In this document: one piece after another, positions 1 to 64,000 of the stretch
Layout of the letters: the number at the start of each line of letters is the position of its first letter
Numbering within the stretch: position 1 is the first letter of the stretch
Source: Styela clava
Taxonomy: Eukaryota
Direction: 5' to 3'
Assembly (NCBI RefSeq): GCF_964204865.1
Contig: NC_135252.1
Coordinates: forward strand, 13,082,001 to 13,146,000
Length of the DNA: 64,000 bases
Program-made: the position numbers and the translations under genes
Notes under the pieces: model-generated
Seen by the model: only the letters and a program-made list of their open reading frames with translations
Database searches by the model: none
Told to the model about the DNA's origin: nothing

Positions 1-1093
1 GCTTCTATGTTAGTGGAAATGCATACAATGCGTTTCTAGAACAAATAACGCCTTTTTTTAAATTTTAACTTCAAAATTAATTAATTTAATCTTGTAGTAA
101 ACAGGTAAAGAAAAAATTGTTGTATCCAAAGTATTTCTTATCCTAACACAGCAACGTGAGATATCATATGAAAATTATCTTTAAAAATAGGTAACGGTAA
201 CCTATGTCGAAATGTATGACCTATCACAAACAATTGCATATTGATAACACAGTATGAATTCAATACTGGTTAACAGCAAATGTTTTCCCTGACATTTCTT
301 CATTAGACATTTACTTCACACCATTTACTTATTAAAGTCGAAGATGTTTTTCTATTATATTGAAATATATTTTATATGAGACACCGAATGACCAAACTAT
401 CGAATATATCATTTGCTTTTTATTTAAAATTTGATACTTGGTTTACCGCATTTTATGAGAAATAGCGACACACGTTATTACATAACACATTTTAATCAGC
501 ATGAGCAATATATTCTTCTCATAAATTGACAAACTGAAATTAATAGAAGAAATTATCAAACAAACATATACCACAATGTAACACTTTCGTAAATGTCGAC
601 TTGCACGTCATCTCAATGCGTAATTAATCTATCATTATTGTAAAGATTAGAAAAACCAAAGTTTATTAAACAGACATGTATTAGTACGTCTGAGCATGAC
701 TCACTGGTTTCAATTTAGCCTGAATACTAACACGAAAACTGTGAGAAATATTGATCAAAATATGACGCGATTTCAAAGTAATCTAAGAATAATTTACTTT
801 AAATATATAAAAACTAGTAAGCTTAGTTTTATAAATACTACTCAATATGAATATTATCTTGAAATTTTGTGCGTTTGCACGCTTAACGAAACATACTCAT
901 CACGGATATGTATTGTATATTTTTCCTCGTCTTGTTACGCTATTTACTTTCGTTTTCTCTAATTACCCGTTCGCAGGTTTGACGCTATTTTTTTGTGTAT
1001 TCAGCATAATATCTGTTTTGAAATTTCTTTTCAAGTTATATATAGGAAACAATATTGTCAGATATAACTTGTTCAGCCAGAAGAAGAAACACA

Positions 1094-2650
1094 ATGTACG
1101 TCAAACTACTTTTTACTGCGTGTTTAGCGATTTGCATTGAGAAAGTTGTTCTTCAAGGTAAGTTGTTTATTTGTATACTCATTATAACTGATGATTCTTT
1201 CAAGCTGTTAATTAATAGGGTACATGTGACATAGGTGATCACCATCACTAAACGACATCTTAATAAAGCATGTAACAAACATGTTTACGTATCTGAATAC
1301 CTTCATGTGTGGTAGTCAAAGGATGTTAACTATGATTGTTTTAAATAGAATTGCTTAAAGCGTGATCGCGCGTACCCAGTCAGAAATGAAAAAGCCTCAT
1401 CTCCAAGCAAAGTTACGAATACTATAATAAATATTATAGCATAAAAATACGAATTATTAAATACCAAATACCGGAAAGCTTAGGTTAATACGATCCGAAA
1501 AGCTATGACGTGTATTCCACATAACTGAGGTTCTTGGTGAAACGCTTTGGGCATAAATTTTTGAGTGAAATAGGTACACTGCAGCAAACGGATGGAAGTT
1601 TACTGACAATTGGCTGGAAACTTTACTTGGAGAGACAAGCTCCGAAATTTATTTTATCCAAAGTATTTCTCAGTTCAGAATATTACAGTTCATTATAATA
1701 TATGTAGAATTTTGTACTCATTTTGTCACGAATCGGCACTAATTTTACACTGGTGATTGACTCTTTTTACAAGCATGACGTCCATACGTAACTCCATGTT
1801 ATTTTGGATTCTGAGTAAAGGCTGCTTTTATTAAAATCATATTTCAAATATCCAGGTTTTAACGATGGCTTCGATGATTTCAGTGATTTATTTGACGATA
1901 TACCAGCAACAGTTCTTCCAACACCCACTAAAGATCCAGAATGTTATATCGGTAGAACATTTTTTAATGGAACTCATATTACATTGAACAATCAAACGAG
2001 TGAAGTCTGTTTGCCGCACGAGGTAAAACTTTTTCATTAGAATTTATTACAGATCCTAATTTCTAGTGTTCCGAAATTTGTTGAAAAAGATTTAAAATAA
2101 TAAAGAAACAACAAAATCATTATTAATACAATGATCAGGAATGTATTTGTCGAGTTTGTAGTGATTTTAAATTGAATTATGAATTTGATGACTTTTTTAT
2201 TCGTTCTTTTTGAAATTTGCAATAAGATTTTTAACAAATTGCTACATTTTAGAAAACATGCCAAACAAAAGTAGAAATTGGACCAGAAAGTTACAAAATT
2301 TTTCGTCAATGTAAAGAGCCAGAAGTTTGTAAGAACAATCAGGCAAATAACAATCAAGTGTGCTACTCAGAAGAAGCAAAAGAGAAAGAAGTAAGCACGT
2401 CCTTTATCCACACTTTTAAACGTTCTCTCATCCTCTCATTTGTTATTTCCAATTTCTATGCCGTTCCCCTTGTATTTGTATAACAGTTATGTATCATACA
2501 CAATGGAATTTCTGAAATATTATTTATTTTCATAAACAGGAGCAACTCTGCTATTTTTGCTGTCAAGGAGATTTTTGCAATGATGGAGAGGAAATCGACG
2601 TATTGTTACCAGGAGCATTACCTCAAATGGACGAAACCGATGGTCTTTAA
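1094..2650 (+). CDS. Secreted three-finger (Ly6/uPAR-like) protein 1, ~159 aa, 4 exons
   Basis: Exons 1094-1157, 1856-2022, 2253-2390, 2540-2650; all GT-AG, phases 1,0,0, frame open. Signal peptide MYVKLLFTACLAICIEKVVLQ. Domain has 10 Cys: ECYIG..VCLPHEKTCQTKVEI..QCKEPEVCKNNQANNNQVCY..LCYFCCQGDFCN. Acidic tail, no hydrophobic GPI signal. Confidence 0.88.
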
Positions 2651-4087
2651 ATCTGAATTATATGTATTCTATCCACCCGATACCGATTTTTGAATTTTCT
2701 TTTATTGACTTTTGTTGAAGACCTTACATCATAAATCCTTTGTTTAAATCTTAAAATTAGTTTCCTTGTTTAGTAAAACATTCAGGATGTATATGATGCT
2801 ATTAATTTCAATCAATTTTCAATAAACTGTTTAATGAATGCTCAATGTCCTGAATATTTCGATTTATACTATTTGTCAAGTTTTATATTTTGATGTCCGA
2901 AATAACATAAATCGATTCAAAGATTCAATAGTTTTTGTCATATTTTGCCATATCATTTATCAACCTTTGTGGCAACAATTAAACTGTCAAGCTGTTCACT
3001 CACGACACAAACAGCCACAATATATTAAAATTAACTGTATTTCCGTTCTTCGGGTAATGATGCTTTATATTAAACATAATAGAAGTGGAAATATTTGTTG
3101 GTATATATTAATAGAACTTTCAGAGCATGTCGCTCTTAGAATCGAGCCTGCTTACAAATTTGTTCTTTCACAGTTTAAGAATATGAGAAAATAAATTTGG
3201 GAAATTTGAAATAAAAATTACTGTTGTTACCCGCCAAATCATTTAACTATTTTTATGTAATTTCATATCAATGGAATCTTTTTGAATAGTACTTTACAAT
3301 AGATTAATCAACTTAATGATCTCGGGTGTCCCTGGGTCATTTTGACACCCCTCTATAATTTTTTTAATATTTCACCAACCAAAAATGCCAAAGACATCAT
3401 TAATGTGTCCCTAAAAAGCTTATTTTTGTCGCTTTCCACTAAAACGCGCCCAAATTACGTAGCGTAAATGCGTCCGCCCATATGCCGGTAAGAAGAGAGA
3501 AATTTCAAAAATATTCGAGAAAAAGTTTCTCACTTTTAACGCTGTGGTCAACACGTGATTGATATGCGAGAAAAAGAGTTTTCCTTTGGACGAGTTTTAC
3601 GTCACCTTCAAAATAAAACAAAAGTGGGATTAGTAAGTGAAGTGATATTCGTTTTATCGAAGAGCATTTGATCGAGTGCTGTCTGGTATCTTTGTTTGTT
3701 TATTATGAGCCGGAGAACGTTGCTCGTGCGTTCAAAATACTTCGTTTTCAACTAACAACAGATTCTTTGTTCATTTTTAAGCTTTGAAATACTTATACAG
3801 ATAAAATTGACCTTGTTGCTAAATAAAAATTATACATAAAAAAATATGATGACGTCAACGTAATTAAGAACACTCGGATCAAGCATGGATAATTTAAACT
3901 CAAACATTTTGAGTTTTGAAATTGGTTTTGTTCACATGCAGACCACTATGAAATACTATTGACCCCCCAAAATACATTTAATTCAGCCATAATTCCAAAT
4001 TATGACACAGATTAGCCATTTATAACCGGTCCGATCCTACCCGTACACTACGAGCAATAAAAGCACTAGTGGTAACTAATTTTTCAT

Positions 4088-4291
4088 GGTGACCGTACAT
4101 TTGAACCCACGTACATTTGAACTCATGTGTATATCCGCGGGTTTAATTTATCTGCGGGTGCTAAAACCCATGGGTTAAGGTTAGTATGAGTTCAAATATC
4201 CGCAAAACAAAACAAAATTCCATAGGTGCAAAAGTATGCAGGTGCAATTGTCGTGGTTTTAAATGTACCTGGATTCAAATGTACGGCAACC
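4088..4291. mobile_element. MITE, ~200 bp
   Basis: 18-bp imperfect terminal inverted repeats GGTGACCGTACATTTGAA / TTCAAATGTACGGCAACC. Flanks only partly match (ATTTTTCAT / AAAATTCAT). Confidence 0.6.
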
Positions 4292-5712
4292 AAAATTCAT
4301 TTCTCATATATTTCATTTGTTTTCATTCTGATTTAACTTCCTTTAATATAGGCAATACTGAATGAAGCCCTTGAATTTCTTATTTTTTACGTGACTTCTA
4401 AAACACCGATAATTTTGAGATCAATTGAAGGTAAAGTTGAACATGGAGTCCCACATTTCAACCTGTCTTTTATTACTATTTTAGCAAAAGTTCGGGTTCG
4501 CTTGTTATATGTTAGCGCCGCAGAATGATCTTCAATCCCAATTCCCGCCACTTAGCCTAGTGAGTAGGAATGAGTCTAGTTAACGCAAAATAAAAAGATA
4601 AACGGGCAACTTCCAATGGAAAAAGTACAATTTTAGTATAAGTACTCATTTTTTGTTCAACAAATGATCGTCCAAATTGATACCTCAATAGAAAGTTACA
4701 ACAAAACGCTAAAACAGGTTTTTGATAGATTTCAATATTCTCATAGTTATTCCTACAAAGTAAAATTTTTTTAGAAAAAAATACAAATATTCAATTCAGT
4801 CTATTTTAGAATTTCCATGCAAATTGATTGCGTAGTATAAGAGAACCAATTTTCTTTATCAAATGCTCATACTTTACTGAAAACGAAATAACCAATAAAT
4901 AGACATGTTTTTGAAATTGAGATACCATGAAACACAGCCATAATTGTACAATTTTTTTCAATATTAAGCATAAGCCGTGGTAATATGCACTCGAATAACT
5001 TCTTATCTTGATCAAGTTTATGTTGCCAGAGGCAAATTGAAATGTAGTTGTTCATATTATCAGTAATAAAGTGAATGTTTCAATTTTAAAAATGAGATAT
5101 ATTTTACTCGTTCATAATAGTAAATCGATATCATTGTTTGGTATTGTATATAACATTTTAAATCAATACCACAAAATCAGCATGTTTAGATAAATAATAA
5201 TCCAATATACATTTTCGACATTGCATCTAATAGCTTTACTGAAATATTCAAGTTGGAATGCCGAATTTTCGTCCCAACCCAAAGACGTTTGATCTCGTAT
5301 ATATAAACAAAAATTTTGTAACATTTCGTTTTGATGGTATCAAAAAAATAACATCTACATTTTTTTACTCATATTGGTGAGTCAGATTTTCAGTTGCGGA
5401 AAGTCAAAGAGTTGTTCACGGAATTTGATACCTAATTATTTGTGGTGCGTAAATTCTTTAGTAAGGAAAGAAAGAAAAGCTAAAATGTTGCAAATAGAAC
5501 AGCTATTTTCAATGCAGCCCTATGTTGTAGAATAATTTCCTATAGTATTACTGTAAAATCAAGATGATTATGGGATGATTACATGAATATGATGGAACAT
5601 TTACAGAAATAGCTTTCAAATTTTGAAAAACAAATATAGAATTTATACCATTTTATGAGGTTTTATTTCTTTTTATTTAGTATAGATTCTGTAAATCAGA
5701 TACGGATACGCC

Positions 5713-6825
5713 ATGAAAGGTGTGCAAATCCTTCTCACAATAGTTCTTAATTATTGTGCAGTCTATGGACAAGGTAAGGTTTTAATAAAACAAGTTATGC
5801 TACCTTCTAATAAAACTCAAAATTAAGAGGAAAAGATTCTGTTATGATTTTTCATATTGTTCTATTAATTCATAGGTTGAATGTCACGATAAATACAATC
5901 AAATTTATTTCCTCTTAGACACAACAAAATGTTCAGCATTTTACATTAAACTTTTGTTGCAGATGGGACGGAAGTAGGGGGCGGAATTGGTGGAATCGGT
6001 GGTGCAACGGGAGCAGGATTCAAAGTTTCATCGCCAATCACTTCAGAATCTAATCGATGTTACTGGGGGATAAATGAATATGACGGAATCAATGACATAG
6101 ATCACAAATTTGAAAAAGAAGTTGCATGTTCTTGGGGGAAGGTAATGCTTTTACTAAGTCAATAAAATTAAATTTCCTTACAAAACCTGGGTTGGTATAC
6201 ATAGCTTTCTCATTTCACATAAATTAATTTCCAATTAATTAGTAATTTCCAAGTGCAAGTCATTGGGTAAGCTATTCCGTGGAAAGGTCCTTCCTTCCAC
6301 ATATAAACGGTGTAAGTGGCAATTCTATATAATTACATTTCTATTTTATTTTTAATTTTATTTAGTCAAGATGCCAAGTCAAACTTGAAATCCGACCAAC
6401 CGGTTACAGTATTTTCAAAACTTGCAAGGAACCTGAAGCTTGTGAACGAAATATTGCAAACAATCCACAACAATGCAAAGAACCGTACGCAGCTAATATG
6501 GAAGTAAGAAAATTTTCGCATTATAATAAGTGTATTTGTGAGATGCATTTATATTCATCTTTTCAACCTTTTTTTTATCGCATTATTACTAGTGTTTCTA
6601 CTAGTATTCCAGCTACACTTCTTCATTGTTATGTCTCCAGACTTCTCGTTCTCACATAAACTGAAGCAATTAAACAAATTTTGAGAAATAAAATATTTAA
6701 ACACTGAATATATTTTTATTTTTTAGCATCGAGTTTGTCATTGGTGCTGCGATGGAAACTTATGCAATGTCAACGATCTTATCCCTATTGATTTCAATGC
6801 AAAAACCAAGATACCGAAGCAATAG
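5713..6825 (+). CDS. Secreted three-finger (Ly6/uPAR-like) protein 2, ~158 aa, 4 exons
   Basis: Exons 5713-5773, 5963-6141, 6366-6503, 6727-6825. Signal MKGVQILLTIVLNYCAVYG-Q, then a Gly-rich extension. Domain RCYWG..ACSWGKSRCQVKLEI..TCKEPEACERNIANNPQQCK..VCHWCCDGNLCN. Same intron phases as gene 1. Confidence 0.88.
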
Positions 6826-8603
6826 TTCAAGTAGTGCATACTCATATACACATGTTAAGAATCTGATTATAAAACTTTTACAAGGACATCAGAAAAAAAT
6901 CGTATTAATTGTAAAATAAATGCTGAGCGATATTTTTATTATTGTGATATCACATTTTGAATGGAAATAAATTAGGTTGATTCCTGGAATTCTATTTTTG
7001 TATTTTTTCTTTCGGGATTCGGAGACAACAATTTGTTTGGAAAGAGATTTAAAAAGAAGGTTATGTGAGAGGGAAAGTAATAGGAACGCATATAGTCAAT
7101 TGGAATATTTCATCCAAAGATAAATCAACTTCGTAAGTGACAAAATAATAAAATATCAAAAACATATATTTGTTTGTAAACGCGAAATACGCTGGGAGAA
7201 CGCTTGTACAAACCAAACTTCTGGGAGCGGTTCAAGATTGAGGAATTTAGCCATAGAAAGTTGAGGAAAGAACAAATGCGAGTCGACAAAAAGATGGTAG
7301 AGATGTCGCTATTGTAGAGGAGGTAACCTAATTTGTATTAGACAAATACTCAAGGTGAAAAATCTAGTTGCCCGGAACAAAATTATCTGCAATGAGAACG
7401 AGGATATACTTTTCAAAACGGTGTGAGTATCAGATTTGAAAAGCTTCGTTACACGCCAGTGAATAATCGTAACTACGTGCGTCAAAAGTCCAGTATAATG
7501 TTCGATTCATTTGCTTTTCGTTGTATTGTTGTAATTGTCATTAGATTTTTCATGACTCACATATTTGTTAATATTGTAATCACATATTAGTTTAATCGTT
7601 CTGATGAAAAAAGATTAAGAACCCACGAAAGATTTCATCAAACATGACCGGACTTTAAAGTGGTATTTTATCATAACCGTTTCTTTGTCTATAAATAAAT
7701 ATAGCAGCTAACGTCCATCCCTCGTAAATAATGAATCAAAAACAATACTAGGAATTATATGGTATAAACTGTATAAGATATAATTCATTTTTTGAAGTAC
7801 AATGTACGCCTAGTGTCCGTGACGTAAAACTAGTAATATAGATTTTAATCTAACGTACGAAAACAAAACACGTATTCGCCATGCGATGGTTGAGATGTAA
7901 AACGTTCAGAACGACCCACCCTGAAGGGATATTTAAGAAGTTTTCAAGTTGAATTTGTTATTGCCGTGCCAGTAATGATTTTGGTATAAAACGGGAGTCT
8001 AAATACCAAACCATATTTGATACAAACGGAGTCTGAACAAAATATAGCATTTTACCGGATTACCTCGCAAAAACAGCAAAACCGGTTTCACTAGTAAAAC
8101 GATTGTGCTACGTACTTATACTGACACTCAATAAGATATCAGTTTTGAAAGAATAGTTGTAGGAGGTGTCAATCTTATACCAAATTACAATTGTTGATAT
8201 GTTCAATTTTACTTTTATCTGTTGAGATAGATTTGCCGGAAAGAATAGGTCTCCATTTTTATTTACCGCATTAGGCTTATATGGAAGAAAATTGGTATGA
8301 ATTCAATTCACTGCCTCGTCGGTTAGCGATCCAGTTAGGATATGAGAAAACCTATGAAATAACGCACCGCTTGCTGTTATTGGATTGGATGTATTTATAT
8401 TTAAATTACTAGTAATATTTGGCATTTGTGATTTGTTCGACTATGTTCAGAAGTCTCCTTTGTTTGCAAATACAATGCCTCTTAGTAGTATGCTATTCAG
8501 TGTGATGTCTAAATGTACATTTATAATGCGAATTTATTTCTTTTTGTATTAAGTTTTTGTTACAACTGTAAAGCTGTGGCAATCAACGCAAACAACTACA
8601 ACC

Positions 8604-9913
8604 ATGAAATACTACATTTTTGTTCTACTGTTAGCTCTTGCAAGTAACAGAGCTTTTGCTCAAGGTGAGGAAATAGTTGCTTCTAAAGCAACTAGAGTAT
8701 ATGGCATATCTAATTTCATAAGTCCAATTGCCTTTTGCCATACATGTGACAAAAAAGATACTTTTCAGACTATTAAATTTTAAATCGATATTCATGGAAG
8801 AAATTTTTGAATTTAAATTTATTTATTGTGAAATATACAACCTTGTACCCGATTGCCAGGTCAAGTTTGGTACGATTAAAGATTTGAACATTCCAAATCA
8901 ATGCTTGTAATTGGTGAGCGCCTTAACATAACAGTTGTTACGTTAACCCATCCTGCGATGGTTTTAGTAAAAGCTTGGTTGTAAAGCTAAGTCATTACTT
9001 CATGGTATGTAATTGAGTTAAGAAGAAGAAGGAGACGAAGAAGAAGTTCCAGATTCCGATCCCCAAAATGTAACATTTCCCGCAATACCAGAAGTACTTG
9101 AGGAAAATCAGATTGTCTGCTATACTGATTGGAGAAACTATAAAAACGTGCGACAGGCCTGCCCAGTCGGTGAGGTAAGCCCAACGGAACATAAAAAATT
9201 CTGAAACTTTGACATCGATATTGCTCACTTTCAAATTTTTCAGCATATTTTTTTTATCATATGAAAATTATTATGAAATTTAATAATTTTAATTTATAAA
9301 AATCTGACCTAATTAAATTTTTAACGTACTAATTAAGTCGAATGGCACAAGGGAAATTGCAATAACAGTACTAATAAATACGTTAATTTTCCGAAAAATA
9401 TGCTAACAAAACATGTTCTGTGCAATAGATATGTCAGACAAAAGTTGAATTCCACCCTAGAAGCGATCCTGTGGTCTATAAAGAATGCAAGACACGCTTT
9501 GCGTGTAACATGAACCGGATCATCAATCAGAAACAATGTGAAGAAGGAGTTACAGTGAGTTTTTACGTCCTTGAAATTTTTTGACAAAGCACGTTTACGA
9601 ATGAGTTATTAAGCAAAATGTAGTTCTAAAATGCTACAACTAGATATTGAGGGCATTATAGTGCGCAGCTCTCATGCTCAAAAATTCCAAAAGTTTAAAT
9701 AAAGCAAATTCTTTCCCTGACAGCGCTATTTTAATTTTCAAGCTATATTCAAATGCTATCTACTGAAAAGGATAAAATGAAATACGTAATTTTTTCTTCA
9801 TTTTTACTCATTAACATGAACATTATATTTTTCAGAATCGCGTCTGTCATCACTGCTGCTACGGAAATGACTGTAACAGTGACACACTACTTGAAGAAGA
9901 TGGTATTTTTTGA
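8604..9913 (+). CDS. Secreted three-finger (Ly6/uPAR-like) protein 3, ~138 aa, 4 exons
   Basis: Exons 8604-8664, 9023-9174 (weak AAG acceptor, exact start uncertain), 9429-9554, 9836-9913. Signal MKYYIFVLLLALASNRAFA-Q, then a Glu-rich extension. Domain VCYTDW..ACPVGEICQTKVEF..ECKTRFACNMNRIINQKQCE..VCHHCCYGNDCN. Confidence 0.86.
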
Positions 9914-10930
9914 ATAATGAATTCTCGATGCGCAACTGCAAAATAATAGTTAAAGAATGTGAACTAAAATTGAATGCTTATTTCCATATCCATGTATTTT
10001 GTGAGAAGAAAAATTGTAGCCTATCAAGTTTAGTGAAAATAAAAGTTAAGAAAGATGCATCTATTTATGGAATGTTTGTTTTGTGTCAGCAGCTGTCAAT
10101 TATGAATTAGTGAAGTATAGTCGCATAATATAATTTTAGAATCGGAATGTGGATCTTTTCATGTGAAAAACGACAATAAAGAAATACAAATATAGTTACA
10201 GTTATGGTTTGCGATGGATTCTATGTAATTGTTAGTTTCTGCGGATATACAGTGTTTCTATCGTTATGTTAAATATAGGAAAACCTCTCCATTGCATAAA
10301 ATATTTTTAACAAATATATACAAATATTAATAGACAATGAAATCGCTATTATAAACACTAAAAGAGTAGAGACACGTGTCAAATCACAATTGCCCAAGAG
10401 TAGAATGCACATACTACCTTAATTTGGTGTCAGATCCTGGATTAGATGATTCTTGATCGACGGCCTAGGACCGCCCTGCTTTAGACCTGGATTACGCGAT
10501 CTGGAATCTGCTGTTGGCAACAATTGTGATAAAACATTAATCAAATTAACAACGTGATGTCCGCTCACAAGCAAGAAGTGAAGTTGCTCATATTTTTCAT
10601 TGGTCATTTACAATATCTGTTGACAAATTATAAAAATCAAACTTAGTACGGTCAAAGTTCAACTGCTTCCAAGGTTAAATCATGTCATACAAACCGTTTA
10701 GCAAGATAAACAAGAAGATGATTAGCGAAAGTAGGAAGTTTTTTTGGGGTGCAAAAGACTACAGTACCGGTTCTGTAAAATATCTGATAATACAGTTGGG
10801 ACTCGGATCATTTGGTATTTCATTCAAGTTGAAGCCTGAGAGCATGAACCATCATCGTCACACGACTTGGAAAAGCTAGGGCAGTCCGGGTATCGGTATT
10901 CCGATACACGCACTGGTAAGTTACCGTACC

Positions 10931-11610
10931 TGTTCCACAGTTCCAACTTTCACATTTTCAACGTTCAGGATATATTTTTTGCGGAATTGTGAAGATAAAA
11001 ATTCGATTTAGCTTTCGTGTCCATATATTCGAGCATTGCTCTCGTGTTCTATCTTGTTCTTGTTGTTCTTTGTGACATTTTCTTGTTATTGTCATGAAAC
11101 AAGCTTTTTACTGAACCTATTGCTTTGGAATGTTCATTGTTCAGTAGTTAAAAATTGTTGTTGTCGCTAGTAGGCTATTGCTTTTAATATTTTTTTGTTG
11201 GCTTTATGTGATTTTCTTGTTTGTATGCCATGACGATATCAAAATGAAAAATTGCGCTTATTGTAAAAGTATCGTGCTTGCGTTCGTTGATATCTGGTGG
11301 TCATGCGTAGTCGGGGAGGCTATGCATGCAGCTACGGTACTGGTAGTTTACTGTACACGATTAGATATCACCCATGCCACTTAGTTTATAGTCTTCGTAG
11401 TTATATATTTGAGCATTGCTCTCTTGTTATTTTGATAGAGAAATCTCCATTCATAATTACTGGTAGGCTATATTACCGTCTGTATTACGAGTTCGTTCAT
11501 GTAAACCCGATCGACCGGATTATGTAGGCTGTTTATTTTCTGCGTGCTAGATTAAGCGCAAGTTATCATGGATCTATAAATAAACATTGGTATCAACTCG
11601 AAGAGTAACA
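10931..11610 (+). mobile_element. Possible solo LTR (BEL/Pao-like termini)
   Basis: Begins TGTT, ends AACA. Flanks GTACC / ATACC match 4/5. AATAAA ~25 bp before the end. Internal repeat GAGCATTGCTCTC at 11031 and 11411. Confidence 0.35.
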
Positions 11611-11963
11611 ATACCCCTAATCGAAAATATAATCACTAGCTTTATAGATATCATGTTCAGTAATGGCCAATCTAATAAAAAGACGTTTATTCTTACATCC
11701 AATGTTGATAAAAAAAAAACTAATAAAAACCACTCTTACATATAATTCCCGATATGTACACCATAAGCAGATCATGTTATGACCGAAATATACCTTTAGG
11801 CATTACAAGCCTGTTAGTTAAGTGTTTAAAAATACTCTATCAAACTGAACTGCCACGTTTTTATTTTGTAAACTGTTATGATTAAATCTGCTAAAACTAT
11901 CAGGATTGGGGCTCGTTGAAATAAAACGTTTTGAGGTGCTAGGTACAGTTTGACTGCTCAATA

Positions 11964-14887
11964 ATGAAGATATTTCTTGCAATATCATTGCTTGCTTTGT
12001 CTGGTTCACTTGGTTTGTCTGATGCACAAGGTAAGCAATTTACAATTATATGAACACGGCAACAAAATTGAATATATGTATAAATGCTGTAATGTGAGCA
12101 CTATCGTTGCTGTGGGAAAGATATTGAATACCTAACTTGAGCACCATGGTGGTAATATAGCGCTACGTTCGGTATTATAAAGTAATCTTTTTGTTCCATT
12201 TTATTGTATAACCAGTGGAAAATCGAATTGATTATCTCTGCACACAGATGATACTTTTTTGTTTTGTTGCCATTAAAATTGCTACTGAAGCTGAAAGTGA
12301 GCCGTGATCGCATCAATACCATGCTTACCGGTCACAAGATGACGCTGTCTAATATAATCAACAAATAAATTTCACTCTCGATAAGTTAGTCCAGAGTGGT
12401 CCAAGGTTGCGAGATTTTAGGAAGCCTTGCGGGACGCAGTCTAAAATATGTAATCAAAATACTGCAAGTTTAGGTACTTTAAATATATCAAAGAACGAGA
12501 GTACCGTTCTAATCAGCTTATTATCGGTCGGGTCCTGCAATGGACAATTTATTCTCTTTGTCCCCATCCCCACTTCCTTTCCATTTACCAGGGTCGCAGC
12601 CAATGGGCGGTTACGGGTGTCGTAACTCTCCCGTATAAATTTTTTTTAATGCAAAATTTCCACCTTCTACTAAAAAGCGGTTTACGGTCAGTGCATTACG
12701 GATTTTTATTCATAACGATATCAACTGTGCGTTGTCACACTAAGAAGATGAACATCGCCAGGATTTCGTCTTTACGATATATAATCCTTTTTTATTGTTG
12801 GCGTTGATGATGAGGTATATCTCCTTATTAATTGAAATATGTACGCATACCCATCGTTCATGCTGATTATTGACAAGCGATGGTACAAGGTTTAAAACTA
12901 AATTCAAATTTAGGTGACAAATAAAGTAATTAAAACGCATTAATGGCAGCATCGAAAAAATGTATTTTGAAAATATACCACAGAAAGATATTTTTCCTTG
13001 ACTGATGATAACCCCTCATATTAATTAATAATTGGTTGATCAAAAAGTAGAGAGTGTCACATGCTTCTTTTCAAACTCTCGGCACGATCCCTTTAATTAT
13101 AACAAATCACGGCGCATCGGAAGAAAAATAGACTTTTTAAGATTAATTAGTAAGAGTATTACATTTAATACACATTTATTCGATGCTACACGTGATCTTG
13201 TTTTTGTGCATGTAAAAGCTTATAAACGCCACTGCATATACAATATTCACGAGTCGTAAATCATATTCTCAAAATTAATTTTTACTATTTGTATCGTTTT
13301 ATTTCTAAATCTGGCGACATAAGAATCAATTTCTTAGGAAGTACTGTTTCATTCGCAACTCTGAAATTTTTTCAACAGCTTTTCGCTGTTAACGACACCC
13401 AATATTTAGTTCATTATTTGCCTTACGGCGTCGCGCATTGCACCTTTGGCACACTGTTTTAATTTCATCGTTAACCCCCTGATAAATAAATCATAGCTGC
13501 GCCCCTGCGGTAACGACCTCTAGACACGTTATCGTACCGACCACAGGACGTCATTCACATCGCCTTGACGTTTATAGATACAACCTTGAAATTACGTTAT
13601 TTTACCAAATATCATTCCTGACATCGGGATTAAGTAAACGGTTTAAATCTTAAGATTTCAACCAGAGTTGAAATAGTTAATAAAACCTTCTACCAATAAA
13701 TACAAATATCTGCCAATGGTTTAGCGTACGCTAAAATTGTTCTGCGGGCCGCTCAGAATGTGTCCTTGGGACGCATGAGGCCCGCATGCAGGGTTTGGAC
13801 CACCCTAAGTTAGTCAAAAGAGCAGGAACAGTCTGATAAAAATGTCAATGGTTCAAAACATTAACGAGTTTTCCATTACAATTTTTTGAATCTTAACGAA
13901 GATGCCTCTGAAACTACAACCCAATCTCAAATAACTCCTTATGAAGTTACACCGCCTCCGGGATTTAAAGGATTAACATGTTGGAAGGGAAGTCGTGATT
14001 CTGAAGATACAAATAATCAACCTGATGAATGGGAGTTTTGCATGTATAACAAGGTATTAACAAAAATATTATGACGGAATCAATATTTGTCCACACGATC
14101 ATCAAAAAGCTGGGTTTGTATCCAATGCGTAAAGTGATTTGTCCAACAATAAAATATCACTGCGATTTTACCTCGTGGATAGCATTCATTAGATTATTAG
14201 TGGATGGTCGTCCAGGTTTGAAATGATTTAGTAATACCTGATTATATTCATATTATTCATTTATCGCATAAAAGAAATATGATATAATAAAAGTGGTAAA
14301 GTGCCGATTTTCTTAAATTTTTTGGCGATGAAATAAAAGGGGATGACGAATAATTCAAGGCGAGACATAACCTTCAATCCAGCATACTGATGGAAATAAT
14401 TATACAGCCTTATATTCAGTTGAAACAACAACACCCAGTCGAAAGCGTTTTTTTGCTTGGTAGCTCTCATTCATCATTAATATCTGCTGATGTTGAAAAT
14501 GTCATTTTATTTAGAGCGCCTGCATGACTAAAGTTGAAATTTCAGGAGATACATACAGAATATATAAGCAATGTATGCAGAAAAGCGCTTGTCAAAATCT
14601 GAGACAACCTAACATGCAACAATGTTACTCTGGTTTGGCCGCTGAAAATAGAGTAAGTAATATTAAACGAAGTCATATTTATTTATATTCGGATAGGATT
14701 TGTTTATGTGATAACTCACGTATAAACCAATTAATACCACGTAACTGAAGACAGCAAGTGCTGTAAATTTTCAACATGTAATTGTTTTCAGCAAAGAGTT
14801 TGCCACTTCTGCTGCTATACAGACACATGCAACACTGATCAGAACATCAAGATACCTGGAATGCCAGAGTTTTTTGTCGTTCCGTAA
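11964..14887 (+). CDS. Secreted three-finger (Ly6/uPAR-like) protein 4, ~150 aa, 4 exons
   Basis: Exons 11964-12030, 13902-14053, 14515-14652, 14792-14887. Signal MKIFLAISLLALSGSLGLSDA-Q, then a Thr/Pro-rich extension. Domain LTCWKG..FCMYNKSACMTKVEI..QCMQKSACQNLRQPNMQQCY..VCHFCCYTDTCN. Confidence 0.87.
12392..13807. mobile_element. Non-autonomous hAT-type element in intron 1 of three-finger gene 4
   Basis: TIRs CAGAGTGGTCCAA / TTGGACCACCCTA. Perfect 8-bp TSD AGTTAGTC (12384-12391, 13808-13815). GCGGGCCGC-like subterminal motifs. Confidence 0.8.
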
Positions 14888-16353
14888 TTGTGTAATTCCC
14901 TCTGCCAGCATCAACGTTTCTGAATATAAATTATATCAACACCGTTACAATTACACCGAACCAATGGATGCATTCTAAAAAATACCAATCAGCAATGAAC
15001 CCAATATAATATGTCTTTTATATAACATATATAACATTTATTGGCTCACGATAATTTGGAGATATTAATATGAAGGCTCGTTGTGCCATTTAGCAAACAA
15101 TATTTTTTATTTGTTTTATCCTAATGATATAACTACTTCGTTGGCTTACGCGGTTAGGTATCTTATGTGAAACGTTTAATTTTGGTCATTAACAGACAGA
15201 AACTGCTGAGCACCGTTTAAGATTGTTTTAACTAGTTTTATTTCCATTGGAATATTAAAAAGTCATTAAAATATGATATATGAGTCTGGTCGTATAATTG
15301 TCGTATTTACAATTTTTGTAAACGGTATTTTATGAGTACCGTCAAATCGAATAAATAACTTCTGATTTACGACATTTGAAAATGTGGAAGATTGACTATT
15401 ATAGCCCATTTGGCGCTTTCCTGAGAAGTGAAATAACACTGATTTTCTGGTGTACTTTGACACTTTTAGAAATGAGCACAGTTACACAAATAAGAGCATG
15501 TAATAAGAACACCACGTTTCTCTTGAGATTCGTCACGGTAAAGGCAAAGTCGTAAAAGTCACCTTCCTACAAATTACAATATTCGGTAAATAGTTGTGAA
15601 ATCGGTCGCATAGCAATTGTAGCAAGGTGATATAACTCATGTCGGCTATATTTCAGTCATTACACCGTTCTGCAGGATGGTGAAGAGCAGAGATTTATTT
15701 GTTATATAATTATAAACAGAGTTGTGAATGTATATACCTAACGATATTGATCTTTGGATTCTGGCATAACTATATGTTGTTCGATGTTTGAAATTGAGTG
15801 AAATCAGAGTTATTATACTGGGATTGCACTCTTCCTTTGTTGTGTTCAATTTTGAGTTCGAATTAGCGGACAAACTTTTGAATTTCAGTATTTGTATGAG
15901 TGTCGCTCGATTTGTATCACAGAATAATTGATTGGGTTATTTTAATAATTTAATCAAATTCCATGTATGAGGTGTAGTTTTGATTCAATTGTAGACTTGA
16001 TTCAAGGTTTGAAACAGATGCCTACAACACATAGTATGGCCAATGGATCCCATTTACGCAGCGCGTAAGAAACTCCATTTCCGAATATTTTGGAATACTT
16101 TCTTAATTGTAAGAACACAGTCGGTAATCTTGTTCGTGTATTAATCAGGTCACAAAGTGATGAAATGTCGTTTGCCGAGTGTCCATTAAGTTGATTATTA
16201 CTCTATTGGCGCCTTATTCAGAATAAAAAAGGGATCGTAAAGTTAAAACGTCTATCAACAAGAAAAGCAAGGTTGAATATATTATGGAGTTCATCACTGA
16301 GTGTAATCAACGTAATCAAAATGCAGTTTGTCTGTTTTGTAAAGGTACTGTAG

Positions 16354-17184
16354 CAGGGGTGGCCAGCCTGCTTTCGACCGCGATCGACTAAAATCGTCAA
16401 AATAGTTCGCGATCGACTGATCGGTAATAAGGTCGTACACAAAAACAAATGAATACTGAATATGCAGATAACTGCACACAAGCCACACATGCATACAAAT
16501 AAGTCTTGCTGCCAACGAAACTTTGGGCGCATTTTACTGAAATCGCCACAAAAATTTGTATTTTGTATGTTTTATTGAATTTGTTAATTTGAATATGTAT
16601 TTGTACCCGGAATAAATGTCGCATCATTTATTTGAGATTTATTCAAATCATACAATTCAGATTTATCACCTGCCTAATTTTTAGTCGCAAGTGTTGAAAA
16701 TTCCTCAGAAAACATTGCCAAGTATCTATGTATTATCTAAACAGCGGAAAATAAATTTTGCAAAAACCGTAAATGCTATATGTGACTGCTCAAACTTTCC
16801 AATTTACAATTTCTTCCAAGTCCGAGTTTTCACTCGCTTGAAATTGAAAAAATCAGGCATTCTGATGCCACTGCCACCATTGAGAAAAAAAAATTTATTA
16901 CGCTGCTGTAGGCGCGAGACAAGTTATTGTTGGATCGTTTGCCAGTCAAGACACACAATATTCGGCAAGTTTATTCTAACCTTGGCAGAGTCTAAACTTG
17001 CATTTGTTACGTAATAATAGGCTATTATAGGCTCAGATACAATATGCATATATCGTATTTTGCGCATGAACAGTACTGTAATATTCGTGTTTGAAAACAC
17101 ACAACATGCGTTGCATGGAACTGGTGTATTTTTGAGCTATGGTTCACTCAACACCAGACGCGATCGACGTGTTGGCCACCCCTG
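16354..17184. mobile_element. Non-autonomous hAT-type element
   Basis: TIRs CAGGGGTGGCCA / TGGCCACCCCTG. Subterminal CGCGATCGAC repeats. Degenerate 8-bp TSD TACTGTAG / CACTATAG. Confidence 0.75.
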
Positions 17185-19730
17185 CACTATAGCAGTAGTA
17201 AATGAGTTCCACATCAAGCGACGCTATTTTGCGACACAATTTGCTAGTAACGATAGCTAAGTTGTTCGAGGATTTGACCTTCAGTGCTAACTTAATTTTA
17301 AGTTTTAGCCCATTGCGATAAAAAGTCGTACTTCTCTAGTTTAAAGTCTTGACCCCTGAAGAAGCGAACCGTATTGAAATCTTCGTCGAATAAAATAATT
17401 ATATAGTGTGAGCTTGAAAATTTGTTTCGGGTCAAGTCATTGTCCAGGACGTGTTCGCCTGCTATACTGAACAGATAACATTAGCTAAAAGAATTGTTGG
17501 GAATGTTTGATGGGCATAAACATATTTGCGTACTATTAAAGTCATTTTGTTCCCATCAATGTTACAGTTTTAAGTGTTCGTAACACCGATGTACAAGAGA
17601 AATTCAATATTTACACAAGTCTGCAGTAGAACTTTGTTATATTTAACCTAAAATTTGAAATTGATCATATCTATTAATTTCAGTAATATACCAATCAGAA
17701 AGGCGTAAATTGTCTATAGCCGATGACAAATATTTTGATAGATAAATTAATCTATTTGGTTTTAGGTAGCTCTGGACTTTCCGCATTACTGTGAATTTCG
17801 TAATGAAGAAGAAATTGATGTTCATATATTTTTCAATGTTTGAAATAAAATTTCAACATTGTATTCATTTACATTATAGAATTTTTACACCAATGCGAAT
17901 GGGTGTAGATTGAGCTCTGGAGACAAAGTTAAAGAGTGCCTTTTGCGCTTTGTATGTACAAAAGTTTTTATGTAAATGCAAATTATTTTTACATAGTTTT
18001 AGTTACTCAGAGAGATATTTATGTACCTATTCATTATTCCATTACTCTCACTTGTGACAGCAATTTTGTATTTAAATAACCTTGTGATAAAAGAATACAA
18101 TTTTCATTCCTATAGCCATGACATGTTGCTCTAAGTCTACATAGTACTTTGTTTCATGTAAGTTACATGAACAATGCAGGCAATTGGCGTTCATCGATAC
18201 TGTCATTTTCATGGCTATCTCATTTAAGATTTCGTTTATGTGCTATATAATCATCATTCGGGCATTTTATACCCAGCACTTTATGTATTGGTTTTGCTCA
18301 AGCACTTTTCAAGAAAATTGATGACGATTTATAAATGCGAAATTGAGGTAAATATTTAAGGCCGATAATTTTTTAAGATAATCCAAATTTACATCAAATT
18401 TGTTTCGGAAAAGTAGAAACGATGAGATCTAAAATGTCGTTTATATATGTCGTTCGAAAATATAGTTTGACATACATTTTAATATTCACCCAACGCGCTA
18501 ATACTGCGGAATGAACTTAAGAATATTGTACCTCATTTGGGGTATGAATAGGTAATATGCCTTCCGAACAAATTATGATTCTACTCTTTTTAACTCATTC
18601 ACATTTACCAAGTAATATTTATTTCAGATAGCAATTCTGTATGCCATCACAACCAGAATACAAATATATATCATAAAACCCTACATATTGGTAAAACAAG
18701 TCGATGAAAACATATTTGATGAACGGGCGTTGTTTCGACGTGTTCGCCAGATTGTTCCGTGTAATATTATCACTAAGATAGTAGTCACGTTTACATAGTA
18801 AGATTGTATTTACTAGCTAGTAGTTACAATATGAAACGTTTGTACTTATAGGCAATTACACGTTTTGTTTCATTTCCCATAGTATGTTAAATTATATACA
18901 CAGTAAGGTGCATATGTAGTAGAATTTTTTGTTAGTTTGTCATGTCACGTAAATCGGCAATTTCAAATATCTAATGCATAATAAATGATATGAATACATG
19001 ATATTTAAAATTCGAAAAAGCTTTTTCAACTGAGGCTAGTGTTTCCTCAATTTTCAAAAATAAAAGGAACAGGTCCCGGGAACTAGATTTTCAAACGAGG
19101 TGAACGTACAATATTCTTGGCATGAGGCCAAACATTGAATTGTAAAATCCCTTCCATCACAAAGGGAAGATTATGCCTCCAAATTACGAGCTAATAGTAA
19201 TAATCCCCTGCTTGTTAACAATTTTCTTTGTAAAATCGCTAAGGAAAGTTTTAAATGGAACAGCCATGGCGCCGAGTGTGGGATTGTCTGCTTCAATCTA
19301 CGTTTCACTGTTATATATTTCTTCATTTAATGTCAGTAAACTCATGCTGATCCATTTATCGTGTATGGTTCTAATTTTCAACGAATTTTCCATATATAAC
19401 GTAAAAGAGATATCGCGTTACAGTTGAAAATTTCTGTCATAAATACAGAACAAACAAAAAAGAGGGCAGTAATCTTAAGTGATATAGACTCAGTGAGGTA
19501 GAATACACATACCCTTAATTTTATTAAGGTTTGTCGAGGCTCAGACTGCTGTAAAATACAATGTAAAATGGTATTGTTTTCGGGTCTTCTAACTTTTCTC
19601 AATGCAGTACAATACTCTACTAAGCCGGTTGTAATTTCAGCTATATGCTTATTAAGGTATTTGTGTGTCACTTCAAATAGTCTTAAAATTTAATTACTTT
19701 ATATAGGTAATAAAATACGATAAATAAAAC

Positions 19731-20682
19731 CAGTGGTTCCCAACCGCCGGTCCGCGAGAAATTTCATTGTTTTATTGTTTTTATGTCGTTTCAATCGCTT
19801 TACCGAAGATGAGGTTGCGTCGGTATATTACCCAATTTCTCTTCCGACGTCATATTGCGACGTCTTTCGCAACATCTTGGCGCCGTGTAATTGAACTTTG
19901 AGGCTTTTCGTCCCCGATTCATCACAAATGCGCTCCATCAAATGGTCCCGAAACGCGCAAAACGCATGGGCCGCTGAGATCTTTTTTCAGCATTTCGAGC
20001 AGACACAGTAGGATTTTGAGCCTGGTGCAAAGTTACCGACGACTTTGTCATTGTAATGAAAATTAATTTCGTTTGAGGCGTCGATCAACTGCTGATGGAT
20101 TAATATGATGAACCCGATGAAAAAGAAAAAGATTGATTAAAATTGTGATTCAACTTTACAGTACAGATTTAAAAAAGAACCATCGTGACAATTTGGGATA
20201 TCTATATCTTGATAACGAATACACATCACTAAGCAATCGAGCAATCAAAATGTTGTCCGCATTTTTAACCAGTTACTTATGCGTTATGCAAAAAATATTC
20301 TCATCATTGGCTTTAAAGTAAAACAAAGAAGAGAAATCGGCTGCACACCGCTGCAGAGCTACGTGTTGCAGAAACTTCTTTGAGGCCTCGTTTGCAATCA
20401 TATATTGGAAACGAAACAGCAGCAAAATTCTCACTAGGGTTAATTGTCTTTATACATGATTTGGCATGTACATGTGCACATTATTTGATAGTTTTTCATC
20501 GTGTGAAATGTTTTTAAGTGTGCCTTTTTTGTCTAGAAGCATATTAAGTGCCCGACATTGCATTATATCACGCAAATATATGTTATCCTTTTCTGTTCCG
20601 GTCATTTCAATTTTTGCCGGTCCGCGAGTACATTTAATTTAGTTTTACCGGTCCGCCAGGGTAGAAATGTTGGGAACCACTG
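19731..20682 (+). mobile_element. Charlie/Buster-like hAT deletion derivative with transposase remnant
   Basis: 14-bp TIRs CAGTGGTTCCCAAC / GTTGGGAACCACTG. Perfect TSD AATAAAAC. Degraded hAT C-terminal dimerisation motif (EYTSLSNRAIKMLSAFLTSYLC..FSSLALK*..RNRL) at ~20217-20345. Confidence 0.9.
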
Positions 20683-21586
20683 AATAAAACTATTCGGCAA
20701 CTCACCGAGGTTGTAAAGCTATTTTTTACAACAACATTAAAATAGGAAATACTAAAAACAACAACAACACGATAACTAAACGATGTATAGGTCCACTTCA
20801 TGTCCAATGAAAATGTTCGAAGATCAATCAAGCTTGGGTAGTACCCAGTCGTCACAACATTCGCCGTGATATGCTAGGAAAATATAGACATTTCCATAAT
20901 GTTTATGGAGGTCTCATCTTCATCTCCAATTTGAAGTGCGAGATAATTAGCATCATGACATGCGTCATGCATCCACCCGTTTTCAAATTGAGAAGGGATA
21001 ACCAGCAATTGCAATAACTTAATAACTATTGAAATATCATGTTCGCACGTTTCTAAGCTTCTAAAAATCTAAACAAATATACATTACTCAATATTGTAAT
21101 AATGGCAGTTGCAAATAGGCTGAAATGTGGAATATTGAATGCGAGAGCTTAACCTTAGAAATTAGAATTCAGTCGTTTTGAGCACGTTCTGCTGTGATGA
21201 TTAACTTTTTGAATTGTATTTATATGCTTCAAAAGCAATAAAGATCGTAATTTGCATAATGTCTAAAGAAAATGACTTCCCACCTGGATTAATCTATAAC
21301 AGAAGAAACAGGAGTTTGGTAGCGAAGACTAGTTTTGAACCTCCAAGTAGGTAGATGTTTACATACATAATACATACGTTTACAAACTTGCTTATTGCAA
21401 ACAGAGAAATCTATATGAAATTCAATAAATTCGTGGTGAATAGCATATGTTGATAATTCATCCAATAAAGTCAAGTCTGCATGACATTGAATGAGTTTTA
21501 TGGGATTGTAAGTCGCGTCGAGGATGATCATCCTCTCCGACAGTATATTTTATTTCATATTTATTACTTCGTTCTTTTTTACAGTA

Positions 21587-24500
21587 ATGGAAGTTAGTAT
21601 CGAAACAACAAACACATCAAGGAGTGAAGAAGCACCACAACTAGTATACAACAAGAGAAGACACAGTGCTGCAGGCAAAAATGGAGATACGCTAGGTAAT
21701 GATTTGGCCGAACAGCATAACTGATAAGGGGTTAGACAAATGACAAAAATCGTGTAGTTCAAAGCAAAAGAGGTATACAAGTACCATATCATTCCATAAT
21801 TCTTTTATCATTTGATATCTATGCATAAGCATCATTTGTATTGAGGAATATTTGCAAAAAAATAGATATAGCTAAATAAATGCGCTGATCGAAGTATGTT
21901 TTATGCTGTTATTGTTGCACATCAAAATAACTACAAAAATATTGTAAAATATGAGAAAAATATTAAAATGAATTATATATAAATATGTGCCTGTGAGCAT
22001 TTTGTAAAATTTTTTCATTTTTGCCAGGTTTGCTTCCAAGTTTTGGCAGCGACAAGAGCAAGGTGAGATTTGATTCAGAATTAAAGGTTGACAAAAATAA
22101 ACTCGCTAATGATATTATATGCAAGATCAATACTAAAACTATGAAATTTAGGAATAAAGAAGGAATAATTCATTAAGCACCATTTAAGATAAAACATACA
22201 TTTGAATGAGTGTATCTAGATCATGCATTCTTGCTTCGTTAGTCATTTATAAAAAGCGTTTTAAAGACCTGGTCATCCTTAAAATTACCATTTAGATGTA
22301 AATTCATCAATTACATTGAATTTTCACATGGGGATCAGATGGTCCATTATACCTATCCTTGTGAGTATCTCGTAGACAATATTATTTCTAAACAATATTA
22401 TAGACTCGCAATCGTAGGCATTCGCTTATGGCTGGACCAGATGCACTACGAAGAGTTTCAATTGACATAACAGACGACCAAAGGAAGATGCTACAGTTGC
22501 CGAGATTTTCACAGGTACCGATAGAGTATATAAAATCCGGATCCAAATATTCTCTCGTAATATGTGTTTTTGATGGTAGAGGTCAAATCAAAATCCAACT
22601 GGACACTGAAACAGGGAAACTTCTTTCAGAGATTATAAATGATATCTACGGCAACTCTGTAGAAGAGTTAATCCGATATTTATCTGCAAAACATCTTACA
22701 TCTGTATTCATCTCACTCGTTGATCTCTGGGAATTACAAACTTCTATAAAATTGAAACTTTTAAAGTTACTAACTGATCGGTATTTGCGAAAATCATCGG
22801 ATAACATTTGATGTTTTTTGCGTTTTGTGTACTAATTATAAACAGAGATATTGTAACCAAGAAAAATTTCTGCAGGTTTTTGGATTTTCTACATTCAGTG
22901 GATTGCCGATGACAAGTTACAGAGATCCCGTAATCGGTTATGAAAATACATATAAAATGCAGCCTGATAAAAAGTTTCAACCACATGTCGCTCGAAAAGT
23001 TGTAGAGAAGGTACGCGCCTGACTATAGGGGTTGAATAATTGAATTGAATAATTGGTGCTCCCAAAGTATCCATACCAAGATGGCGCACAACATGAACAT
23101 AATTTGTGTACCAGGTTAAGGTTGTTCAGGTTGTGCGTCATCTTGGTACGAATACTTCCGGAGCGCCGAATAATTGAGACCCATATTTCGTTTGTCCAAA
23201 CTTTTTTGTTTGGAACTAACTTCCTAGAAAGAGAGACAAAACCAAAAGGTTCTATAAATAAATAAAGCGCCACTTTCAAGGCGACAATTTACACGCCCAT
23301 AGGACTTTGATATTGTGTGTACTCTGTCAATAACATACCTAAAACAAGGTGCAAATATATTTGAAAGTCGGTCTTTTGTTGTGTATGTTTGGCAAACAGA
23401 AGCATCATTAAAAAATTATTTTTCTCAATTTGAACGTTGAGCGGCGGTTGTAAATAAAGATCAAATTTCAAAATATATCCGAACTTGAGAGTAATGCCGA
23501 TTTCCAACGTGAGTATATATTACTAACTCCGTTGCATATAGGTAAATCTAGCAGACAGGGGTAAATCCGCAACGAAGATATTGGAAATTAAGTTATATAT
23601 TGGCACATACTTTTTATATTCCATCCATATAGAAGGAACTTTTTTAAATCTATTCTCGCGCTCACGGAAGCATGGTTGTACTACCATGAAGACAACGTCT
23701 TCTATAAACTAACGAAACTATATAAATTACTGTGTATCCCCGAAAATAAGACTAGGTCTTATTTCAATTTTCTTTCGAAAAATAACACTAGGGCTTTTTT
23801 CGGGGGATGTTTTATGTTTTCATTTATCAAAAACAAAATTACAAAGTAGAGAATTACGAGATTTTAACACATACAAAATATGAGAGCCGATATCCATTTA
23901 CTAATAAATAACACGTTTTTATTCAAAATAACTGCTAAACATTGATTATTATATACTTGTAGGAGGGATTTCTTGCTATCGACTAGGTAAAAAAAATCGC
24001 GTTATTGAATAGGTCTTCAAAGGGAGGTCTTATTTTAAAATTGAATTTTTTTCCTTATACATAAGCTACCAAGTTATCGTATTCTTACATATTTAAAAAT
24101 ATAATTTCAAGTCAGAAAAATCCGATAAGAAAATATAGATAACTTGTTATTAAAAAAGTTCCAAATCACATTGTCAAATTTGTCGTTATATCTATTCTAC
24201 ACAACGAACGCAGTAAAATTTATAAGCACCATTTGTTGGCAATCAATAAAATACTGCATTCATTTCCTTCAGGTTATCGACGATTTGCTCTATTGGGATG
24301 ATGATGTTTTAACAGATGACGGTAAGCCTAAAAATAAAAATTTCATCTACTCACCCTGTGCCAGTTTTACAGATGCTCATTCGTCAACAAAATTATAAGT
24401 TTTACTGCCTAATATTACAGTGAATATATATTGGTTGTAAAATTTGATCGTGTTTGCACTGATATTTAGCGGTGAAAATAATTAAACCGCGGTTGGATTA

Positions 24501-25034
24501 AGCGCCCCCCGTCCTTGAAAGGTCTCATATTTATCATGTTAAAAGAGGTGAAATTCGGTATATACTGAAAAGATGTCGTTTTTATAGGTTTGAGAAACTT
24601 CTTTAGTTTGGGCAATTTGTCTATGTCATGCAGATACACCAACCAAAACAACAACTTGTGTAAAATGTATTATCCCTGTAGGTACGCCACCGAATGAAAT
24701 GAAAGAACTTGCGGCGTACGAATTAGCAAAGCACAAGCGAAGATCAAAATTGACATTGAAAATGGCTGATGAAGTTAAAGATGAGTTGAAACAACTTGAT
24801 TTTCCAAGGTATAAAGTGTATTTTATCATATTGTGCAGTCATTATATTCATATCTTTTATTTTTTCAGGTATAAATACGTTGTCAACGTCATGATAGGAC
24901 AGTTAAAATTTCAAGGGATACGGGTAGCCAGTAGATGTCTTTGGGATACTAACGTTGATAATTCCTTTTGTGTGAAGAAAGAAGGCAGACATTGTTTTGT
25001 AACTGTATTGGTTCATGCAATTTATTACGAATGA
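21587..25034 (+). CDS. Tctex1-domain dynein light chain (TCTEX1D1/DYNLT5- or Tctex2-like), ~243 aa, 7 coding exons
   Basis: Exons 21587-21695, 22028-22062, 22404-22514, 22876-23010, 24273-24321, 24682-24808, 24869-25034; frame consistent. Family motifs YENTYKMQPDKKF and PRYKYVVNVMIGQLKFQGIRVASRCLWDTNVDN..VHAIYYE. N-terminal exons are less certain than the domain. Confidence 0.85.
23055..23167. mobile_element. Small palindromic MITE (family A) in Tctex intron
   Basis: Termini GGTGCTCC.AAGTAT / ATACTT.CGGAGCGCC. Perfect 8-bp TSD GAATAATT. Related to 38466-38564 and 44872-45085. Confidence 0.8.
23730..24036. mobile_element. Degenerate Tc1/mariner-pogo-like MITE fragment
   Basis: TA followed by CTGTGTATCCCCGAAAATAAGAC, with GGTCTTATTT motifs internally and at the distal end. 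Right TIR incomplete. Confidence 0.4.
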
Positions 25035-26004
25035 CCTTGGTATGTTGCACACTATATCAGGAAAAGATAGTAGCTATTTATCCCAAGATGAAATTAGCCT
25101 GTTAATGGGCCGTCAATAGTGTACACTGTCTGTCCGCTGGTTAGGTCACTCTTTCAACGGAAAATGCTTTCTGCACCAGAAGTTAATCCCTTAGTAGAAC
25201 TTCAAAACATACATGCAGTTGGTATAATTCTGATCCTACTACATGTCAAAAACTAGAACATGAATAAAAAAAATTGATTAGAAACTTTTATCGACCACAT
25301 TGGGTCTTTAAATTATCATATTTACTTTGCTCAGTTTTTAATTATAATGAATTATAAAAAAACTTGTTGCCGAATATATTAGTTAGTACCTTCAATTTTG
25401 CAATTAACGTATAATTTGAAAATGAGATTAACTTCAAAGGACATATTTTATAATATTTCTCATTGTATACTCTAATTAAACCATATTCATCTAAATATAT
25501 TTTACACTTTTGTTTGTTAACATTTGAATATCATTTTCTGTAATATAATTTGTCTACACAACGGAAGTAAATTAATATGACAAATATCAACCTGGACTGA
25601 AAACATGGTTTGAAAAGACTTTAAATATAGTTGAAATCAGATAGCTAAACGTATGTAAATATATTTATTGTATAGGATGCTAGGGCTGTTTCTCTAATAT
25701 AAGACCCGTGCGCGCCGAGACTGCGCACTGATCAAATTACGCTCGTTTGGTTACAGATGTCAACTCGAGTTGCGCGGTATCCATTTTGCAGCAGTATGAT
25801 ATGATAAAAATATCTTATTTTCTAACTAACAGCAGAAGGGACTGATTTTGTCGTGGGGTAACTGCAACACATTGTGGATTGGCATTGTGAATAAACCATC
25901 ATCTAGTCTAGATCCAATGCAAGTGACCCTGGGAAGCTGTGACGGCGACAAATAAGTTCCAACTGAGATAGCCATGGCCGGCTTGTAGATTAAGTAGCTG
26001 GACG

Positions 26005-26286
26005 CAGTGATTTCCAACCCTCCCCCCGCTTAAGCGCGCCCTGAACCCCAGCCGTGTCGTCCCGCACTTTTCCTTGCTCCCCTTTTCTGGCCCTACAATT
26101 TCATTCTGCTGTGGATTTGGGCTGGCCGTCAATCAACTTGGGGGCCCCCATGTACATCGTTTCTTAAATACATACCATTTTTTTTAAGAATACAAATAGC
26201 CTAGTTTTATCTCTAATAGCAAATTATTTACCACCCCCTAAATTTTGAAACACCCCCCCTAAAGAGAAAAGCTGGGGAACATACTG
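26005..26286. mobile_element. hAT-type MITE, GC-rich, 282 bp
   Basis: Perfect 8-bp TSD GCTGGACG (25997-26004, 26287-26294). Imperfect TIRs CAGTGATTTCC / GGGGAACATACTG. Confidence 0.7.
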
Positions 26287-27030
26287 GCTGGACGCATTCC
26301 CAAATTCATTTGTCTGCCTAATACGCTTGCCACCGACTTACAATGTGAAACAATTATTCCAATATGAACAATTCCGTGCATTTAATTTGATACTTGATAG
26401 GCTCCGATACAGGATATTATATAAGCGTCCGTCATTGATGTATAGCCCTAGTAGATGCTGCTTGCTGCAGTGCTGTGTATTTAGAATTTCTTACAGATGT
26501 AGGACAAACATGTTTGATTGTCGCTAGACCAAGTTAACGGCCTATGTATCAATATTAAGATGGAAATATACGTTCACTGACAGCAAGGCGAATGCAGAAA
26601 TTTAAACTCCACCCCTAAACTAGAAATGGGCTGCTAAATGCAAAGCGCAGCCTGAAACAACGAACTGATCTAACCTTGGGTCTTAGTCGGTGAAGGGCGA
26701 AGAAAACCGCGGGCTCGTAACATCTGTGTGATGTCATAATTGGTACTGTATTGGATGACCCGTGACCAAAGCGTATACTGTATATAATACCCGTATATGC
26801 CACTGAACTGGAAATACATCCGTGGTATATGCCCGTGACTATACTCAAGGTCAAATCAAGGTAAGGTTCATCGTTAACGTATTATCAAACTATCTGATTA
26901 AAAATACAGAAAAGAAGCTGATCGCATTATGCTTTGGCGATATATCAAAGCTACAATACATGTTATGTAATGGGCAGCATTTTAGATAATCTTTTACTGA
27001 TAGTTTAGTAAATATTTCGATAATATTATT

Positions 27031-29271
27031 CATGCATAGTTTACATAGAAATTTTCACGCCAGCAAATCTGTTTTGAATGGGTTTATCCATACTTTTTTA
27101 AAGTGACGAATCTGACTAAACTGCCAGTATATTAAAAATATTTAAAAAAAATAACAGCACGATAAGAAAATCTATATACAAATACTTCTATACATGTACT
27201 ATGAATTCACTATCGTGATAAAGTGAACCAATTACCGGAACTGCCAGTTCATTTAAACGCTGCGCTTTTGTATGCATTCTTGCGTGAGTGATAAACCTGA
27301 GCTAATATTTGAAATAATACATAGACAGTCTCTTTTTAGCTTGTCTGGCCTAATCGATAATTACAGTCCTCGTCGCATTTTTGAAGTGCAATGCAAATGG
27401 GCAATTTCTTCAAGTTGCTGAATACTCTAGAATTATACGCCCGTAATCCGTCATTATCTTTGCAGAATTGCAGATCAATAGTGACATCACACTGCAATGA
27501 ACAGTTTATTGTAACTGCCAGTTCATTTTGAGCGCTGCGCGTATTTTTGGCATCCTTTCTCGCGTGACATTAATCTGGCTGATGCCTGATAGCTAAAACG
27601 AGAATATCGGTCAGAGACCGAAGACTTATTGATCGAAAGTTAGGGGATCCCCCAAAAAAGCGCTCTTACTCCATAGTGACACCTTGTGTCCCATCACTAA
27701 TTAATTAATAACTCACTAATTATACATACAGACAAATACCTATCACATACTTACCGATTAAAATCGATAGGTAACAAGTTCATCAAAATCCCCAAAGGCT
27801 TCTCCAGTTTATGGACTATCGAAATGAAAGACAACTTGTTTGTTTGAAAGAGTGTTCTCTTCTGCGGGGAGTAGCGTTGTTGAAATTTTTATTTTCAACT
27901 TAGTTGATGAGAAAATGGCTATAAATTGTAACGAAATTCGAAATTTTCTAACGATCGGCACGTTTTTTTTTGCTGTTGCCATGAAAACAAAACTTCAATC
28001 TAAACTTTTTTGACAAAACGCACATAACAGGAGTTACAGGATAACCCACGTGAGAAATTTCGTACAGATCGGCCCAGTCGTTTAGTCGCTACCAAAGCGT
28101 ATACAGACAGCCAGAACGACTGATAACAAGGGTCTCCTAGAGCGGAGATCCAATAGAACGACTGATAATAAGGATCTAGTAGAGCGGAGATCCAGTAATA
28201 TGAAATTATCTATTCAGACGATATTACGGCATATCTTCACAAGAAACGAGATAATGATTAGTAATGATGCCATTTTTATCTGAATTATTAGATACAATCT
28301 GCAAAAAAAAAACGTCGATAATTTCTTTTGAAAATGGGAATATTAAAAAAAACATGGTCAAATCTGTCATAGATATGGAGTATAGTAATTAAAGTAAAAG
28401 ATAGATGCCGCAAAAAAACGAAACCATCGACACAGGTATCCAAAAGTAATTTACTATATATATCGCAATTCGATCCTCAAGTGGATAAGAATACATTAGC
28501 AGCAAAATGGATGGGATTGAGCAAAATTTTCACCCTCCTGGGAGATATATATCTTCTTAGCACTATGCTACTGAGTTTTACGCTTATTCCAATTGAGTTG
28601 AGTACATGTCTATTTGATCAAAGTACATCGTTTCAGAATTTTCAGCAAGTAAATAGCATATTTAATTAGCGTTTGATTATTCAGTTTGATAAAAGATCGG
28701 AAGCGGAAGAGATCTGGATACTTCCGCACTATTGTATTTTGTAACGTAATTCACGAATTCTCAAATTACCCTGCATTTGTCTGAAATGTAGAAAGAATCT
28801 GCGTTTTGGAATCCCCGTACTTGAACACATGTAATAAATCAATCTTACGAAATTAACACAAAGGCAAAATAGAAAAAATTTGAGAAAATAAATAATATTC
28901 GACAAGACTATAAAGTCTAAAGCTTTGAGAAAGACAATATAAAATTCTGATATGCAACTGTGCTGTTGGGAGCGATTGAGTGCATTTCATCACGATTTAG
29001 TGTTGGGCTTTCATGGGTCAGAGTTATTTGATAACACTGAAACTAATTCGTTGGATCTAATATTTTCTGACATAAGTTTTGTTAAATAAAATAGTATCAT
29101 GCATGCATAGTTTACATAGAAATTTTCACGCCAGCAAAATGTTTTGAATGTGTTTATCCATACTTTTTTAAAGTGACGAATCTGACCAAACTGCCAGTAT
29201 AATAAAAATAACACAGCACTTGGATAAGCAAATCTATATACAAATACCACTATACATGTACTATGAATTCA
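27031..29271 (+). repeat. Dispersed direct duplication, ~170-180 bp (27031-27210 and 29102-29271)
   Basis: Both copies read CATGCATAGTTTACATAGAAATTTTCACGCCAGCAAA...AAGTGACGAATCTGAC.AAACTGCCAGTAT...TATACATGTACTATGAATTCAC with a few substitutions and indels. Confidence 0.9.
27597..27775 (-). mobile_element. Helentron/DINE-1-like non-autonomous element (copy 1)
   Basis: Reverse-complement homolog of 42477-42753. Terminal hairpin TCGGTC-AGA-GACCGA. Confidence 0.6.
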
Positions 29272-30270
29272 CAGACGAAATAGGAGTTGCTTTCCTGATA
29301 CTTGTCAGGTTCATATGCCTTTTCGTCAATAATTTTTTTTGTAGTGCCTACCTACAGCGTGTTGGATATAAGCACCGGTGAATACAATAGTACTATTGTT
29401 CTAACAGCCAATGAAGCCGGATATATACCCGGCGTAATAGCTGCACGTTTTCCAGTCATGCAACATTGGGAAGCATATGCCACAAGGCAACCGTACAGTT
29501 AAACTTATACACAGATATTTCTGCAGTTGATAGCAAAATAAAGCGCCAAGATAGAAATGTGGGGTAACCTGTATATAGTTATAGAGGTATTTATACAAAA
29601 AATGCTTTCACGATCTATGTCAACAAAATATGTTTTGTTTACGACATGACTCATAGCCATAATTAGTCTCAGAGTGCCAAAGATATGCTGGAAATCGTGC
29701 AGAATCGATTCTTACGGTCTCTTCGAACAGCAAGATAAAGGTTCGGTACTTGAAACGTGAACCCCCTGATAATTTGCTCAATGCGACGTTTATTACATTT
29801 CAGTAATGTGGTCATAGAAATTGAATACAAAGAAGCGGAAGGATATAGTAATAATATATAACTCTTGACTCAACGTCTTTAAAATGAGTAATCATCATAA
29901 AGCATTGGTATTACTTATACATATTCATATAATTACGCGGATTGTCTAGCAGAAACTGTCAAACCTTTCAGCCCTTTGATTGTACTTACCGGCGCAAAGT
30001 TGAGAAAACAATAATAGCGTGTAATCGACTTTTATAAAAATACTGTTTTGCAGAAATACAACAGTATTACAAAGTTTCGACATACTGATAGACAGTTCAG
30101 TTTAATATATGTTTATATTAGTACATCGAAGCAAAGAGGCATTCAACATACCATTAAGATGCATCCTATACAATACGATATGTTCCCGATTTGAGAGATG
30201 CATGAAATTAAGGTGTCTGGTGTCTGTTTCCGTTAGTCTTGCAAGGTGCCGAAATTGCAATTTTTTATAC

Positions 30271-30371
30271 GTTGTTGTTAGCGTAAGCGTTGTCAGCCTC
30301 AACGCATTTTGTGCACGTTATTCATAAGTTGTTGTTAGCGTAAGCGTTGTCAGCCTCAACGCATTTTGTGC
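30271..30371 (+). repeat. 44-bp perfect direct repeat (30271-30314, 30328-30371)
   Basis: GTTGTTGTTAGCGTAAGCGTTGTCAGCCTCAACGCATTTTGTGC occurs twice with a 13-bp spacer. Confidence 0.95.
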
Positions 30372-31223
30372 TAAAATTTATCAGGTCATATCAAAGATTG
30401 AGAGATTGAGTAGGTCACCTTTGATCTTGTTGTTACCTTACAAGTTGTATTTTTTTTAAAGAAACAAGTGAAAAGGCAAATGGTCAATGTAGTTTTAGTT
30501 TAGTGCTTAAAGTTCATAAATATATACTTATGAAACGTCAACAAAATTGTAAAAAACATTTTTAATAATTTTTAATGTGTCATAATTATTCTTATATAGT
30601 CAAGTGCTATTAATATCGGGATGGTCTCATAAACATATATATCTCAATGTCGATATTATCACAATATGATTTAAAGTTCAGCTCAGTATTGAATCTCGTT
30701 CTGAATTAATGTATAGCAGAGCTACGGGGAGCAGAGCGTTTTGTGGGTCGCATGTGTCCCGTTTGTCTCGTTTCAATATCATCGTTGCAGCGTCGTAGTT
30801 GATGTATTTATATCAATAGGGTATTTAATTTTGGGAAGCAGTTTCGATTGGAATGCAGTATGGTCACTGAAGCTTTATTAAACACCGTGCTTAAACTGTT
30901 GATAATGAGGTAATAAAGACAGAAAATTGTTGGGTGAACACCAAGTGAAGAACCTAGTTTACATAATAGCGAAAGTGGTAATGGAAATAAAAACAACTAA
31001 GAGATTATCCGAATCTAAGATTATCTTGATATTATTAGAGGTAAAAACCAATTTTGATTTCTTTACACGATCATGATAAGTTAATTGATTTCTACGTCTC
31101 ACCAGAATAAGCATTGTTCACCATTTAGTGATACACTCGGCAGATAATTTTTTTTATTTGACGAGAGAAAGTTTGGATTTAGCTGCTTATGGAAACGAAG
31201 CCCTACATTATAATTTGAAAGTT

Positions 31224-34200
31224 ATGTCAACTCTTCGTACTTCATTCTGGGAAAATTTGCTCCGAAAAAAGACGTTGACTGCAGATCTTATGAAAACAGG
31301 TATTGGGGGAATGCATATGTTATAATATATTGAAACACAGGCCGATGTGCATAAATTTTAGAATGGTGGACAGTGAAACTCGAATATTGTATTGAAACAT
31401 AGTCTAGCTAGAACCATTTAACCAATATTTTCCATCCAAGGCATTTATTATTCATTCAAATCTCATAGTTCGAACTTGAAAAAAGGTTTTAAAAATATTT
31501 TTTTGAGTATTGTAATATAATACTTTTTGCATACAATTTAACTTGAATAAAGCATCATGAAGAATTAAAATTGTGCCATCATAAGACATTAAGCCACTTA
31601 CACCATAATATTTTCACATATTCATTGGTAAAATAAATATACAGTCTAATACCAGCTTTGTAAAAAGCATAATATGATACTACATTTCTTTCAGATTTGC
31701 AAAAATGTTTAACGTTATCTGATCTCACATTTATGGCAATTGGTTCAATGGTTGGTAGTGGATTATATGTTCTGACCGGCACAATAGCTCGTGACGTTGC
31801 TGGTCCATCTGTTATCATTAGTTACATTATTGCAGCAATAGCATCCTGTTTATCTGCAATTAGCTATGCTGGTAAGTTGAGAAATGACATTTTATATATC
31901 AGAGTAGCATGGTTTGATTACAATTCGGCTATACGTCCACGTAAATGAAGTCGTCATGTTTGTTCGTTAAACTACGTCAATAAAAAATTAAATAATATAC
32001 GTCAATTTCAATCCTGTTATTATTAGCCGATTTGAAGCTAGTCATACCTTCATAATTGGTGCAATTCAACACTTCCGTTGCCATTGGCACTCGAAAAATC
32101 GAATTTTCATTTTTGAAAAACATTTTGATATTAACTTTCGTTTATACTTTTATATAGAAACCATATGTCAAAACTGGTAACTTTTCCTTTCAGAATTTGG
32201 AGCTAGAATTCCTATTACCGGATCAGCTTACCAATTCACTTACCTGAGTATTGGTGAATTTTGGGCTTTTATTATCGGGTGGAATGTACTGATTGAGCAT
32301 GTTGTTTCTGGTGCTGCAGTTGCCAAAGCTTTTAGCGGGTAAGAACTGTTGCATAAGTTTCCAACAAAATTTGTCACACAAAAATTTTGGAATTTTGAAG
32401 TTTTCTTCAGTTACGAATCTTACGATATTCTTGTTTTGTATTATTCCTACTATCCTTTGAAGAAAATAGCCAAACTTAAAGTAACTTAATTTGGTATTGG
32501 CAATGTTATCTCAATGCTTTGCCAAACTTAAGCACACTGCAGATAAGACAGATGAATTTTAAATAAAAAAACACTTTTATTATCACATATTGCATATTTT
32601 CAATAAAGGTACGTCGACGGTTTAACTAACAATGTTGTTCGTAAATACTTGATCAAACATGCGCCGATGATTGGAGGGGGATTAGTGGCAAAATATCCAG
32701 ACTTACTTGCTGTTGCTATTCTCATTGTGGCAACTATTATCTTAGCTACAGGAGCTAAATTATCCAGTAAAGTAACTGCTGGATTTGCGGGGCTGAACTT
32801 GCTTGTCGTTGTATTTGTCATGGGTGAGACAACTTATATCCTTTTTATATTCTCTTGTACTACAACAAGTACTTCAACTTTTGGTAGACCACTCATGTAG
32901 TGTTCTAGAGCTAGGCCAAACTATGAGCGCCATTCATCTACTTTTCTGCTTACTGTCAGCACATACTACGGCTCTCAAATATTCAACACTCGTATGTACC
33001 AAGGGATGTAGCATCATGTAGGTAAAAGTTGTTATCTAGAGTTACATATATCAACGAGGACAGACTGAAGTTTGAAAAACTGTTATGGAAATGGATGATT
33101 CACGGACAGTATTTCCCAAAAATGATTTCTTTTTTTGACACCAGGAACATATAGAGTCTTTGCATATTACGTTGTTAAATGTATTCAGGCACTGGTTTTT
33201 ATCTTGGTGATTTGAAAAACTGGACTGAAGTGAAAGGAGGATTTTTTCCGTATGAATTCTCTGGGACAATCGCCGGTGCGGCTACTTTGATATTTTCTTA
33301 TGTGGGATACGAAGTCCTAGCTTCGGCAACGGAAGAGGCAATAAATCCAAACAGGTTGAGTTGCATTATTTATAAATCACGAAAATATTTACACTACAAT
33401 TTCAATACATACGCAAAGTTGTAAAATGATTTCAGCAGCAACTTGTCATTTATAATCGTATACGCGTTACTATTATTATTTATATGTATACTACGGGGTC
33501 ATACGAACAGTTTTCCCATTTTTAACTCATAATGCCTCGACTAAATTTATTAGTTTCAGAATTCTAGCGAAGACGATATAAAGCGTTTTTATAGTATAGT
33601 ACATTGAACTATTACCAATCTATTACAGGGTGGAAAAGGCTAGCATGTGTATTTTCAATACTCGGTGGTTGTCACATCGAGCTAATCGCTAAGAACACCC
33701 TTGCCATTGTACCTCTAATCACCCTGCGCAAGTTTATAGGTTAGGATCCCTGAGGGATAACTATATGCGAGAGGAATTATGGACTCTTCATAGAGGTAGG
33801 GTGATTTACGTGACAATTGTTTCATCAATAACGCCGTACATCCGAGACAAGTAACTGGTCCCATCCCCGACATGGACAGGTAACCGGACAAGAATCCGTG
33901 GTTCGTCGCATCTTTATGTCGTCTTACTGACTTTCCTCTCAACCGAGGTGAAAATTCTTGCTTAATTCGTTTAATTGAGGTAAATGTAATTACGTAGAAT
34001 GAGGTTTATGAAGTAACTCACAACTTCGTTGGAAAAATGCCATGGTTCGTAGGCTTGCACGTAATTGACAAAAATCAATTCCGTAATTACGGCCAAATCG
34101 ATTACGTAATGACCCCGTAATTGCGATATTTTTTTCACACTTTTAAACCTATCATAACAACCAATTTAATCCACTTCTATTCCGAATGGGATATCGACAG

Positions 34201-37200
34201 TTGGGACAGTTTGGTTTTCATATTTCCGCCAGTACTACACGCCGGCGACAGATGCTAAAGACAAATATCGAGGAGTGAATTCAAATTAATTTTATTCTGA
34301 TTTTTATCTTTTGTGTTAGCTTTGATTTTCCTTTATCAACTTTATCACCCAATTTTATGCGATCAATTTTATCATTACCAACACTGGTAAGTGGTAATAT
34401 TTATGAAACGATAGTTGACTTTTTTAAAATCGTATTAACGTATTAATACGAGTTTCGTATTGAATAAAAATTCCGGGTTTCTAATTTATAAATCAACGAC
34501 GAGCGTATTCTCCCGTTTGATTATACTTGCGCTTGCCTCGCGACGAAGACTTGTTATTATACCGTCATTTTACATTATCCGACTTTACTACCTAGTTAGC
34601 ATTTTATAATAATTATTGATGCCGACTTATTGACGATATTCCGATTACCATGCTTCTTTTTACATCAAATCATTTCGCGGCCTAAATGTTATAGCATTAT
34701 TTGCGATAAATTTAGATCAAATATTAATTATTTGCGCATAATTTAAATTCCGTACTTATATGACATGCCTTCTCCGAAAATACAAAGTTATATCGCAAAA
34801 CAATGCATTTTGTGACATTTATTTTGCACTCACGAAAATATTAATTTACTTTTCTAACTCAAGTCGACAATCCTATCGGCTAAGATCGACACAAGTTTGG
34901 TCGAGTGCCGGTGGTATTTGAGTCGACGATAAATCAAAATAAGTTGCCGCATTTGGTAAAGACTTAAAGATTTTGTAAAGACATATTTGGCCGAAATAGT
35001 GCGAATTTACGTAATTCGTAACTTCGCTTCCGTAACTCGAAATAATTCCGTAATTCCGTAAATTACGTGCAAGCCTACATGGTTGTAGTGAATTCTTTTC
35101 AGCTTGCATTCAATATTCAAATATTTTGATTCAATAAATTTCAGAGATATTCCGCTCTCACTCCTCATTGCTATGTCAACAGTTGTGCTAGCGTATGTTG
35201 GTGCTTCGTCGGCTTTAACTCTGATGGTTCCATACAACTTAATATCTGTATTATCACCTTTTCCTGATGCTTATATTGAATACGGATGGAATTGGGCACG
35301 GTGTGTATTGTTTACTAATGTTTTTAAACAGCAATGGAAATTTATTTATTAATTATTTATTACGGTATTATACAATTATCATTGAATGTACCAAAATCCC
35401 ATAACAATTCATAACATGTTAATTTTGCCGTTGTAATGCACAGCTAGTGAGCGTTGATATAATCAGCGATTATAAAAAGATAATTATCATTAAAGACAAT
35501 ATGAAAGTGTCAATTAAAAATTCACAATGAATATATGTTTTATATTGTAATAATAATGAATAATAATAATTTTACATATATAATTCTGTCTTGCCAACAA
35601 TATCTTCAATCATTTACTTGTATTAAAAAATAAAACCATGGACTTATATATCATTATCCCAGTGAGTCCATGATCCCAATTTTGAACTAATTTACCGCAT
35701 GAGTTTAATAGGTGGACATGTTTTTTTCACGATATACGCCAGGTATATCGTAGCGGTTGGTTCAATTGCCGCTATGTCCACTGCAATGTTATCAGCAATG
35801 TACGTTGTTCCTCGGTATTTCTTTGCCATGTCTAGGGATGGTTTGTTGATGACTATATTCGCAAAAGTCAGTGGAACAACACAAGTGAGTTCGTTCGACC
35901 AAATTTTTTGTCAGTACCTAGTAGACCATTGTCCAAGTTGTATCACAATTCTTTTATTATGTGAAATGAGATTTTATCGTTCGTTGCCAAAAGAAAGTCA
36001 AAGCCCAAAGTATATATGAGTATTCTAAAAGCATGACAAATTCAATATAACAGCGGATTATAAATATTGAACGCGTTCGAGTTTCAGTTCATATGATTGA
36101 TTCGTGGTTAGAACTACGATCGTAACTTCAATTACTTAGAAATGCCCTAATGCTTCTTATCAAATCTGTTGTTGTGGTTTGTCTGCTTCATATAAATTTT
36201 CACATTAAAAATTTATGTATTTTCAGGTTCCTATTTTTGCGATTGTTGTGACTGGGATCATGTGTATATTATTTGCCGTAGTTTTTGAGTTGCATGCCCT
36301 CGTCGAATTCATTTCTATCGGGCAACTTCTTGCCTGTACTTTTGTTTCAATATGCGTCATAAAGCTCAGATACCAACCAAATACTATAACAAGGTAAAAA
36401 CGGGTAATAAAACAACTTTGCCAGAATAGACCATCAACAATTAGTTGCGTCTGAAATGCGTTCAAGAGATACCCAAACTCATCTGCCACAATTCGCAGAT
36501 GGAAGTATTGGTTTCTGCACAGTTTGTGATAAATATAGATCAAGCCACTCATTATCTCAAAATAAAAGCAAGTGCCTATGAGTTTTTTTAAATGCTTGGA
36601 TAATGGTCAGAAAACGCTAGGAATGCACAGTAATATATTTCAATTTTCAAAAATTCAGGTTTGTAGAACTGCATCATTTTGGAGATTATGAACGGCTTTT
36701 GGATACAGAAGAAACAAATGAGGTTTCATCTAATGGAAGAGTAGTGGAAACTGATCGGTCACGCCTGACTGAAACTTCTGTAATTTCAGAAATGGAAATA
36801 GAATCGAACGATGCCTCGTATGCATCCCCTAAAAGTGAAACAACAAAATCGAACACGACAGACGAAGATCTCTGGCTAAATAGCGAACATATAGTGGGCA
36901 CCGTGAAAACAGAAGTTTTATCTAGTAGATTTGGATATATTTTTCAGCCATTGACTATATATGAAGCTGGTTCCGTTCCAAGCTATCTACTTATTATTTC
37001 CACATTCGCGGTGACAATTGTTGTTGCATTCTGCCTCTTCACGCACGAGTATATCACTTCGTGGTGGAGTATTCTAATAATTTGCATATTCTCTCTAATT
37101 GCTGTTGTCTCGCTTCTTCTACTTCTCACATTCAACCAAGACGAAACTATCAAAACATTTACGGTAAGTTTGCGTAAGCAACGAGTTCAATCATAGACGC

Positions 37201-37979
37201 ATCTAATGAGGTTTGTCCTAATTTAACCAAAATTTATTTATCTTACCACAGGTTCCAGCAGTTCCATTTTTACCTTTTGTTAGTGTAATAATCAACATTG
37301 TTCTTATTCTGAAACTCCAACCAATGACGTGGATACGACTTGGTATTTGGTGCACAATAGGTAAGAGAAAAGTGAAATCCAACCGCTTAACGTAACTCGT
37401 TCTGAAAAGATATGTCATATTACCGATTTCTCGTAAAAAGGACCGAATTGATGAATAAACTCTGTAATACCACGCCTTAATTATCATTCACTTCTATATG
37501 CTTTTAAAAAACAATGAAACACAATAAAAATAACCAAATATAGAAACTTAAATGCCATTGATTTAATTCTTTAATGTCAATAAAATTACAAAATTAATTT
37601 TCCTTTTGGCAAAATAAGCTTTTGTCCATATACAAATATCCTTTTGTTCATATATAATGTATTTGATTCTGAAACACATGGTGTTCAACCAAAAGTTGAA
37701 GTGTATTAAATATCACATGTCATTATCGATATGACGAGTACATGAAACATGTGAAGAATAAGCATTTTAATAATACAATACGTTTAATATATGCAATCAA
37801 TCTAGAGTTTTGTTAAGCATTATATATTGGTTTACGAACGACTTCTTTCAACAGCTATTTACCCACTACATTTCAATATATACTCTTTCAAATAAATTTG
37901 TTCTATTTTTGATCTAACAGGATTGATCATTTATTTCTGTTACGGATACAGAAACAGTGCAGAACGTAAGAATGAATAG
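31224..37979 (+). CDS. SLC7A4: Cationic amino acid transporter (SLC7/CAT family, closest to SLC7A4/CAT-4), ~638 aa, 11 exons
   Basis: Exons 31224-31299, 31695-31871, 32194-32338, 32609-32823, 33189-33354, 35145-35300, 35743-35884, 36227-36393, 36659-37163, 37252-37360, 37921-37979. Motifs GSMVGSGLYVLTG, AGPSV, YAEFGARIPITGSAY, GEFWAFIIGWN, GGFFPY, EEAINP, AMSRDGL, VPAVPFLP, IYFCYGYRNS. Symbol is by resemblance, not a tested orthology. Confidence 0.92.
33715..33950 (+). repeat. Probable interspersed repeat (SINE-like) in SLC7 intron 5
   Basis: GC-elevated ~240-bp block in an AT-rich intron, no coding signal. No second copy in the window, so classification is tentative. Confidence 0.3.
34050..35077. 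mobile_element. Non-autonomous hAT-like element in SLC7 intron 5
   Basis: 17-bp perfect TIRs TAGGCTTGCACGTAATT / AATTACGTGCAAGCCTA. Many subterminal CGTAAT repeats. Flanks CATGGTTCG / CATGGTTG (TSD with 1-nt indel). Confidence 0.85.
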
Positions 37980-38465
37980 AAAAAGAAGTTGTAAAACTGC
38001 CTTCTGGCAATGCGATGACGATGAAAGTGCTGTTGCGACACTGTGTTCATTATGTTACTTTCAGCTTTTCTATTTAAACGACTCTATTTAACATTGTCTC
38101 ACAAATATTATAAAGTAATTAGGTAAATATTCAATATATATATTCTTTAGTCGCATTTTCATGGGGCTGCAGATAATTAATACTTTCATATTGACTAACG
38201 TGTGGCTTATCAGGAACTGGAAATTCCAGCTAGCCATCCACGTGTATTGACAAATATAATTTTTCATTTTATCCCAAGCAGCTTTCCTTCTAGAATATTC
38301 ATCAACAAACTCACGAATAAAATTTAGTCCTTAAGTTGAGAAATGTTGAGAAATGAGTGATTGCTTTCTGTTCTGATATGCCTCCGGTTTGGCATTGGTT
38401 AAAAAACAATTCTTTGCATAGTACAAATTACACCATGAAAATGGTAACAAAAACATTGCTTTTCG

Positions 38466-38564
38466 GGCGCTGAGGAAGTATGTGTACCAAGACGACGCAC
38501 AACCTGAACCCTAACCTGGTACACGTACCATGTTTGGGTTGTGTATACATACTTACGGAGCACC
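38466..38564. mobile_element. Small palindromic MITE (family A)
   Basis: Termini GGCGCTGAGGAAGTATGTGTAC / GTATACATACTTACGGAGCACC. Perfect 8-bp TSD GCTTTTCG. Confidence 0.8.
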
Positions 38565-39140
38565 GCTTTTCGGGGTGCAAAGATATCTGATAAGAGCTAA
38601 TTCATTCAGAAGCAGTTTTAGTAAATCCAACTATATCTATCGTGTTTGTGAAAGATATGATTTTTAATGAGGGGATCAATATTTGAATTACCAAGATAAA
38701 AATGGCGATAAACCTAATACAGAAATAGACAAGTTTGTACTCCATGCTTTTATTATCCCAAACGTCAACCAAGTGTCCTAAAGCAGCTCAAATCAAAGAA
38801 AGAAGTTCAAATCAAAACACCGTGCCGTTAACAGAAGAAAGGTATACGTAAGAAGCGTCAAATATCGTGATTGTATAAAGCGTTAGTAGATGTCAAGATA
38901 CAAATCCCCACAGCAAACATTCAGAAAAAAAAATTCAATTGCTAACGTTACTAAAAAATAATATTCAACACGAAGTTGACTTATGGGTCGTTTTCTTAAA
39001 TTGCTAATGTTGTTTCCGGGATGGTAACGGTTGTTGTGGTTGTTGTGCAGAAATAAACGCCATATGATTCATATATTTTAGCATTTTTCTTCTGAGTAAA
39101 TGAGTAATCCAAATAAAGGTATTATAGTAATGAACAATTA

Positions 39141-40576
39141 TTAATGTAATAAATAGTCTGAAGGTATAAGGTCGCCACATTCAAATGTCATTAATGTTGT
39201 TGGATCGACGCCTTGCTTCACTGCAAGAGCTGTAAATTTGGAAATGTCTTCTTTGTTTATTTTGGGCTTCCTGGTTAAAATCTGAAAAAGCTTACGACCT
39301 GAAAACAGATGTTAACGCTGACGATAGTAAATATATTAATTTCCATATCATTCAATTAAGAAAATTGTACGTTACTTTGAAGCAGCTTAATTACAAATAA
39401 TGCGATTCAATTGCAACAAAATTATAATATTCGTATACTCTTTTCACACATTTTAAGTTCAAGTATAAATCATCTCTATGTTAGATTACTATAGTAATGT
39501 TATGTACTGCAAACCTTTTCAGAGCCTCCATGTGACCAGTAGCATCATGTATAACACGCAATTATCCATTTTACATTATTACATGAAAGTACAAATTGTG
39601 TAACCTATTCCATCACAAAATGATCTCCCTCAACTTAGAGTATATCAAATTGTACATTTTATTAATTTATATTCAAAGACTCACCATCGCGCATTGTTGT
39701 CAGATGATTATAGAAATTGGAATAGTCAGTCATATAAAAGTGCGGATGAGAGCGGAACCATGGTTCATCTAAAAGTATAAGATTCGAATTTGTTTTGTTT
39801 CGATATGCTTTCCTTGGCAATTCATGCACCTGAATTTGTTTCAACTGCTCTTTTCTCGAAGTATAACTCTGCACCTAACTCTTGCCATGTTCCCTCTAGA
39901 AACGGATTATTTAGAATTGAAATTTAATTAGTATAAACTTGATTATTCAAACCCATTTCTATAATATTGAAAGAGCAAGCTCTGTCCCATAATAAAAGAT
40001 GATTAAAAAAAAATTATATCTAATCCGATACTTACTTGTGTGCGACCCCATCCAATATTGACCCATAGAGTCGCGTGTTACGTCTTCAATAATACTCTCA
40101 GGGGACTCTGAGTTCATTCTAGTGTAAAACAATAGCATGAGTTATTTTATGCATAATTTATTCTTAATTAGAATTAAGGCGTTTGCGTTTTGGTTCATAT
40201 TGTGTAAAAATAAATTGAACGCACCGGGGAAAATTGTACGTGTAGAACTTCATTGTATTCTCTGTTACGTTGAAAGGTGCAATTATATGGCATCTCCACA
40301 ATGCGTTCCAGTACCAGAAATCCACACCAAAAGTGAGAAACCAAACTCCTTGCAACTGCATATAAGAAAAATTGTGTGAAAATGATCTTTCGGTTTATAT
40401 TCAAGCACCATTGGGGAAAAAAATGAGAAAACACAAAATATTACCATTACCTATTGGGCGGAATAAGCATTTTAACATACCTGTTCCATATCGATTTCTT
40501 TTCCAGAATAAATATCTAGACTCCATGCACATGATAAAATCATAAGAATCAAGAGACCAGAAAATTTAGAGCCCAT
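39141..40576 (-). CDS. Secreted lipocalin A, ~205 aa, 6 exons
   Basis: Exons 40576-40481, 40355-40225, 40118-40036, 39895-39830, 39768-39685, 39298-39141. Signal MGSKFSGLLILMILSCAWS. Lipocalin motifs: SCR1 IDMEQLQGVWF, SCR2 YMTDYSNF, SCR3 QILTRKP. C-terminal Cys. Confidence 0.85.
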
Positions 40577-42476
40577 CGTTTGTCCTTGTCATTAGCTCAG
40601 TGAAGACAAAGATTTGGAACTTCCTTCGAGGCAAATTGAGATAAGCATGGAATGTGATGAATTGATATCCTTCTCCGTCATATGAAGGGTATTGATCTGT
40701 GAGCTCATCGAACGTAGGCCTACACTGATTTTGACTGGGAAAATTATATGACATTCAGTATCATTCAGATTCAAACAAATATTTGGGATTTATATAGCAG
40801 GAGTAAATGAAATTAGTTTGTCATTTTAATCTTTGCTAGAAAATATTGATAATTTGTGTTATTGATAATTTGTAAAAAAAATATTTCGATGGTTTTATTT
40901 TTCAATGGTCCGTGGAACGTGTGACAGAGACCTAAAAATTATTTGTAGTGTTACCAGATCAAAATTTATAATAAATATCATATTTACTTCCTCTGACTAT
41001 TTATGCCCTTGCTACCTAAAGAATAAAGTCAATATAGCCTTATGAGGGGTTGGAAGGGCTTTCCCAGGCCTAGAGTGACATCTGTTTATTTAAATTTCAT
41101 ATCTTCGAAATTGATTGAGCCAGGGTACTGCGTTTTCATTTGAAAGGCATCTAACCAAATGTTGTATGTTGCTTTCAAAAATTTTCCCATAAGCATCAGT
41201 TGAATTCTTACAGCGTATTCCTAGAATATTTTCTAAAACAATTCGAGTAAGAGAACTCAAGTTTGTAAGAGAACCTGAGCGATTCAACTGAGAGTGTAGT
41301 TTGTGGCTATTTGGGACTACAACACTTAAAATAAATAAAAAGGGTGTTTGGACCCGAGCGAGGACCTATTAATTATTGCATCTAATTTAACAAAATTTAA
41401 CGATTATTAGCCAATAAAAATTAGATGTTAATTTCAATTCATGTCATAATTCGAATTCGAGGTGGAAATTCTCATTCGAACGAGTGTTGCAATGACATAG
41501 CTCGACACCAAGTGAAAATGGCTTTGGGCAGTAATTCTCACGTGAAAATGAATCATTTTCGACATGTGTACAAGTTTATTTCTGTAAATTAGGTCATTAT
41601 TGTTCGATCCAAAATTTCATTTCAGATAAAACGAACTGTATTTAATAGGTCTACTCTAAAGAGTCTTTTTCGTGTAAAATTACCAATGAAGAGAAATAAA
41701 TCGGCCGTGCGGATGAAAAATTCTGAAGCTCGTAAAAAATTTGATTACCAAAACAAATTTAATTAGTTGCGATTCAATTGGAAATTTACTAGGAAAACTA
41801 TACATCTGAAGAAAACCAATCATATTTTTTCGACCAAGAATAATTTATATGATTGTGAGTTTATGTCTTTAGTTTTAGTTGTTTTAGTTTATTGCAATAC
41901 GTATTATACACAGCAAATAAAATAAGATAATTGAATGACTTTAACAGTTATATAAAAATAAAATGAAAAAAAAACAGTATAGTATATATGCTAAACTTCT
42001 AAATAATGAACCGATCTATATCCAGTATTTGGTTTTTTCAACGAAATCCCATCATACGTGTTTCAATGCTTAGCCCCCAAAACACCACCAGCGTGCAGCA
42101 GTGGGCGTGTTGGTTAATTAACTGACAAAGCCAAACTCACCAATAATAACAGTAACCTGAAAACTAAAATCCCTAACTTTATAAATTTAATTAAGTCAAA
42201 TATACCTTTGGTCTCGATGCTTGATAACAAGCTTTGGTTACCTGCGCTTCCTGTTTCCTAAGTAAAATTGCGTTCATTTCGCTTTCTCCTGATTTTGCAT
42301 GCTATTTTTACTGGCTGTATAAGTATAAACTCGAATAGGAATTTTACAAGAAAGGGATCAATAACCTATTTTAACCTGTATATAAACTTTTCATATATAT
42401 TCCATGAGGTTTTTGTGGAGATGTGTGCGTAGGAGCATGTAAAAGTATACGATACATTGAACAAACGCACATATTA

Positions 42477-42753
42477 TTACTTATCGATCTTTAGATCGGT
42501 AAGTATGTTGATAGGTATTTGTCTGCTTGTCTGTCTGTTTGTCTGTTAGATGCACGCGATATCTCACGAAGGCGTGGTTGAATCTGCTCCAGATTTTGCA
42601 TGTGCATTCATCATATCTCGGACCAGAAGCGTGTCGTATAATTAGCGAATTATTAATTAATTAGTGATGGGACACGCGGTGTCACTATAGAGTCATAAAT
42701 CGAAACCGCAGTTTCGAGCGATAAGTCTTCGGTCTCCGACCGATATTCGCGTT
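42477..42753 (+). mobile_element. Helentron/DINE-1-like non-autonomous element (copy 2)
   Basis: Subterminal inverted repeat ACTTATCG / CGATAAGT. (TGTC)n-type microsatellite near the 5' end. 3' hairpin TCGGTC-TCC-GACCGA, ends in TT. Homologous to 27597-27775. Confidence 0.65.
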
Positions 42754-43473
42754 CGAAACTTGTTGAAACAAATATAGATCAACTTGCTTTTATCTGGTTA
42801 GCGCATGTGCGCAATATCAGACGTTTTGCAATGCTGTGTGTAAACCATTAGGTCTGGAATGTTTGTTATGGCCTTGCTTGGAAGAAGAGCTAGTTTCCTA
42901 CACATCAATATAAGAATGAACGTTATATGACATTTGGAAGTGATAAAAAATCGCTTACATTTAAGTTACCGTACCGTACAAAAGTGAATTTCAGTTGACA
43001 TCTGGAATAAAGTAATTTGTGGAATCGGTTTCTTGCCGCAGCGTTTTGACAAGCGAAGAGCTTGTAACTGTATTTACCAATTTGAGTTCAAACAAGAAGG
43101 CTCTTCTCTACCTTGAATTTACTAACCTGGGATATTTGAGAGATACAAGACACGCTACTGCTGTACAAAGTTTGAAGCAGGCGAGCCGTATTGAGCATTA
43201 ACTACATTGATTCAAAAATTAAAATACGATACTAATCATTTCAAACAAGGCAAACAGGGAAGGACAGGTAAAATTCGGTCAGTTCAGTATGGATCACCTT
43301 ACATAAATCTAACATCATCGTGTTTGTAATGTTAATTAGTGACATTGAGTTCCAAACATAGTCAAATAATTTACTTTCCTAAAATAATAATGATTCAATC
43401 GATAATTTTACCGAAAAATTTTGGTTAATAAATGACTAATTTTAGTCCCGATTAACGTTATAATAAACATCCG

Positions 43474-45239
43474 TTAATCTAATAAATAATCTGACGGGAT
43501 CAGGTCGGAACATCCAAATGTTGTCAATGTGGATGGATCGACTCCGTGATCAACTGCAATAGCTGTGAATTGAGACATATCTTTTTGGTTTATCCTGGGT
43601 GTCCTGGTATAAAATTGAAACAGCTTCTGACCTAAAAACAGTGTAAATGCTTTATTTTTGAGTAACAGCAGTGAAAAGATATTTGAGTTTATTTTGAGTT
43701 TGAGTTTGCAAAATATGCGAAGTGAAAACAGTAATATTGTGCTCTTTCCATAATTTGCATGAATCAGTCTAAACTTTTTATTCATTTTATCGGTAGAATA
43801 TAACGTTGTTGTATACAATGTATAATAAACCCATTAGTCATACTTGTGGAAAATAACTAACAGTTTTGCCAAACCTTCTCGATGTCTATATTTATTATGA
43901 CATCATGAAAAGTCCAAACGTATTAAATTACGACATGATCACGCACCCCATACTATAACGAATTTTGTATTTTGATTTAAAAATGTATTAAGTACCTATG
44001 TTGAATACTCACCATCATTCAACAATGTCAGATGACTGTAGAAAGTGTTGTAGTCAGTTGAAAAAAAGTGGGGTTGAGAATCGAACCAAGGTTCATCTGG
44101 AGATATAAAATTGGAATTCATTTTTTCTGGATATTTTTACATTTGTAATTTGTGCACTTATGTTACTGACCATGTGAGGGAGGTTTTATCTTTGTGTCAA
44201 CCGGTGGTTGCTCTAGATATAGCTTTGTTTCTAACTCATGCCATTTCCCGTCTGAAAAATGAAATCGAAGTTTTTGATTGTTCAGTAAGTCTAATTCAAA
44301 ACCAATAATCTCATCCGCATAACGGAGTTTCTTCGTATAAAAAAAACATGGTTCATAATTACTGATTATAGAAATGAAAATTATTATTGTTTAGACACTC
44401 ACGCGTGAGAGGATGCATCCAATATTGACCCAAAGAATCGCGCCTTATTTCTTCAGTAACCATATTCGGTAACTCTGATTTGTCCCTAATATATAAAAGA
44501 AAATGCCAACAGATTTTTGCATATTCAGAGCACTCGGATTAATTTAGTTAATTAAAAACAGATAGCTTTGTGCCGCTTGTAACACAATATGAAACGTACC
44601 AAGGAACATTGTAGGTGTAGAAATTCATCGTATTCTCAGTCACGTTGAAAGGTGCAATAATATGGCATCTCCATAATACGTTCCAAGACCAGTAGTCTAC
44701 ACCAAAAGTGAGAAACCAAACTCCTTGCAACTAAAAGTAAATTAAAACGTGGAAACGTCTTCCCAATGTTTTGATCGCTCGGTGCGGAATAGATTGGACA
44801 AATTGCTTATATTAAACAAACAATATTATTGTTAAATAAAACTTTATAGGTGAGTAAAAAGTAAAAAGAACGGTACCCCCGTAGTATGTGTACCAGGTTA
44901 GGGTTAGGCCATAATTTTATTCTGATATTCCCTATTTAAATTTTATTACGAGTTCGGGAATTGTATATGTTAGCTCAATGAATACACCCCCTGCCCATAG
45001 TAATCAGTTCCTGTACATAATCAGTTGTAAAGTAAGCGAACAAAATTGGTTACCTCCGTATTGGTACACATACTTCTGGAGCGCCAAAAATACACACAAC
45101 ATATTTTTAACTGCTGTTGGAAAATAAAAACATTTCAACTTACACGTTCCATATCTATTTCGTTTCCAGAATATATATCTCCACACCATGCAAATGAGAA
45201 GATTGCGAGAATCACAAGAACTGAATATTCAGAGCCCAT
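43474..45239 (-). CDS. Secreted lipocalin B, ~210 aa, 6 exons
   Basis: Exons 45239-45144, 44730-44600, 44485-44403, 44251-44171, 44096-44013, 43631-43474. Signal MGSEYSVLVILAIFSFAWC. Motifs IDMERLQGVWF, FSTDYNTF, QFYTRTP. Exon sizes match lipocalin A except exon 4. Confidence 0.85.
44872..45085. mobile_element. MITE (family A, longer member) in lipocalin B intron 1
   Basis: Termini GGTACCCCCGTAGTATGTGTACCA / TGGTACACATACTTCTGGAGCGCC. GGTTAGGGTTAGG core. Flanks AAAAGAAC / AAAAATAC. Confidence 0.7.
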
Positions 45240-48200
45240 CGTTCATTTCAAGTCAATGATCTAGGTAAGACACAGGCTTGTCTTTCTACTCGTGGCAACA
45301 AATATGCGGCAAACGTGATGACAAACGTGATATTGTATTGCTACTTTTTTACAGTCTTAGGGTGCAAATAAGGTATCGATAAGTGAGCTTGCCGAAGTAC
45401 CCTGATTCTGACTCGTGAGAGTGTATGAAACGATATACCAATATTATTTAGCTTCAAACAACAATTTATCAGTTAATACAACAGAATGTGCGTAATAATG
45501 TTTGTCATTTCACTGTGAATCACAGAATATTATGTAATCGTTGTTATCTAAAAATTGTGAAAATTTCTTTAGATGATTTCTATTTCGATTTTTCAATAAT
45601 ATGTGAAAGAAGCTTTTTTTGTTATGTGAATAAGTAGGTACATAAAAAATTAAAAAATTCAAAGTTCAGGATCTCTGGAAGGACAGAGCGTCTAAATTCT
45701 CCACATCTATAGAAGTAAAATTATTCAGGTGACATGGCGATCGTTGATGGAAGAAAATAAAATTACATCTGTAAGTAGATTTTTCCGGGTAATAAGCTTC
45801 ATGAACCCATTCCTCGGCTCCATAAAAAAAAACTAACATCACTTTTTGTATCGTGGAAGTCACGATGTTAAACATCGAATAATGACATGACTATTATGCA
45901 ATTTATCAATATCATCTTTTCAAAAACAATTATCTTAATGTTCGTGGTGTGATTATTGTTTTCATCTGTTATAGTGAGGCCAATAAAACGAGCATACTTA
46001 TACAACTATATATTTATACAACTATTTTATGGCAACTCTGCGAATGGCAATTCATCTAAACGCCTTATGCAATGGGAAAGAGAATAAGTTGTTTTGTCAA
46101 GCACTTTGTGATATATTTGCAACGCTTGGAAATTTTATATTGAGATATTGTTATGGCAAATTATGGTTGTTTGTGCACTATATATATGCTTTAATTGGTC
46201 GAACAAACTTGCCTCGCGATTTATTTTAATTTGGTATTGAGGGAATATGTGCGACATCATCTTTTCGAGTTTTTTGGCAACCACTATTTACACATCAATA
46301 AGACATTGCAATACACAGGCAGACTAAGCGCAGCAACGAAAAGATACTATATCTTAACCGAATTTTCCAACCTTTTTAATGATTAGCAATTTCGAAATGA
46401 AATACTTAATAAAAGCTGTTAGTATTGAAACGTCAGTCCCGATTTTCCATACAAAAAGAAAACTACCGGTATTTAAAAAACATGAAGCGGCAATCCCCCC
46501 CCCCCCCCCCCCTTCTCTGCTATCAACGGTTGCTAATAATTTCGTTATATTTTCACTTCATCACAATTCAAAGAAGAGATTGATTCTGAAAAGAGAAGTG
46601 AATGTTATGTATGCCACAAACACAAACATCTGTGTCAAACCACCCCAGATCCGAAAATAAACAAGAGATTGGCGATAACCGAGTTGTATTTATATAAGTT
46701 ATGCTTTGAACAATATGGAATATATTCTCGGCTTTGGAGCTGGACTGACACAGATTTTTGTCGTTTACTGTTTACATATAATAGATTTGATTTGAGAAAA
46801 ACCTCTTTTTAAGTTTCGACCAAGCCCCGTTAGTATCCATCAATGATGACATAACATGAAGAACTTCTGGACCTGATTTCACATTATAGATTTGATCGAA
46901 ATGTCAGTCTCTTGTCTTCGTTTCAGATAATGATCTAGTTATATGAGGACGGACGAATAGTACACAGTACACGTAAATATATATATATTATGATATTACT
47001 GATCACTGAATATAACTGGGTAACTGGAGTTAAAATACACTAAGTCTTACTAAACAATTATTATAGTACATACATTCTATAATGACCAAATAAGAAAAGT
47101 TGTAGATTAAATTATTTCAACTTAATATAGCACAAATGGAATAACAAAATAAAAATACTTGGACCGGTTTGGGAAAAAAAATAGATAAAAAAAAAATGAT
47201 TTCCATCATTCATATTATTACTAGTTACTTCTAAATTTATCCTAAATCCTGCATACTCTACTGTTTAATTTTGACCTTGAAGGGAAAAATATGCCTAAGG
47301 GAATATCTGTTTAAAATGTCTGGGTTTGCTTTATTTCCCGGTATTCATTTTTCTTTTGAGCAAAAAACCGTCTGGTTCACGTAATTTCCGTTTAAATATG
47401 TGATTACCGGAATGCCTTAAATATCTTTTTTTAAATTTGTGCTAAATTCAAGTATTTCAGATTGCAAAAAAAATGAAGTAAAAAAGCAACAAAGCTTTGT
47501 AAATCTAGATCAAATTTTCTATAATTAGGAACTCTATTCCGCAAATCATTTTTCTTCTCAAATCTGACTTTGTAAAAGGTTCATGTCATGTGTCGACCGT
47601 TGCATATTTTGATACTTCACCAATAATTCATTAACTCACACGATGAAAAAGATAGCCCTTTCATACAAGAAGATCAATTGTTGATAATCCGGAACTATAT
47701 AGATTAATATCATTTATTGCGGTTTTAACGCTGAAGGTTAATTTTTCGCTTTTTATTGGATTTTTCAAGGAATTGACTGGTGTGGGCAACTGTACTAATG
47801 ATTTTCAATCTATTTAAGTATTTGGTAAGCAAAAGTCATTCTCAACGATTTCCAACCACAAACTCAAGATATTACTCACAATCTTGAAGCTTTCGTCACG
47901 GAATGAATATATCATGTTGAATGATGTGACATGATATAATAAAGGCGGTGGTTTACGTAACTTTTTTTATTTAAATCCAAAGCAAAAATTTCAAGAAGCT
48001 CTGCTTTAAGTGGGCATGTATAAGAAAAGAAATTAAAAAATTTAATTTTGATCAGGATTGACTGTCCAGACCAATTACAAACCTTAAGGTTTTTAGTTAT
48101 TTCACACCCAAGAAGTTTAAAATAATAAAATAGGTAAATCGATAATGTATTTTTTCGTGGATATACCTCTTAATCCGCTAACGTTTGACATGACACTTGA

Positions 48201-48736
48201 CGTTTTGTATTTAGCATTTCCAGACACTTTAATCCGCGAAACTTGAGGTTTTTCTACATAGTCTTCCTAAACTCGTATAGCGATTGCTAATACTCCTGTG
48301 AGAAAATTGATGACACAATGTAAAGTCCCTCTTTTCCATTTTATATCGCTAAACTTTGGTTTCGTGTATATACCTTGCTTGCATACCTCCTTCAGCTTGC
48401 TTGCAAATAAAACTTGCCTCCGACAGAAAATAATTGATTATAAAAATAGCTTAAAATTGCGGTTCAATTTTGCCATGTGACTCGTATCGCCCATACAATG
48501 GTATCAATGTATTTTATCTCGTCGCATATTATTTTTTTATTAAATAAAACTATTGATATACTGTATTCTATAAGTGATCATTTATATATTCTTAACAAAA
48601 TCTAATAATCTAAGACAGTAATATACTGATGTTTACAAATGTTTACCTAACTATAAGGCGTGTTTATATCAGATTAATCACGAGACACCTTAACGAAAAA
48701 AAAAGAAAATAAGAAATTCGCGACCATCCATTTAGT

Positions 48737-48742
48737 TATAAA
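48737..48742 (+). promoter_or_regulatory. Candidate TATA box of the WxxW-domain precursor gene
   Basis: TATAAA 95 bp upstream of the ATG at 48832, followed by a GC-richer putative 5' UTR. Confidence 0.4.
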
Positions 48743-48831
48743 TGCCGCAGACACAGGTGGCGATCTCATCGGCAGCTTGAGTTTGCCGGTCGACAACAGT
48801 AAGCTACTTGTTAGATTGTAGAAAATTCAGT

Positions 48832-51800
48832 ATGAGATCTTATTGTATACTACTGATACTTTTACTGGGATTCTTTCTACAACCAACCGTACATGGTGAG
48901 CATCTGTTTATAAATTTTTGTCGGAGGTCAGGTCGTCTAATTTGAATTTCGATTAAACACAATATAAAAGTGATCATATTCAGGGTGTGCCTTTGCTTAG
49001 GCACCACCAATACAGAAACAATGCAACAATGCAGTATTGGCCATTTCTTGCTAAGTTATTTCTGTAAAAGTTTCTAATGGAGTTTTTACAAAAATCAACA
49101 GCCTTTTTCTATTATATTCTTTTCCGTTTTATTTTTAAACGAGTTTTAGGTTAAATATTAAGCCGCTATGATATGAATGACACATTCATTACCCGCGGGT
49201 ATATTTACAGTTTAATAATCACGTTGAAGAACAATTGATGCTTTTAAATTGTTTTCAACCAACCTGAAAACTTTTAATCGATTATAGTTTATCAAGTAGG
49301 CTAAAATCTTCAACATAAATCGTGCCAAAAATATAAACTGATTGTAAAACAGTTTAAATTATATACAATGTATACGTACTAATTACCAGCTTGTCACAAC
49401 GCTCTACATGTGAAGCCAAAGTCTGGATTGGATATTTCTGGACGAAGGAAGCGTCATGTTGGACCGCATCCGCATCCACACAGTAATCACTCATCAGAGA
49501 AGGACGCAGACCCAGAATTGTCTTTATTTTTCTCTGGTTGTATGTTTAAAAAAACTGGGCCAATGTTCGAATCCTGGCCTAGTGTAATCGATTTTATTCT
49601 ACGGGATTTATACTGGTTTGAAGCCAGCGATATTGCGTATTGTGGGTAAGTTTTATGGTACCAGTCAGTGAAACAGATGAGTATACTTTTCTGCTGTGTA
49701 TTGAGTTTTATGTTGATGACAAAGTGAATGACAAACATTCTTTGCGGTAAAACTGTACGCCCGGGGTGTTATAACAACATAATCTGTAAGGATATAATTT
49801 TGGGATGATATTGAATTAAATATAGTAATTTTGAAAGTTTGATTGCGATCTGAAGAAGAACAAATGTATTAGTATAAAATATTAACCTCAGTGTAACCTA
49901 AACAGTTTTACAAAAATTTTTAGAACTTTGCATTGTTTTTCATTCCTTATTTCGTATATAATATACGTGTGACTATTCTTCATGTTTTTGAGTTCATCCC
50001 TTATGAAAAGTAAAATTTCATCTTATTATATTCTAGGAATACAAGCAAGATGTGTTTGTTACGATTAATCACATTACTCAAACGGTATTTATATTCAACA
50101 TATTTTAGAGGTTATAAAGATACAGCAAGATGCTGGCAAAGACGACTGAACTTTTTACTTAAATTCGAATCTTCTCTAATGATACCGGGAAAGGAATGTA
50201 TACAGGAATACGATGAATCTATAAAAAGTGAAAGTAAGCAATAAATACAAAATGGGTGTATTTTATAGTTGACTTTGGATGTCAGTCGCTTCAATTAATG
50301 ATTATATTTGGTTGATTTTAATTTTCACCACAAAAGCACAAGAGATTTTTTTAGTAAAATGAGACAAGTTTTTTATTTGTCTTATTATTATAAATCTATT
50401 GATTAACATAATATAATATAGACCAGGTATTTTGAACATTTTTCAATGAATGGTTAGATCCGAAATTTAAAAAACGGTTTATCTGTTGTATCGAATCAAC
50501 TAACAACAAGTTTTCTCATTTAAGAAAATGTTTGGAACGGGTTTGCTTGAAACCGATAATACATAATAAGGCACATTGCGTACAACTTTCGTTATCTTCA
50601 GTACGTATGGTACCGTATCTGTTGTTAGTTGGGTCCGCAAAATGCTTAACGTAGGCACGCCAATTATTTGCGATTTATAGTATTCAATATAGCGCCAAGA
50701 GAACATTTTATATCTGTCATGGAGCTTCTAAAACAAATTTCTTGTTCTTTTTATCGTTTTTATTTTGTGCATATGATATCGTTTCAATATGTAAACGAGA
50801 TAGCATACATCGCCGACTTATCGATCGAAACTTTCTTGGCGGAAACTTGCGCATCGCACACACACACCCAGCACATGCGCGCTCTCGCGTAAAAATTCTA
50901 GGTCTTACACGTTCACGTTTCAATATGTAGAGGAGCATAATGCGCAGCGTAAATTTTACCTCCTTGTCGTCGTCGACACGGAAATACAAATCTGGGAGAC
51001 GTTAATGACTGTGTTGTTCACTTAATTGCGGATTCTACCATTTAATTATCCTTATTTATTCCTTCGTAGTAGACATTTCTCCGTGGACGTTACAATTCTT
51101 GTGGCTCACGACGTACATCTTGCCGAAACGATATATAAAGATGTTCACGGCCTAAACAGTCACGTTCACATAAACAATAATCAACCCTGTAAAAATTACA
51201 CGCCTTAATAGTGATATCCTGACATTCTTCCCTAAAATTCAGGAGGGGGAAGGAACGCACGTGGATGTGCCAATAACAACAGTATTTCACTTACTGTCAG
51301 ATTCAATTTGGGCGGCTTTTATTATCAATTTTTATCACAGATATGCTTGTTTGTTTTTTCATTAATTCGCAACTTATCGAGAACCGAAAAACTACGGTCA
51401 CTTTGTGACACCCTATTTGTTGACTTATTTTGGGCGGTGGAGGTTTTTAAACTCAATTTTCATTGAAAACTGATCTTGGTTTAAAATACAACAATGTATG
51501 AATGTTACTCTAACTTAGGGCAAAATTTTGTGAATATATGGTATTATACCAAACTTTAGTGCAAAAATAATAGTATACATTATCGTTATCATCGTAACAG
51601 GTTATCTTCATCTTCCAGGGGGACCCGCATTTGAAATTTTTTATCGAACTCATTATGATTCTTATCAGCATGAACCAGTTTATGGAGAATTCAAACGATT
51701 CAAAAGACAAATAGTTGGCATTGATGACACACTGAGACGAGCAGAAGATATTTTGAACAATTTGGATGATTTTTTGGATACAAAATTCACAACACCGCGC

Positions 51801-54116
51801 TCGTATTTTCAAGGCAAAACGACAAGTGAGCCCGCTACTTTGACAAAGACAGAAAAAGAACGGGAATGTCCCAAATTTTCTTTAATCGAGTTCAACAATT
51901 GTATCCAGTCTCGAGTAGATGAATTAGTCCAAACACAGTTGATACAAAAATATCCGTCTTTAAGAAATTTTAACGAGAAGTCGAACATAGAGTTTTTTGA
52001 AGATCATATGTCCAGCTGCAGGTAAGCCTCGTTTTAAAAATTTATTTGAAAAAATTCCCATTTCTAATATGATTTACATCAATGCTACTCTACGTAATAC
52101 TGTTGGGAAATTCTCCCCTTCTTCCGAGATCTGTCGGGGCATATAACATTGTGGAAGCTGTGATATAACACGATGTTTTGTTTTCTCCTTACATTTTTTT
52201 AACTGGACGGTGTAAAATGCATTCAGTTTATTTATGCACAATGATAATAATTGATATGTTCATACTATTTTTTGTAACATATAAGTAAAACATAACTTTT
52301 CCTTCAGAATAACTAAAGAAAGGAGAGGGAAAAACGTCGTTTACATTGAAAACTGCCCCGTATCGAACTCAAGAACAAAACGGCAATCGCCATTCAAACC
52401 AAATACTTTGTTGAACAGAGGCGAAATTTATACAGTAACGGACACAGGCCCATCTTTGCCAGGAAACAAACCTTTATACATACCAACTTATCATTTCCCA
52501 TCAGAACTATGTCTGATAATAGATTATCCAGATGTTGTCAAACCAGCCTCACCTGTTCGTGTACCTATCACATTATGTGCGGAGAAATATTTGGGAACAT
52601 TTTTTAATAAAACAGACCAAGATTTAGATCTGATTCCAACAATTGACCCAAATGAGAGATCCATGTACCAGAGGCCAAGTTCTAAAGGTAAAGCTTTTAA
52701 AAAGTTACATATTATTAAATATAGAAAAATTTAGCGTGCTGAAACGCATTGAAATAATTAGTCAATTAGCAGCATATACGGGTCTCAGAATATGAATGAT
52801 TCAACTATAAGCTGTCAAGATCGCTGAGCTTGCAAATCTTTTGTCGTTAATATTAAACGACGCAACGCTGAGGGTATAGAGTTTTGATTTTGTTATGTAG
52901 AGCCAAAATATATCTGCGCTACAGCACTTTTAGTTACAATGTTTTACTTTTAGCTACATGTTCATGAAATATTACATTAGGTAACCAGTCGCTTGATTTT
53001 ATATGCTTTTCAGGAAAAATAGGATCGTGTACCAAGGATGACGCATGGACAAGGTATTACAACGTTGACAATCAAGACGAAGAAGGTGACTTTGAAACAT
53101 TAGAAGATCTTCGCAATTTATTTCCAAAACTTATTTGTGATTCCCCAAAAGCAATTGACGTACGAATCGCAAAAGGTAACAAACCTCACTTTAGATCGAA
53201 GGAGTCTCTTTATATTTCTCTCGCCGATGGTTTTAGATGTTACAATGACGAGCAAAAAGATGGCGTATGTGAGGATTACAAAGTTCGATTTTGCTGCCCA
53301 AGTGAGCATCTTTTTTTCATTTTTTTAAAGGGTAAAGGTCATTACGTTTATGTGTACGGAAAATCACAATTTTCTCATTAAGTCATCATTTTCAATAAAT
53401 TATTGTATTATTCTATCTTCAAAATTATCTACTATTCATTACAATTATATTGTAAACCACATCTTCCCGCTCCCTGTGCTCAAATCCTCAACCTCAATCC
53501 ACGAGGAGAATTGTTTAAAGAAAAAACTATCCGACCCAAGTTCATTACAACTCAGACCCGAGTTGGGTATACACAGGTTTGACCTATGTTGGATAAATAT
53601 TGAGTCAAAAGGTTTTCGGTGCCTTACTTGATCGTGTGTGAACTCTCAAAACCATACTATATGGGTCCAGGCAATTAAACTTATTTATACGAGTCACACT
53701 GGAGCTTGTCTATTCTCCAACAAAAGGAGACTCGAGTCCTACTCGAACTGGATTGCCATTGTCTGATTTTCCTTGTTATGAAGACTAAAATAACATGTTA
53801 ATAATAATAATGTTGTATTTCAGAACAACCCTTGTGCGAAGAACCCAGTTCTTGGACAGGATGGTTAAACAGGAAACGTGGTCGTTCGTTCGGGGATAGA
53901 GAAACTTTGGGATACCACAAGACCAATAACAATGTTTGCGACCACCCGCTGTCAATACGTGCGAGATTGAATGGCAGTAAGAAGCCATATTGGTTTGGAA
54001 ATAACATTATTGAGATTTCACCAATCATTGGTTTAATCTGTCGGGATGCTGATCAAAGTGATAGACGTTGCAGGGACTACTCTGTTTCCTTCTGTTGCCC
54101 TTTACTATCAATGTAG
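48832..54116 (+). CDS. Secreted furin-processed precursor P1: unrecognised duplicated Cys/helical module + 2 WxxW (Mucin2_WxxW/CysD) domains, ~602 aa, 7 exons
   Basis: Exons 48832-48895, 49390-49645, 50109-50233, 51619-52021, 52308-52687, 53014-53301, 53824-54116; total 1809 nt, frame open. Signal MRSYCILLILLLGFFLQPTVHA. Sites RRKR, RFKR, RTKR. WxxW domains: WTRYYNVDN..GDFETL..ICDSP..GFRCYNDEQKDGVCEDYKVRFCCP and WTGWLN..GDRETL..VCDHP..GLICRDADQSDRRCRDYSVSFCCP. Confidence 0.85.
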
Positions 54117-56072
54117 CACAGCATATGTTAAATTGAATTTCCCAATCATGTTGATTATAATTTTGTGCCAAAAACACGAAGGATATGCAGTTTGTGGTAC
54201 AACTCTGAAGTAAACTACTCAATGCTATGTAGTCAATGCTGTACCAGATTTTTACTGAATATATTTTTAAGTTTGATGATATCTGAAAAAACCACATTTG
54301 TATTACCTTAACTTTCTCTATCAGTGTTCAGTGTTTCAGTTTTCTGTAATATTAAATTGAACAAATTAGCAGTATTAGTAAATACATGTATTTGAAGAGT
54401 ATTAATCACAAATTAAAACTATTATTTTGTTATATCATATTCAATCGATGATTATGTGATGATGACAGGGCAAAAATGCAGGACTGAAATTCTTTGAGGT
54501 GGTAAATAGCATATCAGTTTAATCGAGCAAGCAGCATTGTCATTTTGGAATTATAGTACTTGTAAAATTAGGTAATTTAAATAGTAGACAGTAGTCATTT
54601 AAGATCCATCACCCTTCGGGAAAATATAAAAATTGGCATGAATAAAGATATTTTGGGCATAAGGAAAATGTTGTCCCCAGATCATGACGTAGCATATTTT
54701 AATAGGACAGTAGACCAAGGTTAGCCAGATGATTATCGATATTCGGCACAAATTACGTTTATAGACAATTATCTAGCTAGCTACACAACAGAGAAAAGGA
54801 GTGCAATTTTCATCATCTTATATATGCGGCAAGATGAACAAAAAAAGTTCAGTACTGGCATTCCGCAAGAGATTGCCACAACAGACTCCGACAACTATTA
54901 ATTCAGCAAAAAAAACTCTCTCATAATTCTAATAATGAGCGGTGTACCAAATTTTTTTATCGAGCTTCCACGCAAATATATCAATACCTCCAGTTATTAA
55001 AACTAGAAATACATTTGTGTTAGTGCGCTGCAAGACTTGAATCAAAGACGCAGTTTCAACAAAACTAGAAAAAAATGCAAAGATATTCTCTAGTGACCAC
55101 AAGGATAAAAACTAGGTAATGACAAGCAAACTCCAAGATTCTCTAATTACATCTACGCAACAGTAGCGATACACGAAATCATTGTATTATTGTATTACAA
55201 AATGGCCATATCGCCAAATCTAACTTCTTTGCGCTTTTCAGAGTTGCTTTTTATATATTTATTAAAAACAATAGTAACATACTTAAGCTATACATAGCAT
55301 GCAGTGCTGCATTAGAAAATAAGACAAGACAAATCTAAGAGTTCTTCGGACTTTGTCAGAATTAGCTCACACCACACATCATGCTGGTGTCGGCAAACTC
55401 TTTCAAAACCGACGGGAACTGACTTTGCAACAATTTCATACAAATTTAGTTACAAATACTTTTTTATAACTTGCCCCATTTAGAATAATCCAAACTCAAC
55501 TTAAGAACATGCTTAAACTACAATGTATCAAGCTAGCATTTTAATGAGCACAAAGGAAGATTGAAATTTTTAATCGCGTGAAAAATGTTTTTGCTTAGAT
55601 TTGGATGCGAAGTGACGTCTCAGTACGAAGTACATTCACTAGACTTCAATTCCAATTAAATAAGTTTGTGACCATCTTTAATTAATTAAGCATTTGGCAT
55701 TCATTTGAAGTTTTGAAGTGACATATAGAGAGAATTTAAAAAGTATCGGCTCGTTGTTTTTTATTTTGTTAATATTATAGGCTATGACTTCCACAGAAAG
55801 CAATTTACCTCACACGTTGCAAACAAGATTTATGCATGGTTGATTTCGGTATTTAATCGTGCACAAATATAATACTATGACTAAATACGTAAAGGCTGTG
55901 GTGAACAAAACAACAACATATTACTGCCTTAAGGAAGGCCTGAAGGTATATTAACGAAATGAAATATGTCATCGAACTTGACAGCATATACGCCAGTGCG
56001 AATTGAATTATTAACCAACTGACAACAGAAGACAACAGTCAGATTTTGAACTGAGTTGGTAAAATACAAAAA

Positions 56073-59000
56073 ATGTGGTTTCAAAAAACCTTACTGCTTG
56101 TGTGTTTCGTTTTTATGGGAGTAGAAGGTAAGTTATCATTTTTGTTTTTTATCTGAAAATGCCCGGACGACAATTTATTCGATATGATTATTATCTATCG
56201 AATATTTGCCTGCGCAAAAATAAGAATGAAGTTTGCTTTTGGTTTAATAACATTGTTCATTATTTGGTATTTGTGCCAAAAAAAATTTGTTTTTGCGCGT
56301 TTTTTATATGGAGAATTATTGAGGTAAATATGCAGAAACATTTCATAGAAATTAAAATATTATTGTGCTTCTTCTTCTATTGATTTAGAATGTTGTCTTA
56401 GCCATTGCGGATAAAAACCGACCGATTAAGAAATTTTTTTTTTGACAATTCCGACAAATTATCCAACACTGAATGCCCAATTTACGATGATACGTACTGA
56501 CGCATTCCCATCGTGCATTCGAGACGTAGTTTTTCTTGCGGACGCAATTCATCACGAATGAAAAATAGTTACACTGAGAATGACGATAATTATTGTTAAA
56601 AGATAAGAAAAGAAAAAAATTTGAATGGAGAAAATTTTTTGGTTTATCGAATCTTCTTCCTCTAGCTTTTAGTATTTTGATTAGAGGATGGCCATAAATC
56701 AACGGACATGAGAAACATGGTCAGCGTATGCACGTAAAATGGCATTCAGAACAAACGTATTTTGCAAAAATAAATAAACTCTGTCAAACAACACTTAGTA
56801 CGATAAGTTGTAACAAAGACCCATTAATCTCTCCTTTAAACACAATCCGTGCGCTTCAACAAGAATGAATATTATTGAGCATCAAAGAATAAAATCAGTG
56901 TTCAGTGAAGATGGAATTGTCAGTTGAACATGATTAAAGATGTTTACCATCGATCGGATTCAAATGCTTCATAAAATAATTAATATCGTAATCAATTAAT
57001 ATTACTTAAAATATTGTGGTAAATAATGATATCATCATTAATATTTAAAAGCATTTATTTATAGTTTTACAACCACCGCGATACGGAAATTTTCATGTAG
57101 ACTCGCCCTCAAGCCATTTCATGTAAATGCTTTCGTTACATTTTTAATTTTGACGTGAGCATTTTGAGACGAATCGGTGACTCATCTCATGTCAAAATTT
57201 AATTAAAACATATTGAGTCATTTTAATTTTCGATTTCTGTATTGAATGGAAAGTACAGGGTTTCGATGCTAAAAACATTTCCGAACGAATATATTATTGC
57301 CAGGCATGGAACGTACGTGAAATACTCTTTATCAATGAAACATACCAACTTTCATGATTATAAGTTTCCAACAGTTTCATATAAACTTTTCCACTTGCAG
57401 ACATTAACTTGTTTTTATCCATATCAAGCTATTCAAAAATAGTAACGTTTTTTCTTGGTGCATAGAAATGTGATTCGGTCCATTAATAGTTTTCTCTATT
57501 GTTCTTAGTCAATAAAAATATAAGATATTGTAGATTACAGAAAATAGGAAAACTATCCATTTCTAAACATTCATCGAAATCTCGACATTTTTACGTTTAC
57601 ATCTTCACTTAAAATCTTACATTTCATTAGAATCATAAGAATATATTAATCTAGAAGTTCAATTCTCTAAATTAACAAATTAATGTTTAAATACTGTCGC
57701 AAGATAGGTTTAAATTATTTGTGAGAACAAAAGAAATGGCACTGCTGTTATGAATAAATATTTCGTAAATTCAAAATTAAAATGTAATGTGGTATCTCAA
57801 CATTTTTCTGAAATAACATGAAAGCAATCTCTTGCGCACTCATTCGGAAATAAGAGACACTCATACTAGAAAAAATTTCGGATGGCATATGAAATACCAC
57901 GAGCTAGTGAAATATTTCAGATTGATGGTAGCAGTTTCTTATGTTGTGAACAGCGTTTATTAAATAGCTTCGTATGTACATATTTTTTAATTTTTAAAAA
58001 TGTACGCCAAATTAAATTATTAAATTTTCCCTGTGTTGTAATTTTTCAACTCCCAAATTGAGCATATGACGAATAATTCTTTATGTTGATGTTGTAACAT
58101 TTTTTATGAGCAATATTTCGAGTTTTAACTTTCCTCGTCTATGTTCCAGCGTGTCGAATGCCAAGTAAAGATTATCCACCAGACGCGTTCCCCGAACATG
58201 GCGACCAAGGCGATCAAGATGGGGATTCACAAGGCAGAAAGAAAAGGCACGTGGTAACTAACCCCCACGACGTTGACCATGTTTTGAGCGACTTTTTCAC
58301 TACATGTTTGTTTGATAAAACCGGAAGTGTTTTCTCATCGTGGAGAGCCGTTATTGATTTTGTTCTTCGTGATACAAGATGGTATTCTGCATCCGACGAA
58401 CAGTTTTGTAAACGGTGAGTTTATTTGAAAATAATAATTTGAGTCTATGAATTCATAGAATTCAATAATGATTTACCATTTTAATAGGATTAAATATAAT
58501 TTAATTTGTGTTTCCAGACAATCCAATATTAATTAAATGAAAGCAACAATAAACCACCTTATTTTACAGAAACTATGACCGCGAAATTCCTGTTGAATGC
58601 TGGCAGAATCGTTTTGAAAAGCTCGTTGCTCTAGATTCAAAGTTGCTTCCAAAAGCGAAGGAATGCATGCAAGAATATGCTTGGTCGAAAGGTAGGAGAT
58701 ATAATTTCCATATTATATTCTTATAAAAAAGCGTTGCAGCAACATACAAAGGGTAAGGTATGGATGTTCCTATTCTGTTACGATAAATAGAAAATCTTAT
58801 CTGCCATTTACATGACAATCCCGTTGGACATCGGATGGAAATTTCGAAGATTTTAGAAGTGTCAGTAAATGAAGATATAAACAATGCCCACAAAAATGAG
58901 TATATCATAAATAATTTCCCAACCCGATTTTCAATTCATGTAGTGGTTTCGAATGCATAACTTGTACAGCCTGATAAACCCCAAAGTGATTGGAAATTGA

Positions 59001-62000
59001 AGCAATGAGGATACGGTGGTATTTTTGATTGTTATTACCTTTTATTATTTTCTTTTCTAGAAACACCTATCCGTGGAAAACGTGGCGTGGCGTCACCTGG
59101 ACGTCCTCGAACCACCTTAAAAATTGATATTTGTCTTGGAATTTCCACAAAGGAATATGGATCTTGCGTGGAAGATAATCTCTTAACTAGAAAAAATATT
59201 GCAATGTATGGTTCATTGAAAGAATATAACCAGAAGTCCATTGATGACTTTGTATCCGATCACTATTCTGAGTGCAGGTATTGATTGAGCTCTTACGATA
59301 TTTGGTATAAGAAATATACCGGAATGCATAATTAACTAACACTTTACCGTTTAAGTGCTACAAGTATTTTTTCTTGAAAAGTACACGCGCAAGGTGAAAG
59401 TATTAAATTACACTGTGCGAGACTATTTTTCAACAGGCATTTCACCAAACATAACACCACAGATCTTCACAAGTATCTAAGAAATTAGACTACAATGTGT
59501 CCTGGAAGTACATCAACAGCCAATTATTAATCAATTAAACTGAATTATAAAAACATACATATGAGATTCTATTACGACATGAACTGAAAAATCATTGCTA
59601 ATTGATAGGTAAAAACGTCCTATATATATATATATATATTAGTATAATTGTGCATGAGTACAATGTAACAATGTAAAATTACAGCAAACTATTGTGACTC
59701 TCCATTGCTATTCCATTATATTTACTGGGTTGGTCAGTTTCGTTTGGTGTTTCACGGTATGGCAAAAAAGTTAAATCAAATGCTAACAATTTGTTTTAGA
59801 ATCACATCTCGGTACAACCGTTTTACTGGAAATGTCTACATGGAAAATTGTCCAATTCATTATTTGAATCCATCATTCAATACAGCACCTCGTACGCCTA
59901 CATGTTTGTCAACAACGTTCAAGGAAATTGTACGAACTTCATCGCCTCTTTTCGCTGCAACAAAAACTTGTATTCAAAAATATTCTAACGGTGAGAACTT
60001 TATTTTAATTTACATGTACACATATTGATTTTGTCTCATACGCGTCATTTTTGTTAACGTTTGCGCAATATTTGTGGGTAGTTCAGCATGTATTTGGTTT
60101 GTTTCGAGCGCCCTCAATGAACACGAGGTGTGATACAGCATTAATTTAGCCCCGGGCTCGATAAATTAATCCGTATTCTGAACGACGGAGCAAACACGTA
60201 GAGGAATATTATTGCTGTGCTAAAATTTTAAGTAAAATTTTTTTAAATTTTTATTTTGCAAGTTGTCTCATCTTTCTTAATTAAATATTACATTAATTAA
60301 ATTACATTAAATATTACATAAATTAAATAAATACAGCATTAATTTAGCCCCGGGATCGATAAATTAATCCGTATTCTGAACGACGGAGCAAACACGTAGA
60401 GGAATATTATCGCTGTGCTAAAATTTTAAGTAAAATTTTTTTAAATTTTCATTTTGCAAGTTGTCTCATCTTTCTTAATTAAATATGGATGGTGGATTAA
60501 GCATCAAATTTACGCTTTCCCTGCAGTTCATCCGTATTTATGGGCTGCATCGCTATGTATTATCACTATTTTTACTGCAGATAAATGCAAAAATGTGAAA
60601 TGCTGGCGTCCGTATGAACAATGTGACCCATCAACTGGAAGATGCATTTGTCGGCCGGGATATGAGAAAAATAACCGAGGAACTTGTGTTGGTAAGACGT
60701 CAATAGGCTGTTGCTGTTTTCTCTCCATCTCCACTTTTATTTTTTTTTAAATTCTGTATTTTTAAACAGAAGAAAACAAATGCCGGGCCAGATTCTGCAG
60801 TGGCTTACACAAAGTGTGTGATCCAGATACGGGAAACTGCGTCTGCAAGGAAAACTACGTCTTGAATGCACGCGGTGATTGCGTCAGTACGTATTTGTTA
60901 CTTTTTTATCGAAATTGTAAAAAAAATATTCTTTTTCATTGATTGGTTTTTATTCGTAATGGGTTAGACCAGGGGTCTCCAACTCAAAACATGTCGTGGG
61001 CCACTTTTTAAAATTTATTGACTACGCGGGCCGCAAACCAAGAAATCAGGTATAAAAATGGGTATCTGAATGTATTGTGTTGAAATTACACTTGAATCTC
61101 ACAGCAAACGAGACATGAAACATATTCATTCACTTGTGCTGGATATTTGATCTCGATGTTTGGCCTTATTTTGCGTTGGTGTGCTAGTCTTAAGACAGCA
61201 TGCAAATGCTCGTCCGTTAGTCGTGTGCGGAGGGCTGACTTGCTAACTTTCATAGTGCTTTCATAACTGCTCGCAAATATAAGAACTGCCAAAAATTGCA
61301 GGTATGCAAAGTGAATGTGCAATTAGCTTTGCAAACCATTCTTCGGGCACAATGGAGTGACCGAAACTCGTTTATTTCGTCACAATGAACATGCGAAATA
61401 AAATTATCGCATCTATAATAATTGCATCATAACAAAATTATAAAACATGAACGTGGACAACAGGGGGGAATTTTGCTTCACTTTTCACAGTTTGTCGGAC
61501 TCTTGATGATAAATGACGCGATAAAACCTACTAATAGTGAACGTCGTACTATCTTAGTTTTTGTGGAAAAATGCCAAACATGATGCGGACGCAAAAAAAA
61601 AATGGTTGGCGGTCCGCATGCGGCCCGCGTGTTGGAGACCCCTGGGTTAGACAATATTCTAAATTGACAGAGGCAGAAACACAATAATATTCTAATTTCT
61701 GTGAAATGTTTCCGCAGTCTGAGTCGGTATTTTTTTTAAATCTTTGCCAAATAGCATACCCCGATTTGTTGTACAATGAATAAAGTGATGCTCGACGTTT
61801 CTCTAAATACACCATAAAAAATAAATTTAGTGGTTTACGATTTTATCAATTATTTGGTGATTTTTTATTTTATTCACTCTCTTTATGTCTGATGTTCAAT
61901 TTTAGTGCTGAGTAGATGCGCATTGATATTTTGTGGAGGACAATATAAAACTTGTGACGAACGAACAGGATTATGTGTCTGTATGGAAGGTTACGTTCCA

Positions 62001-63525
62001 GATGGGAACGGTATTTGTCGTGGTGAGTCCCATCAATTCTGTCGCTTCGTTTTTCTTTATTCCCTGACTTTGTCCTTGTTGGTTCTTCTGTACTACCTTA
62101 GCTCGTTGTTTTCATACCCACTTATTTATTTCTCTTCTCTACTTGAATATTTACTGCAGAAATTATAGTTTATCTTTGTAAAAGTTTTAGTTGTTTTTAG
62201 AACAATCTTCTGATCCATGTCGGAGAAAGATTTGTGGCGTTGGTGAACAATGTGTTGTATATGAAGGATCCCCGTTTTGTGTTTGTATGGAAGGTTACGA
62301 AAGAATTGTTCCTGGAATATGCAGAAGTGAGTCGGTATTACTATAAATTTTAATGCTATTTCAGCTTTATATATAATAGTGTTTTCTATTGACGCGGTTT
62401 CATTATATCGGTGGAATTAATATGAATACTCCAATTAACATTCATGTGTCATTTGTGAATATTCTTTTTTAATACTCTAATTATAACGTAATTCTTTAAA
62501 TTGCAGTGCCAAACAATTGTCGCCAAACGAATTGTGGGCCTAATGGTAGATGTAGAATGAGACAGGGGCGGCCGGTTTGTTTTTGCAATCCTGGGTATAT
62601 CAGGAAAGGCGGCAAATGTGAACCAGAAGGTATTACTTTTTGCTTATTCTTGATAAACTAAATAAATGAAGGGGTGAGTTAAAAATGATACATAATGTAT
62701 GATAATATAGAAAATGAACCACTTACCACTCACAATTTTGTTTTCGTCCTCCCCCCTTATACCCTCAAGAAGGAGTCGTGGAATAATTGAAAATTCAGTT
62801 TAATGTAACGCATATCTATCTTTTTACACATTCAGTTTAATTTAAAACCCAGCATTTGATACGACTTATTGTTTCCACAGTAATTGATCCATGTGCAACT
62901 GTCCGTTGCGGTAGATATATGGAGTGTAAAGTCGATCAATTCGGTGCACCAGGTTGCGTTTGCATTGCTGGATATGTTCCTGACCCTGAAATGAATGGAG
63001 TAGGCTGCAAGCGTCCTGGTGAGTAGAAAGTTAAATAAAAACTACTGCGAGTTTAGCTTAATTATTGATAGGGCATACCTTTGTGCAGACTGATAATTAT
63101 AACGCGAAAGTGCTTGAGACTTGATCCAATCCGATTAGTTATCCAAAAGTATGTTGCGTTGGACAGTGTGTTTAATCACACAGTTGAACTTAGATATTTT
63201 TTTATAACAGACCCGTGTGATAATGTTGATTGCGGTCCGCACGGTAGATGTGTCAGAAACGGAAACTGTGTTTGCAATCCGGGATATAGCAAAGTAAACG
63301 GACGCTGTGTTGGTAAGTTATCCCAATTTTTTTTTTTTTTTTTATTTATTTATCACAATTTCTTGCTTGATGATAGTTTAATTCTGAAATGCATCTGAAA
63401 AAGGAAACTAAAATTTTTTTTTTTAGATCCTTGCGAAAACATTAATTGTGGGCCAAACGGTAGATGCGTAAGAGGGCGTTGTATTTGCGATAGAGGTTTT
63501 GTAGAAGTTAACAGACGATGTGTTG
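56073..63525 (+). CDS. Secreted furin-processed precursor P2: same N-terminal modules as P1 + at least 8 EGF-like repeats; 3'-partial
   Basis: Exons 56073-56127, 58150-58414, 58570-58691, 59061-59277, 59800-59990. Then phase-1 EGF exons 60581-60691, 60770-60886, 61906-62022, 62201-62326, 62507-62629, 62881-63018, 63211-63312, 63427-63525. Signal MWFQKTLLLVCFVFMGVEA; sites RKKR, RGKR. Each EGF exon has 6 Cys with C-x-C-x-x-[GN]-[YF]. The last exon ends in a donor, so the gene continues past the window. Confidence 0.85.
60133..60486 (+). repeat. Tandem duplication of ~156 bp (60133-60288, 60331-60486) with AT-rich filler
   Basis: Near-identical copies ATACAGCATTAATTTAGCCCCGGG...TTTCTTAATTAAATAT, about 3 substitutions. 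Confidence 0.95.
60970..61644 (-). mobile_element. hAT (SPIN/Buster/GTF2IRD2-like) deletion derivative in a P2 intron
   Basis: 14-bp TIRs CAGGGGTCTCCAAC / GTTGGAGACCCCTG. Perfect TSD GGTTAGAC. Minus-strand remnant FASSYESTMKVSKSALRTRLTDEHLHAVLRLA resembles hAT transposase C-termini. Confidence 0.9.
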
Positions 63526-63809
63526 GTAAGTCAATAATAAATCCTATAGTGGTTACGTATTTGATACAGATAGTTATTTGGTCGCTCTATTTATATCGCG
63601 ATAGACTTGAATTTTCAATCACCTTCAATCACATTATAAGATGACTTATATCATTTTACTTATAATTCGCAACAACTATCCTCCTAGCTAAAAGATTGTT
63701 CAGCATAGCTCTCCATTATACACAACAATTATCACTCGAGTCAGGTTTGAAGTCTGAAGGTGACCAATGGCTCACGGTGGGCTTAATATAAACGTCAATG
63801 TTTACAATT

Positions 63810-64000
63810 CAGGGTGGTCCAAAGCTGTCGGCTTCGGCGGGAACAAAATTATTTTTGCATTGTTCGCGGGCCACAATAGTGCCAGGAATAGGTGAACTGT
63901 GCAATAAAAAACAAACACTTTTATTGTGCAAACGCATTGAACGCATTGTCATTTATCAAGCTAGAACATGCAAAAAATACCAAAACACGTACTAAAACCA
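63810..64000. mobile_element. Left end of a hAT-type element, truncated by the window
   Basis: Starts CAGGGTGGTCCAA, nearly the same terminus as 12392-13807, with subterminal GCGGGCCAC. Confidence 0.55.

What the first reader, a model, noticed from the sequence alone, without database searches (positions are those of the whole stretch)
48832..63525. Candidate new system: paralogous secreted precursors with a shared unknown head and swapped C-terminal modules
Seen: P1 and P2 are adjacent, same-strand and share exons 1-5 in phase (1,2,1,2,1) and sequence. Examples: LSLFFSGCMFKKTGPMFESWPSVIDFILRDLYWFEASDIAYC vs LSDFFTTCLFDKTGSVFSSWRAVIDFVLRDTRWYSASDEQFC; KYPSLRNFNEKSNIEFFEDHMSSCRIT..VYIENCP vs MYGSLKEYNQKSIDDFVSDHYSECRIT..VYMENCP. 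After the phase-1 intron 5, P1 has two WxxW/CysD domains and P2 has at least 8 EGF repeats. I do not recognise the head as a known domain. Established: CysD and EGF are phase 1-1 shuffled extracellular modules of mucus and matrix proteins. Inference: a modular family in which a new convertase-processed head (signalling, polymerising or cross-linking) is paired with different matrix-targeting tails, possibly for tunic, mucus-net or adhesive assembly.
Basis: partly seen in the sequence, partly recalled or inferred. Interest (0 to 1): 0.85.

Follow-up and report, generated by a model that had tools for sequence, protein, structure and literature searches.

The report
Sea-squirt secreted family with unknown head
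Two neighbouring sea-squirt (Styela clava) genes belong to a family of about 17 secreted proteins that join an undescribed, internally duplicated helical cysteine domain to interchangeable mucus and matrix modules; the family is real and unnamed, but its function is untested.

Summary
P1 (48832-54116, +) is RefSeq LOC120342514 of Styela clava, "uncharacterized protein". P2 starts at 56073 (my model). It shares the head exon by exon and in phase, then carries 8 one-exon EGF-like modules in the window and at least 17 more beyond it.

- The head is a tandem duplication of a two-exon unit. Most members carry a dibasic R-x-K/R-R motif before each unit.
- The genome holds 17 head loci.
- Tails differ between loci: WxxW, EGF-like, EGF+YWTD, TSP1, ShK-like.
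- Intron-free transcript contigs from other organisms carry head+WxxW and head+TSP1.

Not shown: cleavage, function, expression site, range beyond these organisms, and RNA joining P2's head to its EGF array.

Verdict: a real, unnamed, probably lineage-restricted modular family. Moderately interesting. Another first-stage note of this scan (s1-825882), on this same stretch of DNA, had already proposed the duplication.

The parts
48832..48895 (+). P1 exon 1: start codon and signal peptide. The predicted cut leaves a Cys as first residue of the mature protein.
   Evidence: Exact mapping of XP_039267313.2. The A|C-[HQR] junction is conserved in the family.
49390..49645 (+). P1 exon 2: N-terminal Cys peptide, RRKR motif (49443-49454), and the first half of unit A (49518-49643).
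   Evidence: Profile of 12 exon-2 copies: invariant F, C, W, C.
50109..50233 (+). P1 exon 3: second half of unit A, with C-x21-C-x3-Y at 50131-50211.
   Evidence: hhalign of exon 3 against exon 5 profiles gives P 3.6e-5.
51601..52021 (+). P1 exon 4 (alternative acceptor at 51619): long linker, second dibasic motif KRFKR (51693-51707), and the first half of unit B (51864-52019).
   Evidence: hhalign of exon 2 against exon 4 gives P 0.009.
52308..52687 (+). P1 exon 5: second half of unit B with a P1-specific insert holding a third RTKR (52372-52383). C-x21-C-x3-Y at 52510-52590.
53014..53301 (+). P1 exon 6: WxxW (CysD-type) domain 1, on a phase 1-1 exon.
   Evidence: PF13330, E 9.3e-20. Exon limits.
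53824..54116 (+). P1 exon 7: WxxW domain 2 and the stop codon.
   Evidence: PF13330, E 1.1e-14..
56073..56127 (+). P2 exon 1 (my model): start codon and signal peptide, donor G|GTAAGT, phase 1.
   Evidence: Best hydrophobic ATG exon in 54100-58150. Its ending ..GVE + A + C matches the paralogues' ..VEAC junction.
58150..58414 (+). P2 exon 2: N-terminal Cys peptide, RKKR (58236-58247), and the first half of unit A.
58570..58691 (+). P2 exon 3: second half of unit A (C-x21-C-x3-Y at 58598-58678).
59061..59277 (+). P2 exon 4: second dibasic motif RGKR (59072-59083) and the first half of unit B.
59800..59990 (+). P2 exon 5: second half of unit B (C-x21-C-x3-Y at 59903-59983), phase-1 donor.
60581..63525 (+). 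P2 EGF-like array, 8 one-module phase 1-1 exons: 60581-60691, 60773-60886, 61906-62022, 62201-62326, 62507-62629, 62881-63012, 63211-63312, 63427-63525. It continues beyond the window.
   Evidence: Cys pattern and splice sites. Pfam EGF-type hits, mostly below cut-off. Continuation in L013.

Best explanation
P1 and P2 are two members of a family of about 17 secreted modular proteins in Styela clava.

Shown or directly read from sequence: each protein starts with a signal peptide and a short peptide beginning with Cys. Next comes a head made of two tandem copies of a roughly 100-residue helical unit stabilised by disulfides. Each unit is encoded by two exons (intron phases 1-2-1), and in most members an R-x-K/R-R motif precedes it. 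After a phase-1 intron the head is joined to different extracellular modules: WxxW, EGF-like, EGF+YWTD, TSP1 or ShK-like. The head is an undescribed domain.

Inferred: proprotein convertases cut at the two motifs in the secretory pathway. The head supplies one constant activity, most likely binding or self-assembly. The variable tail places that activity in a particular mucus or matrix layer.
For: - Gene models. P1 matches the RefSeq protein exactly. P2 has canonical splice sites, matching phases and no stops.
- Family size. 17 loci match the exon-2 profile, and weak exon-3 and exon-4 hits lie colinear at the same loci.
- Tails. PF13330 in P1, L017 and L018; TSP_1 in L015 and L019; EGF in L014; YWTD in P0002; ShK-like Cys patterns in P0006, P0014, L014 and L019.
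- Duplication. hhalign gives P 3.6e-5 for exon 3 against exon 5 and P 0.009 for exon 2 against exon 4. Four cross controls give P 0.18-0.8. The intron phases repeat with the same period.
- Fold. Two AlphaFold2 models are helical, with pLDDT about 90 (P0003) and 70-88 (P0014) over both units.
- Dibasic motifs. The first is present in 9 of 12 aligned exon-2 copies. The second is a full R-x-K/R-R in P1, P2, P0003, P0006 and P0014; L007 has only KRR and P0005 only R-T-E-R.
- No known relative found.
Against: - Cleavage, secretion and function are not measured.
- Three members lack the first motif (the C16 paralogue P0002, L007, L010), and P0002 lacks the second.
- P2's head-tail join has no RNA support. 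RefSeq's newest model of the C16 paralogue is tail-only.
- The alignments behind the structure models are shallow (21 and 29 rows, mostly fragments).
- The duplication signal is moderate: hhalign probability 71% for exon 3 against exon 5, and weak for exon 2 against exon 4.
- The search for relatives outside the genome used only a two-sequence exon-2 profile, so a distant known family could have been missed.
Confidence: 0.6

Rival explanations
1. Polyprotein-like precursor. The two helical units are cut out at the dibasic motifs and released as soluble small carriers or ligands, while the tail stays in the matrix. From my own knowledge this would work like nematode polyprotein allergens or prosaposin.
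For: A dibasic motif precedes each unit in most members. The units are helical and rich in cysteine. The linkers between units are poorly conserved, 20-26% identity between orthologues against about 40% in the units.
Confidence: 0.15
2. The dibasic motifs are not used, or matter little. The head is simply a fast-evolving, lineage-specific structural or recognition domain, for example in immunity or gamete or larval surface coats.
For: Three of the 12 exon-2 copies lack the first motif. The family is large, clustered and divergent (30-60% identity), as is usual for fast-evolving extracellular families.
Against: Both motifs are kept at the same two unit boundaries across paralogues that share only about 30% identity, and across organisms.
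Confidence: 0.15
3. For P2 only: the head exons and the EGF-like array are two separate transcription units. P2 would then be a head-only protein of about 280 residues, and the reader's swapped-tail pair would rest on P1 and the other loci.
For: No protein containing the P2 head turned up in 1.84 billion cluster representatives. Read-through of the exon-5 donor meets a stop after 12 codons. The newest RefSeq model of the C16 paralogue starts inside the EGF-like region.
Against: EGF exon 1 begins in phase 1 and needs an upstream exon. The parts of intron 5 that I could scan hold no signal-peptide exon. Older RefSeq models join head and EGF-like region in the C16 paralogue. P2's head and tail are both most similar to those of that paralogue.
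Confidence: 0.2
4. The short N-terminal peptide is itself the active product. It starts with Cys and, in the P1/P2 clade, ends in Gly before the basic residues, which would be a C-terminal amidation signal.
For: Gly precedes the first motif in all five P1/P2-type sequences (P1, P2, P0003, P0004, P0005). Between P1 and its orthologue P0005 this peptide is the most conserved region, at 62% identity.
Against: It is only 21 residues, so the count is small. The other subfamily has Ala, Ser or Val before the motif, and the peptide varies greatly in length and sequence between paralogues. A large folded protein with matrix modules is not a typical peptide-hormone precursor.
Confidence: 0.07

Closest known systems
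Gel-forming mucins and other proteins with CysD/WxxW domains (Pfam PF13330; MUC5AC CysD, PDB 8ov0)
   Same: P1's two C-terminal domains are true WxxW domains on phase 1-1 exons. The protein is secreted and rich in cysteine.
   Different: P1 has no VWD assemblies, no PTS region and no C-terminal cystine knot. Its N-terminal 420 residues match no mucin part.
Secreted protease families that pair one constant head with swapped EGF, TSP1 or ShK tails and lose a pro-part at a furin site (nematode astacins, ADAMTS). Resemblance recalled from my own knowledge.
   Same: The same design logic: signal peptide, dibasic site, a constant head, and tails drawn from the same module set.
   Different: The head is helical, has no HExxH or other catalytic motif, and matches no protease fold.
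Nematode polyprotein allergens and prosaposin: tandem helical disulfide units separated by cleavable linkers. Recalled from my own knowledge.
   Same: Tandemly duplicated helical units, each bounded by a basic cleavage motif.
   Different: There is no sequence or fold match. There are only two units, and they are fused to matrix modules.
Spider-silk N-terminal domains (PDB 2k3q, 7a0i)
   Same: A helical-bundle head at the N-terminus of a secreted structural protein. They appear in both VIA lists.

Membership tests
Mucin2_WxxW / CysD (PF13330) | Match to the Pfam model above its gathering score | tested here: met
   P1 exons 6 and 7 score 71.6 and 55.4 bits against a cut-off of 22.4. The same holds in paralogues L017 and L018.
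EGF-like domain (PF00008 and related models) | Six-Cys pattern and a Pfam match above the gathering score | tested here: inconclusive
   All 8 P2 modules have the six-Cys pattern. The module at 62507-62629 reaches cut-offs (PF00008 21.9 against 21.5; PF06247 26.0 against 26). The module at 63211-63312 reaches EGF_2 (22.2 against 22.1). The others are sub-threshold hits to EGF, EB or TIL models.
Any Pfam family for the head | hmmscan hit at E of 0.1 or better on the head region | tested here: not met
   No hit on the head of six full-length members, nor on single exons.
Proprotein-convertase (furin-type) substrates | R-x-K/R-R motif in an exposed segment of a secretory protein | tested here: met
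   RRKR, KRFKR and RTKR in P1; RKKR and RGKR in P2. The motifs lie in low-pLDDT linkers in P0003 and P0014.
Proprotein-convertase (furin-type) substrates | Actual cleavage at the motif | not testable with these tools
   Needs protein chemistry.
Internal tandem duplication of a two-exon unit | Exon-wise homology (2 to 4, 3 to 5) above cross controls, and repeating intron phases | tested here: met
   hhalign P 3.6e-5 and 0.009 against controls of 0.18-0.8. Phases 1-2-1-2-1. The signal is moderate, not strong.

The most novel reading that the evidence does not exclude
The roughly 100-residue unit is a new fold that acts as a convertase-released extracellular effector (a carrier, ligand or self-assembly switch). 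Ascidians would have spread it by exon shuffling onto at least five kinds of matrix-targeting tail. In the P1/P2 clade the precursor would also yield a conserved N-terminal amidated Cys peptide.
Probability: 0.15. Interest if true: 0.7.

Novelty: new variant of a known kind. Interest (0 to 1): 0.45.

Why it matters
Tunicates build unusual extracellular materials: the tunic, the mucus filter net and larval adhesives. Few of their specific proteins are known. This family gives a defined, unnamed domain with about 17 copies in one genome and a clear pattern of exon-shuffled tails, so it is a concrete candidate set for in situ, proteomic and knockout work. It is also a clean example of a young domain that arose by duplication of a phase 1-1 two-exon unit and was then spread by module exchange. 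If the unit proves to be a new fold or a released effector, it would interest structural and matrix biologists. If not, it remains one more lineage-specific extracellular family.

Tried and rejected
- Read laying. A local script used the whole window file as a BLAST subject, with no query from those places.
The source organisms of P0003, P0004 and P0005 are therefore unknown.
- The search for homologous proteins, three searches, added only P0014.
- The protein-atlas search, two searches: no usable hit.
- BFVD fold search: nothing.
- Complex prediction, unit A against unit B of P0003: no verdict. My alignment was not used and the fold was uncertain, so this is evidence neither way.
- Whole-half hhalign (A half against B half, 6 sequences) gave only P 0.015. 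The exon-wise comparison was clearer.
- Paper searches for the gene and protein accessions, and for Styela with WxxW, found nothing. Ciona Epi-1 is a trefoil protein and unrelated. The supplement of PMC12992692 is not held.
- Rejected ideas. The hydrophobic stretch just upstream of P2 exon 2 is a translated polypyrimidine tract, not a signal peptide. A metalloprotease-type head is ruled out because no catalytic motif is conserved.
- Joined step left out. I searched spliced models only exon by exon, or through natural full-length proteins returned by the tools.
Full report
**Organism and locus.** The window is G000:C3:13082001-13146000 of a 377-Mb assembly. The protein encoded by P1 is in NCBI as XP_039267313, [quoted passage not shown]. 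This confirms the species named in earlier notes of this scan.

The 608-residue RefSeq protein maps without mismatch onto seven exons: 48832-48895, 49390-49645, 50109-50233, 51601-52021, 52308-52687, 53014-53301 and 53824-54113. All have GT-AG sites, and the intron phases are 1,2,1,2,1,1. Isoform X2 uses an acceptor at 51619. The predicted isoforms X3 and X4 lack exons 1-2. Exons 6 and 7 are each one WxxW domain (PF13330, E 9e-20 and 1e-14).

For P2 I built a model from splice sites and homology: exon 1 at 56073-56127 (a signal peptide with a strong donor), then 58150-58414, 58570-58691, 59061-59277 and 59800-59990. The phases are again 1,2,1,2,1, with no stops and canonical sites.

The two heads are related beyond chance. 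In a six-frame search of the whole genome, P1 exon 2 finds P2 exon 2 at E 7e-12, exon 3 at E 0.027 and exon 4 at E 0.012, in order and on the same strand.

After exon 5, P2 has eight six-Cys modules. Each lies on one phase 1-1 exon, and the last ends at 63525. Pfam reads them as divergent EGF-like. Two modules reach a gathering score and the others give sub-threshold EGF, EB or TIL hits.

The array continues in the next 10 kb with at least 17 more such exons, a TIL domain (PF01826) and a classical EGF (PF00008). An annexin-like gene follows.

**What the head is not.**
- Pfam finds nothing on the head, either exon by exon or on six full-length natural proteins.
- A profile search of PDB sequences finds only the MUC5AC CysD, for the tail.
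- The ESM Atlas gives no usable hit.
- AlphaFold2 models of two divergent members are helical over both halves. P0003 has pLDDT about 90 over residues 60-150 and 180-240, and P0014 has 70-88.
- Foldseek against the PDB has no hit at E of 0.001 or better for either model.
- BFVD gives nothing.
- I could not search AlphaFold DB.

**What the head is.** Alignment of the natural proteins and of 12 exon-2 copies shows the following order:
1. The signal peptide is cut just before a conserved Cys.
2. A variable peptide of 9-32 residues follows.
3. Next comes an R-x-K/R-R motif, present in 9 of 12 copies.
4. Unit A follows: an FF-x-x-C helix, S-W, V-D-F-x-x-R-D-x-x-W, C, and then in exon 3 C-W-x19-C-x3-Y.
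5. A poorly conserved linker ends in a second dibasic motif. This is a full R-x-K/R-R in P1, P2, P0003, P0006 and P0014. L007 has only KRR, P0005 only R-T-E-R, and P0002 has none.
6. Unit B ends in a second C-x21-C.

Another first-stage note (s1-825882) proposed that the head is an internal duplication. I tested this exon by exon. hhalign of exon-3 against exon-5 profiles gives P 3.6e-5 with the two C-x21-C motifs in register. Exon 2 against exon 4 gives P 0.009 with the dibasic motif and the F-x-x-C helix in register. The four cross comparisons give P 0.18-0.8. The intron phases repeat as 1-2-1 | 1-2-1.

I therefore read the head as a tandem duplication of a two-exon, phase 1-1 unit. The support is moderate.

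**The family.** A profile of exon 2 finds 17 loci in the genome. Several are in clusters:
- Chromosome piece C3 has loci at 13.13 Mb (P1 and P2), 13.63-13.65 Mb and 11.47 Mb.
- C8 has three loci at 22.58-22.59 Mb and a further one at 9.49 Mb.
- C17 has two.
- C16 has two.
- C2 has two.
- C1 has one.

Reading downstream of the heads and scanning with Pfam gave these tails:
- WxxW at two more loci (L017, L018).
- TSP1 at two C8 genes (a Pfam match for one; the other by Cys/W pattern only).
- TSP1 repeats plus an ShK-like module at L019.
- EGF plus an ShK-like module at L014.
- EGF-like modules at L016.
- ShK-like ends in the RefSeq proteins P0006 and P0014.
- EGF-like modules plus YWTD propeller repeats in P0002, which RefSeq named "prolow-density lipoprotein receptor-related protein 1-like" after its tail.

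The ShK-like modules were recognised by their Cys pattern only; Pfam did not score them.

**Outside this genome.** A two-sequence exon-2 profile against 1.84 billion cluster representatives found only six proteins. Three are S. clava proteins. Three come from Logan assemblies.

P0005 (543 aa on a 1,901-nt contig) and P0003 (351 aa on a 1,338-nt contig) are uninterrupted ORFs. Their best matches in the S. clava genome are only 42-63% identical. They therefore come from other organisms, and they show head+2 WxxW and head+TSP1-like on single transcripts.

That search also missed several S. clava paralogues. It therefore cannot show that the family is absent from Ciona or other tunicates.

**Weak points.**
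Runs X1-X5, which are guessed to be RNA, hold 23-32% of the sampled words of 48781-54780. That is about the share expected if the whole P1 mRNA were present, but it is indirect.
- No protein with the P2 head exists in the collections searched.
- The newest RefSeq model of the C16 paralogue is tail-only.
- In favour of the P2 join: EGF exon 1 needs an upstream phase-1 exon, and I found no signal-peptide exon in the scannable parts of intron 5.

**Mechanism.**
- Shown: the gene structures, the family, the duplication signal, the motifs and the tails.
- Inferred: secretion, convertase cutting before each unit, and a constant head activity delivered to different matrix or mucus sites by the tail.

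Between P1 and its orthologue P0005, the N-terminal peptide is the best conserved stretch (62% identity). Units A and B follow at 42% and 38%, the WxxW domains at 52% and 46%, and the linkers at 20-26%. All five P1/P2-type sequences have Gly before the first basic motif. That would fit an amidated peptide, but the evidence is thin.

The complex test of unit A against unit B gave no verdict.

**Comparison with known systems.** The tails are ordinary. The design of a constant head with swapped EGF, TSP1 or ShK tails and a furin site resembles secreted protease families. The tandem helical units with basic linkers resemble nematode polyprotein allergens and prosaposin. Both resemblances are from my own knowledge. 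Membership in the helical families was tested by fold search and not met.

Spliced models were searched exon by exon or through natural proteins returned by the tools.

Noticed in passing
window 60165-60281 and 60363-60479 (P2 intron 5): Two nearly identical translated stretches about 200 bases apart point to a short direct repeat in the intron.
   Followed up: no
L015 (G000:C8:22581601-22591600) and C8:22579665: Three head-family genes lie in tandem on the minus strand of C8. One has two almost identical TSP1 exons (L015:2047-2334 and 1775-2077), which suggests a very recent exon duplication.
   Followed up: partly
L012/L021 (G000:C16:8990001-9010000): RefSeq annotations of this paralogue disagree. 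Older models (1,186 and 1,187 aa) join head, EGF-like region and YWTD propellers. The newest model (XP_077974700.1, 756 aa, 'vitellogenin receptor-like') starts at residue 431, inside the EGF-like region.
   Followed up: partly
L020 (G000:C3:13156001-13166000), just downstream of P2: The + strand exons look annexin-like by eye (repeat motifs read in translation, no Pfam run). They mark the likely 3' limit of P2.
   Followed up: no
window 22428-22811, 24699-25034, 36699-37196 (+): Long open frames of other, unrelated genes lie upstream of P1. The one at 36699 has hydrophobic transmembrane-like segments. I did not analyse them.
   Followed up: no
G000:C1:15.68-15.75 Mb and C18:9.64-9.66 Mb: The tail of P0003 (TSP1-like) and the WxxW domains of P0005 hit dense arrays of similar exons at these places. 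These are large local families of TSP1-like and WxxW modules outside the head family.
   Followed up: no
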